64,000 bases of DNA, taken from the IMG/VR virus record IMGVR_UViG_3300031576_000001, positions 1 through 64,000 of that record; one strand, 5' to 3'. The translations under genes were made by a program, and so were the position numbers. Below are positions 1 to 64,000 of the stretch, one piece after another. Within the stretch, counting starts at the first letter, position 1; each line of letters begins with the position of its first letter. The notes beneath the pieces are model-generated. The model saw only the letters and a program-made list of their open reading frames with translations. It had not been told where the DNA came from and ran no database searches.

Positions 1-529
1 CTTTCTGACCTGGAGGATCTCTGGGTTCTGGCGTTGCAGGCTGAGAGGGGCGTGAGGGCAAGTCTTGACGCGCTGGACCCCAAGGTGAACCGGGCGATAA
101 CGGTCATGACCCCGGCGCTACCTAGAGGGGGTGGGGCTCGGCTCGCAAAGGCTTGGACGGGGCTTACTAAGGCACCCAAGAAGCTAGACGCTCCTTACCC
201 CTTGTTTCTACGGTCCTTTCGCGACGCCAAGAGTAAGGCGTGGGGCAACCTGGGGAGCACGGACCAGAACTTCCTGAATAAAATAGAGCACGAGATATAC
301 CAAGACCTCGGGGGGGCTCTCGGCGCGGCATCTAACCATTGGGGTACGCCAGCCCCTCCCCGAGGAACTTACCCGAGGGTCGCTGCCTGAGCCTTGGGGC
401 ACAATACGCGCTCGGTTCGTCGCCAGCTTGAAGACGCTGAAAACCACGGAGCCAGGCAAGCCTGACTTTACCACGGTCTTTCAGCGGGTCATCGAAGAGG
501 CTACGGAAAGCTACCTCTCCGTCCGATAA
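1..529 (+). CDS. Hypothetical protein, 5'-truncated by the window, with an apparent frameshift at a G7 run (310-316)
   Basis: Frame 1 is open from 1 to 390. Removing one G from the G7 run gives a protein-like continuation (GLSARHLTIGVRQPLPEELTRG...EEATESYLSVR*) ending near 529. Confidence 0.45.
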
Positions 530-1043
530 GTGTTGATAAATATCTTTTGGCTACTGTCATAAGTTCGCCCGCGCCCCTCCCCAACATGCCGGTCCCCGTG
601 GCTCAGTCCGGGCTAGGGACGTGCCCCGCTTGCTTCCGCCAGCGCAAGCTCCTGCCGGTAGACGGCGATGAGCTTGCCAGTGTAAATCATCGTTACGGTG
701 CGAACGATGACACTCCTGCCCACCATGTGGGAGTACGGTCCCTTGTGCTTCGTTTTCATGTGTACCTCACCTTCTGGACTCTCTTACCCCAGGAGAGCCC
801 AATAGTTCACGGATTTCTTTGTGTTTAGGCGCCAGGGTAATCCAGCGCCCGTGCCAGAACTTTCCAGCGACGATGGGCGTGCCAGCACCCCAAGAGACAC
901 CCCAGCGCCAACACTCCCATGTGAGGGGCGCTTGCACCTACGCCAGCGGCGGCGCACCCCCAGAAACCAGCGAAACAGAAGGCTCTTTGAAGAGCCGCTA
1001 CCCCAAAGTCCCACTGCAAGGTGTGCTTGTTCGGGGGCATGGC

Positions 1044-1553
1044 TCAAAAACCGTGGTGATGGTGCTGAGCCATCCTGGGGAGCCCCTTGGGGGAGGGGAG
1101 GCGAGTGCCCAAGTACTCCCAACCTAGCTTACTCCCTGGGCGGTAACCTATTGTGCTTGTCTTGTCTGCCCCGGAGACAAACAGCAATTGTAGGGCGGTG
1201 TCAGGCATAGCTTCCTCGGGGAGGTCTACCTCTACGGAGAGGTTTCGTTCCTGAAGCGCCTTGACCAGCGACTCCAGGTCAGACGCCTCTTGGGGGGCTT
1301 CGTCCTTGATGGCGGCAATAAGGGCGACCCTGCCGGCGCCTGCCTTGACCAGCTTCAGACGAGCCATGACGGTACCCGAGGTAAAGCGCCAGCCCCCTTT
1401 GGGTGTGTTCTCCCCGGCGAGCTTCAAGACCATCCTGGCTAGCCCCACGGGCGAGCGCACCGAGGAGACTTCCGGCTTGGAGCCAGGGTAAATGCGTAGA
1501 ACCTCTGCGCAGAGGTCCGAAGGGGTAACCGGGGGGTGCTTTCTCGTTGTCAT
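1044..1553 (-). CDS. Hypothetical protein
   Basis: 169-aa ORF; the GGTGTA promoter-like motif lies 11 nt upstream of the ATG. Confidence 0.65.
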   Translation of the reverse strand: MTTRKHPPVTPSDLCAEVLRIYPGSKPEVSSVRSPVGLARMVLKLAGENTPKGGWRFTSGTVMARLKLVKAGAGRVALIAAIKDEAPQEASDLESLVKALQERNLSVEVDLPEEAMPDTALQLLFVSGADKTSTIGYRPGSKLGWEYLGTRLPSPKGLPRMAQHHHHGF

Positions 1554-1600
1554 CCCCCCTAGTGTACACCGCTGGCTAGGCTAGCTGCCAGCCCCCTCCC

Positions 1601-2101
1601 TCACTCCGAGCAGTCCTCCAGGGAGTCGAGCCAACGCCCCCTCACGTCGTCGAGGAAACTCTTGTCATCGTTGAGCACCTGGAGAGTGTCCGCCAACAAT
1701 TCCACGTCGTCCCCCGACTCGTGAAAGGTCACCCACCCCCGGGTAACCCAGACGTGCTCGTCCGGGGTAGGACCGTCATCGCGAGGGTACTCTTGGGTAA
1801 CTTCAGCCTCGACCGTGAGGTCGAAGCCGTCGTAGTTGAACGTGAACTCGTGCTGGCTCTTGTAGGGCATGATGACTCCTCTTACGCTGAGAGGTCGCGG
1901 GGGTTCACGTAAAAAGCAGCAGTGACCCGCCACGTCCGCGACGAGCGCCCGGTCAGCGTTGAGCCGGGCGATCTCGTCGTCGCTCAGCTCTGTCTCGTCG
2001 TCGCGCCAGGCGTTGACAATCACGGTCTCCTCCACGGTGGGCGACGAGACCACCAGATAGAGACCGTTGTGCTTGAACGTGTACGTGAATGCGTGGGACA
2101 T
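1601..2101 (-). CDS. Two small acidic paralogous proteins joined in frame (second start about 1870)
   Basis: Both halves share a F.F...G..L.V ... EL..D....LN.D....DV.G pattern, and each has its own GTGAAC-N16-CGTAA promoter. Confidence 0.6.
   Translation of the reverse strand: MSHAFTYTFKHNGLYLVVSSPTVEETVIVNAWRDDETELSDDEIARLNADRALVADVAGHCCFLREPPRPLSVRGVIMPYKSQHEFTFNYDGFDLTVEAEVTQEYPRDDGPTPDEHVWVTRGWVTFHESGDDVELLADTLQVLNDDKSFLDDVRGRWLDSLEDCSE
1882..1908 (-). promoter_or_regulatory. ECF-sigma-type promoter, copy 1
   Basis: Minus strand reads GTGAAC-cccgcgacctctcag-type 16-nt spacer-CGTAAGAGG; the pattern is conserved in 4 copies. Confidence 0.7.
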
Positions 2102-2109
2102 AACCCCTC

Positions 2110-2136
2110 TTACGCTGAGAGGTTGGCAGGGTTCAC
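2110..2136 (-). promoter_or_regulatory. ECF-sigma-type promoter, copy 2
   Basis: GTGAAC-N16-CGTAAGAGGGGTT followed directly by ATG 2101. Confidence 0.7.
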
Positions 2137-2317
2137 GGTTTTCTGTCAGGGTCTCTTTGTACCCACTGAGCTTCCATACACTTTCACGGTTTCCGTGTTC
2201 TGCTCACCTGAGTCCCCCTCCAGGGGCTCAGTGATAAAAACATCGTAAATAGTGGCAGGGTCATCTTTGACCTGTATGGAAACGCTGTATAGGTTAGGTA
2301 GGACTACCAACCCCCCT

Positions 2318-2650
2318 CTAGGGGTCGAGGGTTACCTTCCAAGAGGTAGGACCGAGGGTGCGGGGCAGCGGGTTCTTGATGTTCCGCCAAGAGGGGGCAG
2401 CACCGACAGAGGCAATCTTGACCACCTGTGACCATACGCGACCATCGCATTGTACGGTGACCTCTTCGGCGCGGTAGACGCCCGCGACTTGCAAAGCCTC
2501 GGTTCTGCCCTTGCGCTTCCTTGTGAAGACCGCCGGGGGGAGGATGACACGCTCGCCTAGCCGTAGGCGCCCACAGACCCCGCTACGTGCGGTAAAGGGT
2601 TCCTTGAGGTCCGCGAACACAAAGAGGGTGAGAATGTCAACCATCGGCAA
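2318..2650 (-). CDS. Hypothetical protein
   Basis: 110-aa ORF overlapping the stop of the upstream gene. Confidence 0.5.
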   Translation of the reverse strand: MPMVDILTLFVFADLKEPFTARSGVCGRLRLGERVILPPAVFTRKRKGRTEALQVAGVYRAEEVTVQCDGRVWSQVVKIASVGAAPSWRNIKNPLPRTLGPTSWKVTLDP

Positions 2651-3230
2651 GCCAAGCCCCCCTCGTTAGCTCGGGCACTTCCACGGCGCGTGCCCAGGGG
2701 GCAGACTTGATCACGATGACCCCCTGTTGGTCTAGCCCCGTGAGTACCAGGGAGACCGCTGCCATGAAGTCGTCGGAGCACACCGTGGCTACCGTGACCG
2801 CTGGTGTCGTGCTCAGGCGTACACTCTTGGTGCGCCCCCCCAGGCAGACCGCCGACCTGTCTACCCCCAGGGCAGCCGCAACCACCTCAGTCGTGGTGCT
2901 AGTGAAAGGTAGGGAAGCCACCCACACGTAGGTAGGTATATCCTTCAAGGTGAAGCACGGTAGCCCCTCGGTTACTCGCTCGTCCCCAACGAGAACCTTT
3001 ATGTGTGCCACCAGCGACAGACAAGCCAGGGCCGCCAAGAGGTTCACCGCGTCTAGGTTGGCTGCCTCGGTCACGACTTCACAGGGTCCAAGCTGTACCC
3101 TGACCGTGTAGAACCAGTCCCCATTCGTGAGGTACTTACCGTAGAGGGACGCCCCCGTAACTTCGGGCACAAAGGGCTTTATTAGGTCGAGTGTGTCTCT
3201 AGGCATGTGGTCTTTTCCGTGGTGGGTCAT
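2637..3230 (-). CDS. Hypothetical protein, paralog family member 3
   Basis: Contains VVAAALGVDRSAV..G...VL..L...G.I, shared with the two upstream genes; ATG 3230 overlaps the upstream stop. Confidence 0.7.
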   Translation of the reverse strand: MTHHGKDHMPRDTLDLIKPFVPEVTGASLYGKYLTNGDWFYTVRVQLGPCEVVTEAANLDAVNLLAALACLSLVAHIKVLVGDERVTEGLPCFTLKDIPTYVWVASLPFTSTTTEVVAAALGVDRSAVCLGGRTKSVRLSTTPAVTVATVCSDDFMAAVSLVLTGLDQQGVIVIKSAPWARAVEVPELTRGAWLADG

Positions 3231-3808
3231 ATCCACCCCTGCTTGTATTTGAGGTTGAGGCTCAGAATACCCTGGGCCTCTAGCGCTTGTAGGACAGCGC
3301 AAGTCCCCGCGACGCGCTCACTGGCGTAGTAGTCCCCGACACCAAAAACTCGTACAGGGCTCGCTAGCGTCGGTAGGCTGACCATGGCAACCCTCCCCGG
3401 GAACACCGCAGAGCGATGCACCCCGCAAGCCGCCGCCATGACCCCCCCGTGGTCTGCCTCTCTTGGTACAGCCCTCACCCAAGACACGGTGGGTAGCAAA
3501 GAACCCCGGTTGACTGCCTCCTCGGGGGTCATGTCCCGCAAAGGCTTGCGCAAGCGCGCCTCGACCCGGTGGGTGCTCTCCAAGAGGTCTAGCAGCACCA
3601 GCAGCGCCGCTGCCTCCAGGTTGAGCGCCTCTTGCCCCCAGAACATCGAGCAAAGGCGCACGCCCACAATGTAACCCGGTTGCCCGTGCAAGTAGGTGTG
3701 AGTCTCGGTTACCTCTGTTACCGCAGGCTCAAAGAACCGGAAGAACGTGAGGAGCGACGAGGGCTCTCCTGCGGCAGCCCGACGAGCCAGGTATTCCGCC
3801 CGGGTCAC
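3227..3808 (-). CDS. Hypothetical protein, paralog family member 2
   Basis: Contains VMAAACGVHRSAVFPG...VLQALEAQGIL. Confidence 0.7.
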   Translation of the reverse strand: MTRAEYLARRAAAGEPSSLLTFFRFFEPAVTEVTETHTYLHGQPGYIVGVRLCSMFWGQEALNLEAAALLVLLDLLESTHRVEARLRKPLRDMTPEEAVNRGSLLPTVSWVRAVPREADHGGVMAAACGVHRSAVFPGRVAMVSLPTLASPVRVFGVGDYYASERVAGTCAVLQALEAQGILSLNLKYKQGWI

Positions 3809-4386
3809 CCCAAACCCCCAAGGGTGATGATGCCCCGCGAGGCGAGAACGCTGAGCACCGCGTAAATGGCGGACTCTGCCACGGTGCCTTCATTGCAAGG
3901 CACCCGGACCTCCAGGGAATTGCTGAGCATCACGCTCACAGAAGAACGTGAGCCGGGCAGCCCGCCCACCACAACCCCGCACAAGGGCACCCCCAGCGCC
4001 GCCGCGACCACCCCGCGCCACCCCTCCTCCGGGGTCACGTCCACTACCCAGTCGTGGGTCGGAATCAATCCACTGTTGCTGCCACCTTGACCTTCGCACC
4101 AAGAGGGGACGGGTGCTTTCGGACCCGTAATCTCTAGTAGCCCCGTGTACTCCATGACCCCCAGCGTGGCGAGCAGAAGCAAGCCCTCGGGGCTACGCGC
4201 CCTTGTACGCGACGAGAACTGCCCGCCCGACCGCGGGTTCATCCCGATGGCAACGGACTCCAACACGCCCCCTTCTAGCGCGGCCTGGCGGTAGCTCGCG
4301 ATGGTGGGGGCGAACCGCTGGACCACGGAGAGGTAGGTGGGGTCGGGCTCGGGGGCAGGGGACTCGGTAGCTGAGGGCGTTGTCAT
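3805..4386 (-). CDS. Hypothetical protein, paralog family member 1
   Basis: Contains VVAAALGVPLCGVVVGG...VLSVLASRGII. Start moved to ATG 4386 because GGTGTA lies 11 nt upstream. Confidence 0.7.
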   Translation of the reverse strand: MTTPSATESPAPEPDPTYLSVVQRFAPTIASYRQAALEGGVLESVAIGMNPRSGGQFSSRTRARSPEGLLLLATLGVMEYTGLLEITGPKAPVPSWCEGQGGSNSGLIPTHDWVVDVTPEEGWRGVVAAALGVPLCGVVVGGLPGSRSSVSVMLSNSLEVRVPCNEGTVAESAIYAVLSVLASRGIITLGGLG

Positions 4387-4935
4387 AGACCCCACTGTAC
4401 ACCACCCCCTCGCTTCTCGCCAAACACGCCTTGCGCAACTGGCACAGAGGGTGTACAACCCCCGAGCCGGTTGTGTTTCATCCGGTACGCCCCCGCTAAT
4501 CACGGGGTCACCGTGCTCCCCCAGGCTAGTCCTGGGAACCCCCTCTCGGTCTGTCGGGGGTAGGCTCTTTGACAAGATGGGTAAGCTAAGCTCGGCGGCA
4601 GAAGCCCCTGCCAGTCTCTACCAAGAGGCTGGGGCAGGGCTAACCGATGGGTCTACGGGGGACTTCGACCCCCGGTGACCTACGCCGAGAATCCAGCCCT
4701 CCACGCACCTCCCCGTGCTCTACGCCTTCGGGCACCTAGAGCTACGGGGTTGAAACGTAGCCTCTCAGGAGAGGCTACTGGCATCACGGTGGAGGTCTCC
4801 CCGGTCAGCACAGGGTTGCAGTTGGCACAACCGCTGCAAGTGCTTCGATCCGGGGTCTAGGAAGTCAGGGAAGGTACGGTGTAGGACGCATACTACACTT
4901 ACCTACACCCTCCATATCACCTCCTCGGTTTCGTA

Positions 4936-5293
4936 GGGGGGTAGGGGGGTTAACCTTAAACGGTCTGTACTAACAGTACAGACCTAATTTCCTAGAGGAT
5001 CTCTCTTCATAGAAACACAAACCCTTGTGTTTCTAAGTCTGAAGAGGATCTTAGAGCCCCAAACACTAAAGAAAACAGCAATGATAACGCAAATAGTCCA
5101 ACAATAAGTCCAAATAGTCCAGCAAAAGATACAGAAACAGAAACAAATACCGCAAATAGTCCAACAGAAACCGCAAATACAGCAAGTCCAAGTAGTTCAG
5201 CAAACCGTTCAAGTACCTCAGCAAGTGCAAACGCAGATACAGACGATACGAGCGATGATAGTAGAGCGAGTAAAGTTAACCCCCCTACCCCCC
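4936..5293. repeat. 19-bp perfect inverted repeat (GGGGGGTAGGGGGGTTAAC / GTTAACCCCCCTACCCCCC) enclosing an A-rich tract with CAAATAGTCCA repeats; candidate replication origin
   Basis: Arms at 4936-4954 and 5275-5293, internal hairpins, strong strand bias, located between divergent gene blocks. Confidence 0.6.
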
Positions 5294-5664
5294 ACGGTCA
5301 AAAAACACCCAGGGTCACTTGAGACCCACCCGGAGTAGGCTACGCCCTCTAGGTAAGAAGATACTCCCCCTACCCCCTCTTAGGTAAGAAGATACCCAGA
5401 GGAGGTTCTCAGAGAAAAACTGAGAAAAGCCCTTGCAAGTATCTCTTAGTTGAAGTAGAGAAGTACCGACAATTGCAGACTCCTTCTAAGTGAGAGATCA
5501 CCACGGGGCCGATCTGCGTCTAAAATACGGAAACCACGGAGAGAGACCGTGGAAAAGCGGGTCAGAGAGAGACTGACCACAAGTTAAAGCCCCAGTAAAC
5601 CCCCATATAAGGCTCCTACACGCTGTCTCACTAGAGAAGACGGGGCACAAGCTCGGATGGGGAA

Positions 5665-5701
5665 GCCAGCAGCGAAATTGATGCCTTCGGGCGTTGAGCA
5701 C
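5665..5701 (+). CRISPR. Solitary CRISPR repeat-like unit (I-B/Myxan-like)
   Basis: TGATGCCTTCGGGCGTTGAGCAC matches the repeat core at 52796-52831; flanked by near-identical ~20-nt direct repeats (5660-5680 and 5702-5721). Confidence 0.6.
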
Positions 5702-6352
5702 GGGAAGCCTCAGCGAAATTGCAGTAAAGAAGCACAGCAGCAAGGCAGAGAGAGACTGCCGTAGAAAAGCTCGAAAAGAGCACCCAGACCTCAGAGCGAG
5801 ACTGAGGACCAGCGAAGCTACTACAGAGCACACCTACCTACCTCTTAGGTGGAGGGCTCAAACACGTCTTGGAGCGAGACCAAGAAGCCAAAGCAGTAAA
5901 GGTTATCGCGGACTACCCTCTAAGCCGACCCCACTATGGGGGTCCACCGTGGGTAGGAGTACTCTCAAGTGTTCTCAGGTAAGAGTGTAAGCCTTGCCCT
6001 GAGAGTGCGAGAGAAAGACGGGATAGTAGTGTGAAGAGAGGGCTTCGCCCTCTAAGTAGAGAAGACTCCCCTGGTCAGGTGGAAATGTGGTCTAGTGTCA
6101 TCTACACTCTAGGTGAAGATGGCGAAACTAGACGCATGGTTCTACGCGATTCTCCTGGCGGTATTTCTGGCTTGGAGGGTCAAGGAGCACCTGAGACGGT
6201 AGTATTGCCTTCATGTGGGGTGGTAGCGCACTTCTGGTTATTCAGGGTGACATTGCCCTATCAAAGTGATTGAATTTCTTGCCAAGCTACGAAGAAGCGT
6301 GCAAGGTGGCGCACAGTCGATCTGGATCAGGGGTTCGACTGAGGAGGCGCAC

Positions 6353-7192
6353 ATGGCGAAGCAGTTGCGGGAGACGGCGATACCTAAAAACGACACGGAG
6401 CTAGTCAAGCTCTACGGGGAGGCTCTGGCATGTTTTGTGGGGCGCCTGGACAAGGGGCGCAAAGGGGGTGATGATCTTCTTCAGCACGTCTACCTCCAGG
6501 TCGTTCACCAGAAGGTGCTGGAGAAGTACCGGGCGAAGATCGCCTCTTTGCAAGAGGTGGTGACGATCCGCCGGTTCAAGCAAGAGATCACGGGGGCTGA
6601 GGCGGCAGCCTACCTGGGGGTCAAGTTCGTGGTCCTGCGGATCTGCTTCTGGCGTAGGGTCAACGGTGACCGTAGGTTCAAGAAGGGCGTCCCCCAGAGC
6701 TTCAAGGATGGGGTCAACGGCGTGCTCCCCATTGAGGAGTTCTGGCGCCAGCCCCCCCGGTGGATTCCTCCCCCTCTTCGCGGTATGCCCTGCTCCCCCA
6801 AGGCGGTCTACCGCACGGCAGACGTACTCACCTTCGACTCCCTCAAACCCTTTCGCACCCAAACCGACCGCGCCCCCCTCCCCGAAGAAGTCGTGACCGA
6901 CGTGAACGTGTCCCCCGAAGGTAAAGTGACCATGAGTTTCTGGTCCTACCTGGCGCGCGCCGTGCATAACATCTTCGCTAACTGGTGCCGGACGGCGTAC
7001 CGTAAGAACAAGGAGCGTTTTCTGGGGGAGTCGTGGGAGGAGACGTTCACGGGGGACGATGAGACCTTCTCTTGGTCGGAGCGGTTGTCGGACCCGTTCT
7101 CAGTTTCCCGAATTGAGGCTGGGGTGGAGCTACGCCAGGCGGGCCTTGAGGCGGTCAACGACGCAGCCAAGCGTGTCTTATCCCGCGTGTAG
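6353..7192 (+). CDS. ECF-sigma region-2-like protein with a large internal insertion
   Basis: LVKLYGEALACFV...DDLLQHVYL (regions 2.1-2.2) and SFWSYLARAVHNIFANWCR (2.3-2.4); RBS GAGGAGG before ATG 6353. Confidence 0.55.
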   Translation: MAKQLRETAIPKNDTELVKLYGEALACFVGRLDKGRKGGDDLLQHVYLQVVHQKVLEKYRAKIASLQEVVTIRRFKQEITGAEAAAYLGVKFVVLRICFWRRVNGDRRFKKGVPQSFKDGVNGVLPIEEFWRQPPRWIPPPLRGMPCSPKAVYRTADVLTFDSLKPFRTQTDRAPLPEEVVTDVNVSPEGKVTMSFWSYLARAVHNIFANWCRTAYRKNKERFLGESWEETFTGDDETFSWSERLSDPFSVSRIEAGVELRQAGLEAVNDAAKRVLSRV

Positions 7193-7200
7193 TGGGAAAG

Positions 7201-8319
7201 ATGACTCTAGCTCCGCTACGTCAAAAGTTTGCTGCGCTCTGCCGTGACCTGTACAGAGCGCGTCCCGTGGTTCAACGGTACGCCTCACTCATGACCCGGC
7301 TAGCGTTCAACACGGACTCTGCGAAGTCCTTGGGTCATGGAGTCTACCGCGTCCTTGTGGACATTGGAATCCAGGGGATGCCCGAGGTCCACGGCAAAGC
7401 CCCGACCCCGAGGCAAGCGTTGCCCTCCTCTTACGGAGCAGACTGGGGGCAGAAGGCGTTTCGCACTGTGCTGAAGTACACACGCAGCGAGGACGCCGCC
7501 GAGAACGTCTGCATGGACTTCTTGGTAGACTTCCTGTCCCATGGCAAGCAAAAGGTGGACCGTGACAAGACCGCTCCCCAGGTTTTGCAATGGGTGATGA
7601 CCTCTTTGGTGAGGGCGGCGATTGACGCTGGGCGTAGGAAGAATCGTGCGCCAGGGGAAGAGTCGATGACGGTGGAGGACGAGGGGGGTGGAGGCTTTAG
7701 TCAACGGGACGTGGTGATGCAGACGGACCTTGAGGGTGTGCTGGGCACGCTAGAGACGTTCAGCGAGGCGTGGCTCAATGCGCTCCTTGAGCGGGAGAAG
7801 CCAGCGCTGGACAAGATTCATCCGGACGCCTACGACTACCTGACCCTTCTCTTGGAGAGTGACATGACGGACCAAGAGATTCTTGGTTTTCGTCAGGGTA
7901 AGCCGGTGGGACCGCCCAAGACCCCGTACCTACGCAAGATATACCCGGGGGGCGCGCTCCCCTCCATGTGGTCCGCCTACAAGAAGAAGATTTTCCAGCA
8001 CTTGAAGAAGGTCATCGAGTCTGGGGCAGTACCCATGGGCGGTATGCTTGGCCTTGGCGCCGTCAACCGCCTCTTTGATCAGTATGAGAAGACCGAGAGG
8101 GAGGGTGGTGACGTGACCTTCCTCTTGGGTCGGCTAGAGAGTCTCTTGTCAGCCTCACCGCAAGCAACGGCGCCCCTGTCCCTGGTAAGGGACGCTCTTG
8201 ACGCAGCGCGTAACGCCCCGTCTGAACCGGACGAGCGTGAGTTTTATATGAGCCAGGCGCGTCAAGAGCTAAGCAAGATGCAAAGAACCTCTCCGTGGTT
8301 AGTGTACCTTCGCACATGA
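7201..8319 (+). CDS. Sigma-factor-like protein (region-2-like segment)
   Basis: AFRTVLKYTRSEDAAENVCMDFL...LQWVMTSLVRAAIDAGRRKNR resembles ECF sigma region 2. Confidence 0.5.
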   Translation: MTLAPLRQKFAALCRDLYRARPVVQRYASLMTRLAFNTDSAKSLGHGVYRVLVDIGIQGMPEVHGKAPTPRQALPSSYGADWGQKAFRTVLKYTRSEDAAENVCMDFLVDFLSHGKQKVDRDKTAPQVLQWVMTSLVRAAIDAGRRKNRAPGEESMTVEDEGGGGFSQRDVVMQTDLEGVLGTLETFSEAWLNALLEREKPALDKIHPDAYDYLTLLLESDMTDQEILGFRQGKPVGPPKTPYLRKIYPGGALPSMWSAYKKKIFQHLKKVIESGAVPMGGMLGLGAVNRLFDQYEKTEREGGDVTFLLGRLESLLSASPQATAPLSLVRDALDAARNAPSEPDEREFYMSQARQELSKMQRTSPWLVYLRT

Positions 8320-8582
8320 CGGACGTTGAGTTTACCGTGTTGGCGCGTGGCGTCCCTTACTGGGTCAAGGTCAGACTGGACATCACCCCGGAGAGGGGCG
8401 TGCCTCAACCTACGCTGGCGGGACCGAAGGTAAGGGAGACGTGCAAGGTGAGCGTGACCAGCATTGTTTGTGAGGGGGGTATCTTGTCGGAGAATGCCGC
8501 GCAGCTTTGGTTGCACCAGCACGGGGGTACCATGCTACGCCGGCTGGACGAGGTACGCCTGGCCAAGTGCAAGCCCAACTGA
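8316..8582 (+). CDS. Hypothetical protein
   Basis: Coupled to the upstream gene by an ATGA overlap. Confidence 0.5.
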   Translation: MTDVEFTVLARGVPYWVKVRLDITPERGVPQPTLAGPKVRETCKVSVTSIVCEGGILSENAAQLWLHQHGGTMLRRLDEVRLAKCKPN

Positions 8583-8685
8583 GAGGGGGGTGCCCCGTGG
8601 AAGACAACACTTGATGCAAGACGGCAGCTAGCCTGTAAATCACCGTGGACAGGACGAGCCTCTTGGGTGTATACCTCCCCGCAAG

Positions 8686-11600
8686 ATGCTGGTTCTCGAC
8701 GACACACGGGCGAAGGTCTATCAGGGCGACAGTGAGTTTGAGCTAGGAGAGCTAGCCAGCGAGTCTATAGACAGCATGGTGACCGACCCTCCCGCGGGAA
8801 TCGCTTTCATGCACGGTAAGACTTCCGGCTGGGATGCTCCCTCTACGTGGAAGTACCCTATCACCAGCCACGGCTTCAAGGATGACCCTGGTAAGTTCAG
8901 AAACCCGGCACCCTCGATAGGGCAGAGCACTCGAAACCCGGTGTGCCAGGTCTGTCACAAGCACAAGCGGGGTAAGAAGCGCTGTCAGTGTGAAGAGCCG
9001 GAGTTTGACGAGCGCGAACACGCCCGAAGCGACCGTGACATATTTATTGCCAAGATGACGGCAATCTTCAAGGAGTGCCTTCGAGTGCTCAAGCCAGGGG
9101 GTCACGCTGCGGTCTGGGCTATCCCTCGTACTGCACACTGGACCGCCATGGCGCTAGAGGAGGCGGGCTTTGAGGTGCGCGACTGTATATCGCACCTCAA
9201 AGACAACTCAGCCGAGCTAGCTAGCTTCTTTGAATCACTCTCGCCCTCTCAGCGTGAAATGTGGATGCGCGCCGAGCCTACCAACGGCTTGATGCTACAC
9301 GTCAACGGGAGCGGGTTTCCCAAGGGAAGAAATATCAGTAAAGAGATTGACGCGCAGTACGGGCGCATTCGATCCTCCGTGAAGCAAGTCAAGCAATCCC
9401 TGCGTGAGAAGTTTGACGCCAGTGGGAAGACCCGTACACAGATTGACAAGGAGTGCGGGTTTCGAGCCAGTAATTACCTCTCCGTAGAAGACGACACCAA
9501 GAGGGATGACCCTTGGTTTAACGTACTGCCCTCTCCTGAAAAATGGCTTGTCCTAAAAAAAGTGCTCGGGCTAGAGGACGAGACAGTCAGTGCCCAGCTA
9601 GACCAGTGGTTCAAGCAAGCCGAGCGTGAGCTTGTGGGTTGGAAAAAGACCGGTCCAGGGATACCCTTCTCTACAGCGGGTGGGCCTACGGAGCTACCTA
9701 TTACAGAGAGTCAGACGCCAGAAGGTAAGCAGTGGAAAGGGTGGAACGTAGCACTCAAGCCCTCTGTAGAGCACTGGCTACTCGTCCGTAAGCCTCTTTG
9801 TGAGGGTACCATTGTGGCTCAGGTTCTTGCCACCGGGACGGGGGCTCTCAACATTGACGCTTGCCGTGTCAAGGGTGGTGCGGGCTACGAAGAGGAAGTA
9901 GCCAAGAACATGGCTTCCTTCAAGAAGCTACATGAGAAGACTCCGGGCTGGAAAAACTCATCTGAGTTTGCCCCTGACGTGGACGGAGCCATGCTGGGTA
10001 GGTGGCCGTCTAACCTCCTCCTCAGTCACACGCAGAGGGTCATGTGTCAGCCCCGCCCTGACCTCTCCGCTGACGTGAAGGCTACGCTGTGGGCTTACTT
10101 TGAGTCGGAGCCCACCGAGGAGCTAGAGGTACGCCAGGAGGCAATCCCTCTTGGGTGGCGCCAGCTTTTCCTCCCTGTGCGTATCGAGGGTTGTAAGCAC
10201 GTAGGGACCAAGATTGTCCGTGCCCCGGTCATCAACCGGTTCGTGGACGGCATGAGGCCCTTCGGTGAGGGTGCGGGTCACAAGTACACTCAGACCGGGG
10301 GTGGTGTAGAGTCCCAAGCTGTTACAGACTGCAAACCCCCCTGCCCCGTGCCCGTGCTGGACAACCAAAGCGGTGACCGTAAGTCTCACGACACGGCTGA
10401 CACGGGTGGTTTTCGAGAGTCTATGCGAGACCCTTCCTGGCTAAAGAGTGGTACCCAACCCTCTTTGCCTCCCGGTCGGGGTGACACGGGCGGGGCTAGT
10501 CGGTTCTTTCCTGTGCTCTGTGCCCCTGAAACTCTAGACAACCAAAGCGGTGAGACCCGTAGTGCTTACCCTGGTAACCCCCAAGTGGCTTCAGCCTACA
10601 ACGCCAGGGACAAGTCAGACCAGAAGTCCCCCAAAGATGTCATCTTTGGGGGTAAAACCCCGGGGAAGGTCTACGGGGACACAGGGAGCGTCTCTCGGTA
10701 CTTCCCTGTCTTCTCTTGCGCGGCTGGCAGCCTGGATGACCAAAGCGGGGAGCGTCGTGGGGGTGGACCTGTTTACACAGCCAACCAAGGTAAGGGTTAC
10801 TGGGCAGGGGGTATGACTGGCGTGGCTACGCCTTTTAGCAGAGAGGCTGACGATGGGGGCGCCTCAAGGTTCTTTCCCACGTTTACTTGCGCGCCCGACA
10901 CCTTGGACAAGCAAACTGGGGAGAGAACCTCGACCCTCACCGGTAAAGCTGACCCCTCTCGCGCCCACACCAACCCAGGTCAAACGTCCAAGGAGTACCT
11001 CTGGGGTAACATCGGTCACGAAGCCTCAACCCATGTTTACGCTGACTCTGGTGGGGGCTCCCGGTTCTTCCCCACGTTTAGCCCGGATTGCGCTTTGCAT
11101 ATCCTCGATATGCAAAGCGGTGACCTCACACCCCACGCGCACAGAGAGGGTTACACTCCGAGGCTGGACACTGGCGTGTACAACCCTGGGCGCAAGGGTT
11201 CTCAAAGCGTGTGGGGTGGGGTTGCCCGGGGGGGCGCCTCTCAGTTTTACCCGTCATTTAGTCCCGAGTGTGCTTTGGAGGTTCAGAACCTCCAAAGCGG
11301 TGACTTGCGCGGAAACACTGGTGGTTCCGGGGGGGTAAGCTCAATCTTTGGTGGGCTCGACGCTTCAAAGACAACCTACAAGGCTTACGGCGACCACGGG
11401 GGTGCTGCTAGGTTCTTCCCCTCCTTTGAGCCCGAGTGCGTCCCGAGTCTCATTGATGCACAGAGCGGGGAGACGGTCTCTTCGCCTCGTACCGGTGACG
11501 ACGCGGGCACCGCCATGGATAAGACCCGTGAGGGCTGGCGGTTCAAGCGAGCTAACGGGGGGTTCTCCGACTCAGGGGGTGGCTCACGGTTCTTCCCCTC

Positions 11601-12114
11601 CTTTGAGCCCGATTGTCCTCTGAACGTCAATGACGTTCAGAGCGGGGTGTCTGTGTCTAGGGCGGGTGGCGTCGCAGGTGGTGAAATCTTCGGTAGTGCC
11701 ACAGGGTTTGTACCACGGAAGGGTCAGAATGACTCTGGTGGGGGGGGTCGCTTCTTCCCCTCGTTTGAGCCTGACCCTACCTTGCCTCCCTTCTACTACA
11801 CGCCCAAGGCGTCTACCGCGGATCGCATCTTGCCTGACGGGTCGAAATCACCTCACCCAACGGTCAAATCGCACGCCCTCATGTCGTGGCTCATCAAATT
11901 GGTCACACCGCCGGGTGGGGTAGTTCTTGACCCCTTCTCAGGTTCCGGGTCCACGCTAGTCTCGGCTGTCAAGCTGGGCTTTCGAGCCGTGGGTATAGAG
12001 CAGGACGAGACCTACATTGGGGTCATCCGTCAACGCCTGGCGGCAGCGCTGGCAGAGAGCACCGACAATGTAGCCAGTCGTGCTGCAATGGACCTAATGC
12101 ACGACATCGAGTGA
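8686..12114 (+). CDS. Beta-class N4/N6 DNA methyltransferase with 8 tandem variable cassettes
   Basis: N-terminal VTDPPAG (motif IV variant) and LRVLKPGG; C-terminal HPTVK...VLDPFSGSGST...GIEQD (motif I); eight LDxQSG...GGxSRFFP repeats. Confidence 0.9.
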   Translation: MLVLDDTRAKVYQGDSEFELGELASESIDSMVTDPPAGIAFMHGKTSGWDAPSTWKYPITSHGFKDDPGKFRNPAPSIGQSTRNPVCQVCHKHKRGKKRCQCEEPEFDEREHARSDRDIFIAKMTAIFKECLRVLKPGGHAAVWAIPRTAHWTAMALEEAGFEVRDCISHLKDNSAELASFFESLSPSQREMWMRAEPTNGLMLHVNGSGFPKGRNISKEIDAQYGRIRSSVKQVKQSLREKFDASGKTRTQIDKECGFRASNYLSVEDDTKRDDPWFNVLPSPEKWLVLKKVLGLEDETVSAQLDQWFKQAERELVGWKKTGPGIPFSTAGGPTELPITESQTPEGKQWKGWNVALKPSVEHWLLVRKPLCEGTIVAQVLATGTGALNIDACRVKGGAGYEEEVAKNMASFKKLHEKTPGWKNSSEFAPDVDGAMLGRWPSNLLLSHTQRVMCQPRPDLSADVKATLWAYFESEPTEELEVRQEAIPLGWRQLFLPVRIEGCKHVGTKIVRAPVINRFVDGMRPFGEGAGHKYTQTGGGVESQAVTDCKPPCPVPVLDNQSGDRKSHDTADTGGFRESMRDPSWLKSGTQPSLPPGRGDTGGASRFFPVLCAPETLDNQSGETRSAYPGNPQVASAYNARDKSDQKSPKDVIFGGKTPGKVYGDTGSVSRYFPVFSCAAGSLDDQSGERRGGGPVYTANQGKGYWAGGMTGVATPFSREADDGGASRFFPTFTCAPDTLDKQTGERTSTLTGKADPSRAHTNPGQTSKEYLWGNIGHEASTHVYADSGGGSRFFPTFSPDCALHILDMQSGDLTPHAHREGYTPRLDTGVYNPGRKGSQSVWGGVARGGASQFYPSFSPECALEVQNLQSGDLRGNTGGSGGVSSIFGGLDASKTTYKAYGDHGGAARFFPSFEPECVPSLIDAQSGETVSSPRTGDDAGTAMDKTREGWRFKRANGGFSDSGGGSRFFPSFEPDCPLNVNDVQSGVSVSRAGGVAGGEIFGSATGFVPRKGQNDSGGGGRFFPSFEPDPTLPPFYYTPKASTADRILPDGSKSPHPTVKSHALMSWLIKLVTPPGGVVLDPFSGSGSTLVSAVKLGFRAVGIEQDETYIGVIRQRLAAALAESTDNVASRAAMDLMHDIE
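10351..11775 (+). repeat. Eight coding tandem repeats (about 55-67 aa each) with conserved borders and variable cores
   Basis: Units start LDNQSG, LDNQSG, LDDQSG, LDKQTG, LDMQSG, QNLQSG, IDAQSG, NDVQSG and end in (D)xGxx(S/A/G)(R/Q)(F/Y)(F/Y)P. Confidence 0.9.
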
Positions 12115-12351
12115 CCCCAGGGACAGGGAACCACCTCTCAGTTCCAGAGGATGGGTGCCCCCTTCCGCGAGGCTACGGTTTCCCTTATGGTCACGTCGGA
12201 CACTGTGCATATCGCGTTGCAAAGACGCCCCACGCTACCAAAATGACACAGCCCCTTCATTTTGGTAACTGTGGTGTCATGCAGTGTATTTCAGGGTGTG
12301 GTAATAACATTTAGTAGGGTAATGAGGTGAAAGGTAGGTGTGATCTTTCTT

Positions 12352-12378
12352 GTGAAGCCCTTCAGCCTCTCAGCGTAA
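12352..12378 (+). promoter_or_regulatory. ECF-sigma-type promoter, copy 3
   Basis: GTGAAG-N16-CGTAAGAGGGATT followed by ATG 12387. Confidence 0.7.
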
Positions 12379-12386
12379 GAGGGATT

Positions 12387-12821
12387 ATGAACAAGCTGAG
12401 TAAGACGCAGTGCGGGGAGTTTGAGGCGGTCAACGTGGCGTTTCAGGGCGCCTGGCAGGACGCCTCTGAGGCGGTCGAGACGTACAACCTCAAGGAGACG
12501 ACCTGGAAAGAGCTGAAGGTCACCCTGGACGACCTGGAGTCCGCCAAGGACGCCGCGCACACCCTCATCACTGCTACCGTGGAGGCCATGCAGGAATACT
12601 ACGACTCGAAGAGCGAGAAGTGGCAGGAGGGGGACAAGGGTACGGCGTACTACGGCTGGATCGAGTCCTGGCAGGATATGGCAGACCGTTTGCAGGACAC
12701 CATGGTCAAGATGACGTGCGTTGCCGAGGTTGAGCAAGGCAACGTGCTCTTGGAAGACCTCATCACGGACACTCTGGAGGAAGACTGCCTCAACGAGTTG
12801 ACCACGGAGCCCGATGGTTGA
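12387..12821 (+). CDS. Acidic hypothetical protein
   Basis: Host-like GC3 codon bias; YYDSKSEKWQEGDKG segment; follows the ECF-type promoter. Confidence 0.75.
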   Translation: MNKLSKTQCGEFEAVNVAFQGAWQDASEAVETYNLKETTWKELKVTLDDLESAKDAAHTLITATVEAMQEYYDSKSEKWQEGDKGTAYYGWIESWQDMADRLQDTMVKMTCVAEVEQGNVLLEDLITDTLEEDCLNELTTEPDG

Positions 12822-12920
12822 CCGAGGACTGAGCCCCCCCAACGGAGCACGAAGCCCTGGTACGGGCGGGTACCAGGGCTTTCCTCTTTTACACCCCGCC
12901 TAGAGGTAGGAGCCCCTGTC

Positions 12921-13595
12921 ATGCACCCCGAGTATAAAATGCGCCTGGACATGGTTGCCAAGCTAGAAGACCTGGACCGGCAAGTTGAAATGACGGACCA
13001 CAACAACCGCGACTTGCAGCGTAAAGCCGCCATCCTGGCGCTACGGAAGGTCAAGGACGCCCGCAGCAAGCTGGTCTTCTCGGGCAACCGCCCCCCGGCG
13101 GGCATGAGCGGTGCCACGGTGGCGCTGGATAACACGGAGACCTTTATCGAGCGCTTTCTGGACCCTAAGTCGGGCTTGTCCTGGGCGGGCTACAAGGGGC
13201 AGCTAGACACGGTAACCAAGGCGCTAAAGGGCATGAAGCGTAGCCAGCCCGAGATTTACGCCTCTTGCGTGTCAGCGCTGGCGGGCTCGGAAATGCTGGC
13301 AACGCAGGGAGGGGTCAACGTCTACAAGTTCTCTTCGGAAATGTTGGAGCTACTGGACGACCTGCTTTTCCGAGCCCCCGGCACGGTGCCTTCCGAAGAG
13401 AAAGTCAAGGCGGGCTACAAGCCGCTTGACCCCGAGGTTGAGGGTGCCTTTGACGGTTTCCTTGTGGACCTTGAGGAAAGCCTAGAGCGTAACCCCGCCG
13501 ACGAGATCGACGAGCGCAAGTTCATCTACGGTCAGATGAAAAGCCTACTTCACCGTGCCCCCAAAGAGCAAATGAAGCTCGATTGGAATGCCTGA
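12921..13595 (+). CDS. Hypothetical protein
   Basis: 224-aa ORF with an upstream AGGAG. Confidence 0.7.
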   Translation: MHPEYKMRLDMVAKLEDLDRQVEMTDHNNRDLQRKAAILALRKVKDARSKLVFSGNRPPAGMSGATVALDNTETFIERFLDPKSGLSWAGYKGQLDTVTKALKGMKRSQPEIYASCVSALAGSEMLATQGGVNVYKFSSEMLELLDDLLFRAPGTVPSEEKVKAGYKPLDPEVEGAFDGFLVDLEESLERNPADEIDERKFIYGQMKSLLHRAPKEQMKLDWNA

Positions 13596-13653
13596 TCCTA
13601 TGGACCTACACCCAGGGTACTGACCTGAGCCCGCTCGGTGTACCCTCTCTGGC

Positions 13654-14004
13654 ATGATACGAGACGTTACGGGCTACAAGGGTCTGGTAGTTACCACCTG
13701 GGGTAGAGACCTCGACGGGAGCCTCTGGGTAGGCGAGAGTCGCCCTGTGACCACCACGATAACCTGCGGGTGCAACACGACCCTTACGCAGAGGGGGTTC
13801 TTCTCGGCGCTGGACCTGGCGAAGTCTGGGTGGGTAGAGGTAGGCGACACCAAGCCCCCTCGGTGGTGGTGTTCTTTCCGGTGTCTGGCGACTCTTGACC
13901 CTGACGGATGGTCCGCCCTAGTCAGAGAGGTACAAGGCAAACGAGACCGGCTAGACCGGCAGCTAGTCGGGCTGCTCGGTACTGCCAGGGTAAACGCAAC
14001 ATGA
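13654..14004 (+). CDS. Hypothetical Cys-containing protein
   Basis: GGTGTA motif 11 nt upstream; CGC...CSFRC. Confidence 0.6.
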   Translation: MIRDVTGYKGLVVTTWGRDLDGSLWVGESRPVTTTITCGCNTTLTQRGFFSALDLAKSGWVEVGDTKPPRWWCSFRCLATLDPDGWSALVREVQGKRDRLDRQLVGLLGTARVNAT

Positions 14005-14258
14005 ACCGACCTAAAACGATCCACGGAAGCGAGGGTGTCTACAAGGGGGAGCACTGCGGCATGTGTTACCGTAACGGTAATCTAGAGGACGCCACCCACA
14101 AGGTAGGCGAAGAGAGTACCCACACCAGACCGATAACCGGGCACAACCTGACCCAGTACCTCTGTTGTTCATGTTTCCGAGAGGTCATGGGTCTACGGTG
14201 CCCCGCACCAGGAGAGGACGACGATGGCACAGCAGACGAAGACAGTTTACGAGTGTGA
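14001..14258 (+). CDS. Small zinc-finger-like protein
   Basis: CGMC...CCSC; ATGA overlap with the upstream gene. Confidence 0.55.
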   Translation: MNRPKTIHGSEGVYKGEHCGMCYRNGNLEDATHKVGEESTHTRPITGHNLTQYLCCSCFREVMGLRCPAPGEDDDGTADEDSLRV

Positions 14259-14565
14259 CCTTTGCTGCACGGAGCTACCTCGGAAGCAACTGGTCACGCT
14301 CCCCCCCGGCGCGTTTATCGGAGAAGTCGAGCTACCCGAGGGACTCGAACCCACCATGCTTTGCGGTCACTGCCTGGCAGAGCGCCTGGGTACCCCTCTG
14401 AGGGTCAAGGTTGAGACGAGGGTGGATGAGCGTGTTGTCTACCGGGATACGTCATCTTCGTCCCGTTCGAGCTACGGAGGGTACAAGGGTCCAAGCGGGC
14501 GCCCTTTCGTGGTGGGGGGCTCTGCGAGAACAGCGCCCCTCTTCACCAACACGTCCTGGGTCTAA
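14224..14565 (+). CDS. Small zinc-finger-like protein
   Basis: YECDLC...LCGHC. Confidence 0.55.
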   Translation: MAQQTKTVYECDLCCTELPRKQLVTLPPGAFIGEVELPEGLEPTMLCGHCLAERLGTPLRVKVETRVDERVVYRDTSSSSRSSYGGYKGPSGRPFVVGGSARTAPLFTNTSWV

Positions 14566-14618
14566 AAGAACACCTCCAACCCTGGGCGCGCTGGCTAGCC
14601 CTTCGATTTGGTCGTCCT

Positions 14619-14981
14619 GTGTACCTTGTAGGGTCCGCCCTTACCTTGTCTCACCCAAGGGACGTTGACGTGCGGGTCGTGCTCACGGATGTTGAGTTTT
14701 CCGCACGGTACGGCGACCCTTCTAACTGGGCAGAGAGGCTCTGGACAGACCGGACCACCTTGGTGAGGTACGGGGCGGATCTATACAACCTCTCCCGCGA
14801 GGCGTCGCTGGCACTGTCGCTCAACCTGGACGTGATGGTGCAACCTGTCAGTGAAACCACGCCCCTCTTGGCAGAACCGAGGCTGCGCCTGGATGACCTC
14901 CCTGCCATCCTCTCTGTCCCTGGGCTAGAGCAAGATGAGTCTAGCCCGAAAGGTAGCCCAGAGGTACAAGAGAGCGTGTGA
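14619..14981 (+). CDS. Minimal nucleotidyltransferase-fold protein (start uncertain)
   Basis: VYLVGSAL...PRDVDVRVVL matches the hG[GS]x-DxD motif of the Pol-beta superfamily. Confidence 0.6.
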   Translation: MYLVGSALTLSHPRDVDVRVVLTDVEFSARYGDPSNWAERLWTDRTTLVRYGADLYNLSREASLALSLNLDVMVQPVSETTPLLAEPRLRLDDLPAILSVPGLEQDESSPKGSPEVQESV

Positions 14982-15399
14982 CGTTTGCGTGGCTTCTCGG
15001 GCGCTAGACGCAGGCGAGAAGGGCATACGTTCGCTGTGGGACTACTCCGATAACACAGTGTCTAACCTGGCGAACCTTGTACCGGGCAATGTGCGAACCA
15101 CTAACCTCCCTGTCATCTGGGTGCGAGTGCAAGGGACCAGCGCTGAGTTTTCTCCCGCCGTGTATCAAGTACGGAGAGAGGGTGAAGCCTGGCCGGAACG
15201 GTGGAACTTCTCGGCGGACTTGGCTGGCACCATGTCAGCTCTAGGCTTGGACTCTAAGTGGCAATATGTTTCTGATGCAGCAAAGACTTACGCTTACGGG
15301 GAGTCGGATACGGTACCCGTCAGGGATTTTGACCTTTCTAACTTTATCTGGCCAGAGGGCTACGTACCAAACACATGGTTAGTTCATCTGATGTGCTAA
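14935..15399 (+). CDS. Hypothetical protein
   Basis: 154-aa ORF with N-terminus MSLARKVAQRYKRA. Confidence 0.6.
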   Translation: MSLARKVAQRYKRACDVCVASRALDAGEKGIRSLWDYSDNTVSNLANLVPGNVRTTNLPVIWVRVQGTSAEFSPAVYQVRREGEAWPERWNFSADLAGTMSALGLDSKWQYVSDAAKTYAYGESDTVPVRDFDLSNFIWPEGYVPNTWLVHLMC

Positions 15400-15586
15400 G
15401 CCCCAACCGCTTGGGTGAGGAGGCGCCGTTGCCCATTCCTTCTGACTGTACGCCACCACCCAGAGGCACGTTGCGATGGACACTGTGCCTTGCACCCAGG
15501 AGCACCAGTGGTGGTACCAACAGTAGAGGACCAACGCTACCAGGGCATAAGCACAACCCCCTAGCAGAGACCACGCTAGTTTTGTC

Positions 15587-15865
15587 ATGCCCGCCACCGT
15601 AGCACCACCCTCTAAGCCTTGGTATCTATACATCCTGGGCAACGCGAAGGGGCTTCTCTACGTGGGGATCACGGTGGACCTTGCTCGGCGCATCGCTCAG
15701 CACAACGGGAAGACCAAGAAGGGCGCTCGGTTTACCCGGGGTCGTGGTCCATGGTATATCCTCTACGTGGAGCACATTGGACCGGGTGTTTCTCAGGCTT
15801 TGCGGAGAGAGCGCCAGGTCAAACGCTTTCACAAGCCACAGAAGCTAAGGCTTTGTGGGTACTGA
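15587..15865 (+). CDS. GIY-YIG nuclease (small, YhbQ/Slx1-like)
   Basis: WYLYIL...LYVGITVDLARRIAQHN...GARFTRGRGPW...ALRRERQVK. Confidence 0.9.
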   Translation: MPATVAPPSKPWYLYILGNAKGLLYVGITVDLARRIAQHNGKTKKGARFTRGRGPWYILYVEHIGPGVSQALRRERQVKRFHKPQKLRLCGY

Positions 15866-16817
15866 GGTAGCGCTCAACCACGGCTGCTGTCCTGGTCGCT
15901 GGGGTCATTACGTAGCTTTCTCCGTACTCTACATAGAGGGGCAACCCTTTCAGGTTGGGCTCTCGCGAGGTCAGGTTTTTCTGAGCAATGAGGTTAGCAA
16001 GTAGCTTCTTTCCCAGAGCAAGAGCTTCGACCTCATTACGCGCCACGGTGGCTCGGATGGCCCAGGCTTGCTTGCCGCGGTAGTAATTGAACTTCTGGCT
16101 CACCAGAGGGAGTACGGCTGGCTTGAGTACCTTCTCTGAGGCAATAAGCATGGGCGTCTCCCCTAGCTTCGCAGCTAGATTATTACTCTTGCTGACCTCT
16201 GGTGTGGGGGGGGTGACTGGCGTGTCAAAGAGGTCAAAACCGCCAGCTTTGTTCAGAGCTTCCTCGGCTTGGCTCGAAAAGAATAGAACCTCGTCGTAGT
16301 CATGGGTCGCTAGAGCCTCCTTGGCGTCGTCAAGCAAGCCTAGTGCCTTATGGTTGGGCTCTGTGCTCATGCCCTTCACGAAGTCTCTCCTGGCCTCGCC
16401 AGTCATTTCGTCTAGCGCGTACTCCGTGTTTACCATGGGTGCTACCACCATGACCACCTCAGCTTTCACCTCTTCGAGGGTCTTGGTAGCGAGGTTGATG
16501 GTACCTTGCACAACCTTACCTTGGTCAGGTGTAAACTTTGCACCATGCTTGAGGAGTGCCGCTTGAAGTGACCTGATTGCCAGGCTCACCGGGGCAGAGC
16601 CAGAGACGTGCCAGTAGTCGAAAGCCTCAAAACTGAGGGACACCTCACGTAGCGCCCGCCCTACAGGACTCTTGGCTACCGCGGGGTCCGCCTTCAAGCG
16701 GGACGCAATCAGCCTAACCAGGGTGTCTACCTGATTGTCTTTCAAGTCATCCAGCTTGTCTTTGATCCGTGGCAACACTTGCATATTTAGCTTTACAGTC
16801 TGAAATGCTTTGCTCAT
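15819..16817 (-). CDS. Hypothetical protein
   Basis: 332-aa ORF, adjacent to and co-oriented with the upstream gene. Confidence 0.7.
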   Translation of the reverse strand: MSKAFQTVKLNMQVLPRIKDKLDDLKDNQVDTLVRLIASRLKADPAVAKSPVGRALREVSLSFEAFDYWHVSGSAPVSLAIRSLQAALLKHGAKFTPDQGKVVQGTINLATKTLEEVKAEVVMVVAPMVNTEYALDEMTGEARRDFVKGMSTEPNHKALGLLDDAKEALATHDYDEVLFFSSQAEEALNKAGGFDLFDTPVTPPTPEVSKSNNLAAKLGETPMLIASEKVLKPAVLPLVSQKFNYYRGKQAWAIRATVARNEVEALALGKKLLANLIAQKNLTSREPNLKGLPLYVEYGESYVMTPATRTAAVVERYLSTHKALASVACESV

Positions 16818-16818
16818 G

Positions 16819-17463
16819 CTATGTTCCGCCTAACCAAGTAAAGTCACCCTCGGCTTTACGCATACGCAAACGAGCCAAGAGCATGGGTCCGTGGACCATC
16901 GTGGCGTACACCCCCCCTGCCCACCGTTTGCGGTCGTAGTCCGACAACCCCTGGTACGCCCTCTCCCTACGTACCGCTATGTTGTACGACGCCTCGCGCA
17001 GCATAGCCTCTTGGTGCTCACCCCAGAACGGAGCGTGACTCATCAACCACACAGAGGTATCAACGACCCCCTCGTCATAAAATGCGTCGCCCTGGGGGAA
17101 CCTGGCTACGGCGCCGTGCGTCATCTCGTGCGTCATTTTCTCCAGCAACCTCCCTGGGTTACCTTCGCACGACCGGCAAATCTCAATTTGCCCGGTGTCG
17201 AGGTCAAAGGAGGCGTTGGCCCCGCTCAGGTGCATAGCGTCCCCCAACGGCAGGATGAGGGGCAACGGCTCCTTCCCATAGGGTCCAAGGCAGGCTTGAA
17301 CGAACCGGTACGCCTTGGGAGCCCACCCCTCGATAAACCGGTCCCACTCAGAGCCACCCCCAAAGACCTTGCTCATGAACGTGGGCGCCAGCGATGCGGT
17401 ACGGCTCGACGCACGCTCACCGGCTTCTTTGAGGTAGCGCTGGGCTCTAAGGGGGAGGGTCAT
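16819..17463 (-). CDS. Putative zincin metallopeptidase
   Basis: THEMTHG (HExxH) followed by YDEG. Confidence 0.7.
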   Translation of the reverse strand: MTLPLRAQRYLKEAGERASSRTASLAPTFMSKVFGGGSEWDRFIEGWAPKAYRFVQACLGPYGKEPLPLILPLGDAMHLSGANASFDLDTGQIEICRSCEGNPGRLLEKMTHEMTHGAVARFPQGDAFYDEGVVDTSVWLMSHAPFWGEHQEAMLREASYNIAVRRERAYQGLSDYDRKRWAGGVYATMVHGPMLLARLRMRKAEGDFTWLGGT

Positions 17464-17465
17464 GC

Positions 17466-17903
17466 TTACCCCCTAGCTTGAGCACTAAGAGAAATGCGCA
17501 AGGCGTTCAGCCGCTCGTAAGCCTCACGATCAGCTTTCAGGGAGGTCATCCGACACCTACGCACTTCACTCATTCCCTCTTGGTGACGACGGTAGGACAC
17601 GAACCCCCAGAGAAGCCTCTTCGCGTCGTCGCTGGGTTGTAGCCACCCGGTCTCACCCTGTACCCAAGCCCAAGCCTCGCCAGGCTCAACGACCTTGATC
17701 TCCGGGGTTAGCACCCTCCCGTAGCGTGTCCAAAGGTACCACCGGCTGTCCTCCTCGTCCTCGGGTACGCCCCGGCGGTAAACTATCGTGCCGTAGCACC
17801 CCCTCTCGTGGTCACTGCAAGGGATGCCGTACCAACCCTCGCCTAGTTCGGCTATCTTCTGCCCAGCTTCTTCTTCGCTCGCTACCAGGGTCTCTTGGTG
17901 CAT
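17466..17903 (-). CDS. Hypothetical protein
   Basis: 145-aa ORF, first gene of a minus-strand unit. Confidence 0.6.
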   Translation of the reverse strand: MHQETLVASEEEAGQKIAELGEGWYGIPCSDHERGCYGTIVYRRGVPEDEEDSRWYLWTRYGRVLTPEIKVVEPGEAWAWVQGETGWLQPSDDAKRLLWGFVSYRRHQEGMSEVRRCRMTSLKADREAYERLNALRISLSAQARG

Positions 17904-17929
17904 GGTGACCTACCCTTACCATGTTTTCC

Positions 17930-17956
17930 GTGAACACTACAACCCGTCCAGCGTAA
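17930..17956 (+). promoter_or_regulatory. ECF-sigma-type promoter, copy 4
   Basis: GTGAAC-N16-CGTAAGAGGGTTT followed by ATG 17965. Confidence 0.7.
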
Positions 17957-17964
17957 GAGGGTTT

Positions 17965-18387
17965 ATGACCCCCACCGAAGTCAAGCCTGTTAACGTCATC
18001 CACCTCTACAAGGGTACTTACATCGAGTGCTTCCTCGTCCGCGAGGCTTACGCCCGCAGCGGCAACGCTCACAACCCCACCAAGGTTTACAGCTACGCTG
18101 TAAAGGACTGGGAGGGTGGCACGGTGTACATCACCAGCACGTTGCGTGCCGCTAAGGCTTTCATCGACGACGTTGTTTTACACATGACTCGACCTTACGT
18201 TGTCTTCTACGACCTGTTTTTTTCAGGTCCGTACAGCCTGACCGTCGAGGCTGACTCCAAAGAGCACGCCCTAGAGGTAGCCCGCGCTGAGGTAGCTCGG
18301 TCAGGCGTAGGCTACGGCGGGAACCTCAAAGAGGACTCTTTCAGGGTAGGTAAAAAGCTGCCCCCCAGGAAGCTCAAGAAACCATGA
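17965..18387 (+). CDS. Hypothetical protein
   Basis: Start reassigned to the ATG directly after the ECF-type promoter. Confidence 0.65.
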   Translation: MTPTEVKPVNVIHLYKGTYIECFLVREAYARSGNAHNPTKVYSYAVKDWEGGTVYITSTLRAAKAFIDDVVLHMTRPYVVFYDLFFSGPYSLTVEADSKEHALEVARAEVARSGVGYGGNLKEDSFRVGKKLPPRKLKKP

Positions 18388-18992
18388 CGCCCAAGACGAG
18401 AACCCTAGTCAAGCGGGCGCTCATCCGTGACGCCCTTACCCGTGCTCCCCCCGGGGAGCACTTCACCCTAGCCTCTGGGGTACAAACAGACACCTACTGC
18501 GACGTGAAGAAAGCCGCACTTCACAGCGAGACCATGCTGCACCTGGCAGCCCTCCTCGTTAAAGAGTTCCTCCCCGTGGTACCCGACTGTACGGCGCTGG
18601 CGGGCGTATCTCTAGGGGGGTGTCACCTGGCAAGCAGTACGGCAATGTATGCCAAGGTTCACTACGTGGGTGCCTTTGAAGTACTCTACATGCGCAAGGA
18701 AACTAAGGGCTACGGTACCAAGAGCCGGGTCGAGGCGCCGTGCTCCCTTCTTAAAGGAGGGAGGGTGGTTCTCCTAGAGGACGTGGTGACCACGGGGGAC
18801 TCTGTCCTGTCCGCGGCTGACGCCCTTACCCAAGAGGGCTTCAGCGTAAAACTCGTTCTCTCCGTGGTGGACCGGCGCCCCTGGTTTGAGCACTACCTCG
18901 GGGGTGGAAAGTACCCCTACCGGGCTCTTTTCGCGCTGGACGAGCTACTTGCGGACGATTTGTCAGGCAACGCCCCTCAAGAGGGTGTATAG
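18384..18992 (+). CDS. pyrE: Orotate phosphoribosyltransferase
   Basis: FTLASG...YCD, RKETKGYG, PRPP-binding loop VVLLEDVVTTGDS, VVDR. Confidence 0.9.
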   Translation: MTPKTRTLVKRALIRDALTRAPPGEHFTLASGVQTDTYCDVKKAALHSETMLHLAALLVKEFLPVVPDCTALAGVSLGGCHLASSTAMYAKVHYVGAFEVLYMRKETKGYGTKSRVEAPCSLLKGGRVVLLEDVVTTGDSVLSAADALTQEGFSVKLVLSVVDRRPWFEHYLGGGKYPYRALFALDELLADDLSGNAPQEGV

Positions 18993-19037
18993 GTCCGCAG
19001 TCGCCTTGGTGTTGCGGTCAGCGCCAGTGTGACCCAT

Positions 19038-19180
19038 GGGAAGGTAGCTCAGGTCAGAAGAGCACCGGAACGAAAGCACTCTCAAAAAAACATCCTCCCG
19101 GCTCGCGCTGGGACGGTCAAACTGAGGGTTACTTCACCATAAACCGTTGGTCGGTGGTGCAAATCCACCCCTTCCCACCC
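19038..19180 (+). ncRNA. tRNA(CAT)-Y-RNA hybrid 1 (bulged-helix module inserted in the anticodon loop)
   Basis: Acceptor GGGAAGG/CCTTCCC, D arm, T arm GGTGG-TGCAAAT-CCACC; insert CACTCTC..CATCCTCCC-loop-GGGACGGTCA..GAGGGTTACTTC placed before CATAA. Confidence 0.75.
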
Positions 19181-19207
19181 AACTTGACTTTCTCATCAGT
19201 ACACACG

Positions 19208-19285
19208 GGTTCCTTCATCTAAACGGACTAGGAGACCCTTGCTAACGCGAGGAGGATGTACGTTCAAATCGTACAGGAACCACTA
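19208..19285 (+). ncRNA. tRNA-like RNA with an extended anticodon stem closed by a TAAC tetraloop
   Basis: Acceptor GGTTCCT/AGGAACC, T arm GTACG-TTCAAAT-CGTAC; CTTGC-TAAC-GCGAG replaces the 7-nt loop. Confidence 0.65.
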
Positions 19286-19286
19286 A

Positions 19287-19356
19287 GGCGGGCAGTCAAC
19301 CGGCAAGGGTTACTTCACCACTAACGAAAAACACCTTTGCCACCACACCTCCCGCC
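19287..19356 (+). ncRNA. Minimal Y-RNA-like RNA
   Basis: GGCGGG-C-AG-TCA..GGCAAGGGTTACTTC..GAA..CCTTTGCC..CT-CCCGCC. Confidence 0.75.
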
Positions 19357-19363
19357 TACTTAT

Positions 19364-19494
19364 TGCAGTGTAGCTCGACGGTAGAGCACGCATGACGCCC
19401 TGAGCGTCAACCTCCCCAGCTAACGCCGGGGCAGTCATTGCATAGGGTTACTCCCATAAGCAGGACGAGGCGGGGCGTAGTCCCTCCACTGCAA
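19364..19494 (+). ncRNA. tRNA(CAT)-Y-RNA hybrid 2
   Basis: Acceptor TGCAGTG/CACTGCA, D arm TAGCTCGACGGTAGAGC; insert AACCTCCCC-loop-GGGGCAGTCA..TAGGGTTACTCC placed before CATAA; degenerate T loop. Confidence 0.7.
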
Positions 19495-19515
19495 CTTCTA
19501 CGACTTTCAGCCGCG

Positions 19516-19541
19516 AACCTCTCTCAACCAGGAGCAGTCAC
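19516..19541 (+). promoter_or_regulatory. Y-motif-like bulged hairpin covering the Shine-Dalgarno of the Ro60 gene
   Basis: AAC-CT-CTCT-caacca-GGAG-C-AG-TCA-C-ATG has the same geometry as the ncRNA motif. Confidence 0.5.
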
Positions 19542-21101
19542 ATGGGCCAATCCAAGTCGCACAAGAACTTCATGGCGGGCACGAGCTACACAGTCTCGCC
19601 CCTACTCACCCTTCGTATCGCAGCGGCGTCGTGCTTCTTCGGGGAGCCCACGTTCTACGGAGCCAAGGACAGCAAGCCGGTCGCGCCCTCCCAGCAACCC
19701 CAAGCGGTACAGAAGCACCTGAGTGTAACCCTCGGGGGTCTGGGGCAACCTGACTTCTCGGGGCTCACGCCCTCTCAGCGCATGGAGAAGGTCATTGACA
19801 ACGCGCTCGACGCGGACCCCGAGGCTACCCTCCAAGAGGCGGTTCTGCTCCGTAAGCAGGGTCACATTCGTACCACGCCCCAGGTCATCATGGTCCGGGC
19901 GGCGCGTCACCCCAAGGTGAGGGGCACGGGGCTCATCCGGCAGTACGCACCCAACATCCTGTCCAGGGGGGATGAGTCAGCGGTACAACTCAAGTACCTC
20001 AGCAACCTAACGGGCAAGGGGCCCATCCCCAACGCCCTCAAGAAGGCGTGGGCTGCTCACCTCTCGGGCATGAATGAGTACACGCTGGCCAAATACGCCA
20101 AGGACGGGCTGACCGACGTGGCGAACGTGTGTCACCCCGCAGGCAACCCTCTCTTGGAGAAGCTGGTCAAGGGCAAGCTCTCTCAGGGGGGCTCGACTTG
20201 GGAAGCCATCGTGAGCAAGGATGGCTCGACCAAGGAGGCATGGTCCAAGGCGGTCTCCGTCATGGGGCACATGGCGCTCCTACGCAACCTGCGCAACTTC
20301 CACGAGAAGGGCGTAGACCCCGCCGTCTACCTGGACAAGCTGGTGAACACCGCCAAGGACGGCAAGCAATTGCCGTTCCGCTACTGGTCCGCTTACAACG
20401 CCCTATCCGAGGGGAGCGCTACCACGCGGCAAGCCATCGAGGAGTGCTTGAAGAACTCGCTGGGTTTCCTGCCCTTCTTCAAGGGTAAGGTCGCGTCCCT
20501 CTGCGACAACTCAGGTTCCGCGGTGTCTGCCCGGGTGTCGTGCATGAGCGACGTGAACGTGGCGACCATTGCCAACCTCTCGGCGCTTCTCACGGGCTAC
20601 CAGTCGGACGAGGGCTGGGTCGGGCTCTTTGGGGACCGGCTTACGATGCGCCAGGTGGACCGCAGCAAGGCGCCCCTGGCTCAGCTTGCCGCTCTGAACG
20701 TGCTGGGTAAGCAGGTAGGCGGCTACACGGAGAACGGGATTTGGCTCTTCTGGGACGAGGCGATCCGCACCAAGAAGCACTGGGATCACGTTTTTGTCTA
20801 CAGCGACATGCAAGCCGGTCACGGTGACTTGTACGGCTCAGACCCGAGCCAATACAAGGCTTTCCAGTGGGTTCAGAACCCCAGCCACATTGACGTGGCT
20901 CGTCTCATCGGAGCCTACCGCGCCAGCGTGAACCCGAAGGTCAACGTGTTCCTGGTTCAGTGCGCGGGCTACGCAGACGCGATCCTGCCCGAGGAGTACT
21001 ACCGCACCAGCATCCTCGGCGGCTGGGGTGACGGTATCTTCCACTACGCGGACCAGATGACCCGTCTCTTTGACGGTCTGGACGCTTCGCAAGCAACTTG
21101 A
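19542..21101 (+). CDS. Ro60/Rsr-like TROVE-domain RNA-binding protein with a C-terminal vWA domain
   Basis: FFGEPTFY, YTLAKY, TWEAIVS, MGHMALLRNLRN, KQLPFRYWSAY, MIDAS-like DNSGS, VYSDMQ. Confidence 0.93.
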   Translation: MGQSKSHKNFMAGTSYTVSPLLTLRIAAASCFFGEPTFYGAKDSKPVAPSQQPQAVQKHLSVTLGGLGQPDFSGLTPSQRMEKVIDNALDADPEATLQEAVLLRKQGHIRTTPQVIMVRAARHPKVRGTGLIRQYAPNILSRGDESAVQLKYLSNLTGKGPIPNALKKAWAAHLSGMNEYTLAKYAKDGLTDVANVCHPAGNPLLEKLVKGKLSQGGSTWEAIVSKDGSTKEAWSKAVSVMGHMALLRNLRNFHEKGVDPAVYLDKLVNTAKDGKQLPFRYWSAYNALSEGSATTRQAIEECLKNSLGFLPFFKGKVASLCDNSGSAVSARVSCMSDVNVATIANLSALLTGYQSDEGWVGLFGDRLTMRQVDRSKAPLAQLAALNVLGKQVGGYTENGIWLFWDEAIRTKKHWDHVFVYSDMQAGHGDLYGSDPSQYKAFQWVQNPSHIDVARLIGAYRASVNPKVNVFLVQCAGYADAILPEEYYRTSILGGWGDGIFHYADQMTRLFDGLDASQAT

Positions 21102-21163
21102 CGCTTGCGTGTAGCTGCAACGACGGTCTGGACGCCCAGACCCCGTTACAAGATATCCCTCCC

Positions 21164-21209
21164 GTGCTACGTGTACCTCGCAGTCAGTTCAGGGTACACG
21201 TAGCACTTT
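21164..21209 (+). terminator. 14-bp perfect hairpin followed by TTT (terminator or processing stem)
   Basis: GTGCTACGTGTACC / GGTACACGTAGCAC. Confidence 0.5.
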
Positions 21210-21279
21210 CCCGGTTCGTTCAGTGGTAGGACAGGATGTTTTGGTTATCCTTACCGTGGTTCGATTCCACGACCGGGGG
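21209..21279 (+). tRNA. tRNA-Gln(TTG)
   Basis: Cloverleaf; anticodon loop TTTTGGT; TTCGATT T loop. Confidence 0.8.
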
Positions 21280-21280
21280 C

Positions 21281-21949
21281 TCATACAAACTGAGGCGTAG
21301 CAGACAGGGCTGAGGCTAACTTGCTCAGCCGCTTGTCGATGGCCTCGTATTCGCGCACCACGTTGCGTTCTGCGTAGGAGAGGTCAGACGAGGGGATCTG
21401 TTTCAGAACCTCCATGATGCCGGCCCTGTTACGCATAACGTCCCGGTTGGCGAAGAACTCTAGCTCGTCCGCCAGACCCTCAAACTTGCGTAGCGTGACC
21501 GCCAGACCGAGAAGGGTAGCCTTGACCGCTGCGATCTCCTTCTCAGCCGATCCGCCCAGCTTGTAGGTTATGTCGTCGAAAGCCTTCTGGGGAAAGTAGT
21601 TCCGAGGGTCTCTCAGTTGATCCAGGGTTTGGTTCTGAAAAGTTCCCCAGTAGACGCCTCCCGTGCCCTGCTCGACCTTGGCTGTGCCTCCAAAGGTACC
21701 AGGGACCGTCTGACCGCGAGACTGCACGTCCAACGCAAAGAAAAAGTTGGGTGTGTACTCACCCGGGGTGTCTAGCCACCAAGAGAAGTTAACCCCCATG
21801 ACGGTTTTGTGTCCACCTCGATACTCGCAGGCTAGCCCGCTCTTTTGCGTGAAGTAGGCAGCGTAAGCCTTACCAGCCCGCCCCATCAGGCGCCCCACGT
21901 CAGCGAGAGGGTTGGCGCCAGCCGCGCCACGGTCGTAATTGTAGGTCAT
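21281..21949 (-). CDS. Hypothetical protein
   Basis: Long ORF; likely start MTYNYDR at 21949. Confidence 0.7.
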   Translation of the reverse strand: MTYNYDRGAAGANPLADVGRLMGRAGKAYAAYFTQKSGLACEYRGGHKTVMGVNFSWWLDTPGEYTPNFFFALDVQSRGQTVPGTFGGTAKVEQGTGGVYWGTFQNQTLDQLRDPRNYFPQKAFDDITYKLGGSAEKEIAAVKATLLGLAVTLRKFEGLADELEFFANRDVMRNRAGIMEVLKQIPSSDLSYAERNVVREYEAIDKRLSKLASALSATPQFV

Positions 21950-22139
21950 GGTTTCCAAGAGCGACGGGGACAAGACCCTTACAGGGGCACGCGACACCCT
22001 CTCAGAGGTTTGCGAAGCATTGTGCGTCATCCATGGTGACGCGATGCGTCAAAGACCCGAAGGTGGGTGGGTGTGCTACCCATGTGAGGCAGAAGAAAAA
22101 CAAACCCGTCAGGAAGCCTGTACAAAACTTGTCTATCCC

Positions 22140-22248
22140 GGTGTAGCAAGATACAGTAGCCGAGAACCCGCCGGCAGTTGAGGTAGGGTCGGAGCTACAG
22201 ACCGAGCGAGGTTCCCTTAGATGGGAGCGTGGTTCCTTGACAACTGAA
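22140..22248 (+). promoter_or_regulatory. tRNA-array leader: GGTGTA promoter motif, hairpin, and boxA-like GTTCCTTGACAACTGAA
   Basis: 22232-22248 resembles the rrn-leader boxA (GTTCTTTGAAAACTGAA) and lies immediately before the first tRNA. Confidence 0.55.
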
Positions 22249-22255
22249 ACCTTTT

Positions 22256-22335
22256 CTAGCTCACGTAGCTGGTGCTACAGGCGGTCTGTAAAACCGCTGT
22301 CCATGACATGCGGGGTTCGATTCCCCGGGGCTAGG
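22256..22335 (+). tRNA. tRNA-Tyr(GTA)
   Basis: GCGGT-CTGTAAA-ACCGC; variable arm present. Confidence 0.8.
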
Positions 22336-22339
22336 CTGA

Positions 22340-22412
22340 CAAGCTGTAGGCGCAAGGAGTGCTACCAGCATGGAATGCTGGGGGTGTGTAGGTCATATCT
22401 ACACCGGCTTGT
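22340..22412 (+). tRNA. Atypical tRNA, anticodon GGA (Ser?), short variable arm
   Basis: CCAGC-ATGGAAT-GCTGG; degenerate T loop. Confidence 0.5.
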
Positions 22413-22415
22413 CAA

Positions 22416-22515
22416 TCGAGGAAGCCACAGGCGTGGCCTTTGGGGGTGATACCCTGAAGCGGGGTGTGCAGTGTGCATAACTGGGCACCAGCGGGTCCGA
22501 TTCCCACTCCTCGGG
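22416..22515 (+). ncRNA. Atypical tRNA-like RNA with a long extra arm
   Basis: CGAGGA/TCCTCG acceptor; GGG-TCCGATT-CCC T arm. Confidence 0.45.
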
Positions 22516-22555
22516 CTTGTACCGTGCTCACCGGGGCTATACGGTGAGGTTTTAT

Positions 22556-22628
22556 CCGCGCAAATCCTTGGTGGTCTAGGTACCTGTCTGATATACAGGC
22601 GATGGGAGTTCGACTCTTCCTGCGCGGA
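22556..22628 (+). tRNA. tRNA-Ile(GAT)
   Basis: CCTGT-CTGATAT-ACAGG. Confidence 0.8.
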
Positions 22629-22630
22629 CT

Positions 22631-22703
22631 GTGGCCGGTGGTTGCATGGTGCGACCGTCTAACTGTGAATTAGACTTCAGAGGGTTCGATTCCCTTCGGT
22701 CAC
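22631..22703 (+). tRNA. tRNA-His(GTG)
   Basis: TCTAA-CTGTGAA-TTAGA. Confidence 0.8.
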
Positions 22704-22929
22704 TCTGGCGTGCCTAGGGCACGTCTTACGCTTTCCGTTCCGGCTTGAAAGTCTTGGGCTGCGCGCGTACACCCAAGAGGAGTAGAGAGAGGGAGACTCT
22801 AACCAGATTGATCCTCTGGTGTACATCTGAAAAGAGGGGAGACCTGTGTGCGAGTCACAGGGAGGGCACTAGTCGAGAGCAGTGTTGAATGGTTCAGCGA
22901 GGGAGAGGATGCCCGACTGCCCGACGAAT

Positions 22930-23001
22930 TCCGAGGTTGTCAACGGTAGGGCGACCACACTGTTACTGTGGTGTTTGCAGGTCCGACTCCTGCCCTCGGA
23001 G
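22930..23001 (+). tRNA. tRNA-Asn(GTT)
   Basis: CCACA-CTGTTAC-TGTGG. Confidence 0.75.
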
Positions 23002-23303
23002 CCCGGTACGCGGAAGGGGTAAGCGATGCCTCTTCGTGCGTGCCTGAGATTACGTGCTCTAGTTCAACGCTAGAACAACGTCACTGGCTCGTCGTGGGCC
23101 GGCGTGTAGATGCAACGCACGGTGTGCTCCGCGCTAGCCTTTGGTTAGTTGCACAGACTACCCTTTGGTTTGACACCCAAAGGTGGCCCGTCTTGGACAA
23201 GACAGGGGTATCTCACCCCTCGGAGTCCCATGAGGATGACGAAATCAGAACCGGCGGAGGCTGTGTTTACACGGTCGAAGAAACCGGGGACGGAGAGAAC
23301 TAT

Positions 23304-23376
23304 GCCACCCAAGCACATCTGGTGATTGCAGTCCCCTGAAGAGGGAAACGGCCCGGTTCGATCCCGGGGGGTGGCA
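23304..23376 (+). tRNA. tRNA-Phe(GAA)
   Basis: TCCC-CTGAAGA-GGGA. Confidence 0.8.
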
Positions 23377-23449
23377 CTACGGGCGACAAGACTTGTGGTT
23401 CGAGTCCACACTGATTCTTCTGAGAGACGAAGGGTCGGGTAACGGATAA

Positions 23450-23523
23450 CAGCGTGAAGTCTTATGGCGAGACGCCAGTTCGGGGAACTGGAGATCGGAG
23501 GTTCAATTCCTCTCACGCTGACC
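23450..23523 (+). tRNA. tRNA-Pro(GGG)
   Basis: CCAGT-TCGGGGA-ACTGG. Confidence 0.75.
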
Positions 23524-23597
23524 GCGGAAGAGTGGCACGGTTCCATAGCTGGCTCATACCCAGAATACATTCAGTTCAACTCTGATTTCCGCCACCA
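23523..23597 (+). tRNA. tRNA-Met(CAT)
   Basis: CTGG-CTCATAC-CCAG; encoded CCA end. Confidence 0.75.
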
Positions 23598-23607
23598 GTG
23601 AAGACAT

Positions 23608-23684
23608 TGCGGCGTGGAGCAGCCTGGAAGCTCGCAAGGCTCATAACCTTGAGGTCGTCGGTTCAAATCCGACCGCTCGCGACA
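23608..23684 (+). tRNA. tRNA-fMet-like (CAT)
   Basis: GTGGAGCAGCCTGGAAGCTCG...CTCATAA...GGTCGTCGGTTCAAATCCG is close to bacterial initiator tRNA. Confidence 0.85.
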
Positions 23685-23685
23685 A

Positions 23686-23790
23686 AGAGTGTAGTCAAAG
23701 AAGAGGGTTACTTCCTCTAGTAAGAGAAACCTGACGGTTCGATTCCGTCCCGGCGTGGTCGCCATACACTCTCTTCGTTCATCTCACTCT
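23686..23790 (+). ncRNA. YrlA-like Y RNA with an internal T arm
   Basis: AGAGTG-T-AG-TCA..GAAGAGGGTTACTTC..GACGG-TTCGATT-CCGTC..CTCTCTTC..CT-CACTCT. Confidence 0.8.
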
Positions 23791-23793
23791 CTA

Positions 23794-23867
23794 TCCTCGG
23801 TAGCTCAAGTGAAGAGCACCTCCTGTTTACAGGGGTTGATGCTAGGTTCGATGCCTAGCCCTTGGGC
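23794..23867 (+). ncRNA. tRNA-like RNA with an expanded anticodon arm (CTG-TTTA-CAG)
   Basis: Canonical D and T arms; imperfect acceptor stem. Confidence 0.55.
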
Positions 23868-23917
23868 AATCCGTGATGGGGCAACTCGGGCAACAGGGTA
23901 CCCAGCACGGTCGTATT

Positions 23918-23986
23918 GTGCAAGAGTCAAGGCGACAACGTGGTTTCCAAATCCACGGAAGGTGGGTTCGATTCCTCCCTTGCACG
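23918..23986 (+). tRNA. tRNA-Trp(CCA)
   Basis: CGTGG(T)-TTCCAAA-(T)CCACG. Confidence 0.65.
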
Positions 23987-23988
23987 CT

Positions 23989-24088
23989 AGGTGTAGTCAA
24001 GCCCAGAGGTTCATCATACAATAGATGCTGGCTCCCTTGCGAGAGCCAGCACCCCGTACCAAACCACCTCTTGGTAACAATCTCACCT
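23989..24088 (+). ncRNA. Y-RNA-like RNA
   Basis: AGGTG-T-AG-TCA..AGAGGTTCATC..internal hairpin..ACCTCT..CT-CACCT. Confidence 0.7.
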
Positions 24089-24093
24089 TTTCT

Positions 24094-24113
24094 GGCGTCG
24101 TGGCTCAGTGGTT
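24094..24113 (+). pseudogene. 5' fragment of a tRNA disrupted by the HNH insertion
   Basis: GGCGTCGTGGCTCAGTGGTT ends at the HNH promoter. Confidence 0.55.
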
Positions 24114-24134
24114 GGGCCGGTGTATGCACATCTT

Positions 24135-24500
24135 ATGGCTGAATCAGAGCTTGTGACTTGTTGTGGTAAGACAATACAAAAGAGGCACCTCAAGACGCAC
24201 TTGAGGCTCAAGCACAAAGACTTCTCTCTCATACGTAGGGACTCAACACGGAGAGAGCGCCTTATTGTTGAGAGGGGGCATCGTTGTCAGGTGTGTGGCA
24301 TGTCTGAATGGATGGGCGTCAACATACCCATTGAGCTTGACCATACTGATGGCAATTGTGAAAACAATACGAGGGAGAACTTGAGGCTAATATGCCCCAA
24401 TTGCCATGCCCAAACTCCGACCTATCGGGGTAAGAATATGGGTAAAAGTGGGCATACCAAGCGAGCGACTATACTGAAGAAGTATGGTAGTTATCGTTGA
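24135..24500 (+). CDS. HNH homing endonuclease
   Basis: CQVC...ELDHTDGNCENNTRENLRLICPNCHAQT; lower GC; GGTGTA 10 nt upstream. Confidence 0.9.
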   Translation: MAESELVTCCGKTIQKRHLKTHLRLKHKDFSLIRRDSTRRERLIVERGHRCQVCGMSEWMGVNIPIELDHTDGNCENNTRENLRLICPNCHAQTPTYRGKNMGKSGHTKRATILKKYGSYR

Positions 24501-24503
24501 TTC

Positions 24504-24574
24504 GGTGCCGTAGCTTGAAGGTCAAGCCAGGAGCTTTTAACTCTTAGTTGAGGGTTCGATTCCCTCCGGCGCCA
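24504..24574 (+). tRNA. tRNA-Lys(TTT)
   Basis: AGGAG-CTTTTAA-CTCTT. Confidence 0.8.
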
Positions 24575-24632
24575 CGAGGCTCGGGATACTTTTTGCAGCC
24601 TGCAATAGTGTTCACAACCTGAGCCTTACTAG

Positions 24633-24706
24633 GGGAGTCTAGTTGGTCTGGTGACCGCGCTTGCTTCATAAGCAAGTTTAGAAGGGTTCGATCCCCTTGG
24701 CTCCTA
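24633..24706 (+). tRNA. tRNA-Met/Ile2(CAT)
   Basis: CTTGC-TTCATAA-GCAAG. Confidence 0.7.
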
Positions 24707-24834
24707 CGAGCTGAACCTGCGAGGGTCCGGCTAATTTGCCCTGGCGACGGGGTAGGGGTTGCCCCGAGAGTGTCTTGGTACACAACGGCGGCGTTGATGG
24801 TTCAGCCTCAGACTCGACCCATGGGGCATTACAA

Positions 24835-24905
24835 GGGGTTATCGTCCAAAGGCAGGACGGCAGATTTGCATTCTGCAAATTTCGGTTCGAGTCCGAATTA
24901 CTCCA
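24835..24905 (+). tRNA. tRNA-Cys(GCA)
   Basis: GCAGA-TTTGCAT-TCTGC arm. The loop can also be read with TGC central, so the anticodon call is tentative. Confidence 0.6.
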
Positions 24906-24913
24906 CGACAGAT

Positions 24914-24986
24914 CAGGGAGAAGCCCTATGGTGGGGCGCCAGTTTCGGGAACTGGAACTTCGCGAGTTCAATTCTCGCCTCCCTGA
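24914..24986 (+). tRNA. tRNA-Pro(CGG)
   Basis: CCAGT-TTCGGGA-ACTGG. Confidence 0.8.
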
Positions 24987-25063
24987 CTATGGGTGCGTCT
25001 CTTAGGACGCCAGGGTCGCCTGGTACCTTGACACACCCGTTACGTGACTTACCGTCACGTTTC

Positions 25064-25153
25064 GCCCTGGTAGCTCAACTACGAGAGCGCCCCTGTAGTG
25101 TCCCCAGGGACCAACAGGGGAGGTTGGAGGTGCAAATCCTTCCCCGGGCCCCA
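25064..25153 (+). ncRNA. tRNA-like RNA whose anticodon arm is replaced by a long hairpin; CCA end
   Basis: CCCCTGT..GTCCC-CA-GGGAC..ACAGGGG lies between normal D and T arms. Confidence 0.65.
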
Positions 25154-25158
25154 TGTTT

Positions 25159-25233
25159 GCCAACGTAGCCCAACTAGGTAGAGGCAACTGCCCGAGGCGC
25201 AGTACAGTGAGAGTCCGAATCTCTTCGTTGGTA
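25159..25233 (+). tRNA. tRNA-Leu(GAG), short variable arm
   Basis: ACTGC-CCGAGGC-GCAGT. Confidence 0.7.
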
Positions 25234-25243
25234 CTTGATAAAG

Positions 25244-25314
25244 CGTGCTGTTTCCCTTGGAGGGTGGGCGGTCTTCTAAACCGCTACGTGTGTGTTCAAT
25301 TCTCACCAGCACGA
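25244..25314 (+). tRNA. tRNA-Arg(TCT)
   Basis: GCGGT-CTTCTAA-ACCGC. Confidence 0.7.
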
Positions 25315-25317
25315 CAA

Positions 25318-25389
25318 TGCGTGGGCGTCCCGGGGACAACAGAGGCTTTGACCCTCTGGAAAAAGGTTCGACTCCTTTCTCGCGTACCA
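25318..25389 (+). tRNA. tRNA-Gln(TTG)
   Basis: AGAGG-CTTTGAC-CCTCT; CCA end. Confidence 0.75.
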
Positions 25390-25452
25390 AGGTGTAGTCA
25401 CTCAGAGGGTTACTTCGGCAAGAACAGGCACCCTCTAAACTCTATCTCACCT
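25390..25452 (+). ncRNA. Minimal Y-RNA-like RNA
   Basis: AGGTG-T-AG-TCA..AGAGGGTTACTTC-GGCAA-GAA..ACCCTCT..CT-CACCT. Confidence 0.75.
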
Positions 25453-25458
25453 TCCAAT

Positions 25459-25529
25459 GGAACCGTAGCTCTAAGGCAGAGCACGACGCTCTTAACGTCA
25501 GGGTCAGGGTTCGATTCCCTGTGGTTCCA
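25459..25529 (+). tRNA. tRNA-Lys(CTT)
   Basis: GACG-CTCTTAA-CGTC. Confidence 0.8.
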
Positions 25530-25612
25530 CGATAGGAGCAGTCACTTGAGTAGGCAGGTGAGAGCAGACGTGCTTAGGGTCGCCAGACGCAACCCTCTGT
25601 TTTTGCTTACAA

Positions 25613-25688
25613 CGCGCAAACGTCTCTGGTGGGGCAAACAGCCTGACGTGCTGTTCTTGGACGGGTTCGATTCCCTCTTGCGTGACCA
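25613..25688 (+). tRNA. tRNA-Val(GAC)
   Basis: ACAGC-CTGACGT-GCTGT; CCA end. Confidence 0.7.
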
Positions 25689-25724
25689 GCGTAAAGCCCT
25701 ATGGTGGGGCGCTTGCTTTGGGTA
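25687..25724 (+). pseudogene. 5' half of tRNA-Pro(TGG) truncated at the anticodon loop by the HNH insertion
   Basis: CAGCGTAAAGCCCTATGGTGGGGCGCTTGCTTTGGGT has the same D arm as tRNA-Pro(CGG) at 24914. Confidence 0.7.
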
Positions 25725-25761
25725 CGTGGCACGCTCCTGTGCGTTCAGTCATACTAACTGC

Positions 25762-26208
25762 GTGAGTACCAGCAAGTGCTTCAAGTGTAAGTTGACCCTA
25801 CCTACAAGCGAGTTTTCCATTCGCCCCAACGGGAAGCCTACGAGCTACTGTAAAACTTGCCAACGGAGTGCATCTAAAGCCCACTACCAAGCAAACAAGA
25901 CAGCGCACAATCAACGGCGTTGGGCAAGTATTATAAAGTATCGTGATAACGTGACTTCTCACGTTATAAAGATCAAAGAAGGTAGTCCGTGTGTGGACTG
26001 CCACGAGTACCACCCGTACTGGGCTATGGACTTTGACCACCGCGACCCCGCAAACAAAGAGTTCTGTATAGGGCAAGCGGTAAACTTTGGCTACTCACTT
26101 AGTCGTGTGGACGCAGAGATCGCAAAGTGCGACCTTGTTTGCGCGCTGTGCCACAGGTACAGAACTTACGGTCAGCGCAGAAACTTCCGGGTTGTAGCCA
26201 AAAGGTGA
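25762..26208 (+). CDS. HNH-family homing endonuclease
   Basis: CFKC..CKTC zinc finger; CVDC...MDFDHRDP..K...EIAKCDLVCALCHR. Confidence 0.85.
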   Translation: MSTSKCFKCKLTLPTSEFSIRPNGKPTSYCKTCQRSASKAHYQANKTAHNQRRWASIIKYRDNVTSHVIKIKEGSPCVDCHEYHPYWAMDFDHRDPANKEFCIGQAVNFGYSLSRVDAEIAKCDLVCALCHRYRTYGQRRNFRVVAKR

Positions 26209-26259
26209 GGCACCTGTTTTGGGAACAGGTTAATGGCAGTTCGAGTCTGCTCAACCCGA
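26188..26259 (+). tRNA. tRNA-Pro(TGG)
   Basis: CCTGT-TTTGGGA-ACAGG; overlaps the HNH stop codon. Confidence 0.8.
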
Positions 26260-26271
26260 CTTACTATAGTA

Positions 26272-26335
26272 CAGCGTGTGCTCATGGTTACGGGAGTACA
26301 GGAACCAGGGGGTCCGATTCCCTCTACGCTGACCA
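26272..26335 (+). ncRNA. 64-nt truncated tRNA-like RNA (acceptor and T arm, CCA end, single middle hairpin)
   Basis: CAGCGTG/TACGCTG-ACCA; GGGGG-TCCGATT-CCCTC. Confidence 0.55.
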
Positions 26336-26447
26336 GGGTGCCTTTGCTAGTGGAGTGACCTCCCCCAACTCCAACCTCTGCTAGTGACTGCGCGCCCTAT
26401 TCTATACACATTAGGCTGGAACCCATCATTTCAGTCTAATGAGCTAA

Positions 26448-26520
26448 CCCGTTGAAGTCCTCTGGTGGGGACACCACATTGTCAATGTGGCCTTGGCGAG
26501 TTCAATTCTCGTCAGCGGGA
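26448..26520 (+). tRNA. tRNA-Asp(GTC)
   Basis: CCACA-TTGTCAA-TGTGG. Confidence 0.75.
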
Positions 26521-26676
26521 CTACCTGTACCCAACAGTCTCTTCCTACACGCTACTCTACTTCCTGGTTCGATTCCAGGGCACTGCACCTCACGGACAGC
26601 AGAGCTAGCCTAACGGTAAAGGCATTCGTTTTACCAACGGACACTCAACGGAGAGGCAACTCGGGCACGGTAACAT

Positions 26677-26756
26677 GCAGACGTGGTGTAACGGTAGCCA
26701 CGGTGGTCTTAGAAGCCACTGCCTAAAGCGTAGGGGTTCGACTCCCCTCGTCTGCA
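26677..26756 (+). tRNA. tRNA-Leu(TAG)
   Basis: GTGGT-CTTAGAA-GCCAC; variable arm present. Confidence 0.85.
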
Positions 26757-26781
26757 CAAGCCATCGGTGTAAGGTATTCAC

Positions 26782-27210
26782 ATGCAAGCTCTAGCGCTCA
26801 TCGTTTCCGTAGTGGCAGCCTTGGTTGTCATGGCGTTCGTTTCTGAGTCGGGTTCGAGGCTCCGCACGTTTAGTTTGGGGTGCCTCATGGCTCTCGGGGG
26901 CGTTCTCTTCTACGCCCTGCTCACGGTGTACCCCTTCATGGTGGGGTGGAACTGGCTCATGCCGGGGGTCTTTGGGTTGAAGACTCTGGACTTCTGGCAA
27001 GCCTTGGTGCTCATCCTCCTGGCGGGTGTGTTGTTCCACTCTGGGGCTGTTAGCACCAAGAGCGACTTAGGGTTTGTTAGACACAACCCCCTCTTTGCAA
27101 AGAGGGAACACGCTAACGTATTCCAACGGCAGAGAAAGCGGCCTCAGATACCGCAAAGTGTGGGTTCGAGTCCCACCGTTAGCACTGTGAGTCTGTTGGA
27201 AGACTACTAG
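26782..27210 (+). CDS. Small membrane protein
   Basis: Three hydrophobic segments; WNWLMPGVFGLKTLDFWQAL; GGTGTA 10 nt upstream; 3' end runs over a tRNA. Confidence 0.65.
   Translation: MQALALIVSVVAALVVMAFVSESGSRLRTFSLGCLMALGGVLFYALLTVYPFMVGWNWLMPGVFGLKTLDFWQALVLILLAGVLFHSGAVSTKSDLGFVRHNPLFAKREHANVFQRQRKRPQIPQSVGSSPTVSTVSLLEDY
27112..27184 (+). tRNA. tRNA-Leu(CAG), short variable arm
   Basis: GCGG(C)-CTCAGAT-(A)CCGC. Confidence 0.75.
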
Positions 27211-27302
27211 AAAGCAAGACCATTTGGGGGCGTGTATCCCGCATGCTCCCCCCCTCAGATCAAAACCAAAGCAAGGTGGTCCCCGGATAGAGTTTTCCTT
27301 CT

Positions 27303-27378
27303 GCTCCCGTCGTCTAAAGGTAGGTACACTGGGTTCTCAACCCAGAAATGGCGAGTTCAATTCTCCCCGGGAGTACCA
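27303..27378 (+). tRNA. tRNA-Glu(CTC)
   Basis: CTGGG-TTCTCAA-CCCAG; CCA end. Confidence 0.85.
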
Positions 27379-27388
27379 CACACAACTT

Positions 27389-27463
27389 GTCTCCGATGCT
27401 CAATGGAAGGGCGCGTGTCTACGGAACACGTATTTGAGAGTTCGAGTCTCTCCGGGGATGCCA
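27389..27463 (+). tRNA. tRNA-Arg(ACG)
   Basis: CGTGT-CTACGGA-ACACG; CCA end. Confidence 0.85.
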
Positions 27464-27470
27464 GACACAA

Positions 27471-27542
27471 GCCCTTACGGTGCGATGGACGCACACGACC
27501 CTCCGAAGGTCGTCCGTGTCGGTTCGATTCCGACTAGGGGCT
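27471..27542 (+). tRNA. tRNA-Arg(CCG)
   Basis: CGACC-CTCCGAA-GGTCG. Confidence 0.8.
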
Positions 27543-27588
27543 CTCTGCGGTGTATGTCAGCATTGGTTGGCAATACTCTTTCAGTCTT

Positions 27589-27675
27589 GGAACTTGACGG
27601 CTCAATGGTGAGGCCACTAGTCTTGAAAACTAGCTACACCCGAGAGGGTGAGGGGTTCGATTCCTCCTGGTTCCT
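27589..27675 (+). tRNA. tRNA-Ser(TGA)
   Basis: CTAGT-CTTGAAA-ACTAG; long variable arm. Confidence 0.85.
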
Positions 27676-27684
27676 CTGTGTGTT

Positions 27685-27770
27685 GGAAGGCAGAGCCTCA
27701 TGGTGAGGCGCGAGCGTGCTAAGCTCGGTCTAGTCCTCTTGGGACTGTGGTTCGATTCCACTACCTTCCG
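27685..27770 (+). tRNA. tRNA-Ser(GCT)
   Basis: CGAGC-GTGCTAA-GCTCG; long variable arm. Confidence 0.8.
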
Positions 27771-27773
27771 CAA

Positions 27774-27857
27774 GTGCGTAGTCACGAGAGACGGTTACTT
27801 CAACAAAACTGGTGAAATTACCCCCGCAAGGGGGACCGTAGCTCAACAATCTCGCAT
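27774..27857 (+). ncRNA. Y-RNA-like RNA
   Basis: GTGCG-T-AG-TCA..GACGGTTACTTC..GAA..CCCC-GCAA-GGGG..ACCGT..CT-CGCAT. Confidence 0.75.
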
Positions 27858-27865
27858 GATTCTAC

Positions 27866-27941
27866 GCTAGCGTAGCCCAACTAGGCAGAGGCAGCGCACT
27901 CAAAACGCGCAAAGGTGAGGGTCCGAGTCCCTCGGCTAGCA
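27866..27941 (+). tRNA. tRNA-Leu(CAA), short variable arm
   Basis: GCGC(A)-CTCAAAA-(C)GCGC. Confidence 0.75.
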
Positions 27942-27989
27942 CTCAAGACCACAGAGAGGGTGTCTTGTAGACGTACTCGCTCTGGTTTA

Positions 27990-28061
27990 GCTCCCATCGA
28001 CTACTGGCTAGGTTATCGGTTTTTCACACCGAGGGACGGAGATCGATACTCCGTGGGAGCA
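27990..28061 (+). tRNA. tRNA-Glu(TTC)
   Basis: TCGGT-TTTTCAC-ACCGA. Confidence 0.8.
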
Positions 28062-28066
28062 CTTTT

Positions 28067-28139
28067 GCCACGCTAGTCCTCTGGGGAGGGCGCTTGCTTT
28101 ACACGCAAGATTAGCAGGGTTCGATCCCCTGGCGTGGTA
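28067..28139 (+). tRNA. tRNA-Val(TAC)
   Basis: CTTGC-TTTACAC-GCAAG. Confidence 0.8.
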
Positions 28140-28182
28140 CCGAGAGGGGGGCACGGTGTTCCTGTGTAACTCTCTCGACTCT

Positions 28183-28255
28183 GGGTTCTGAGCCGCAAAG
28201 TGTGGCAGTGTGACTGTTAATCCACCGAAGCTGGGCGCGATTCCCAGAGAGCCCT
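28183..28255 (+). tRNA. tRNA-Asn(GTT), divergent
   Basis: Anticodon loop CTGTTAA; GGGTTCT/AGAGCCC acceptor. Confidence 0.6.
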
Positions 28256-28264
28256 CTGGTTACT

Positions 28265-28359
28265 GGTCCTTAAGTTGTACCCCCCTTGGTAACCCAAGCG
28301 TGGGGAGGGGACGCTTGCTGTAGTAGGCAAGGCAGGTTCGACCCCTGCGGGACCAACCA
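28265..28359 (+). ncRNA. Atypical tRNA-like RNA with an elongated D region; CCA end
   Basis: TGGTCCT/GGGACCA-ACCA; GCAGG-TTCGACC-CCTGC. Confidence 0.55.
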
Positions 28360-28366
28360 CTTTCAA

Positions 28367-28431
28367 TCCCAGGTCGTCTAAGGGTAAGGCGATTGACTTT
28401 GACTCGATGTCCCTGTGGGTTCGAGTCCCTC
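28367..28431 (+). pseudogene. tRNA-Gln(TTG) lacking the 3' acceptor strand
   Basis: ATTGA-CTTTGAC-TCGAT and the T arm are present, but there is no CCTGGGA; it abuts the HNH. Confidence 0.6.
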
Positions 28432-29122
28432 TACTCCTACTCGTTCCCGGTTTGCTTCGTAAGTGCGAACCCATTGGCGTATACAGTTATCAGAGACGCC
28501 GTACTTGACCCCGACTGCCACGAAAGAGGACTCCTCTATGTCTTTTTTCAGTGTATCAAAAGTAGGTCTAACCACCTTGCGTCTATGGAATTGTGGCTCT
28601 CTATTAGTGAAGAAGCATTTTCTACCACAGTACTTCTTCCCTAGTGGTGCTTGGTTGAAACATCTTTTGCTGGCGCACTTGGACCTCCTACGTTTACCGC
28701 AATGGGTGGGGAGCGTAGCGTTACAATTTGGGCATACAATGCGTAGGTTCTCCAACCTGTGGTCATTACGCACCCCATTGATCTGATCCAAGATTAGGGC
28801 CATTTTACATCCATTCCAAATCTCGCCTTGACCACAAAGCTCACACTCTCGTCTTTAGGCCCTCCTTGTACAACCTCTCCTTAATGTGTGTTGTGGTGTA
28901 CTTGCTCCCTTCTACAAGTATTTGTTCTATGGGGGCCGCAACAGGAATACAATTTCTCGTCCCGAAGTGAGACGTGTCTGCTCCTAGAGATTCGTAGTGT
29001 TCACGGACTTTCACTCTTGTCTTCATGCAACCCCTAGCAAATCCTAGCCGGTACATAACGTCTGAGAGAGACGAAGCAGCAGCTACTACTTTCAACAAGT
29101 CCTCGTCTGTGTATCGTGCCAT
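28378..29122 (-). pseudogene. Degenerate HNH homing endonuclease (frameshift near 28845; catalytic His apparently replaced by Gln)
   Basis: LKTRV* continues in another frame as ECELCGQGEIWNG...LILDQING..NDHRLENLRIVCPNC. Confidence 0.75.
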
Positions 29123-29136
29123 GTGTGCAGTATTAG

Positions 29137-29207
29137 TCCCGGTTCGTCTAACGGCAAGACAATTCGCTCTGAACGAAAGAACAGTGGTTCGATTCCATTA
29201 CCGGGAA
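29137..29207 (+). tRNA. tRNA-Gln(CTG)
   Basis: TTCG-CTCTGAA-CGAA. Confidence 0.85.
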
Positions 29208-29284
29208 CCGAGACCAGACCTCTCCTTCTACGAGGGGTCGGTGAGCTTTGGTGGCGCGTCACAGTGGCTTGCCAGGTCTCTCTT

Positions 29285-29355
29285 GGGGTTGTAAGTCAAC
29301 GGGAGACTGGTGCCCTTGCAAGGCACAAATGAGGGTTCGATTCCCTCCGACTCCA
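29285..29355 (+). tRNA. tRNA-Ala(TGC)
   Basis: GTGCC-CTTGCAA-GGCAC; G3-U70 pair. Confidence 0.85.
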
Positions 29356-29362
29356 CTAGTGC

Positions 29363-29433
29363 GCTGTGCTCGTCTAACGGTAAGCCGCCACATTGGTATT
29401 GTGGGAATTCGGGTTCAACTCCCGGGCACAGCT
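29363..29433 (+). tRNA. tRNA-Thr(GGT)
   Basis: CCACA-TTGGTAT-TGTGG. Confidence 0.85.
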
Positions 29434-29439
29434 CTCTTT

Positions 29440-29511
29440 GCGACATTGAGCCAAAGGCTGGTTACGACCTTGCCAAGGTCGGTTATGGGGGTTCGAGTCC
29501 CCCATGTCGCT
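29440..29511 (+). tRNA. tRNA-Gly(GCC)
   Basis: CGACC-TTGCCAA-GGTCG. Confidence 0.8.
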
Positions 29512-29512
29512 C

Positions 29513-29629
29513 AGGTCTCTGGCAGAAGCCAAGACACGCCAGGATTCTAGACACTTCTGGCGTGTCTCCGGTGGAAATTGCGCCCCCGTAGCTACGGGGT
29601 GTATACTGGTTCAAATCCAGTGGGGCCTA
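29513..29629 (+). ncRNA. tRNA-like RNA with two long non-canonical arms
   Basis: GGTCTC/GGGGCC acceptor; AGACACGCCAG/CTGGCGTGTCT stem; ACTGG-TTCAAAT-CCAGT T arm. Confidence 0.6.
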
Positions 29630-29634
29630 CTAAT

Positions 29635-29705
29635 GCGGCTCTCGTTCAAAGGCAGGATGAGAGTTTTCCAAACTCATGATCAGGGTTCGATTCCCTGGAG
29701 CCGCA
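29635..29705 (+). tRNA. tRNA-Gly(TCC)
   Basis: GAGT-TTTCCAA-ACTC. Confidence 0.8.
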
Positions 29706-29841
29706 CTCCATGAAACGTGCTCTCTTTTCATCGTGCAAAGGCCCTGCAAACCACAGCAACAAGGCTTGTGTCTGTGGGGCGCACTCTCGCAAGGCGCGTG
29801 ATAAGCGTCTACGGTGGTCCAGGGCGCGGGTTGTATCTGAA

Positions 29842-29913
29842 GGGGTTGTAGTCCAACGGAAAGACGCAGCGTCGGCAACGCTGAAATAGCGGGTTCGATT
29901 CCCCTCTACTCCA
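29842..29913 (+). tRNA. tRNA-Ala(GGC)
   Basis: CAGCG-TCGGCAA-CGCTG; G3-U70 pair. Confidence 0.75.
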
Positions 29914-30099
29914 CAACACAGGCGCACCAAAGTACACGGGGCGTGTGTGCAGTCCGTAAAGGCAGTAGGTAGGAGACTACTCATGTTCCTGCCCTGACGC
30001 GTTGGTACTCCGTACCTAACCAGGGTGTTGGCCCGTTCAATTCGGGTCTAGGGGGAGCGTGGACGTGTGGTGTAGGGCAGCACAGTACGGGCGAGTTTT

Positions 30100-30172
30100 T
30101 GACGTGGCGTCAAGGCTGACACAGCCGTCTGCAAAACGGCTTGACTATGGGGTTCGAGTCCCCTCTACGTCT
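30100..30172 (+). tRNA. tRNA-Cys(GCA)
   Basis: GCCGT-CTGCAAA-ACGGC. Confidence 0.75.
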
Positions 30173-30176
30173 CTCT

Positions 30177-30254
30177 GGGCATGGTCAGCGATTACTCAAA
30201 GTAAGGGAAGTCCTAAATCGCGTGGAGAGGGTGCGACTCCCTCCTTGTCCACCA
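30177..30254 (+). ncRNA. Atypical tRNA-like RNA with a CCA end
   Basis: GAGGG-TGCGACT-CCCTC T arm; ACCA end; no canonical anticodon arm. Confidence 0.5.
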
Positions 30255-30255
30255 C

Positions 30256-30633
30256 GGGGATGAATTGGCTTCGATCAGGGCTAAGCATTCTCACTCGCAG
30301 GCGCGCTTTTCCTGGCCGTAGCGCTAAAAGAAGCTGGGGACCGACAACTGCCAACGACAACGTTGAAGCTGCTCCTCTCGCCCTCGCGGCGTTAGGTGGT
30401 TGGGGTGGGCTAGATACCCTTAGTAACCCCCTCGACTCAAAAGTGACCAAGGGTGCGCTGCCCGACGACGCGCTGTAAGAGTAGGGTGGCTAAGAGCGAG
30501 TTTACAGACATGGCCAGGCGTGACCTTGGAAACCCACCTCTCAGGGGAGACTGTAGAGAGGAAAGCCTGTAAACATAGAGAGTGGGCGATCTTTACTCTG
30601 AGACCGCGGGATCGAACCCGCGCATCTCCACCA
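30256..30633 (+). ncRNA. ssrA: tmRNA
   Basis: GGGGATG..GGCTTCGA 5' end, CATCTCC-ACCA 3' end with G3-U70, T arm, and tag frame ANDNVEAAPLALAA from 30350. Confidence 0.95.
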
Positions 30634-30729
30634 ACTGTTTCGTAATTATGCGAAACGCCCCGTCACCTAGAGACCTTGTTTGGCAGTCGGTACCCGCGTT
30701 CCGACTCTCTTGGTGGCGGGTACCCTTTT

Positions 30730-30800
30730 GCCCCTGTAGCTCAATAGAAGAGCAGTAGCCTTGTAACCTACCGACGACGGTGCAATCCCGTCCTGGGGCT
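30730..30800 (+). tRNA. tRNA-Thr(TGT)
   Basis: GTAG(C)-CTTGTAA-(C)CTAC. Confidence 0.8.
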
Positions 30801-30808
30801 CTCAGAAT

Positions 30809-30880
30809 GGACTGCGACGGTCTGGTTGACCTGCGACAGCTTATATCTGTTTTGTCAGGGTTCAATTCCCTGGCAGTCCA
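30809..30880 (+). tRNA. tRNA-Ile(TAT)
   Basis: ACAG-CTTATAT-CTGT. Confidence 0.75.
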
Positions 30881-31182
30881 CTGTGCTCGTTTGGTTGTGA
30901 GGTCACGGTTGAAAGCACCGGAGTAGCTACCGGTTGAGTAAGCCGTGCCAGTAACAACCTGACTGTCGTGAACGTGACGATGGTTTAGTTGCCCCTCTTC
31001 GATGGGAGGTGTGCGGATCGAAGACGAGCACTTTTCTCGCTGTGCTAGTTCAAAAAGAAGAACTGCGGTCCCGTACCCCGCTAATGACAGTGCAAGTCTG
31101 TCGCACAGCTCCAAGGGTGAGCGTATCGACAATCACCTACAGGTACACCCCGCGAAGATCGCGTAGTGTGTGCGGTAAAGAA

Positions 31183-31255
31183 GCCCCTGTAGTCTAGTGG
31201 AACAGGCTACCGTTTCCTATACGGTCTTACGTAGGTTCGATTCCTACCAGGGGCG
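31183..31255 (+). tRNA. tRNA-Arg(CCT)
   Basis: ACCGT-TTCCTAT-ACGGT. Confidence 0.8.
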
Positions 31256-31476
31256 CACCAAAAAAGGTTTCAGTTGTTAAGTAGAGGTAGGAGGGTCATT
31301 GTGTTTATTCGGCGCGTTGAGTGGTTCTTGCAAACGGTTGACCCTGACGACCGCCTCAAATGGGTCTGCACGCTTGCTTACGTTAGCGTGTGGGTCATTG
31401 TGCTTGTGGCCCTATCCGCAGTACGTCTCATTGCGGACGCTTCTGACCGTCTCTCTGTCTGTCCCCGTGACTAGGG

Positions 31477-31719
31477 GTGATGCCTCGTCGCGCACGTACA
31501 CGACAGCCTGGGTCAAAGACCCTCAAGACAAGCAAGCTAGACGCGAAAACAGAGAGGTTGTCCGACAAGACAGCCCGATCCACCGAGGTAGCTAGGGTGC
31601 GTACCTTTCATCACAAGCTGGCAGACCTCTGGACTGAGATTGACCCGGATCTCATGCAGGCAACTTACGGACCTGACTGGCAATCCATTGTCCAAGAGGC
31701 TTTTCGCGCCGCTGAGTAG
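31477..31719 (+). CDS. Hypothetical protein
   Basis: 80-aa ORF. Confidence 0.45.
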   Translation: MMPRRARTRQPGSKTLKTSKLDAKTERLSDKTARSTEVARVRTFHHKLADLWTEIDPDLMQATYGPDWQSIVQEAFRAAE

Positions 31720-31751
31720 TGCGCCCGACCGTTCAGGTGTACCCTCTTTGC

Positions 31752-32051
31752 ATGGCTGAATACAAGTACAATAAACTCCACAGGCTTGAAAAGGTGCGTC
31801 GTGAGGCGAACCTGCCTCATGAGGGTAACCTGGGAAACAATGTGGCGCGTGCAGTGCTCTCGTGGGAGCGCCAAGATCGAAAGGGTCTAGGGCGCAAAGT
31901 CGTCTTCGTAGCCACCCTGGAGTGCGGTCATTTCGCCTTTCGGTCGAATGTACCTACAGAGGCACAACGTCTGGCTATGTGGTGCAGTAAGTGTCCCCCA
32001 TGCTCACCGCCAGTCGAGGGTGCTCTCAACCCGGACGTGGGTGATAAATGA
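31752..32051 (+). CDS. Hypothetical protein (LECGH..WCSKC zinc ribbon)
   Basis: GGTGTA 10 nt upstream of ATG 31752. Confidence 0.6.
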   Translation: MAEYKYNKLHRLEKVRREANLPHEGNLGNNVARAVLSWERQDRKGLGRKVVFVATLECGHFAFRSNVPTEAQRLAMWCSKCPPCSPPVEGALNPDVGDK

Positions 32052-32624
32052 GGGCACCTTGACCTTGTTGACGAGATTGATACCCATAGCCTCTTGGGAG
32101 GTAAGGAACCAATCGGAGCGCCCCCGTAGTTGGCTCTCATTCCACAGAAATCCCCGCTGGCAGCCTATGTTGCGCTCCATGATGCCCCACAGCTTTCTGT
32201 TGAGGCGTAGCACCTCGCGGGTAGCCAGACCCATCTCTTCAGCCTTACCCTCGGTAAAGCTGGCCACGTCGTGTAGCATGAGGGTGGCGTTGGGCGCTGC
32301 AAACCGGTAGCCCTCGCTACCGCACGAGAAGAGCACTGCCCCGCACGACATTGCCTTGCCCTCGACCACGGTGGCTATCTTCACCTTGGTTGACTTCAAG
32401 GCGTCAAGCATGGTCAGCAAGGCGTACACGTCCCCCCCGAAGGAGTTGATGACCACGGGGATGAGGGTTTGCTTTGCGGCTAGCGCCAGGTTCAAGTCCT
32501 CGATAAACCTCTTGGCGGCAAGCTCAGAGAAGCGCCTGACGTGGATAACCCTGGGGCGATTCAGGAAAAGCTCATTGGGGTCGCGAATGCGTATCTGTCT
32601 GTCTACCTGAAAGCGCTCAATCAT
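32004..32624 (-). CDS. clpP: ClpP-like protease
   Basis: INSFGG, AMSCG (Ser), LMLHD (His), SDWFLTSQEA (Asp). Confidence 0.9.
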   Translation of the reverse strand: MIERFQVDRQIRIRDPNELFLNRPRVIHVRRFSELAAKRFIEDLNLALAAKQTLIPVVINSFGGDVYALLTMLDALKSTKVKIATVVEGKAMSCGAVLFSCGSEGYRFAAPNATLMLHDVASFTEGKAEEMGLATREVLRLNRKLWGIMERNIGCQRGFLWNESQLRGRSDWFLTSQEAMGINLVNKVKVPSFITHVRVESTLDWR

Positions 32625-33799
32625 CGGGCCATTCCCTGGTAGACTGCTCTAGACCCCCCACGGAAGCCATCCTCGATGCGTGAGGGTTGCTCAACCTCAA
32701 AGTAGCTGCGGTACTTGAGGTTGAAGTCTCGCATGGTGCCGTCCTCCGTGAGCCCCCAGGAGAGCACAAGCCCACCGATGGCGGGCGCTCCTCCGAGAGA
32801 CTTAGAGAAGGCACTGCCGCCCCCTTGGAAGGTGGGGCAGGCGATACCGTGGACTCCCCGCTCCATGACGTGACAGAAGACGTGCCAGTGCCCGCAGAGT
32901 AGAACGTGGGGCTTCTCCCCAGACGAGTAAGTCTCAATGATGCGCTGGACCTTGTAACTCTTGGCATACCCATTGCCAGACCGAGGGTGCCACAGGTGAA
33001 AGACCGCGCCCCTGAGACGGACGAAAGCCGAGCGGTCCCCGTAGAACTTGAGGTCCGTGCGACCATTTTCCACGAAGAATCGCGAGAGATACGCCCCCAC
33101 GTCAATCCCGGCGCTGTCCGTGAACGTGTAGTCGTGGTTGCCCGTGATCCCGTGGTACGTGAGCCCTGGTAGCTGGGGGAGGGTCTCTAGCAAGTCGCGG
33201 GCTTGCTCTTCCAACCCCATGTGGGTCATCTCAAACTTGGCGTGCCGGTAGTCCCCGTCTACCACGTCGCCAGGGTGAAGGATCTCCCTCACCCCCTCTG
33301 CGTAGGCATGGTGAATGAAGTCCTTTAGCTGCGCCCGTAGACAGAACCGGCTTCCCAGGTGGGTGTCCGATATAACCCCCACCTTGTGCTCCCCGCCGAC
33401 GACAGGTTTGACTCCGGCGTCCTGCACCCGGTCCTCGACCGTATTGTTCTTGCGCCCGACCGAGCCACCCTCGTCCATCTGGACGCTCATTCCGCGGGCC
33501 TGAGCCTCCTCGATGAGTTTCTCTAGCTTCCTGGGGGAAATGTCGAGGGTGTTGCACAGGTCCACGGAGCTATGTGGCTTGCGGGTCAGGGTGGCTAGGC
33601 GCTGGACGAGGGGGGCGGGGCTCCCCTGGCAGAAGTCCTTGGGGCTGCCCTGCCCTCTGTGCGAGAATGCACGCCTTACGCTGTCCGTGGTGGTGCCCAG
33701 CTCCTCCGCGCACTTCTTCAGGGCGTCGCCGTAAGCCTCGGGGCGGTATCTTTTCAGGATTTTCTCGGCTTGTGCGTAGACTTCCGGTGTCCAATTCAT
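32621..33799 (-). CDS. Calcineurin-like metallophosphoesterase with an N-terminal HTH-like region
   Basis: ISDTHLG, GDVVDG, TGNHD, CGHWH. Confidence 0.9.
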   Translation of the reverse strand: MNWTPEVYAQAEKILKRYRPEAYGDALKKCAEELGTTTDSVRRAFSHRGQGSPKDFCQGSPAPLVQRLATLTRKPHSSVDLCNTLDISPRKLEKLIEEAQARGMSVQMDEGGSVGRKNNTVEDRVQDAGVKPVVGGEHKVGVISDTHLGSRFCLRAQLKDFIHHAYAEGVREILHPGDVVDGDYRHAKFEMTHMGLEEQARDLLETLPQLPGLTYHGITGNHDYTFTDSAGIDVGAYLSRFFVENGRTDLKFYGDRSAFVRLRGAVFHLWHPRSGNGYAKSYKVQRIIETYSSGEKPHVLLCGHWHVFCHVMERGVHGIACPTFQGGGSAFSKSLGGAPAIGGLVLSWGLTEDGTMRDFNLKYRSYFEVEQPSRIEDGFRGGSRAVYQGMAR

Positions 33800-34324
33800 G
33801 GGTGCCTCACCTTTTCGCTCAGGAAAACAAGGTGTCCCTGAGAGGGTAAAAAATGACCGACGCTCTAGATAAGCTCAGAACCCTGGTACTTACCCCGGCA
33901 TACACCCCGCAAAGGGTGGTAGCGTGGCAAGAGGCGGTGTGTCTCTTGGTGACTGAGAAGGTCGAGGTGGTTGAGTCGTACCCTGCCACGATTTCGTCGC
34001 CTTCGATCACTCTACAGGTACCCGCGGTGGTGCGCCACACCAAGGGGTTTCACATTCCCAGGCGCGCTCAGCGGTTTTCCCGTAGGGGGGTGCTGGTTCG
34101 CGACCGGTACCGCTGTCAATACTGCGGGTGTCAGGGGACCAGCGCCACGCTGAACTATGACCACGTAATCCCGCGCAAACTTGGGGGGCGTACTGTATGG
34201 GAGAACATCGTGACGTGCTGTTACCCTTGCAACAGCCGGAAGGGCGGGCGCACCCCGGCGCAAGCTGGGATGGCTCTACTCAGTATGCCCACTCGACCCA
34301 CAGTCTACGCCCACCTCTTCGTGC

Positions 34325-36306
<1,982 letters not shown>

Positions 36307-36323
36307 TCCCCCTGGGTTAGGGT

Positions 36324-36716
36324 ATGGACGCCAGGATGAACCTCGTCGGGGGGCGTAGGTTCTCCCCGCTCACTGCGGTAGACCTCCCCCGTGTAGCAGA
36401 AGCCTTGACCGGGTTTCTACACGGGGCGGTCAACCTCTTGGTGACCTACCATGGAAACCTCTCAGGGGTGACCCTCTGGCGAGGCCAGTTCACGGTCACG
36501 GTGCGTCAGGACGATTGGGCTAAGATAGCGCCTCACACCATGGGGGAGTGGTCTCGTCTCAATAACCCTTACGCACGTCCCTTCCTGAGCCCACCCAGAG
36601 GCACGCTGAGCTTTCGCGACCTTGACCCTACGCTCTACCAGCGTATCCTTACCACGCTACAGGGTCTTTTACCGTTACCAAGGTGTCATCGTGAACGAAC
36701 AGCAACCGCCCCCTGA
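36324..36716 (+). CDS. Hypothetical protein
   Basis: 130-aa ORF within the operon. Confidence 0.55.
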   Translation: MDARMNLVGGRRFSPLTAVDLPRVAEALTGFLHGAVNLLVTYHGNLSGVTLWRGQFTVTVRQDDWAKIAPHTMGEWSRLNNPYARPFLSPPRGTLSFRDLDPTLYQRILTTLQGLLPLPRCHRERTATAP

Positions 36717-37290
36717 CGAGTCCGCCCCCCCGCCCCCCCGCGCCCCTAACTACAAGGTGGTCGCCGTGCGTTGTCGCAAAGAGGGTTGCGGGTCCAACAA
36801 GGCGCGAAACATTGCCATCCCCAGCAACACCCCAGGGTCATACATTTACCAGTGTGAGGGGTGCGGGCACACCTGGACCGTCCAACTGGGCGGTCATATC
36901 AACCTCTTAGCGGAGACCCCTGTGCCAGGCGACTGCCCCCTATGCAATGGTCAGACCGGACGCGCCGGGGTGGCGGCGAACGTAGTGGAGTGCATCGCCT
37001 GCGGTGAGCGTTTCCAGATCAAGGTAACGGTGTACATGGAACACCTACCCCGGCATGACGCTCTCCCGCCTCCTCGGTCAACCCAGAGCCCCCCCCTACT
37101 TGAGGGCGTGGGCTCTGGGGAGCCTAGTACGACCCCTCCTCCTTTACGGTCCCGAGGGTGTAGGCAAGCGAAGCGCCACCTTCTTCGCGACCCAAGAGGC
37201 TTTCTGCGGCAAAGCCCCACCTTGTGCGTGCTTTCACTGCCAGACATTGGCGGTCATGTCTCACCCGGACGTGACGTACCTCCCGCCTGA
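36622..37290 (+). CDS. Zinc-ribbon protein(s); boundaries uncertain
   Basis: CRKEGC..CEGC and CPLC..CIAC. Confidence 0.5.
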   Translation: MTLRSTSVSLPRYRVFYRYQGVIVNEQQPPPDESAPPPPRAPNYKVVAVRCRKEGCGSNKARNIAIPSNTPGSYIYQCEGCGHTWTVQLGGHINLLAETPVPGDCPLCNGQTGRAGVAANVVECIACGERFQIKVTVYMEHLPRHDALPPPRSTQSPPLLEGVGSGEPSTTPPPLRSRGCRQAKRHLLRDPRGFLRQSPTLCVLSLPDIGGHVSPGRDVPPA

Positions 37291-37933
37291 GACCAAGGTT
37301 GAGGACGTGCGAGAGGCGCTGGCCATGGCGCACACCCCGCCTGGGTACGCACCTTTCCGTCTCTTGGTTATCGACGGGGCAGAGGGGCTACACGGGGCGT
37401 CCGCCAACGCCCTCCTTAAGAGGGTAGAGGAACCGCCCGATGACTGGCGCGTGGTTCTACTCGCTACCTGTAAGAAGCGGGTCATACCTGCCCTACAGGG
37501 TCGCTGCATACCCGTGCCCTTCCTACCCCTCTCTGTAGACACCCTGTCTACACTGCTCGCCCCCCTGGAGAAGAGCACGCCCCGTGTCAAGGAAATTGCT
37601 GCGCAAGCGGGTGGGTCCATGGCAACGGCGATCCGACTCTGGAAAGAAGCCTCGCAGGGGCATAAGCAAGCGCTGGCGCTACTGGAGGCGGTGAGCAAAG
37701 GGGACGTGTCCTTGACCTTGGCGCTCGCTCAAGATGCACAAGAGAAAGGATGGGTGTCACAACTCACCTACGCCCTACGCGATCTGCTTATGGTGCCATC
37801 TAAGGTCCATGTTGGCTCTCGGTCGCAAGAACAGTGGCGCGCTCTCTTGGTGTCGGTGTCTCGTCTGTCAACATTGCCAGAGACGAGTCGCGGTGTAGGT
37901 CTCAAGGCTGCACTTTTGGACGCCATGCTATGA
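37055..37933 (+). CDS. holB: DNA polymerase III delta' subunit-like
   Basis: LLLYGPEGVGK, zinc module, HPD, ANALLKRVEEPP, LQGRC. Confidence 0.85.
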   Translation: MTLSRLLGQPRAPPYLRAWALGSLVRPLLLYGPEGVGKRSATFFATQEAFCGKAPPCACFHCQTLAVMSHPDVTYLPPETKVEDVREALAMAHTPPGYAPFRLLVIDGAEGLHGASANALLKRVEEPPDDWRVVLLATCKKRVIPALQGRCIPVPFLPLSVDTLSTLLAPLEKSTPRVKEIAAQAGGSMATAIRLWKEASQGHKQALALLEAVSKGDVSLTLALAQDAQEKGWVSQLTYALRDLLMVPSKVHVGSRSQEQWRALLVSVSRLSTLPETSRGVGLKAALLDAML

Positions 37934-39003
37934 GCACCACTACGCCAGAGTCGGGGCACCTTCTTATCGCCTTTGGGGGCGAAGCGTACCTCTTGGACGA
38001 GGTAGCTTCTCGGTCAGCCCAGCCTAGCAAGGCGCACCGTGTTGTGACGCTCTCTGGGGAGGGTGGCGTCGAGCCCGTGCTTGCTGCGTTGGAGCAACGG
38101 GGTGTAGACGACCTCCCCGTGGTGGTCGTGGTGGACGACGCTCAGATTATCAAGGCGTCCCCCGACCTGAAGGCATGGTCAGACCGCACGCAGACACGCG
38201 CCTCTTTGGTGGCGGTCTGTCGCTCAGAGACCCTCCCTGCGTTCTGGGCGTCACTCAAGACCGCCAAGCGCATCGAGCGCCCCAAGTTCAAGCCGTTCTC
38301 AAAAGACTTGCCAAGGTGGGTCGCTGAGCAAGCCAAGAAACGCAAGGTCAAGCTCTCTGAGAAGCAAGTCGCCGCTCTGGTAGAGAACCTGGGGCACGAC
38401 CTACGCATCCTCTCCGGTGAGCTAACCAAGCTGGCGCTCGTGGTCTCCCCGGACTGCGAAGTGTCCCCAGAGAATTTTGCCCGGTACGTGGTGGGCTGCA
38501 ACGAGGTCACGCCGTACAACGTGGCAGAGAACGTAGCGGAACGTAGCCCCGCGCCCGCGCTCAAGGCACTCTCCCGGCTGGTGGATCGAGAGGGTGAGGC
38601 TTGCCTTGTCCCCGTGGTTGTCAGCACCACCAAGCTCCTTGAGAAGCTCTTGCTGGCGTCCGCCTTGCAGAGCAAGAAGACACCCCCAGATGAAATCGCT
38701 GCCAGGGTGGACGTTCACCCTTGGCGGTACAAGACCTGGCTAGTACCCTTGGCGTTGAAAAGAAGCGCTGGCGAGTATCGCAGCGCGTTCCGGGTGCTAG
38801 CTGACCTAGATGTAGACGTGAAGACCCTTCCGAGGTCCAGACTGTCCAGGGTGGAATCCGCTCTGGTTGAACTGTCTCTCTTAGAGGGGTGCTCCGTGAC
38901 TGTTTTCGTTAGCAGTCAGACCGCCATGCCTTTTCTGGAAAACCACAACCCTCTTACGGAACCGAAACACCCATGGTCTCGTCCTCTACCTCTTTGCGCC
39001 TGA
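37930..39003 (+). CDS. holA: DNA polymerase III delta subunit-like
   Basis: GGEAYLLDE, LPRWVAEQAK, LVENLGHDLRILSGELTKLAL. Confidence 0.8.
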   Translation: MSTTTPESGHLLIAFGGEAYLLDEVASRSAQPSKAHRVVTLSGEGGVEPVLAALEQRGVDDLPVVVVVDDAQIIKASPDLKAWSDRTQTRASLVAVCRSETLPAFWASLKTAKRIERPKFKPFSKDLPRWVAEQAKKRKVKLSEKQVAALVENLGHDLRILSGELTKLALVVSPDCEVSPENFARYVVGCNEVTPYNVAENVAERSPAPALKALSRLVDREGEACLVPVVVSTTKLLEKLLLASALQSKKTPPDEIAARVDVHPWRYKTWLVPLALKRSAGEYRSAFRVLADLDVDVKTLPRSRLSRVESALVELSLLEGCSVTVFVSSQTAMPFLENHNPLTEPKHPWSRPLPLCA

Positions 39004-41855
39004 GCCCTGATTTCCTACGCCCCTACCGTATCAAGGGAGACTGCTTTGAGAGTCTCTTGGCAAGGTCCACGTATCTCACGAAATACTGCCGTGGTACTGA
39101 GACGTGGACTGATACAATTCGCCGTGTTGTCGAGGGCAATTGCTCTATGGTCCCTGGGGTTAGCATGGGGGAGGCTGAGGCTCTGTTTGAACTGTTCTGG
39201 ACGATGCGGTGCCTTCCTCCAGGTCGTGCTCTTTGGATTGGTGGTGTCTCTGGGGTTCCGGGTGATTCTGTATTCAACTGCTACAGCACAACGATCCGTA
39301 CACCCGAGGACTGGTGCTGGGGTATGAATCAGCTCATGCTAGGAGGGGGTGTTGGTTTTTCCCTCTTGGCTGTTGACGGTCTGCCCTTTGTGAAGAAATC
39401 AGACTCGGCGGCACTACGAATACTCTGCGACCCCGGGCACGCTAATGCTGAAGAAGTGCAACCCGACAAGGTACGAGGGCAAGGGGTCTTTTATGAGGTA
39501 GCTGACAGCCGGGAGGGTTGGGTAGAGGCACTCAGGCGTGTTCTACTAGCGGCGTACAACGGGTTCAACCTCAACTTGGACCTTACTAAGGTGCGGAGCC
39601 GTGGTTCCCCTCTGAAGACCTTTGGTGGGGCGGCTTGTGGGCCTGGACCTTTGGCTAGCTTGTTGCGAATGGTTTGGGGTGTTGTGCGTGGTGCCTCGGG
39701 GCGCCGGCTGTCCAGTGTCGAATGCCTGGATATCGTGAACTTGATTGCTTTTTGCATCAAGAGTGGGAATATCCGCAGGTCTGCAACGTGCGTGCTGGGT
39801 AATCCTTATGATCGTGAGTTCCGCGACGCTAAGAAAGATTGGGAGAAGGTTGCAGCCTACAGGCACACAAGCAACAATTCAATTGTATTTCGCACCAGGG
39901 AGGAAATCGCTAGCTTTGATTGGAAACAGCTTGTTATGGACAACGTGAAGTATGGCGAACCTGGCGTCCTCAATCTCTATAAAGTGTGGCAAACTGACCC
40001 AGGTGCTACCGGCATAAATCCTTGTCAACCAGCATGGGCTCCCGTACTGACGCCTGACGGGATACGCAGGCTAGGCGAGATCCAAGTGGGTGACACCGTT
40101 TGGGGTGGCAAGGCGTGGACCAAAGTGGTGAGCAAGTGGAGTACAGGTGTCAAGCCTATTTTCCGTTACCGTACCACGGCTGGCACCTTTGTAGGGACGG
40201 CTAACCACAAGGTCTTTCAACAGGGAGAGCGTGTAGAGGTCAAGGACGCAGGAGCTATTGACCTGAGCCTCGGTGCCCCGGACGTTGACGTGCCGCATGA
40301 CCCTCAGACTGTGATGGATGGTCTGCTTGTGGGTGATGGTTACGTCAAGCCCTGCAAAGCCGTGGAGTACCCTTTGCTCATTGTGGGAGCTAAAGATCAA
40401 GATTACTTCACAAGCGAGGTGAGTCACCTCTTGAATCGTGTAGCGTTCGACAGACTACAGCACCGTGCGGTCACCAGCCTGCGGCGCGTTGACCTGGCAA
40501 AGCTACCTGAGAGGGTGGTGCCTGCGCAGTATTACCACGGCAGCACCAATACCGTGCGGTCTTTCCTCCGGGGTTTGTACTCGGCTAATGGTTCCGTGGT
40601 GGCGAACCGTGTCATGCTCAAGTCTACCTCAAAGAGACTGGTGGAGCAGGTACAGCACATGCTGTCCGCTCTAGGAATACCGTCTTACGTCACCACGAAC
40701 AAGGCTACTCAGGTGACATTCGCAAACGGAGCCTATATCTGCAAAGAGAGTTACGACATAAACATCACCACGGGGCGTCGTGAGTTTCAGCGCCAGATTG
40801 GCTTTCTACAAGGCTACAAGCAAGACAAGCTCAAGCAAGCCTGTACTGTAGCTGCCACCACCAAGCCCATTAAAACCACCTACGACGTGGTAGCTGTGGA
40901 ACCTCTTGGTGAAGAGGAAGTTTTTGACATCACAGTAGAGTCAGACGAACATGCTTACTGGACAGGGGGTTTGCTGGTTTCTAACTGTTTTGAGATCCCG
41001 CTGCACGACCGAGAGGCTTGCAACCTGTCAGAGGCTTTTCCTTCCAGGTTCACAACGCCTGCTAGTCAAGTCTTCAACTTGCTAGCCAGGTACACCTTGC
41101 GGCAAAAGCTGCATGTTCTCACGGACACTGAGAGCGATATGGTAAATCGCAATAACATGCGAATCGGTGTAGGTCTTGGGGGTCTGTGCGACTTCGATTG
41201 GACCTCCGACACCTTGCAATCTTGGTACTCTGTAGTGCGAATCGAGTCTACACGTTATGCTAAAGAGCTAGGGGTGCCAGACCCGATCACTGTATCGTGC
41301 ATCAAACCCAGTGGGACAATCAGTCTTCTCTGTGGGTCGTCGCCTGGCATACACGCGCCCTACGCCCCGTATTACCTGCGGCGCACCCGTATCGCCAAGA
41401 ACGACCGGATGGCTTCTGCTATGATGCGTGCAGGCGTGCCCTTTGCGGACTGCATTTACGACAAGACCGGGCACACCTGGGTCTTCTCGTTTCCCACCAA
41501 AGCCAAGCACACCCGGCTCACGGTACAAACGGAGAGCATCCGTGACCAGTTTGAACGCCAGGTCGCCGTCCAAGAGAACTGGGCAGACAACGCGGTTTCG
41601 GCTACGCTCACGTTCAACCAAGACACAGAGAGGGGTGAGCTAGAGCGCTGCCTCAAAGAGTACGTGCCCAGGCTCAAGGCAACCTCCTTCCTACCCAAGG
41701 CGCACGGTTACGCTCAGCCCCCCTACGAAGAGATTACCGAGTCCGTCTACAACGACCTCATGAAACAGATCGACCACACGTCTACCCTCCAAGAGGGCTG
41801 GGGCGGTGACATGGAAGTCGAGGAATGTCAGGGTGGCGCGTGCCCCGTCCGTTGA
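38973..41855 (+). CDS. nrdJ: Class II (B12-dependent) ribonucleotide reductase with an intein
   Basis: PPGRALW, NCY, GNIRRSA, SNNS, GEPG, GINP|C.EI, IKPSGTISLL, C-terminal CQGGACPVR. Confidence 0.93.
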   Translation: MVSSSTSLRLSPDFLRPYRIKGDCFESLLARSTYLTKYCRGTETWTDTIRRVVEGNCSMVPGVSMGEAEALFELFWTMRCLPPGRALWIGGVSGVPGDSVFNCYSTTIRTPEDWCWGMNQLMLGGGVGFSLLAVDGLPFVKKSDSAALRILCDPGHANAEEVQPDKVRGQGVFYEVADSREGWVEALRRVLLAAYNGFNLNLDLTKVRSRGSPLKTFGGAACGPGPLASLLRMVWGVVRGASGRRLSSVECLDIVNLIAFCIKSGNIRRSATCVLGNPYDREFRDAKKDWEKVAAYRHTSNNSIVFRTREEIASFDWKQLVMDNVKYGEPGVLNLYKVWQTDPGATGINPCQPAWAPVLTPDGIRRLGEIQVGDTVWGGKAWTKVVSKWSTGVKPIFRYRTTAGTFVGTANHKVFQQGERVEVKDAGAIDLSLGAPDVDVPHDPQTVMDGLLVGDGYVKPCKAVEYPLLIVGAKDQDYFTSEVSHLLNRVAFDRLQHRAVTSLRRVDLAKLPERVVPAQYYHGSTNTVRSFLRGLYSANGSVVANRVMLKSTSKRLVEQVQHMLSALGIPSYVTTNKATQVTFANGAYICKESYDINITTGRREFQRQIGFLQGYKQDKLKQACTVAATTKPIKTTYDVVAVEPLGEEEVFDITVESDEHAYWTGGLLVSNCFEIPLHDREACNLSEAFPSRFTTPASQVFNLLARYTLRQKLHVLTDTESDMVNRNNMRIGVGLGGLCDFDWTSDTLQSWYSVVRIESTRYAKELGVPDPITVSCIKPSGTISLLCGSSPGIHAPYAPYYLRRTRIAKNDRMASAMMRAGVPFADCIYDKTGHTWVFSFPTKAKHTRLTVQTESIRDQFERQVAVQENWADNAVSATLTFNQDTERGELERCLKEYVPRLKATSFLPKAHGYAQPPYEEITESVYNDLMKQIDHTSTLQEGWGGDMEVEECQGGACPVR
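40023..40985 (+). mobile_element. Intein with a LAGLIDADG homing endonuclease (321 aa)
   Basis: Begins CQPAWAPVLTPDG; GTANHKV block B; GLLVGDG and FLRGLYSANGS; ends VFDITV...LVSN before Cys. Confidence 0.9.
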
Positions 41856-41936
41856 AGTGCTCACTGCCCTGTGCGCCAAACCATTCTCTCTCGCCGGTAG
41901 CCTCTGCCCTCTCCCGGTGTTACCCTGACCGTCAAC

Positions 41937-42158
41937 ATGAGCGAGCAAGACTACGGCTACCTCGTTGAGGGTACAGTGGAAGAGAACCCAGCCACGGGGG
42001 CGCTGACCATCCGTACCGAAAAGGATGGGTGCGCCTTCAACTTCAACCCGTTGGACGCCCTACGGGCTTACCAGGGGCAAGAGGTCCGGCTGACGCTGGT
42101 GTCTCACGCCACCATGGCTCACTTGCAGAAGCTACTAGAGGAAGCACAGCGCAAGTGA
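41937..42158 (+). CDS. Hypothetical protein
   Basis: 73-aa ORF coupled to the recD-like gene. Confidence 0.65.
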   Translation: MSEQDYGYLVEGTVEENPATGALTIRTEKDGCAFNFNPLDALRAYQGQEVRLTLVSHATMAHLQKLLEEAQRK

Positions 42159-44341
42159 GTCATGAGACCCTCCGGGGCTTTGTTGGGCGCATCATCTTCA
42201 ACTCGGGGGACTTCTTCGTCTTCCTGTTTGAGCTTGATAGGGACAGCCGTACCGTGGTCGAGACGGTGCTAGCGCGCTCCGTAGCGCACTACAAGGTACG
42301 GGGGGACTTTCCAGGGCTGGACCGGCTCAAGGAGGGCGTGCCCCTAGAGCTAACCGGGGTCATAGACGATACCTTTCACTGCGCGTACTGGGCTCCCTGG
42401 GTAGACAGCGCTAACCGCCTCTACGCCTTTCTCACCCTGGCGGTGCCCTCGTTCTATGAGCGTGACTGGACGAGACTGATGGTCAACGCCTTCCCGGCGG
42501 ACCTCCCTCAAAGGCTGTCCAACAATGACCACGAGCTAGCCGAGTGGGCAGCTTCCCGGTACCCTTGCCCCCTCCCTGACGTAGAGACCCGAGGGACGCG
42601 GCATCTTGCGAAGTGTATAGCCTCTTGGAAGGCATTGTGTGCTCGGGCTGAGATGACAGAGATTCTCACCCGTCTAGGGCAGAAGACTACCCTGACTGCA
42701 AAGGTCTTTGAGACCCTCGGGGAGTCCGCTGCCGCCGTCATAAGAGAAGACCCCTACCAGCTAGCCAGACTGGGGTTGCCCCTCGGCACGCTTGATCAAG
42801 TCGCCCAACGGTACGGCGTCGCACCTGATGACGCCAGGCGCTACAGGGGGCTCTGTCTCGCCGTGCTCTACCAGAGACTTCATGAGGGGCACACCGTAAC
42901 CCCCCGCGCAAACCTCCCCCGTCTCTTGGGAGACCTCAAGGGCGTCAAGCTAGGCGTCGTGGTCCCTTCAGCGCTGGCACAAGCCGTGGATACCATGGCC
43001 AAAGAGGGTTGGGTACACATTGACCCTGTAACTCAGCAAGTGTCCTTGCCTGACCCTCACCTGTGGGAGTCTGAGAGCGCCGCTCTGCTTCACAAGCTAC
43101 TCGCCTCCCCGGTACAAGACCCCTCGCCGGTCAACTTTGAGGCTTTTGAGCAAGAGTCTGGGCTCACCTTGACCAAGGACCAACGCCAGGCTGTAACGCT
43201 GGCGCAAACCCAGCGTGCCTTTGTGCTGACTGGGTACCCAGGGACGGGCAAGACCAGTACGGTTCGCGCGATTGTCCGGCTGTGGCAGCTACAAGGCAAG
43301 CGCTTGGCGCTCTTGGCGCCCACGGGAATTGCAGCCAAGAGGCTAGAGACCCTCACGGGGCACATGGCGAGCACGATTCACCGGGCGCTAGGTTATGACG
43401 GTACCGAGTGGCAGCGCTCCCTGGGTAACGTGGACGCCGTGGTCGTGGACGAGGTAGGGATGCTGGACGCGGAAGTCTTCTACCGTGTCCTAGACGCCCT
43501 CCCTGCTCGGGCACAGGTGGTTTTTGTGGGCGACCCGGACCAACTGTACCCCGTGGGCGTGGGCGCAGGCGCCGTGCTGGTAGACCTCTTGGAGAGCAAC
43601 GCTGTCCCTGTAGTCAGGCTTACCAAGGTCTTCCGTGCCTCCGAGCAAGGCGCCGTGGTCAAGTACGCTAACGACCTCCGGGCTGGCGTCCCTGTAAAAC
43701 CCTCTTCGCTGAACCGGGGTAAAGAGTTTCGGTTTGTTGCAGCCCTGGATGGGATGGGTCTGGACCTCATCGTAAAGCTAGCCAAAGCCCTTGAGGCTCA
43801 GGGGCGGCAGCAACAGGTTCTTGCCGCTCACCACAAGGGCACGCTGGGCTGTACCAACCTCAACGCTCACCTACAGGAAGTACTCAACCCCCCCTCTGAG
43901 AGCAAGACCGAGGTACAGCCCAAGGAGACCCTCTACCGCCAAGGGGACCGGGTTATCGTGGTCGAGAATGACTACAAGCTCAAGGTCTTCAATGGCGACC
44001 GGGGTACCTTGGTCTTCATTGGTCCCTCTTACGACGTGCTTCTTGAGGACGGGCGCAAGGTGGGCGTGCCCGCCAAGATCGCCCACGAGATCCTGGCTTT
44101 GGGCTACTGCGTCACGGTGCATCGAAGCCAAGGGCAAGAGTGGAACACGGTCATCCTGGCCATGCCCCCCAGCAAGTTTCTCACCAAGCCCCTCGTCTAC
44201 ACGGCGGTCACGCGCGCTAAGCAGGCAGTCTGGATCGTGGGCGCAGAGTCCGCTTGGACCTATGCCACCCAGACCGAGCAACCTCTTCGCCAAACCGGAC
44301 TGAGAGAGCTTCTCTCACGCGGGGTACGGAGTAAGGCATGA
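42155..44341 (+). CDS. RecD2-like SF1B helicase
   Basis: GYPGTGKT, LAPTGIAAKRL, VVDE, VGDPDQL, VHRSQGQE, YTAVTRAK. Confidence 0.92.
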   Translation: MSHETLRGFVGRIIFNSGDFFVFLFELDRDSRTVVETVLARSVAHYKVRGDFPGLDRLKEGVPLELTGVIDDTFHCAYWAPWVDSANRLYAFLTLAVPSFYERDWTRLMVNAFPADLPQRLSNNDHELAEWAASRYPCPLPDVETRGTRHLAKCIASWKALCARAEMTEILTRLGQKTTLTAKVFETLGESAAAVIREDPYQLARLGLPLGTLDQVAQRYGVAPDDARRYRGLCLAVLYQRLHEGHTVTPRANLPRLLGDLKGVKLGVVVPSALAQAVDTMAKEGWVHIDPVTQQVSLPDPHLWESESAALLHKLLASPVQDPSPVNFEAFEQESGLTLTKDQRQAVTLAQTQRAFVLTGYPGTGKTSTVRAIVRLWQLQGKRLALLAPTGIAAKRLETLTGHMASTIHRALGYDGTEWQRSLGNVDAVVVDEVGMLDAEVFYRVLDALPARAQVVFVGDPDQLYPVGVGAGAVLVDLLESNAVPVVRLTKVFRASEQGAVVKYANDLRAGVPVKPSSLNRGKEFRFVAALDGMGLDLIVKLAKALEAQGRQQQVLAAHHKGTLGCTNLNAHLQEVLNPPSESKTEVQPKETLYRQGDRVIVVENDYKLKVFNGDRGTLVFIGPSYDVLLEDGRKVGVPAKIAHEILALGYCVTVHRSQGQEWNTVILAMPPSKFLTKPLVYTAVTRAKQAVWIVGAESAWTYATQTEQPLRQTGLRELLSRGVRSKA

Positions 44342-44922
44342 CGCCGGAACGCTCTGCGATCATCTTTGACCTCCTACCCACCTTGGTGCTGTCACTCCCC
44401 CAGCGGAGCGCCGACCTTGGCCCTGCTTTTCTGTTGGAACTGATTGGCAAGTGCCGTGCCAACCTCAACCACGTCACCTTGTTGCTCCACGAGATTCAAG
44501 AGGAACGCACCGGGCTAGAGTCTGACCTCCACGGCAAAGAGGCTGACTTCGAGATGCAACACGACACCCTCTTGGCGGAAGACCCCGCGATACGCCTCTT
44601 GCCCAACATCGCAGACCGTGAGGCTACCGTGAGGGTCTTCCTGCGCGTTGCGAAGGGGGCTATCTCGACCCTCAAGAAAACCCTGCAAACCCTCTCCGGG
44701 GTCGAGAAGGCGGTCAAGCTCGCCTACACGGAGTTGAAGGGTACCATGCAGGACATTCGCCGTCAGCAACAACTCCTCCACGATGACATCAAACTCAAGA
44801 CCTTCTACGGGTCAGAGGAGACCCCCCACCCCACGGGCGACGTGCCCCCTGTTAACGGAGAGGGGGGGCTTTTTGAGCAGCTTGAGAGGGACTTGAGCGA
44901 CCTTGACAGTTCCGGTGTATAG
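44338..44922 (+). CDS. Coiled-coil protein (possible recombination mediator)
   Basis: Helical 194-aa ORF between recD and the putative SSB; function inferred from context only. Confidence 0.6.
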   Translation: MTPERSAIIFDLLPTLVLSLPQRSADLGPAFLLELIGKCRANLNHVTLLLHEIQEERTGLESDLHGKEADFEMQHDTLLAEDPAIRLLPNIADREATVRVFLRVAKGAISTLKKTLQTLSGVEKAVKLAYTELKGTMQDIRRQQQLLHDDIKLKTFYGSEETPHPTGDVPPVNGEGGLFEQLERDLSDLDSSGV

Positions 44923-45062
44923 TCCTGCCAGGTCAAACAAAGACCTAGCGCTATCGCCGGCATCATGCTTAGATAGGCGAGCGAACCAGTGACCTGACCC
45001 GCGGCTCTACCCCAGTCAACTCAACGTATCCGCGGGTTGTCCCAATTGTTCGGAGAAAAACC

Positions 45063-45932
45063 ATGGGCTTGCTAGAAGACATCGAGAGTGACATTGACCT
45101 GGGTGGTGAGGACGCTTCGCGCGTCATGTCCAACAAGGTGGACAATTTCAAGGGCGAGAAGGGGGTCACACACCGTGTGGCCATCGTGAGCTTCCGCTCG
45201 GTCATCAACGAGACGATCCGCCAGGAGAAGGTGAAGAACCCCGCCTTGACCGAGGAGGAGGCGGGGCGGCTGGCGGCGAAGGTGCGCGCTGCGGTGGCGC
45301 GCAAGAACGGGGTGAAGGAGTCCGATCTGTGCGACGAGGACTTGCTGGACCAGACGCGGCTCTCGTTCAAGCTGGCGGACGTTCACTACGACGAGCGCCC
45401 CGGGATCGGGTTCGTGCAGTCGCGGGTGGGCAAGGACGGTCCCGAGGCAGATCGTGTGTGGGCGCACCTCCCCCCCGCCGAGCAGACGATCTCGTGCCTC
45501 CTCCTCCTCTACCCCACCGACCGCAACGGGGAGATCCTTGAGGGGCGGCTCTCCAAGGGGTGGAAGATCCAGCCGTGGAAGTTCAAGGAGGGCAAGTACC
45601 GCGATCTGATGAAGATGGCGGGCGGGCTGACCAAGAACCGGCTGAGCCTGGCTTCTCAGGATTTCACCATCGAATGCACGGACGGCACGTACCAGAACTT
45701 CAAGTTCGAGGCGGCGGGTCCGTGTCGGTGGAAGGATGACCCTGCGGTCATCAAGGCGGTTCTCAAGCGCGCCGTCACCCTCGCGGACAAGATGGTGATC
45801 GGCAAGACGCTGAGCACGGACGAGCTACGCCAGAAGCTCGGGCTGCCCGCGACCAAGGCGCCGTGCTCGGCCACCAGCGCCACGATCAACACGCCCACCG
45901 ACGCCGACGACTTGATCAACCAGGGCGTCTGA
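45063..45932 (+). CDS. Putative phage single-stranded DNA-binding protein
   Basis: Strong GC3 bias, acidic tail, position in the recombination block, followed by a terminator. Confidence 0.55.
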   Translation: MGLLEDIESDIDLGGEDASRVMSNKVDNFKGEKGVTHRVAIVSFRSVINETIRQEKVKNPALTEEEAGRLAAKVRAAVARKNGVKESDLCDEDLLDQTRLSFKLADVHYDERPGIGFVQSRVGKDGPEADRVWAHLPPAEQTISCLLLLYPTDRNGEILEGRLSKGWKIQPWKFKEGKYRDLMKMAGGLTKNRLSLASQDFTIECTDGTYQNFKFEAAGPCRWKDDPAVIKAVLKRAVTLADKMVIGKTLSTDELRQKLGLPATKAPCSATSATINTPTDADDLINQGV

Positions 45933-45953
45933 CCCGTCACGGTGTAAAGCCTA

Positions 45954-46006
45954 CGCACGAGCGCTCCTTGAGCCTCGGTTTACAAAGGAGCGCTCGTGCG
46001 CGTTTT
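45954..46006 (+). terminator. Intrinsic terminator
   Basis: GCACGAGCGCTCCTT/AAGGAGCGCTCGTGC followed by TTTT. Confidence 0.7.
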
Positions 46007-46038
46007 GGGCTTTGATCCCAGTTTGTGTGGGTACACGT

Positions 46039-46440
46039 ATGTGTGATTGGCCCACCATTGCAGGGCTTTATCGGCTCTGGCTCTCTCCTACCCACTATTA
46101 CATAGGGAGAACTTGTAACTGTAGGGTGCGATGGTTGAGGCACCTGGCTAGTCTCCGTCGAGGAAATCACCCCAACTCACACATGCAGAGAGTATATAAC
46201 ATATATGGTACTTTCACCGCGGAAGTCCTTGTTGAGTTTACCGCCGAAACAAATATAACAAAAGCGGGGCTTGAAAATCCTTCAGGTGGGGTGCGGAAGC
46301 ACTCGGAAGAGACCCGCAAGAAAATATCAAAGGCCCTAACTGGAAAGCCTCAGTCTGAAGAGGTAGTAGCGCGAAGGTCTGTGGCACTCAAAGCAGCGTG
46401 GGCTAAACGCAAGCTCTCTAACTCGAAGGTGCCTGTATGA
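46039..46440 (+). CDS. GIY-YIG/NUMOD3 homing endonuclease
   Basis: GLYRL..YYIG..RVRW..H...HPNSHMQ; KHSEETRKKIS (NUMOD3); lower GC. Confidence 0.85.
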   Translation: MCDWPTIAGLYRLWLSPTHYYIGRTCNCRVRWLRHLASLRRGNHPNSHMQRVYNIYGTFTAEVLVEFTAETNITKAGLENPSGGVRKHSEETRKKISKALTGKPQSEEVVARRSVALKAAWAKRKLSNSKVPV

Positions 46441-47078
46441 TAACTCTTGGCTGCGATCCGAGTTTGCGTGGGTTTGGATGGTGTCTACACGACAGCGAGG
46501 GTACCACCCCTGCAACCCGTGTTCTTGCGCGGGGCAAGTGGAAGACCACGCCGCGTGAGCCCTTCGTCTCTCGGTACATGACGATGCGAGCCAACGTGGC
46601 GGGTCTCCTTACCCCCGAGGTTGAGGCGGTGGGCGTAGAGTCCCCTCCCTTCGGAGAGCTGTGGTCAGAGGGCTTGTACGGCTTGTTTCTCTACGTCAAC
46701 GAGGCGTTGTACCTTGCCAAGAAGGACGTGGTGTTCTTTGACCCGTTGACAGTCAAGATGCTGGTCAAAGTCGACCCCTCTGTGCGCAAGGGTACCCTGG
46801 GTAAATCTGATATGGTTGAGGCTGCCAAGCAGGACTCAGGGGTCAAGAAGTGGGATCACAATGGGGCGGACGCTTATCACATTGCGCGGTTCGCGGCGCG
46901 GTTCTGGCAGCTAGAGAAGGGCGTGCTCACCAAGGAAGACCTGACCCCCTCGGAAAATAAGGCTTTCTTGGGTGAGCACACCTACCTTCGGGGTAAGAAG
47001 GCAGGCACGACCGAGCACACCGGGGCGCTTTTTAAAGAAGACGCTCGCTTCATCCGTTACAGCGAAAGGCTAGGCTAG
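46437..47078 (+). CDS. RuvC-like Holliday junction resolvase
   Basis: ITLGCDPSLRGFGW, GVESP, HNGADAYHIA. Confidence 0.8.
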   Translation: MITLGCDPSLRGFGWCLHDSEGTTPATRVLARGKWKTTPREPFVSRYMTMRANVAGLLTPEVEAVGVESPPFGELWSEGLYGLFLYVNEALYLAKKDVVFFDPLTVKMLVKVDPSVRKGTLGKSDMVEAAKQDSGVKKWDHNGADAYHIARFAARFWQLEKGVLTKEDLTPSENKAFLGEHTYLRGKKAGTTEHTGALFKEDARFIRYSERLG

Positions 47079-47081
47079 TAG

Positions 47082-48359
47082 ATGGCACAACGACGTAAAA
47101 AAGACGAGTCTGTCGCAAGCGCAGTAGGGGGCGGCGGGGCAGCTACGCCCTCCCCGCTCATGTCGAAGTTCAGCAACGCCGTGGAGAAGATCGTCAAGGT
47201 CAAGGCGGTCTCCAAGTTTCAGAAGCACTTTGACGCTGTGTCTACGGGCTCCTTCATCGTGGACCAGACCATCGGGGGGGTTCACGCGAGCGATGGACAC
47301 CCTGCGTGCCTGGGCTTCCCCCGGAGGCGTATCTCAGAGGTTGCGGGCGCCGAGGGTTCCGGCAAGACGACCCTCCTCTTGGCAGCGCTAGCCAAGCTGG
47401 CACGCGAGGGTGGCACGGGGGTCTTCCTCGACTTCGAGCAAGCCATGTCGCATGAGTACGCCTATTCATGCGGTGCGGACTTCAGCTTGCCCAGCATCAA
47501 GCTCTACCAGCCGGCGAACCTGGAGGAGGGTCTCAAGATTCTGGGGCTGGCGATCAAGCTCGGGGTGGACCTTGTGGCGGTGGACAGCCTCTCTGCCATG
47601 GTCCCGCAGAAGGAAATGGAGAAGCAGCTAGACGCCCCTGCCAAGGTGGGCGCGCTAGCGGCGAGCATGAGCACGCAAATGCCCAAGCTGGCTACCTTCC
47701 TGAACCAGTGGAACCCAGAGGGGCGGGGTACCGCCTTGGTATTCCTCAACCAAAAGCGCGCACTGATCTCCACCACCCCCTCTTACGGTGGACCCTCGGA
47801 GACAACCTCGGGCGGCAAGGCTCCGAAGTTCTACTTCAGCCTACGCCTCGACCTGGCGCGTATCCAAACCGAGTCGGTCGAGGTTGTGGACCCCCTCTCT
47901 GGCAAGAAGAAGAAGCGCTCGGTGGGGAACGTGGTGGGAGCGCGCCTGGTCAAGACCAAGCTGGCGGCGAACCTCAACACGTCGGGCAACTTCTTCATCC
48001 GGTACGGTCAGGGTGTAGACGACGCCTTCTCCCTCATGGCAACGGCTGAGGTTCACGGTATCGTTGAGCGCAAGGGGGCGACCTACACGTACAACGGAGA
48101 GAGTGTGGCGGGTAAGGAGAGCTTTCGCAAGCACCTCTGCGAGCACCCCGAGTTGATGAACACCCTGCGCGAGGCGGTCACCAAAGCCATTCTGGAAACG
48201 GCTCCCCGCGCCATGACCGAGGAGGATGCTGAGCTTGAAGACCTGACCTCTTCGGTGTCTATCTTCTCGGGCGGTGAGGACGGTGAGGAGGCTGACCCCG
48301 ACGCCCCGGCGGATCTGGACCTAGAGGACGAGGCTACCCCAGGGGATGATGCAGAGTGA
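47082..48359 (+). CDS. recA: RecA recombinase
   Basis: STGS..D, GFPRRRISEVAGAEGSGKTT, VAVDSLSAM, FLNQ, TTSGGKA.KFY.S.RL. Confidence 0.95.
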   Translation: MAQRRKKDESVASAVGGGGAATPSPLMSKFSNAVEKIVKVKAVSKFQKHFDAVSTGSFIVDQTIGGVHASDGHPACLGFPRRRISEVAGAEGSGKTTLLLAALAKLAREGGTGVFLDFEQAMSHEYAYSCGADFSLPSIKLYQPANLEEGLKILGLAIKLGVDLVAVDSLSAMVPQKEMEKQLDAPAKVGALAASMSTQMPKLATFLNQWNPEGRGTALVFLNQKRALISTTPSYGGPSETTSGGKAPKFYFSLRLDLARIQTESVEVVDPLSGKKKKRSVGNVVGARLVKTKLAANLNTSGNFFIRYGQGVDDAFSLMATAEVHGIVERKGATYTYNGESVAGKESFRKHLCEHPELMNTLREAVTKAILETAPRAMTEEDAELEDLTSSVSIFSGGEDGEEADPDAPADLDLEDEATPGDDAE

Positions 48360-49492
48360 GCGTCGAGGTTGAGGTCAAGGGCTTTCAAAGCATAGAGCAC
48401 GTCAAGGTCACCCTTGACGGTCTGACGGTGCTTGTGGGTCGCTCGAATCTTGGCAAGAGTGCTTTGGTGAGAGCGGTCTCCGCTCTCCTCACCAATCCTA
48501 CGGGCTCTGACTTCGTAAGGCACACCCCCGCGTGTCACAGGGCGACCGGGGGTAAGACGTGCAAGTGCTTCGCTCAGGTCACCCTACGCCTCTCAGGTCA
48601 CGAGATCACTTGGCAGAAGGGTGACAGTACCCACCGGTACACGGTAGACGGTGGTCTGTACGACAAGGTGGAGCGAGGCGCACCCTCCTTCCTACAGCCT
48701 CTCGGCTTGCACCCTTTTGCCTTTGGGGACGATGAGGCACACCTACAGGTAGCAGACCAGTGGCAGCCCTTGTGCCTTCTGGACCGTAAAGGAAGCGAGG
48801 TCGCTGAGGCTGTCTCAGGCTTGGGCAACCTGGACCGTATCCATGACGCGCTGCGTCGCTCCGAGTCAGACAAGAAACAAGCTGCGTCAACGCGCAAGGT
48901 AAGGGAGTCTGACCTTATTGCCTCGACCCAGGCGCTTACCCTCTTTGATGGGTTTGACGCTGCGCTGTCCCTGGTAAGCCAAGCAGAGCAAGCCCGGCGC
49001 GCTTACCAGACCACGCAAAAGAAGCTAGAACAGGTACAAGCCTACCTGGCACGCCAGGAGGTCTTGCAAGGCGTCGTAGACAGAACCCGCGAGCTAGCGA
49101 GCCTAACCCTGCCCGTGCCACCCCCCCCTTCGCTGGCTCAACTGCGAGGTTACTCCGGGCGCTATCAGAGCACGCTGACAGCGCAAGACGCTACCGCCCG
49201 GCTTACCCGTGCGTTGACGGTTGACCCCCCCGCCGCCCCTGGCGCCTTGGTCTTGGTTCGCAAGCTAAGGCGTGCTGGGTTGGACAGACCTGTCCCTCCT
49301 AGCTTTACTTTGGAACCCCCTTCCTCTCCTCGGTTGCTACCCGCTGGGTGGGCTGCCCAGGTCGCTCGACTGGTCAAGCAAGCCAGGGAGCGCAAAGAAG
49401 CCCTGACCCGGCTAGAGTCGGAGAGTACCACCTTGGAAAGTACGCTTGCCACGTTTGCGTTGTGTCAAGAGTGCGGGAGACCGGTACCGTGA
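48356..49492 (+). CDS. SbcC/Rad50 N-terminal half (Walker A, coiled coil, zinc hook)
   Basis: KGFQS..LTVLVGRSNLGKSA; ends LCQECGRP. Confidence 0.85.
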   Translation: MSVEVEVKGFQSIEHVKVTLDGLTVLVGRSNLGKSALVRAVSALLTNPTGSDFVRHTPACHRATGGKTCKCFAQVTLRLSGHEITWQKGDSTHRYTVDGGLYDKVERGAPSFLQPLGLHPFAFGDDEAHLQVADQWQPLCLLDRKGSEVAEAVSGLGNLDRIHDALRRSESDKKQAASTRKVRESDLIASTQALTLFDGFDAALSLVSQAEQARRAYQTTQKKLEQVQAYLARQEVLQGVVDRTRELASLTLPVPPPPSLAQLRGYSGRYQSTLTAQDATARLTRALTVDPPAAPGALVLVRKLRRAGLDRPVPPSFTLEPPSSPRLLPAGWAAQVARLVKQARERKEALTRLESESTTLESTLATFALCQECGRPVP

Positions 49493-50481
49493 GAGGGGAG
49501 CTACGTTTCCTGTTTCGCACGGACGTGCATAGCGCGGACAAGAACCCTGCCTCTTGGAAAGCCAACTACGCCCAAGAGATTGACAGCAGCTTGCGCCAGG
49601 TGGGTCGGTGGGCGATAGAGCGCTCTGTTCACGCGGTTCTTGACGGGGGAGACTTCTTTCACGTCAAGAACCCAGCGCGCAATAGCCACGGGCTGGTGCG
49701 CAGGATGGTGGACCTTCACCGGGAAGCCTACCGAAGTACGCCCGTCTACATCGTGGAGGGTAACCACGACATTACCAACCAAAACCTGGGCTCGGTACAG
49801 GATCAACCTCTAGGGGTCATGTTGGCGTCGGGCACCTTTCGCCCGCTACGCGAAGAGGTGTTCAGGGCGGGCGCGCTACAGGTTCGCGTGGTTGGCTTGC
49901 CTTACGTGCCCGACCGTACCAGGGAGAGCATCCAAGTACGAAAGCAGCCCGGGGACACACACCTCATTCTGATCGTTCACGCCCTCGCGGGAGAGAAGCC
50001 CCCTGCGACCGTGGAAGACTTCTTTGGTGAGCCTGTCTTTCAGTACGACGAGTTCGCCCAGGTCTTCGATGGCCCAGATGCCATATTTTTCGGGCACTGG
50101 CACAAGGACCAAGGCATTACCACCCTCGACACGCCCTCTGGGGTGTGTCACTTTGTAAACCTCGGGGCGCTATCGCGTGGCAGCTTGGTTCACGAGAACC
50201 TGACCAGAACCCCCAAGGCGGCCTTCTTCACGGTAACGGAGAGGGGCATCACCATAGAAGAACTACCCCTCTCCGTAGCCCCCCCGTCCGACGTGTTTGA
50301 CCTGGAAAAGAAAGAGCAGAGAGATAAAGAGCGTGAGGAGATCACGGCTTTTGTGGAGCGGTTGCAGTCAGATTTGCAAAGCCTACAGGCTCCTGACCTC
50401 GTTGCTGCCCTGAGAGGCGTAGGGGGCTTTGCGGTGGACGTGGTGAACGAAGCGGTCAGGTACCTAGAGGAGGTTGGCTAG
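49489..50481 (+). CDS. SbcD/Mre11-like nuclease
   Basis: TDVH, GGDFFH, EGNHD, FGHWH, NLGALSR. Confidence 0.9.
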   Translation: MRGELRFLFRTDVHSADKNPASWKANYAQEIDSSLRQVGRWAIERSVHAVLDGGDFFHVKNPARNSHGLVRRMVDLHREAYRSTPVYIVEGNHDITNQNLGSVQDQPLGVMLASGTFRPLREEVFRAGALQVRVVGLPYVPDRTRESIQVRKQPGDTHLILIVHALAGEKPPATVEDFFGEPVFQYDEFAQVFDGPDAIFFGHWHKDQGITTLDTPSGVCHFVNLGALSRGSLVHENLTRTPKAAFFTVTERGITIEELPLSVAPPSDVFDLEKKEQRDKEREEITAFVERLQSDLQSLQAPDLVAALRGVGGFAVDVVNEAVRYLEEVG

Positions 50482-51305
50482 TGGACCTATCCTATACAGC
50501 CTTTGCTCAACTTTTGGAGTGTCCGCGCGCATACGCTCACCGGTACGTGACCCCCAGGGAGCACGGTAAGCGCAACGCTCCCATACCCCCCCAAGCCGCT
50601 GTGGGTGTCCTTGTCGAGCGCCTGGTGCAACGCTTCTACCGTGACAAGCTCTGGCTAGAGACAACCTGGGAAGCCCACCTCACCTTGCAGGGCGCACTCC
50701 CCGAGGTAGCGCGCGAAGTGTACCAGGAGTCCTCGGGGGTACTCTCAGGCGCGCTAGAGGAGGACGTGTCGGATCTCCTACCCAGGGTCGTCTTGCTCAT
50801 CCACCGAGAGGGTCTGGGGCAGGAAGGCAAAACCGAGGTCACGTACCGCCACCCTCCCCTCATGGGTCGAGCTGACATAGTGCTGGCAGACACGACCCTC
50901 TTGGACGGCAAGGTCGTGAGAGACCCCTCCCGGGTCAGTCCGTTGCAGCTTCACTGGTACCGGATGGTCGCCGGTCTCTGTGGTGTACCCGTCTTGCGCA
51001 CTGGCTTTGCTTTCTGGCGCCAGTCCAAGGTGGTGTGGCACGAGCCAGAGGAGGCGAGCGTAAAACAGCTAGAACGACAAGCCTCTCTCGTGGTAAAGTC
51101 ACTTACAGGTCGGGCACCTACCGCGGGCTACCTCCCCAACCCTGGGGGGCATTGTCAGAAGTGCCCTTGGCTCGCAGGGTGCCCGGAAGGGAAAGCAGAG
51201 AATGCAGCACACACACAACGAAGACCCAATTTTGCGCTACCAGGACTACAAGTCACGGTACGAGAAGGTTCAACAGCACAAGGCGGAAGCCAAGGGTGCC
51301 TTTGA
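50481..51305 (+). CDS. PD-(D/E)XK nuclease, RecB/Cas4-like
   Basis: LSYT..CP, GRADIV..LDGK..QLHWY, HCQKCPWLAGC. Confidence 0.8.
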   Translation: MDLSYTAFAQLLECPRAYAHRYVTPREHGKRNAPIPPQAAVGVLVERLVQRFYRDKLWLETTWEAHLTLQGALPEVAREVYQESSGVLSGALEEDVSDLLPRVVLLIHREGLGQEGKTEVTYRHPPLMGRADIVLADTTLLDGKVVRDPSRVSPLQLHWYRMVAGLCGVPVLRTGFAFWRQSKVVWHEPEEASVKQLERQASLVVKSLTGRAPTAGYLPNPGGHCQKCPWLAGCPEGKAENAAHTQRRPNFALPGLQVTVREGSTAQGGSQGCL

Positions 51306-51504
51306 GTCCTCCCGCGTACAGCTTGCGGAGCTAGCCGAGGAAATCCGTAACGCGGGGTTTGACCCTAGTAAGCTCAAGGAAGAAGAGGCTCGTCTGGTCA
51401 AAGAGGCGCACGAGAAGCTCGACGCTTACGAGAAGCTACTTGTAGAAGCCGAGACCGCTATCGCGGTGTACTCACAGAAAACGGCTGTCACCGTGAAACG
51501 ATAA
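51202..51504 (+). CDS. Small coiled-coil protein
   Basis: 99-100-aa heptad-rich ORF. Confidence 0.7.
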   Translation: MQHTHNEDPILRYQDYKSRYEKVQQHKAEAKGAFESSRVQLAELAEEIRNAGFDPSKLKEEEARLVKEAHEKLDAYEKLLVEAETAIAVYSQKTAVTVKR

Positions 51505-51509
51505 AACCC

Positions 51510-52718
51510 ATGAAGATCAAATTTACCACGTCTGCCTTGCAGTCAGCGCTGGCACTAGCCGGCGTAGTCCCTCCGAAGTCTGCCATACCGACCCAGCCCG
51601 CGGCGTACCTTTTCATGCCCACGGGGTCGGGGACCGGGGTGCAGATACACTCGCGCGACGGGTTGCAAGAGGCTCGGGCTGAAGTGCCTTGTGAAGCAGA
51701 GGACTTTGACGCCCCGTTCCTCTTTGCGGCGACCTACGCTGACGCGCTGTCTTTTTCGGGGGAGTACGTCACCTTCGAGACCAAAGAGGAACAAGGGACA
51801 ACCCTGCTTGGTTACGTGGGGGAGCGTGGTAACCGTAGTGACCGCCCCCTCTTGGACGCGGCCTTGGTGCTCCCCATAACCACGCCGCTCGACGATGACG
51901 CTCAGGTTTTCAACGTGAGCACGTTGTTGGACGCCCTCAACCAAGCAAAAGCCTTCCTCCCCAAGCTCAACGACCCCACGGTGGAAGAACCCTACAAGAC
52001 GGTCATGCTGGTGGACAGCGCTAGCACGGGCAAGAAGATTGGTACGGGGCACCTCTACGTGAGCGACAGTTACCGCGCGTTTTACTGCCACACCCCGGAC
52101 TTTGAGGGTAAGGCGTTCAACCTTCACGGCACGTACCTCCCCACCGTGACCAGCTTCCTAGCCAAGCTGGGCGACTCCACGGTCAAGGTACTCTCCACCC
52201 CTCGCAAACTGTGGCTCATGGGGAGTACCGCCGTCCTTGCCGTGCCTGGCGCTACCAAAGTTCACGAGCGGGTCACTTTGTACACCAAGGACACCGTGAC
52301 GCTGCAAGTCCCCCGTGAGCTTTTGGTGGCAGCGTTGAAGTACCTGCGGGGTGACATGGAGAGCAAGCTGGTCAAGGTCAAGGTGCTGTATGAGCCTGAC
52401 CCTGGCACGTTGGCTTTTGTGGCAGTCAACGGTTCTACCAAGAGCCAGAGCTTCCCGGTACCTGCCAAAATCAAAGAGGGCACCGAGGCATCCACGGACA
52501 GTAAGACCTTCCAGGTCAACATTGACCACCTCTTGTCACTGGTAGCGTCGTGCCGGGGTCAAGTGGTCGAGGTACGGTTCAACTACCAGAGCCGGGACGG
52601 TCAAGACATGGTGCTCCTACGTACCGTGGACGAGTACCACCTCTCCGAAGAGGGTAAGGTGGTCGCCACAGGCGGTGCGCTTTGCAAAGCCACACGTTAC
52701 GTGGGGTCCATGGGCTAA
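51510..52718 (+). CDS. Putative DNA polymerase III beta sliding clamp
   Basis: MKIKFTTSALQSALALA, SDSYRA, FQVNIDHLLSLV; ~400 aa; clamp-loader genes nearby. Confidence 0.7.
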   Translation: MKIKFTTSALQSALALAGVVPPKSAIPTQPAAYLFMPTGSGTGVQIHSRDGLQEARAEVPCEAEDFDAPFLFAATYADALSFSGEYVTFETKEEQGTTLLGYVGERGNRSDRPLLDAALVLPITTPLDDDAQVFNVSTLLDALNQAKAFLPKLNDPTVEEPYKTVMLVDSASTGKKIGTGHLYVSDSYRAFYCHTPDFEGKAFNLHGTYLPTVTSFLAKLGDSTVKVLSTPRKLWLMGSTAVLAVPGATKVHERVTLYTKDTVTLQVPRELLVAALKYLRGDMESKLVKVKVLYEPDPGTLAFVAVNGSTKSQSFPVPAKIKEGTEASTDSKTFQVNIDHLLSLVASCRGQVVEVRFNYQSRDGQDMVLLRTVDEYHLSEEGKVVATGGALCKATRYVGSMG

Positions 52719-52723
52719 GCATG

Positions 52724-52831
52724 GTGTACCCCTCTGTGTAAGCCTTCGGGCGTTGAGCACACGCCAAGGGTCAGCAGATCGCCGTGGCCTGGGACGTGAT
52801 CTCGACAGTGATGCCTTCGGGCGTTGAGCAG
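52724..52831 (+). CRISPR. Mini CRISPR array: 2 repeats (37 and 36 nt) and 1 spacer (35 nt); no cas genes in the window
   Basis: R1 GTGTACCCCTCTGTGTAAGCCTTCGGGCGTTGAGCAC; spacer 52761-52795; R2 GTGATCTCGACAGTGATGCCTTCGGGCGTTGAGCAG. Confidence 0.75.
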
Positions 52832-52845
52832 AGTAGGTACCCACC

Positions 52846-53472
52846 TTGACTTACGACCGGATGACACAGCTAAAGCAAGCGAGTCTTCTCCTACAAGCCA
52901 GGCGAGACGCCCTGACCGAGGAGAAGGCTCGCTTGACCGCTGAGCTTTCGCGCCTAGATGTCCGGGTCATGCTGCTAGCCAAGGTGGGGGAACTGTACCG
53001 TCACCTTCTGGACTCCTTGGTACTCCACCAAGCCCAGGGCATGAGTCAGATTGCCACGGAGGGTCTAAAGGCAGTACTACACGACCAAGACCTTGCCGTG
53101 GTGCCTGACATGGGGCAACGGGCGGGGCGCGTGACCTTGCAGTTTCTCTTGCAACAAGGCGGTGAGGGTGGACCGAAGGGGCTACCGCAGTCCTCTTTCG
53201 GGGGTGGTCCTACGTCGCTTACCTCGCTCATCTTGCGTGTGCTTTTGCTGCTACGCACCGGTAGAGCCAAGTTCTTGATTCTGGACGAGACCCTTGGACC
53301 TTTGAGTGACCAGTACATCGAGCCGGCGGGTAAGTTTCTGGCTCAACTGTCCAGGTCAACGGGGGTGCCCATCCTCTTGGTGACTCACAAGAGCCAGTTT
53401 CTCGAAGAGGCTACCCAGAGGCTCCTGGCTACCGAGGGCGCTGGACCCCAGTTGGTGCTAAAGCGCGTCTAA
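52846..53472 (+). CDS. SbcC/Rad50 C-terminal ATPase half
   Basis: Signature SFGGG, Walker B FLILDE, H-loop LVTH. Confidence 0.85.
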   Translation: MTYDRMTQLKQASLLLQARRDALTEEKARLTAELSRLDVRVMLLAKVGELYRHLLDSLVLHQAQGMSQIATEGLKAVLHDQDLAVVPDMGQRAGRVTLQFLLQQGGEGGPKGLPQSSFGGGPTSLTSLILRVLLLLRTGRAKFLILDETLGPLSDQYIEPAGKFLAQLSRSTGVPILLVTHKSQFLEEATQRLLATEGAGPQLVLKRV

Positions 53473-53476
53473 CCGG

Positions 53477-54265
53477 ATGCAACCCACGGACGAGATCAAA
53501 GCCCGACTAAGGCGAGCCCTGGTCAACGAGATAGAGGCTCGCTGGCAGCACTCCGAGTCTCGCCTCCCTCAGCATTGCCTGCATAACCACAGGGAACGGC
53601 TCGACACACGCAAGGCACTCCCTGACGGCGAGCCTAACCCCCAGTGGAACACAAGAGCCCCCGACGAGACGTACCACCTTCCGGTCATTGGGCTCTGCCT
53701 CTACGGCGTAGACGACCCCGAAAACTGGCAAGGTACGATCTGTGATGAGCCCGCCACGAGCGCCGCGTGCCCCCTCTTCAAGACCACGCAAAGCAAGGCT
53801 GACCTTCTAGCTCGCTTTCAAGCCGACCTGACTAACCCCCTCTGGGTAGAAAAGAACCTACCTGAAGTAGCCGCGCTGGCTTGGGTTCTAGGTAACCCGC
53901 CTCTGGCGCTGCCGTGGTGGTGTAGGCTCTTCAACAAGCTGCGCCCCTGGCACGTCGCACCTGTAACCCCTTCGGAGTATTATGGACTGGACGAGCTTGT
54001 TCCCCGTCTCCCCGCTGCCTCAGCCGTCGCCGGTCATGATGGAGCTATTCGCGCCCCAGGCGCCACCGAGCAAGCCGATCCGTTACCTCGTCACCTCGTC
54101 CCTCTCAGGGTGGCTCTGCCCGAAGAAGGTTCAGCCTGGGATTGTCACCTTCGGGGTACAAAGAGACCCCACCTTGCCGGTTCTCCTGTCCGCGCTGGCG
54201 AACAAGCTGCGCGAAGAGCCGGATCTGGGTCAAACCGCACCCACGCTAACCAAGGCCCCCCTTAA
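53477..54265 (+). CDS. Hypothetical protein (3' end uncertain)
   Basis: Cys/His-containing N-terminal part; C-terminal part overlaps the next ORF. Confidence 0.55.
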   Translation: MQPTDEIKARLRRALVNEIEARWQHSESRLPQHCLHNHRERLDTRKALPDGEPNPQWNTRAPDETYHLPVIGLCLYGVDDPENWQGTICDEPATSAACPLFKTTQSKADLLARFQADLTNPLWVEKNLPEVAALAWVLGNPPLALPWWCRLFNKLRPWHVAPVTPSEYYGLDELVPRLPAASAVAGHDGAIRAPGATEQADPLPRHLVPLRVALPEEGSAWDCHLRGTKRPHLAGSPVRAGEQAARRAGSGSNRTHANQGPP

Positions 54266-54497
54266 TAAGGAGTACACGGTGGGTACGTTCCCCCTAGACA
54301 CTGCGGAGGCGTACACTGGGGCAGAGTATACCCCAGAGGGTATCAAGGTAGGTTCCCTCTTGGTGTACGGGGTACCCGGGCTGACGGGGATGCTTCTTTG
54401 GAAGCCCGCCAAGCGTCGGGGGGTATGGCTAGGGGGCGGTCATGTGGGGGCGATGCTGGACCTAACCGAGGTTTTGCATGTCAACAGATTGGGTTGA
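53982..54497 (+). CDS. Hypothetical protein
   Basis: 171-aa ORF preceded by GGAG. Confidence 0.55.
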   Translation: MDWTSLFPVSPLPQPSPVMMELFAPQAPPSKPIRYLVTSSLSGWLCPKKVQPGIVTFGVQRDPTLPVLLSALANKLREEPDLGQTAPTLTKAPLNKEYTVGTFPLDTAEAYTGAEYTPEGIKVGSLLVYGVPGLTGMLLWKPAKRRGVWLGGGHVGAMLDLTEVLHVNRLG

Positions 54498-55161
54498 GGC
54501 GTTCTGTGCGTTCTGCCAGGGCAACTTGACGGATGAGGTAAAGGAGACCTACCATGGGCGAGGTGTCTCTGAGGCTCAGCTAACCAGCTACCGACTGGGG
54601 TACCTGTCTGCCCCCCCGCCAGACTTTCCGGTTGTGTATCAGTGGGCGACGGAGAAGAGGTTGTCAGACGCCTTGGTACTCCCGCTCACCACGTTTGGTG
54701 GGCGTATCAGGGGGTTTCAGTTTCGCACCCGAGAGTACAAGCGCTATCTGGACCTCAAGGTTATACCCTGGGGACCGGACCTCTTTGGTGCTCACCAAGC
54801 GGCGCCGTTGGCTTATGACACGGCTACCCTTTTTTTGGTCGAGGGTGTCTTTGACCTGTTCCCGCTTGCCAGGCTCTACCCCAACGCAGTAGCTACGCTG
54901 ACCGCCCGCGTCTCTCAGAACCTTGTTCGCACCGTGTCTCGGTTCTGCACACGTATTGTCATCCTGTATGACAAGGACGAGACAGGGCAACGCGCTACCC
55001 AAGAGGCGGTACGGCGCTGGGGGCGCACCTTGACAGTGGACAGTGTAACGCTGCCACAGGTAGCTTATGAGGGCGCGCGGTGGGTCAAAGACCTTGGGGA
55101 GCTATGGGAGGTCTGGGGTGACACCAGGCTCCACGAGTACCTACAGCCCCGGTGTACTTAG
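54478..55161 (+). CDS. DNA primase catalytic/TOPRIM domain protein
   Basis: RGV...LGY, GFQFR, LVEGVFD, LYDKDETG, KDLGE. Confidence 0.88.
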   Translation: MSTDWVEAFCAFCQGNLTDEVKETYHGRGVSEAQLTSYRLGYLSAPPPDFPVVYQWATEKRLSDALVLPLTTFGGRIRGFQFRTREYKRYLDLKVIPWGPDLFGAHQAAPLAYDTATLFLVEGVFDLFPLARLYPNAVATLTARVSQNLVRTVSRFCTRIVILYDKDETGQRATQEAVRRWGRTLTVDSVTLPQVAYEGARWVKDLGELWEVWGDTRLHEYLQPRCT

Positions 55162-55195
55162 TAGGACGGTAACGTAGCAACCAGAGACAGAAAAC

Positions 55196-55669
55196 ATGCC
55201 AAACACATTCAGTGGGGCGGAAGCGGTACAGCTTCTCGCCAACTCCCTCATCGCTCAGTTTCACCCTCACCTGGCCACGGCTCGTGTCCGGTACGTCTAC
55301 CGTGAGAAGGCAGCCAAGCGGGGCTCTCGGCTCGTCCCCGGTGCCGTTCGCAAGCTGGGGGGTGCGCTGGAGTACCTCCTTGAGGCGGACTTCCTGGTTG
55401 AGGTTGCCCTGGACGTGTGGAACACGCAGGACGAGAACCAGCGCCGCGCCATCATCGACCACCTCCTCTCTCAGTGCAAGGGCGAAGAGGACGAGAAGAC
55501 CGGCGATATGAAGTGGGGCAAGCGGCACCCCGACGTGCAAGAGTACGCCGAGGTTCTTCACCGCAACGGAGCCTGGCACCCGGACCTCGCCAACTTTGTC
55601 GAGGTTGCCAAGGGGGTAGATGCCCCCGCCCCGACAGCCCCGGACGTGGGCACCCAGGACTTCAACTAA
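55196..55669 (+). CDS. Putative phage metallopeptidase-like protein
   Basis: DFLVEV...AIIDHLLSQC..HPDVQEYAEVLHRNG (degenerate HExxH). Confidence 0.7.
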   Translation: MPNTFSGAEAVQLLANSLIAQFHPHLATARVRYVYREKAAKRGSRLVPGAVRKLGGALEYLLEADFLVEVALDVWNTQDENQRRAIIDHLLSQCKGEEDEKTGDMKWGKRHPDVQEYAEVLHRNGAWHPDLANFVEVAKGVDAPAPTAPDVGTQDFN

Positions 55670-55684
55670 GGTACCCTAACAGGT

Positions 55685-57082
55685 ATGACCTCTTCGTGGG
55701 CAACCAAGTACCGACCTCACACGTTTGCTGAGGTTCTCGGGCAAAGCCACGTCAGCGACGTACTCAAGGCACGCCTACGGGGGGGTACCGGACTACAGAC
55801 CTCCTACCTCCTTGCTGGACCCTCGGGGCATGGCAAGACCACGCTGGGTAGGATCTTCGGGCGAGCCTTGATCTGCCAGAGTCTCTCACCCGACACCCTT
55901 GAGCCTTGCAATCAGTGTGAGAACTGTTTGGCGTCGCTAGCTGACCAACCGTGCGCCCTGGTAGAGATTGACGCGGCTACCGGGGGCACGGTGGACGCCA
56001 TACGCTCCATTCTGGAGTCCATCCAGTACCCCCCACTAGGCGCTAAGAAGTGGGTCTACCTCATCGACGAGACGCACCGGCTGAGCAAGGCGGGTCAAGA
56101 CGCCCTGCTCAAGCCTATCGAAGAGGGTTACCTTGTTTGCCTGTTCTGCACCACGGAGCCCGAAGCCGTAAGGGACGCCATCCAAGGACGGTGCGAGCGC
56201 CACCACCTACGCAAGGTCAACCAAGAGGCCCTGGTTGCCTACCTCTCAGGGATTCTCACCCGAGAGAACGTGACCTTTGATGCTGACGCGGTGCGTCAAG
56301 TTATCGGTCACCATCGGGGTCAAGTCCGGGATATTCTGACTACACTGGAAACCCTGGCCACGCTGTCCGGGGGGGTTTCTCTTGCGGCGACTGCCGAAGT
56401 TTTGCACCTTGGTTTGCGCTCCAAGGTGCTCCCGGTGTGGCTTGCGTTGGCTCAGGGTCCAAGCGCGCTCTGTACTTCGCTGGCGCCCCTGGTGGAGGAG
56501 GCTACCCCCGAGGATATTCTTGAGGCGTTGACCGAGGCAGCCATGACCGCCTACAAGGTCACGCTGGGTGTAGCTACGCCTTCTTTGCTGGAGAGGGACA
56601 AGCCTGTAGCGGTAAAGGTAGGGAGCCTCTTCAAGGACCACCTACCACGGTGGACCAAGGAAATGAGCAAGGCGAGCGTGTCTACGCTTTCTGACCTGGA
56701 GGCTTTGCTGTTGTCTCTCACGGTCAGCGCTGCCACACAGGAAAGACCGTGCGTTGTCACCCCTGCGTCCTCTCAGGTGGACACCCCCCCACCCTCCAAG
56801 CCGGGAACCCTACCGGCGTATGACCCTTACGTGGCGGCAAAGCCAGCCCCCCCAAGAGTACCCCTGGCTAAACCTACCCCGGTTAGGCTAGACTCCCCCA
56901 CGAATGGCAACACGGGAGAGAAATCCAAGGAATCCGACCTTTCTTACCGGGGGAAGGGCAGGACGCCAATACCCCCCGAAGCCTGGCGCGAAGCCCTCAA
57001 AAGTGCGGCGCGTGACACTTCCGTCCAATCTTTCCTACTCCGATTTGGACTTGGGGGGGTCGAAGGGGTGGGTCGTTCTTGA
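55685..57082 (+). CDS. dnaX: DNA polymerase III gamma/tau subunit
   Basis: KYRPHTFAEVLGQ, GPSGHGKTT, PCNQCENC, EIDAA, IDETHRLS..ALLKPIEE. Confidence 0.93.
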   Translation: MTSSWATKYRPHTFAEVLGQSHVSDVLKARLRGGTGLQTSYLLAGPSGHGKTTLGRIFGRALICQSLSPDTLEPCNQCENCLASLADQPCALVEIDAATGGTVDAIRSILESIQYPPLGAKKWVYLIDETHRLSKAGQDALLKPIEEGYLVCLFCTTEPEAVRDAIQGRCERHHLRKVNQEALVAYLSGILTRENVTFDADAVRQVIGHHRGQVRDILTTLETLATLSGGVSLAATAEVLHLGLRSKVLPVWLALAQGPSALCTSLAPLVEEATPEDILEALTEAAMTAYKVTLGVATPSLLERDKPVAVKVGSLFKDHLPRWTKEMSKASVSTLSDLEALLLSLTVSAATQERPCVVTPASSQVDTPPPSKPGTLPAYDPYVAAKPAPPRVPLAKPTPVRLDSPTNGNTGEKSKESDLSYRGKGRTPIPPEAWREALKSAARDTSVQSFLLRFGLGGVEGVGRS

Positions 57083-58751
57083 GCTAACCCCCAAGAGTGA
57101 AGACCTCTCCCCTGGTGACCTTGAGCGAGCGCTCAAGGGGGCTTTGCGTTCGCAAACCGCTGTAGTCTTCCTCCCCGTCAAGGTCACGGTGCAAAACGGG
57201 GTGTACACCACGCACAGCTTGGTAGGGGGTTACGCCTTTGTGCGCCAGGACAACCACAGGGCGTCATTCTACACTCGCCTCTCAGGGACGAAGTACGTAG
57301 AGTCCGTTCTCACGCGCCACGTCAACACAAACCGTGTCCTGGCTACCGTGAGCGGAGAGGAAGTTCGCCGTCTGCACACCCTGGTTAAACTAGAGTCAGA
57401 CCCGTCCATCCGTGAGGGTGACAAGGTGAAGATAATCTCTGGTACCTACCGGGACGTAGACGCTGAGGTCATGTGTGACCTCCCTGAGACCCATGAGGTA
57501 CAGGTCCGGGTCAAGATGAGGTCACTGGACACCCTTGTCGTGCTACCTAGAGGCTTCCTGACGTTGCTCTCTCGGGGGGAAGAGGATACCACGGTCTCGT
57601 TTGCTATTTTCGACCGGCTCGATGAGAGCCTGTCGTGGGTACGCACCTGGCTCAAGGGGTGGCGTGGGGCACAATCGCTGCCCGACCCTCAGCTTTCCGT
57701 GAACTCTGACGCACAAAATGCGAAAGAGTGTATGATAACCACGCTTGCCAAGGTGCGGACCCTTCGCCAAGAGGGCGCCGCGCTCTGGGGCTACCTGAGC
57801 ACGACTACACTACCCGCACCCCCACCGCCACCCCCTCAGCTCCCTCTCGTACAGGGGTGGCTTACCAAACTGCACAAAGCACTAGACACCATGGGTAAAC
57901 AGATCGCCCTCTTTGAGACCCCCCCGCAACACTTGGTTCTGGACGGTCACTACTTTGCGCACAGGGCACACCACGCCCTACCTGACCTCCGTTCCGCCAA
58001 AGGGGAGCCTACCGGGATCTTGGTGGGTTTTTTGAAAACCCTTGCCAGCTACCACCGTGAGTACCCTGACCACCAAATCACCGTGGTCTTTGACGGTAAG
58101 CCGGTCTGGCGCCTTGCCCTGTGTCCAACCTACAAGGCAAACCGCCCCCAGCGCGAAGAGGGCGTGCGGCACACTCAGATTGACACCCTGAAAGAGCTAC
58201 TCCCCCTCTTGGGGGTCAGGGTGTGTTTCAACCCAGAGGAAGAGGCGGACGATGTTATCGCTACCCTGACCAGGGAGCACGACAAGAGAGGGGAGAGCAC
58301 ACTTGTCTTTACGTCTGACCAGGATCTCCTACAGCTATGCTCCGTTTACACCCGAGTCCACCTTGTTAACAACAAGACCACCTTCAGCCCCGACGACGTG
58401 GTGAAGGAGTACGGCGTTACACCCTCTATGCTACCCACCCTCCGCGCGCTACTGGGCGATACGTCTGACAACCTCCCCGGGGTTGAGCGTGTAGCCACGG
58501 CTTTCCTTACCCGAGTGCTCCTGGCGCACAAGGGCGACCTACGCAGCCTCTACAATAGCAACTTCTCAGGGTTCACCAAGATACAGCACCGCAAGCTCCT
58601 AGAGGCTCAGGACCGCGTGTACCTCAACGAAAAGCTCATGCCTCTCCGTGACGTGAGTTATCAGACGCTTAGCTCAGAGATAGACATGCCAGCCGTGGAA
58701 CGTCTCTTGGCTGAGTACACCATTCAACCCCAAATTGTGAAAGGTTGGTGA
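57012..58751 (+). CDS. Fusion of NusG-like (NGN + KOW) and 5'-3' exonuclease/flap endonuclease domains
   Basis: WVVLEL..VFLP..LVGGYAFV; IREGDKVKIISGTY (KOW); LVLDG..AHRAHHA, VVFDG, YKANR, EADDVIATL, SDQDLLQL, LGDTSDNLPGV. Confidence 0.88.
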   Translation: MTLPSNLSYSDLDLGGSKGWVVLELTPKSEDLSPGDLERALKGALRSQTAVVFLPVKVTVQNGVYTTHSLVGGYAFVRQDNHRASFYTRLSGTKYVESVLTRHVNTNRVLATVSGEEVRRLHTLVKLESDPSIREGDKVKIISGTYRDVDAEVMCDLPETHEVQVRVKMRSLDTLVVLPRGFLTLLSRGEEDTTVSFAIFDRLDESLSWVRTWLKGWRGAQSLPDPQLSVNSDAQNAKECMITTLAKVRTLRQEGAALWGYLSTTTLPAPPPPPPQLPLVQGWLTKLHKALDTMGKQIALFETPPQHLVLDGHYFAHRAHHALPDLRSAKGEPTGILVGFLKTLASYHREYPDHQITVVFDGKPVWRLALCPTYKANRPQREEGVRHTQIDTLKELLPLLGVRVCFNPEEEADDVIATLTREHDKRGESTLVFTSDQDLLQLCSVYTRVHLVNNKTTFSPDDVVKEYGVTPSMLPTLRALLGDTSDNLPGVERVATAFLTRVLLAHKGDLRSLYNSNFSGFTKIQHRKLLEAQDRVYLNEKLMPLRDVSYQTLSSEIDMPAVERLLAEYTIQPQIVKGW

Positions 58752-58755
58752 CGCA

Positions 58756-59403
58756 TTGTCTGCTTATGTCTTCCCTGTGAATCCCCTGGACCTGGCGAAT
58801 AAGCTAGTTTTTGACCCCAACGAAGAGGAACTAGCGGACCTCAGTACAGAGGATGCTCTTACGCCCACGATCTCACCGGATGACCTTGAGCCTTACTTGC
58901 AGCATCTTCCTGACAGGGAGGCTGACATTATTGAGCTTTACTTTTGCCGCAGGAAACGACAGTCTGACATTGCCGATATGTTTGGGATTACGCAAGCCGC
59001 GGTGAGCTACCGGATTGACCGTAGCTGCAAGCGTTTGAAGTTCATTCTCTCATTGCCGCAGATTTCAGACGACGAAATGCTGAGAGACTTGGCGAGACAC
59101 TTTGACGCTGTGGATACACAGGTTCTCTTTCAAATGTGGAAAACTACCTGCCAGAGCAAGGTGAGTAAGATACTCAAGATGTCCTCTGGACGTGTGCGTA
59201 ATCGGTTCTTCCGCTCGGTAGAACGGCTGTCCACGCTCGCTGAATCTGATCCGACCATGGCGCCGTACAACAAGATATTCCAAGAAGTGAGTACCGCGGG
59301 CAGCATTCGCATCGCCGTGGAATTGCCGCAGTGGGCCGATAGGGGTATGTCTAAGTGCTTACCTTCGCTTACCTTTTACCACCTATTAGCGAGCAAAGAT
59401 TAG
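58756..59403 (+). CDS. Sigma-70 region-4 HTH protein (two HTH-like units)
   Basis: LQHLPDREADIIELYF..KRQSDIADMFGITQAAVSYRI; second unit CQSKVSKILKMSSGRVRNRF. Confidence 0.8.
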   Translation: MSAYVFPVNPLDLANKLVFDPNEEELADLSTEDALTPTISPDDLEPYLQHLPDREADIIELYFCRRKRQSDIADMFGITQAAVSYRIDRSCKRLKFILSLPQISDDEMLRDLARHFDAVDTQVLFQMWKTTCQSKVSKILKMSSGRVRNRFFRSVERLSTLAESDPTMAPYNKIFQEVSTAGSIRIAVELPQWADRGMSKCLPSLTFYHLLASKD

Positions 59404-59452
59404 CGCCCGGTGTAAGCTACGCCTGACGCAGCCCGGAAAGGTTCAACGCAAC

Positions 59453-60499
59453 ATGGTTAGTCCTGGTATTTACAAGCTCAGGTGGGAGGTCATCTCGACC
59501 TTTGGCGGGCGCTCCTACGGTTCAGAGTCAACCTGCGTGGTGGTGCTCGACGAACCCACCCCTGAGCCTGGTAAGGTCTCGGTGGTGGTTCTTGTGGACA
59601 AGACTTGCGGGGACGCGAGCGCCCGCTTCGACATGGTACCCGAGGCTACCATTGCCCGAGATTGGGTGCTCTCCCTCGGGGGTAGCCTCAGCCGCGTCTT
59701 GAGCGACGCCTTCGACGGGCTTCTTGCTGATCGCAAGGCGAAAGCAGCAGCCCTGGCGGCTCTGCCTATCACTCCCTCGCCTGGTACCGCCCACCTGAAG
59801 GCGTCGGGCGTCCCGCTGACGGCTGCTTTGGTTCCGTTCGCTACCCCCTACGGTCTACGCCCGGGTCAATCCTTGAGGTCGAAGCCTCTGATTGGGGGCA
59901 CGTTCACCTTCGTTGACAGTGCTACACGGTTTGTGATCCTCAGTGAGAGCCGTACCGAGATTCGGTTCATGAGGCTCTACCTGCAACCCGGGGGCGTAGG
60001 GGCGTACAAGGTGTGTATCGTGGATGCCCAGAGGTTCTACGAGGCTTGTGCGCCTGCCAAGGAGCCTCTGTCCGTCGAGAGCCGAAACCTCTTGGTGAAG
60101 CACCTCGAAAGTGCCTCCGTCCGCCCGTCACCCCAAGAGGTGCCCCCCGCTCCTACCGTCGAGCTACCCCCCGCGCCCCCCGCCACGACCGAAAGGTGGG
60201 TCACGGTGGAATACGTGGGTGCTCATGACCGCATCACCGATACGTACCGGCTCAACTACCACAACCACCACCAAAAGACGGTGATGCTCAAGACGGGGCT
60301 AACCAGGCTGGACCACAAGATACGACGCGAATTTACGGACCTCAGAAGCGCAGACTACAACCTCTTGGCGTCGGAGGGGCTCTGCGTGGGTACCACCCTC
60401 GTGCTGACTCTGGAGGTAAGCGAGCCTCTAGCACCCCCTCGACTCGTTGCCTGGGCTGCGTGGGACGGGGCTAATCCTTTCCAGGGTGCGGAGTCTTAG
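59453..60499 (+). CDS. Hypothetical protein
   Basis: 348-aa ORF with GGTGTA upstream. Confidence 0.7.
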   Translation: MVSPGIYKLRWEVISTFGGRSYGSESTCVVVLDEPTPEPGKVSVVVLVDKTCGDASARFDMVPEATIARDWVLSLGGSLSRVLSDAFDGLLADRKAKAAALAALPITPSPGTAHLKASGVPLTAALVPFATPYGLRPGQSLRSKPLIGGTFTFVDSATRFVILSESRTEIRFMRLYLQPGGVGAYKVCIVDAQRFYEACAPAKEPLSVESRNLLVKHLESASVRPSPQEVPPAPTVELPPAPPATTERWVTVEYVGAHDRITDTYRLNYHNHHQKTVMLKTGLTRLDHKIRREFTDLRSADYNLLASEGLCVGTTLVLTLEVSEPLAPPRLVAWAAWDGANPFQGAES

Positions 60500-60522
60500 C
60501 CTTTCTGGTGTACTCTCCTGGC

Positions 60523-61104
60523 ATGAGGATCGTGACAGCCAAGAAGTTTTTCGCCGTAAGCAAGGCAAACGTGGTGGTTCTGAGGGGGCTACCGGGCTCA
60601 GGCAAGAGCACAGCGGTGCAAGCGTTGACCGTGGCGGTCAACGAGGGGGGTTGCCGTGAGGTCAAGACTTTCTCGTCGGACAAGTTCTTTACGGACCCTG
60701 CAACGGGGGAGTACAAGTTTGACCCGCTGAAGCTCAACATGGCTCACGGTCGGTGCCTCCGTGACTACGACAGTACACTTTTCAACGGGCAGTCAAGCTC
60801 CCTGCTCATCGTGGACAACACCAACCTCTCCGCGGTAGAGGCTGCTCCGTACCTGGCGCTGGCAAACGCCTTTGGGCGGTGCCCCGCGGTGCTGACCTTG
60901 AGGGTCAACCCTTACGAAGCGTTCAAGCGGTGCGTGCATGGGGTGCCTGGCGACAAGTTTGCTGGGATGGTCGAGGTCTTTCGAGAGGCTATGCTCCCCC
61001 CGTGGTGGAAGCACTACAGCGTGGACGAGCGCGACGACTCGCTCTGGGACGAGCGCACGTTCAAGGAAGTGCTGGGCAGTGCCCCGGAACCCAAAGAGGG
61101 TTAG
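60523..61104 (+). CDS. P-loop kinase (polynucleotide kinase/N4BP2-like)
   Basis: LRGLPGSGKST, SSDKFF, IVDNTN, RCVHGVP. Confidence 0.85.
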   Translation: MRIVTAKKFFAVSKANVVVLRGLPGSGKSTAVQALTVAVNEGGCREVKTFSSDKFFTDPATGEYKFDPLKLNMAHGRCLRDYDSTLFNGQSSSLLIVDNTNLSAVEAAPYLALANAFGRCPAVLTLRVNPYEAFKRCVHGVPGDKFAGMVEVFREAMLPPWWKHYSVDERDDSLWDERTFKEVLGSAPEPKEG

Positions 61105-61152
61105 CCTGACGCTGCCTTGGGTGGGTGTTCTCACTAATCCCCCCTCTCCGGT

Positions 61153-62052
61153 GTGACTGTCGGGCGCCTCCAACACAATGACTACACGTTTCAGCACGTA
61201 ACCCCCCGGGGGGAGTGGCGCTGGACAACCCGGCTCGACGTATCGGGCTCCGTGCCGTCGTTTTCAATAAGGGACATTTTCAGCCCCTACGGCTTGCTAA
61301 GAGACTCCATCCCCCTACCGGGCGAAGTCGTGGAGTCCATGGCGGGGTCAATAACAACCCTCATGACAGCATTTGCTCCGGCGATGCTGATTGGACCCCC
61401 TGTTACATTGACCTTCACGGTAGACGAGGGGGCGGGGTACAGCGCCAGTCAGGATCTTGTGCTGACGAACACGGGGGCGTTTGGTTCGCTGCTACAGGCG
61501 ACACTAACGCCCTCTGCGGCTTTCATCCGGGTAGCCCCGAGCACGGTGGGGGGCTTGCTACAAGGGGAGACAAGCACGGCGGGCATACAAGTGAACGCCA
61601 CCACGCTAACGGCGGCGCTCTCCCCTTACGCTGGGGCTGTCACGGCAGTATCCCCCAGTGCAACCAACACTCCCCAGGTGTTGCCCCTGGTTATCATTGT
61701 GCGACCCAAGGCGACGATTGCCGTGTTGCCCCTCACGCTGACCTTCTCTGTAGTGAAGCCTATAACGGGACCGTTTCCAGCAATAGCGCCCCAGGGATTT
61801 GCTTTGCAAAACACGGGACCGATAGCCTCTCTGCTAGCCTACGGCATACAGAAGATTACCGGGCTGTCCCCTTGGCTCACGTCAATCCTACCCTCTTCGG
61901 GTAGCGTACCTGGGGGTACGTTTCAGTCGGTCACGGTCACGGTGGTGCCCCCGGATACACTTCTCCCCGGCACGTACACAGAAACCCTGCGTATTTCGGG
62001 GTACTCAACCAACTTCTTCGTGGACTTGCCCGTAACCTTGGTGGTAACATGA
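61153..62052 (+). CDS. Ig-like/BACON-type beta-sandwich protein (possibly structural)
   Basis: Two P.TLTF...Q..L.NTG...W/F...P..G repeats; Thr/Val-rich. Confidence 0.65.
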   Translation: MTVGRLQHNDYTFQHVTPRGEWRWTTRLDVSGSVPSFSIRDIFSPYGLLRDSIPLPGEVVESMAGSITTLMTAFAPAMLIGPPVTLTFTVDEGAGYSASQDLVLTNTGAFGSLLQATLTPSAAFIRVAPSTVGGLLQGETSTAGIQVNATTLTAALSPYAGAVTAVSPSATNTPQVLPLVIIVRPKATIAVLPLTLTFSVVKPITGPFPAIAPQGFALQNTGPIASLLAYGIQKITGLSPWLTSILPSSGSVPGGTFQSVTVTVVPPDTLLPGTYTETLRISGYSTNFFVDLPVTLVVT

Positions 62053-62399
62053 CAACCAACACCTTCAGCATTGATTACGCCGCGCTAGAAAAGTCTGTGG
62101 CCGGTTCTCCCTCTGACTTTGACCTGTCCACCATGGAGGTTGCCTCCTCCTCGGGTACGGATGCTTTTCTGGGGCGCCGTACCCCCAAGACTGCCTCGTC
62201 GCACAGGCTACGTGTTGCTTCTATAGATCAACTCAAGGGGTTTATGCGGCTGTCACAGGAGTCTTTGGTACACATGAGCACGCAAGACCTTTGGTTTGCT
62301 CGCCGCGAGGGTGACGAGCTTGTACTAGAGCGCCTCTTTGATGACAACGGTAGCCCCTTGAAGGTTTTACCCCGTGAGACAGCGAACCGCCAGAGCTGA
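62049..62399 (+). CDS. Hypothetical protein
   Basis: 116-aa ORF; LVHMSTQDLW...LERLFDDNGSPLK. Confidence 0.7.
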   Translation: MTTNTFSIDYAALEKSVAGSPSDFDLSTMEVASSSGTDAFLGRRTPKTASSHRLRVASIDQLKGFMRLSQESLVHMSTQDLWFARREGDELVLERLFDDNGSPLKVLPRETANRQS

Positions 62400-64000
62400 G
62401 AGCTTTCTACCCGCCCCGCCCCAAGAGGAGGGGGCAGGTTTTGGTGCGCCCGTCTCTGCGGGTGAGCGCAAGATACCGAAGAACTTCCCGTTTGACCCCA
62501 AGGCATTGCAGCCTCTAGCCAGGACCGTGTGGGCGTCGTCGGTAGCCTTGGGTCATGCTCTCACGGCGTACCGCAACTTCAACAGGGTAAAATCCTCTTC
62601 GGTGTCCCCGGACGGCTTGCTAGGCGGGCGTGGTTACGTGCTCAAGGTCACGGACCTACGCACTCGACTCTTTCGAGCCTGTGAGGAGCTATCGTCGGTG
62701 ATTGACACGTTGCACGACGAGATAAATGCGCCTCACTGGCAGCCCAAGCTAGCGGACCTGGACGCTAACTCGGCTGAGGACATCCTTCATCTTCTCGACG
62801 AAGCCGATTCAACCATGAAAGACCCCGAGGAGGAAGCCGATGAGAAGATCGACGACCTGGAGTCTGAAAATGACGGTCCTGGGGGCACGTCTACCAAGGA
62901 GCGCTTTGGTGATAAGGAGACCCCTGGCTCGGATCTGCCCAAGGGGGGCAACGCTGACGAGCTAACCAAGACGCCGGGTAGCTCACGCAACAAGCTAGCC
63001 TCTTGGGACTATCAGCCCGCGACCAACCCCAAGGACACCTGGACGAACATCCCCGGTGGACCCCGTGTGCCTTCTCTGGACAGGAATCTGATTGAAAACT
63101 CCCCTGGGGGCTCGGCTAACGTGGGCGAACCCTCTTCGGAGCGCAACAGGGAGCGCACCCGCGAAGAGACCGACGAGAACAAAGGTATCAAGTTTTACGC
63201 TGCCGTAGCCTACTCGGTACTACCAGACGGCTCCCTTGAGCCCCAAAACACGGTAGACGACTTCGGGCTTGGGTACGGCGCCAAGGGTCCAAACTACAAC
63301 CCCCCTCAGTCTGACGGCAAGGGTATTACCGGACCCACAAGCGGTCTACCCGCTGGACCCCCGGCAAGCAAGGTCAGTCCTTGGGATTCGGACTCGACCC
63401 TGGTAACGGAGCGCCAGGTAAATGACACCACGCGCCACGGACAGTCCAAGCTGCCCCAGCCCCCGCTGAACGTGTCCCCTGTCGCCAGGTCTGACTATTA
63501 CGAGGACAAGGGGCTCCAACCCCTTACCGCAGAGAGCACCCTACCCCAACCCCAGGACGCCATGACGCCAACCGATACCGATCTTCCTGGGGCGAGTGCC
63601 ATGTTTGACCCGCGCGATACCGGCTACCGTAGGTGGGACGTTATACCCGTGGTCAAGCCCGACCCCCTTACCAGTCGAAAGTTACCCATGGGTGATCTAG
63701 GAAATCTTGCAGACTTTTTCGAGGAAACCGCTGGACCCGTGGATCATGAGTGGCTTGCGGTAGACCCCTCCGAGTACGGAGCGTCAGAGGCGCTCCCCCA
63801 GCAAAACCTGGACATGGTTCCTGACCTGAAGGCGCTGTGGAGTCATGCCGACCGTGACCCTTCGGTCTACGCGGTGCCTAACCGGGGGATGCTAGAGAAC
63901 TTCGGGGACGCCAGCCTACGCCATGCAGAGCCCCCTGCGTCACTTACCAAGGAGGCGATGACTCGCGCGGCTCGCCAGATTCTCTTGGTGAACCAGGAAC
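62374..64000 (+). CDS. Large hypothetical protein running off the window end (absent from the ORF track)
   Basis: Read manually; the frame is stop-free from GTG 62374 to 64000. Confidence 0.75.
   Translation, partial: MRQRTARAESFLPAPPQEEGAGFGAPVSAGERKIPKNFPFDPKALQPLARTVWASSVALGHALTAYRNFNRVKSSSVSPDGLLGGRGYVLKVTDLRTRLFRACEELSSVIDTLHDEINAPHWQPKLADLDANSAEDILHLLDEADSTMKDPEEEADEKIDDLESENDGPGGTSTKERFGDKETPGSDLPKGGNADELTKTPGSSRNKLASWDYQPATNPKDTWTNIPGGPRVPSLDRNLIENSPGGSANVGEPSSERNRERTREETDENKGIKFYAAVAYSVLPDGSLEPQNTVDDFGLGYGAKGPNYNPPQSDGKGITGPTSGLPAGPPASKVSPWDSDSTLVTERQVNDTTRHGQSKLPQPPLNVSPVARSDYYEDKGLQPLTAESTLPQPQDAMTPTDTDLPGASAMFDPRDTGYRRWDVIPVVKPDPLTSRKLPMGDLGNLADFFEETAGPVDHEWLAVDPSEYGASEALPQQNLDMVPDLKALWSHADRDPSVYAVPNRGMLENFGDASLRHAEPPASLTKEAMTRAARQILLVNQE

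What the first reader, a model, noticed from the sequence alone, without database searches (positions are those of the whole stretch)
52724..52831. Cas-less one-spacer mini-CRISPR array inside the replication operon
Seen: two 36-37-nt repeats share the 3' half GCCTTCGGGCGTTGAGCA (hairpin plus handle) but differ in the 5' half. They flank a 35-nt spacer, ACGCCAAGGGTCAGCAGATCGCCGTGGCCTGGGAC, which reads like high-GC coding DNA (AKGQQIAVAWD). The array sits between the beta clamp and the Rad50 C-half, with no cas operon in the window. Established: repeats ending TGATGCCnnnnGGCGTTGAGCAC typify I-B/Myxan systems, and phage mini-arrays can borrow host Cascade. Inference: the phage uses host Cas6/Cascade to target a competing element or repress a host gene.
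Basis: partly seen in the sequence, partly recalled or inferred. Interest (0 to 1): 0.75.

Follow-up and report, generated by a model that had tools for sequence, protein, structure and literature searches.

The report
Cas-less CRISPR mini-array in jumbo phage
A giant phage from a cave metagenome has no cas genes but carries one repeat-spacer-repeat unit and two lone repeat copies that mimic the CRISPR repeats of a myxobacterium-like host; this is a known kind of phage trick for borrowing or jamming host CRISPR immunity, seen here for a repeat family where it has not been studied.

Summary
Two copies of GCCTTCGGGCGTTGAGCA lie 71 nt apart at 52742 and 52813. They form a 37-nt degenerate repeat, a 35-nt spacer and a full 36-nt repeat.

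The motif is the conserved 3' part of a widespread 36-nt CRISPR repeat family. Its host arrays (period 70-73 nt) sit beside type I-MYXAN cas operons (cas6/cmx6, cas3, cas8a1, cas7/devR, cas5/devS, cas4-cas1). The closest host repeat, in a Polyangiaceae MAG, matches repeat C at 33 of 36 positions and the solitary unit at 184005 at 27 of 27.

The 322.6-kb phage record has no cas genes. Two related phages have the same gene order but no gap and no repeats at this junction, so the array is a lineage-specific insertion.

I found no protospacer in the phage, viral contigs, metagenomes, reference phages or 401 host-order genomes. No RNA data exist.

Best reading: repeat mimicry that engages host Cas6 and Cascade. 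The mini-array would give one crRNA of unknown target, and the solitary units would act as Racr-like decoys. It is a new member of known kinds, of moderate interest.

The parts
52724..52760 (+). Repeat B (upstream, 37 nt). The 5' part is degenerate. The hairpin core plus handle GCCTTCGGGCGTTGAGCAC is intact, but the stem is weakened (TAAGCC in place of GATGCC).
   Evidence: It shares 22 of 36 positions with repeat C, almost all of them in the 3' part. Folding predicts only a 3-bp hairpin.
52761..52795 (+). Spacer, 35 nt, 69% GC, target unknown.
   Evidence: Its length fits the host arrays, whose period is 70-73 nt with 36-nt repeats. It has no self-match at up to 11 mismatches. No protospacer was found in the collections searched.
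52796..52831 (+). Repeat C (downstream, 36 nt). A full-length member of the I-MYXAN repeat family, with G instead of C as its last base.
   Evidence: It matches the repeat of a Polyangiaceae MAG array (L098) at 33 of 36 positions.
52719..52845 (+). Intergenic insertion that carries the mini-array, between the clamp-like gene and the ATPase gene.
   Evidence: In relatives L189 and L190 the ATPase gene overlaps the end of the clamp gene. They have no gap and no repeat motif at this junction.
5679..5701 (+). Solitary repeat unit A: only the hairpin plus handle (TGATGCCTTCGGGCGTTGAGCAC), inside a roughly 1.1-kb non-coding, repeat-rich region.
   Evidence: No second repeat follows it within 100 nt.
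51510..52718 (+). Upstream gene: sliding-clamp-like DNA polymerase processivity factor.
   Evidence: phrog_947, E = 6.7e-6. Homologues sit in syntenic phage loci.
52846..53472 (+). Downstream gene: ATPase (phrog_15167). Its N-terminus is shortened and rewritten compared with the relatives. The start may be TTG at 52846 or the in-frame ATG at 52861.

Best explanation
The phage carries CRISPR-repeat mimics of its host's type I-MYXAN (a type I-B variant) system and no cas genes of its own. What is shown: the mini-array at 52724-52831 is a minimal one-guide crRNA gene, inserted into a + strand replication operon. Its upstream repeat keeps only what an upstream repeat has to supply, the hairpin and the last 8 nt. 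Its downstream repeat keeps what a downstream repeat has to supply, the full 5' part and the hairpin. What is inferred: host Cas6 (Cmx6) cuts the phage transcript at the base of each GAUGCC-UUCG-GGCGUU hairpin. This releases one crRNA (5' UUGAGCAC, then the 35-nt spacer, then the repeat-derived 3' end), which loads into host Cascade (Cas8a1-Cas7-Cas5). The complex is guided to a high-GC target that has not been identified, most likely a competing mobile element of the same host. The two solitary units (5679-5701 and genome 183997-184023) have a hairpin and handle but no downstream repeat. They most likely act as Racr-like decoys that occupy Cas6 and Cascade subunits. The likely host is a relative of a Polyangiaceae (Myxococcota) MAG.
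For: Family identity: the motif marks arrays of 5 to 93 units with a 70-73-nt period in Myxococcota, Planctomycetota, Cyanobacteriota, Acidobacteriota and others. The consensus is 36 nt, with a variable 13-nt 5' part and a conserved 3' part. Cas type: the arrays lie next to cas6/cmx6, cas3, cas8a1/cmx1, cas7/devR, cas5/devS and cas4-cas1. Geometry: the phage period of 71 nt and spacer of 35 nt equal the host modes. Host match: repeat C matches at 33 of 36 positions and unit D at 27 of 27, both to the same Polyangiaceae repeat, which has the same TTCG loop. Uneven conservation: all four units share an identical 18-nt hairpin-plus-handle core while their flanks are unrelated. Orientation: all units read in the crRNA sense, like the host arrays downstream of their cas genes, and lie on the strand of the neighbouring genes. 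Insertion: two syntenic relatives lack the gap and the repeats. No cas genes in the phage. Precedent: other unrelated viral contigs carry Cas-less mini-arrays or single units of this family. The literature covers host-Cas use by huge phages, Racrs and Cracrs.
Against: No protospacer was found anywhere. No RNA data exist, so transcription and processing are unproven. Repeat B's stem carries an A-G mismatch and an extra base, which may impair Cas6 recognition. The true host is not identified; the best repeat match is 33 of 36, found in a single MAG out of 151 family genomes searched. The record is estimated 68% complete, so cas genes could lie in a missing part. No sigma-70-like promoter was detected near the units, although the phage may use other promoters.
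Confidence: 0.55

Rival explanations
1. All four units, including both repeats of the mini-array, are RNA anti-CRISPRs (Racr-like decoys). They titrate Cas6/Cmx6 and Cascade subunits into aberrant complexes. The 35-nt 'spacer' has no target and only reflects the element's origin from a host array.
For: Two of the four units are truly solitary and keep exactly the Cas6-type hairpin and handle. No target was found for the spacer. Racrs are documented as solitary repeat units in viral intergenic regions that match the host subtype.
Against: The R-S-R geometry is preserved to the nucleotide (71-nt period, 35-nt spacer). The downstream repeat keeps a host-like 5' part, which a pure hairpin decoy would not need. 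Most CRISPR spacers lack database matches anyway.
Confidence: 0.2
2. The mini-array is a Cracr, a viral crRNA-like regulator. Its spacer pairs only partly with the promoter of the host's cas operon or of a CRISPR-guarded toxin, so host Cascade binds without cleaving and shuts down its own expression.
For: The architecture, with a degenerate first repeat, is that of crRNA-like RNAs. I found host mini-arrays of this same repeat family whose spacers have ATG-flanked partial copies (13-15 of 17) about 100 nt away, in four phyla including the candidate host MAG. The Myxococcus I-MYXAN dev operon is strongly auto-repressed by DevTRS.
Against: The phage spacer is not similar to the host mini-array spacer in the candidate host MAG. 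It has no ATG-flanked partial target in 788 kb of host loci beyond chance, and none in the MAG. The spacer is full length and looks like coding DNA.
Confidence: 0.12
3. The units are Cas6-dependent, or simply structural, RNA processing or stability sites that the phage uses for its own polycistronic transcripts, with no anti-defence role.
For: Host genomes carry standalone units directly in front of genes: cas4-cas1 in three lineages and tuf in two Planctomycetes. All phage units lie upstream of + strand genes, and repeat C ends 14 nt before the ATPase start.
Against: Relatives express the same operon without any such site. A complete spacer plus a full downstream repeat is not needed for a cleavage site.
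Confidence: 0.07
4. The element is a non-functional relic: a piece of host array DNA picked up by illegitimate recombination, or a site for recombination with host arrays.
For: The upstream repeat is degenerate, no target was found, and the spacer's GC content is host-like.
Against: There are three separate loci with a perfectly conserved 18-nt core, all on the same strand and all outside genes, while the flanks are unrelated. That pattern argues for selection on the hairpin and handle.
Confidence: 0.05
5. The units are ordinary terminators or regulatory hairpins that resemble CRISPR repeats only by chance.
For: Each unit contains a small GC hairpin with a UUCG loop.
Against: Repeat C matches a host repeat at 33 of 36 positions and unit D at 27 of 27. 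There is no T-run, no terminator was called in the gap, and the fold z-scores are not significant.
Confidence: 0.01

Closest known systems
Virus-borne Cas-less mini-CRISPR arrays (Medvedeva et al. 2019, PMC6858448; huge-phage arrays, Al-Shayeb et al. 2020, PMC7162821)
   Same: One or a few spacers flanked by repeats that match the host's arrays. The virus has no cas genes and is presumed to use host Cas proteins.
   Different: In the described cases the spacers match competing viruses or host genes. Here no target was found. The repeat family (I-MYXAN) and the position inside a replication operon are new details.
Racrs: RNA anti-CRISPRs, solitary repeat units (Camara-Wilpert et al. 2023, PMC10651486)
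   Same: The units at 5679-5701 and at genome 183997-184023 are solitary, lie outside genes, keep the Cas6-type hairpin and match a host repeat.
   Different: They cover only 22-27 of the 36 repeat nt. No own promoter, small RNA or inhibition has been shown. No acr-like neighbour could be recognised. No unit of this family appears in the stored part of that paper's catalogue.
Cracrs and crRNA-like regulators (Liu et al., bioRxiv 10.1101/2024.10.29.618823; Shmakov et al. 2023, PMC10120712)
   Same: The architecture is the same: degenerate repeat, spacer, repeat. Host counterparts of the same repeat family exist and have nearby partial targets.
   Different: The defining partial match of the viral spacer to a host cas or toxin promoter, or to a host regulator's spacer, was not found.
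Host type I-MYXAN CRISPR arrays (for example Sorangium So ce176, and the Polyangiaceae MAG contig behind L098)
   Same: The same 36-nt repeat family, the same 70-73-nt period and the same reading orientation.
   Different: Host arrays have 5 to 93 units, a leader and an adjacent cas operon. The phage has two repeats, no leader that could be recognised and no cas genes.

Membership tests
CRISPR array of the type I-MYXAN repeat family | Direct repeats that fit the 36-nt family consensus (variable 5' part, then TGATGCC-NNNN-GGCGTTGAGCAC) | tested here: met
   Repeat C fits over its full length (33 of 36 to a host repeat). Repeat B fits in the 3' 19 nt only.
CRISPR array of the type I-MYXAN repeat family | Repeat-spacer period and spacer length as in host arrays | tested here: met
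   The period is 71 nt and the spacer 35 nt. Host modes are 70-73 nt.
CRISPR array of the type I-MYXAN repeat family | Adjacent cas operon (cas6/cmx6, cas3, cas8a1, cas7, cas5, cas4-cas1) | tested here: not met
   There are no hits for Cas6, Cmx6 or DevR models. tblastn with 11 host Cas proteins gave only spurious hits, in DUF1848 and ThyX-like genes. The record is about 68% complete.
CRISPR array of the type I-MYXAN repeat family | Transcription and Cas6 processing into crRNA | not testable with these tools
   Only DNA runs from a cave metagenome hold the region, and no RNA run was listed.
Virus-borne mini-array for inter-virus conflict | Spacer matches a competing virus or other mobile element | tested here: not met
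   No match in IMG/VR (5' 20-mer: 0 hits; the 3' 20-mer hits do not extend), in JGI metagenomes (seed pattern: none extends), in INPHARED, with a wobble-degenerate pattern, or in 401 host-order genomes. The searches needed exact seeds, so diverged targets could have been missed.
Racr (solitary repeat unit, RNA anti-CRISPR) | Solitary repeat-like unit outside genes on a mobile element, with the Cas6-binding hairpin retained | tested here: met
   This holds for the units at 5679-5701 and at genome 183997-184023, which have no partner within 100 nt. A long alternative ORF could read through unit D, but the likelier start lies downstream of it.
Racr (solitary repeat unit, RNA anti-CRISPR) | Matches the CRISPR subtype of the actual host | tested here: inconclusive
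   Unit D is 27 of 27 identical to a Polyangiaceae MAG repeat that sits next to a complete I-MYXAN operon, but the phage's host is only inferred from this match.
Racr (solitary repeat unit, RNA anti-CRISPR) | Expressed as a small RNA and inhibits CRISPR interference | not testable with these tools
   This needs expression data and interference assays.
Cracr / crRNA-like regulator | Mini-array made of a degenerate repeat, a spacer and a repeat | tested here: met
.
Cracr / crRNA-like regulator | At least 9 PAM-proximal nt of the spacer match a host cas or toxin promoter, or a host regulator's spacer | tested here: inconclusive
   There is no ATG-flanked partial target and no similarity to the host mini-array spacer in the available loci. 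The true host's locus is not available.

The most novel reading that the evidence does not exclude
The mini-array is the first Cracr for the type I-MYXAN system. It would reprogram the host's DevTRS-type Cascade to silence the host's own cas operon, or a CRISPR-guarded toxin. The two solitary units would add decoy activity, so a single jumbo phage would combine two RNA-based anti-CRISPR modes.
Probability: 0.12. Interest if true: 0.7.

Novelty: new member of a known kind. Interest (0 to 1): 0.4.

Why it matters
The repeats give a concrete, testable host assignment for an uncultured 322-kb cave phage: a relative of a Polyangiaceae MAG that carries an I-MYXAN system. They also extend virus-borne repeat mimicry to the I-MYXAN family of Myxococcota, Planctomycetota and Cyanobacteriota, for which I found no characterised viral mini-array, Racr or Cracr in the literature searched. 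One genome carries both a complete one-guide array and solitary units, which makes it a convenient natural system for asking whether guide delivery and decoy action are used together. The side observation may be of wider use than the phage element itself: host crRNA-like mini-arrays of this family with ATG-flanked nearby targets suggest a mechanism for the long-known DevTRS autoregulation in Myxococcus.

Tried and rejected
1. Spacer target. Searches that found nothing:
- The phage genome, up to 11 mismatches.
- 1.1 Mb of fetched loci, up to 10 mismatches.
- IMG/VR with the 5' 20-mer: 0 hits.
- IMG/VR with the 3' 20-mer: four contigs with one shared sequence, but the PAM-proximal 15 nt do not match, so I rejected it as a protospacer.
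- INPHARED blastn: chance-level only.
- JGI metagenomes with the 5' 24 nt and N at positions 6, 12 and 18: 22 foreign hits, none of which extends.
- A codon-wobble pattern in IMG/VR: 0 hits.
- 401 genomes of the candidate host's order, up to 3 mismatches: 0 hits.
- Nine partial hits in the host MAG: none extends and none has an ATG flank.
- PAM-aware partial search: chance-level.

2. A resemblance between the spacer and the sequence after a Gemmataceae standalone unit (L124) lies within the shuffle null.

3. None of 1,722 fetched spacers of the family targets the phage. The single readable spacer of the host MAG does not either.

4. Three weak tblastn Cas hits clustered at 221-225 kb. They fall in DUF1848 and ThyX-like proteins and are spurious.

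5. Sigma-70 promoter and terminator scans found nothing at the units.

6. Single-sequence folding of the 36-nt units is uninformative.

7. The search for related loci with the clamp protein found no relatives. The relatives came from the protein search instead, and their whole records could not be searched.

8. The proteins next to unit D match no Acr or Aca family.

9. Using the tmRNA gene as a host clue gave only 32-nt matches. The Planctomycetota comparison was not run.

Full report
**1. What is there**

The window is the first 64 kb of a 322,633-bp IMG/VR virus record. It is linear, estimated 68% complete by CheckV, and is contig Ga0247727_10000022 from a cave metagenome. It is a jumbo phage of about 59% GC with some 23 tRNA genes and a tmRNA gene at 22.5-31.3 kb.

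The finding lies in a + strand replication/recombination module. The gene order is SbcD-like phosphoesterase, PD-(D/E)XK nuclease, sliding-clamp-like protein (51510-52718), a 127-nt gap, ATPase (52846-53472), Toprim primase, metallopeptidase, clamp loader.

**2. The observation**

The exact 18-mer GCCTTCGGGCGTTGAGCA occurs at 52742 and 52813, 71 nt apart. The window holds three exact copies against 0.07 expected. The genome holds four, all on the + strand, and a reversed-pattern control gave none.

- Repeat B: 52724-52760, 37 nt.
- Spacer: 52761-52795, 35 nt.
- Repeat C: 52796-52831, 36 nt.

The other two copies, at 5683 and at genome position 184005, have no partner nearby. A de novo scan found no other CRISPR-like repeat pair in the genome. 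An independent assembly of the same sample gives the identical sequence.

**3. It is a real CRISPR repeat family**

I scanned one genome per prokaryotic species with GATGCC-NNNN-GGCGTTGAGCA. Most are arrays of 5 to 93 units with a 70-73-nt period, found in Sorangium, Myxococcus, Gemmata, Isosphaeraceae, many cyanobacteria, Acidobacteriota and others.

The consensus repeat is 36 nt. It has a lineage-specific 13-nt 5' part, usually starting GTG, followed by a conserved TGATGCC, a variable 4-nt loop and GGCGTTGAGCAC.

The arrays sit downstream of type I-MYXAN cas operons and in the same orientation:
- The complete Sorangium So ce176 locus reads cas6/cmx6, cas3, cas8a1/cmx1, cas7/devR, cas5/devS, cas4-cas1, array.
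- The same genes flank the arrays in a Polyangiaceae MAG, an Isosphaeraceae MAG and an Acidobacteria MAG.

**4. Fit of the phage units to that family**

- Repeat C is a full-length member. It matches the repeat of the Polyangiaceae MAG array (L098) at 33 of 36 positions, including the TTCG loop.
- The solitary unit at genome 183997-184023 is 27 of 27 identical to the same host repeat.
- Repeat B keeps only the 3' 19 nt intact. Its stem reads TAAGCC instead of GATGCC, and its 5' part only loosely resembles other family variants.
- The unit at 5679-5701 keeps 23 nt.

The pattern of conservation fits crRNA biogenesis as established for Cas6-type systems. This step is inference from general knowledge, not something tested here. 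An upstream repeat only has to supply the hairpin, where Cas6 cuts, and the 8-nt 5' handle. A downstream repeat has to supply its 5' part and the hairpin. The one base of repeat C that departs from the family consensus is its last base, which would belong to a following crRNA that does not exist.

All four units read in the crRNA sense and lie on the coding strand of their neighbours.

**5. No cas genes in the phage**

Pfam Cas6, NCBIfam Cmx6 and DevR models find nothing in the record. tblastn with eleven host Cas proteins gives only three weak hits, which fall in DUF1848 and ThyX-like proteins. The record is incomplete, so absence is not proven.

**6. The array is an insertion**

Two related phage contigs share the gene order around the array; their clamp proteins are 57% and 30% identical to this phage's. 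In both, the ATPase gene starts inside the end of the clamp gene, so there is no gap, and neither 13-kb locus carries the motif. The clamp C-terminus is conserved, whereas the ATPase N-terminus in this phage is shorter and different. The 127-nt block is therefore a lineage-specific acquisition placed in an operon. Transcription of the block is likely but not shown.

**7. The target**

I found none.
- The spacer has no counterpart in the phage itself.
- It has none in IMG/VR, JGI metagenomes, INPHARED, or 401 genomes of the candidate host's order, and none in the host MAG.
- A 20-nt match of its 3' end in four viral contigs is a single sequence whose PAM-proximal part does not match.

The collection scans need exact seeds, so diverged targets would be missed. 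The spacer's 69% GC and its open reading frame suggest that it came from a high-GC element or host.

**8. Known kinds it could belong to**

The literature defines three kinds of Cas-less viral repeat element:
- Mini-arrays aimed at competing viruses, and huge-phage arrays that may use host Cas proteins (PMC6858448, PMC7162821).
- Racrs: solitary repeats that trap Cas6 and Cas7 (PMC10651486).
- Cracrs: crRNA-like RNAs whose spacers partly match host cas or toxin promoters (bioRxiv 10.1101/2024.10.29.618823, PMC10120712).

The phage shows the anatomy of the first or third kind at 52.7 kb, and of the second kind at 5.7 kb and 184 kb. Other unrelated IMG/VR contigs carry single units or one-to-three-spacer mini-arrays of the same family, so the phenomenon is not unique to this phage.

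**9. A test of the Cracr reading, and a side finding**

The candidate host MAG holds a separate mini-array on contig C893. It consists of a degenerate repeat with an intact hairpin and handle, a 35-nt spacer, and a second repeat cut off right after the hairpin.

Three more host mini-arrays of this kind occur in a KSB1, a Planctomycetia and a cyanobacterial genome. In all four:
- The first 17 nt of the spacer have a partial copy (13-15 of 17) within about 100 nt (shuffle p of 0.07 or below, and three of them 0.01 or below).
- That copy is directly preceded by ATG.

This is the signature of crRNA-like autoregulators. It suggests an ATG PAM. One ordinary protospacer had ATA at that position. It also fits the DevTRS autoregulation of the Myxococcus dev operon.

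The phage spacer, however, resembles none of these spacers. It has no ATG-flanked partial target in the phage or in 788 kb of host loci beyond chance. The Cracr reading stays possible but unsupported.

**10. Verdict**

- The identity of the element is secure, at about 0.95: Cas-less, phage-borne copies of an I-MYXAN CRISPR repeat, one of them a complete one-spacer array.
- That the units act through host Cas6 and Cascade is the best-supported mechanism but remains an inference. Which of the known modes applies (guide, decoy or repressor) is open, because no target and no RNA data exist.
- It is a new member of known kinds, not a new kind.
- Interest is moderate, for three reasons. It links an uncultured jumbo phage to a Polyangiaceae-like host. 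It extends repeat mimicry to an unstudied subtype. It combines a guide-type element and decoy-type elements in one genome.

Noticed in passing
L192:330-425 (Polyangiaceae MAG G001:C893); L063:1016; L106:4442; L122:7765: Host mini-arrays of the same repeat family: a repeat, a 35-43-nt spacer, and a second repeat cut off after the hairpin. Each spacer has a partial copy (13-15 of 17 nt) about 100 nt away, directly preceded by ATG. This is the signature of crRNA-like autoregulators and suggests an ATG PAM for type I-MYXAN. In all four, that ATG is followed by an in-frame stop within 1-4 codons, which recalls CreT-type mini-ORF toxins.
   Followed up: partly
L072:2395-2418 and L121:6974-7015 (Planctomycetota): A standalone repeat unit (hairpin plus handle) lies 2 nt and 20 nt upstream of the start of tuf (EF-Tu; N-termini MAKETFTR...) in two different Planctomycete genomes. 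It could be a Cas6 processing site or a regulator on a core housekeeping gene.
   Followed up: partly
L098 (between cas5 and cas4-cas1), L041:487, L115: A standalone, slightly degenerate repeat unit lies immediately upstream of cas4-cas1 in three I-MYXAN operons. It is absent in Sorangium So ce176.
   Followed up: partly
window 4860-6030: A non-coding stretch of about 1.1 kb, A-rich on the + strand, holds solitary unit A. It contains several short hairpins with AGAGAGAGAC-like loops, three CAAATAGTCCAACA-type repeats and a 31-nt inverted repeat (4936-4966 and 5263-5293). Unit A itself is flanked by a direct repeat of about 20 nt (GGGAAGCC..CAGCGAAATTG). The stretch may be an origin or an early regulatory region.
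   Followed up: partly
window 22557-31255: A cluster of about 23 tRNA genes plus a tmRNA gene (30256-30633), as in other jumbo phages.
   Followed up: no
L140:2344-2450; L157:370-560 (also L161, L141); L149:384-560: Unrelated IMG/VR contigs carry Cas-less mini-arrays of the same repeat family with one to three spacers. In some, the last repeat lacks the handle or the spacer is duplicated.
   Followed up: partly
L162-L165 (IMG/VR contigs): Four viral contigs share one sequence that matches the last 20 nt of the phage spacer exactly but not its first 15 nt. I judged it a chance match, or at most a remote one.
   Followed up: yes
genome 218050-219940 (L207:51-1943), outside the window: An N6/N4 DNA methylase gene interrupted by an intein-like Hint domain.
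   Followed up: no
genome 300504-300609, outside the window: A tandem duplication with a 73-nt period, not related to the CRISPR repeat.
   Followed up: no
genome 183820-184130 (L004:1316-1625), outside the window: Solitary unit D lies 17 nt after the stop of a 55-aa ORF with no known family. It is followed by a strong 14-bp hairpin and then a membrane-protein gene. The small ORF is an untested anti-CRISPR candidate, by position only.
   Followed up: partly
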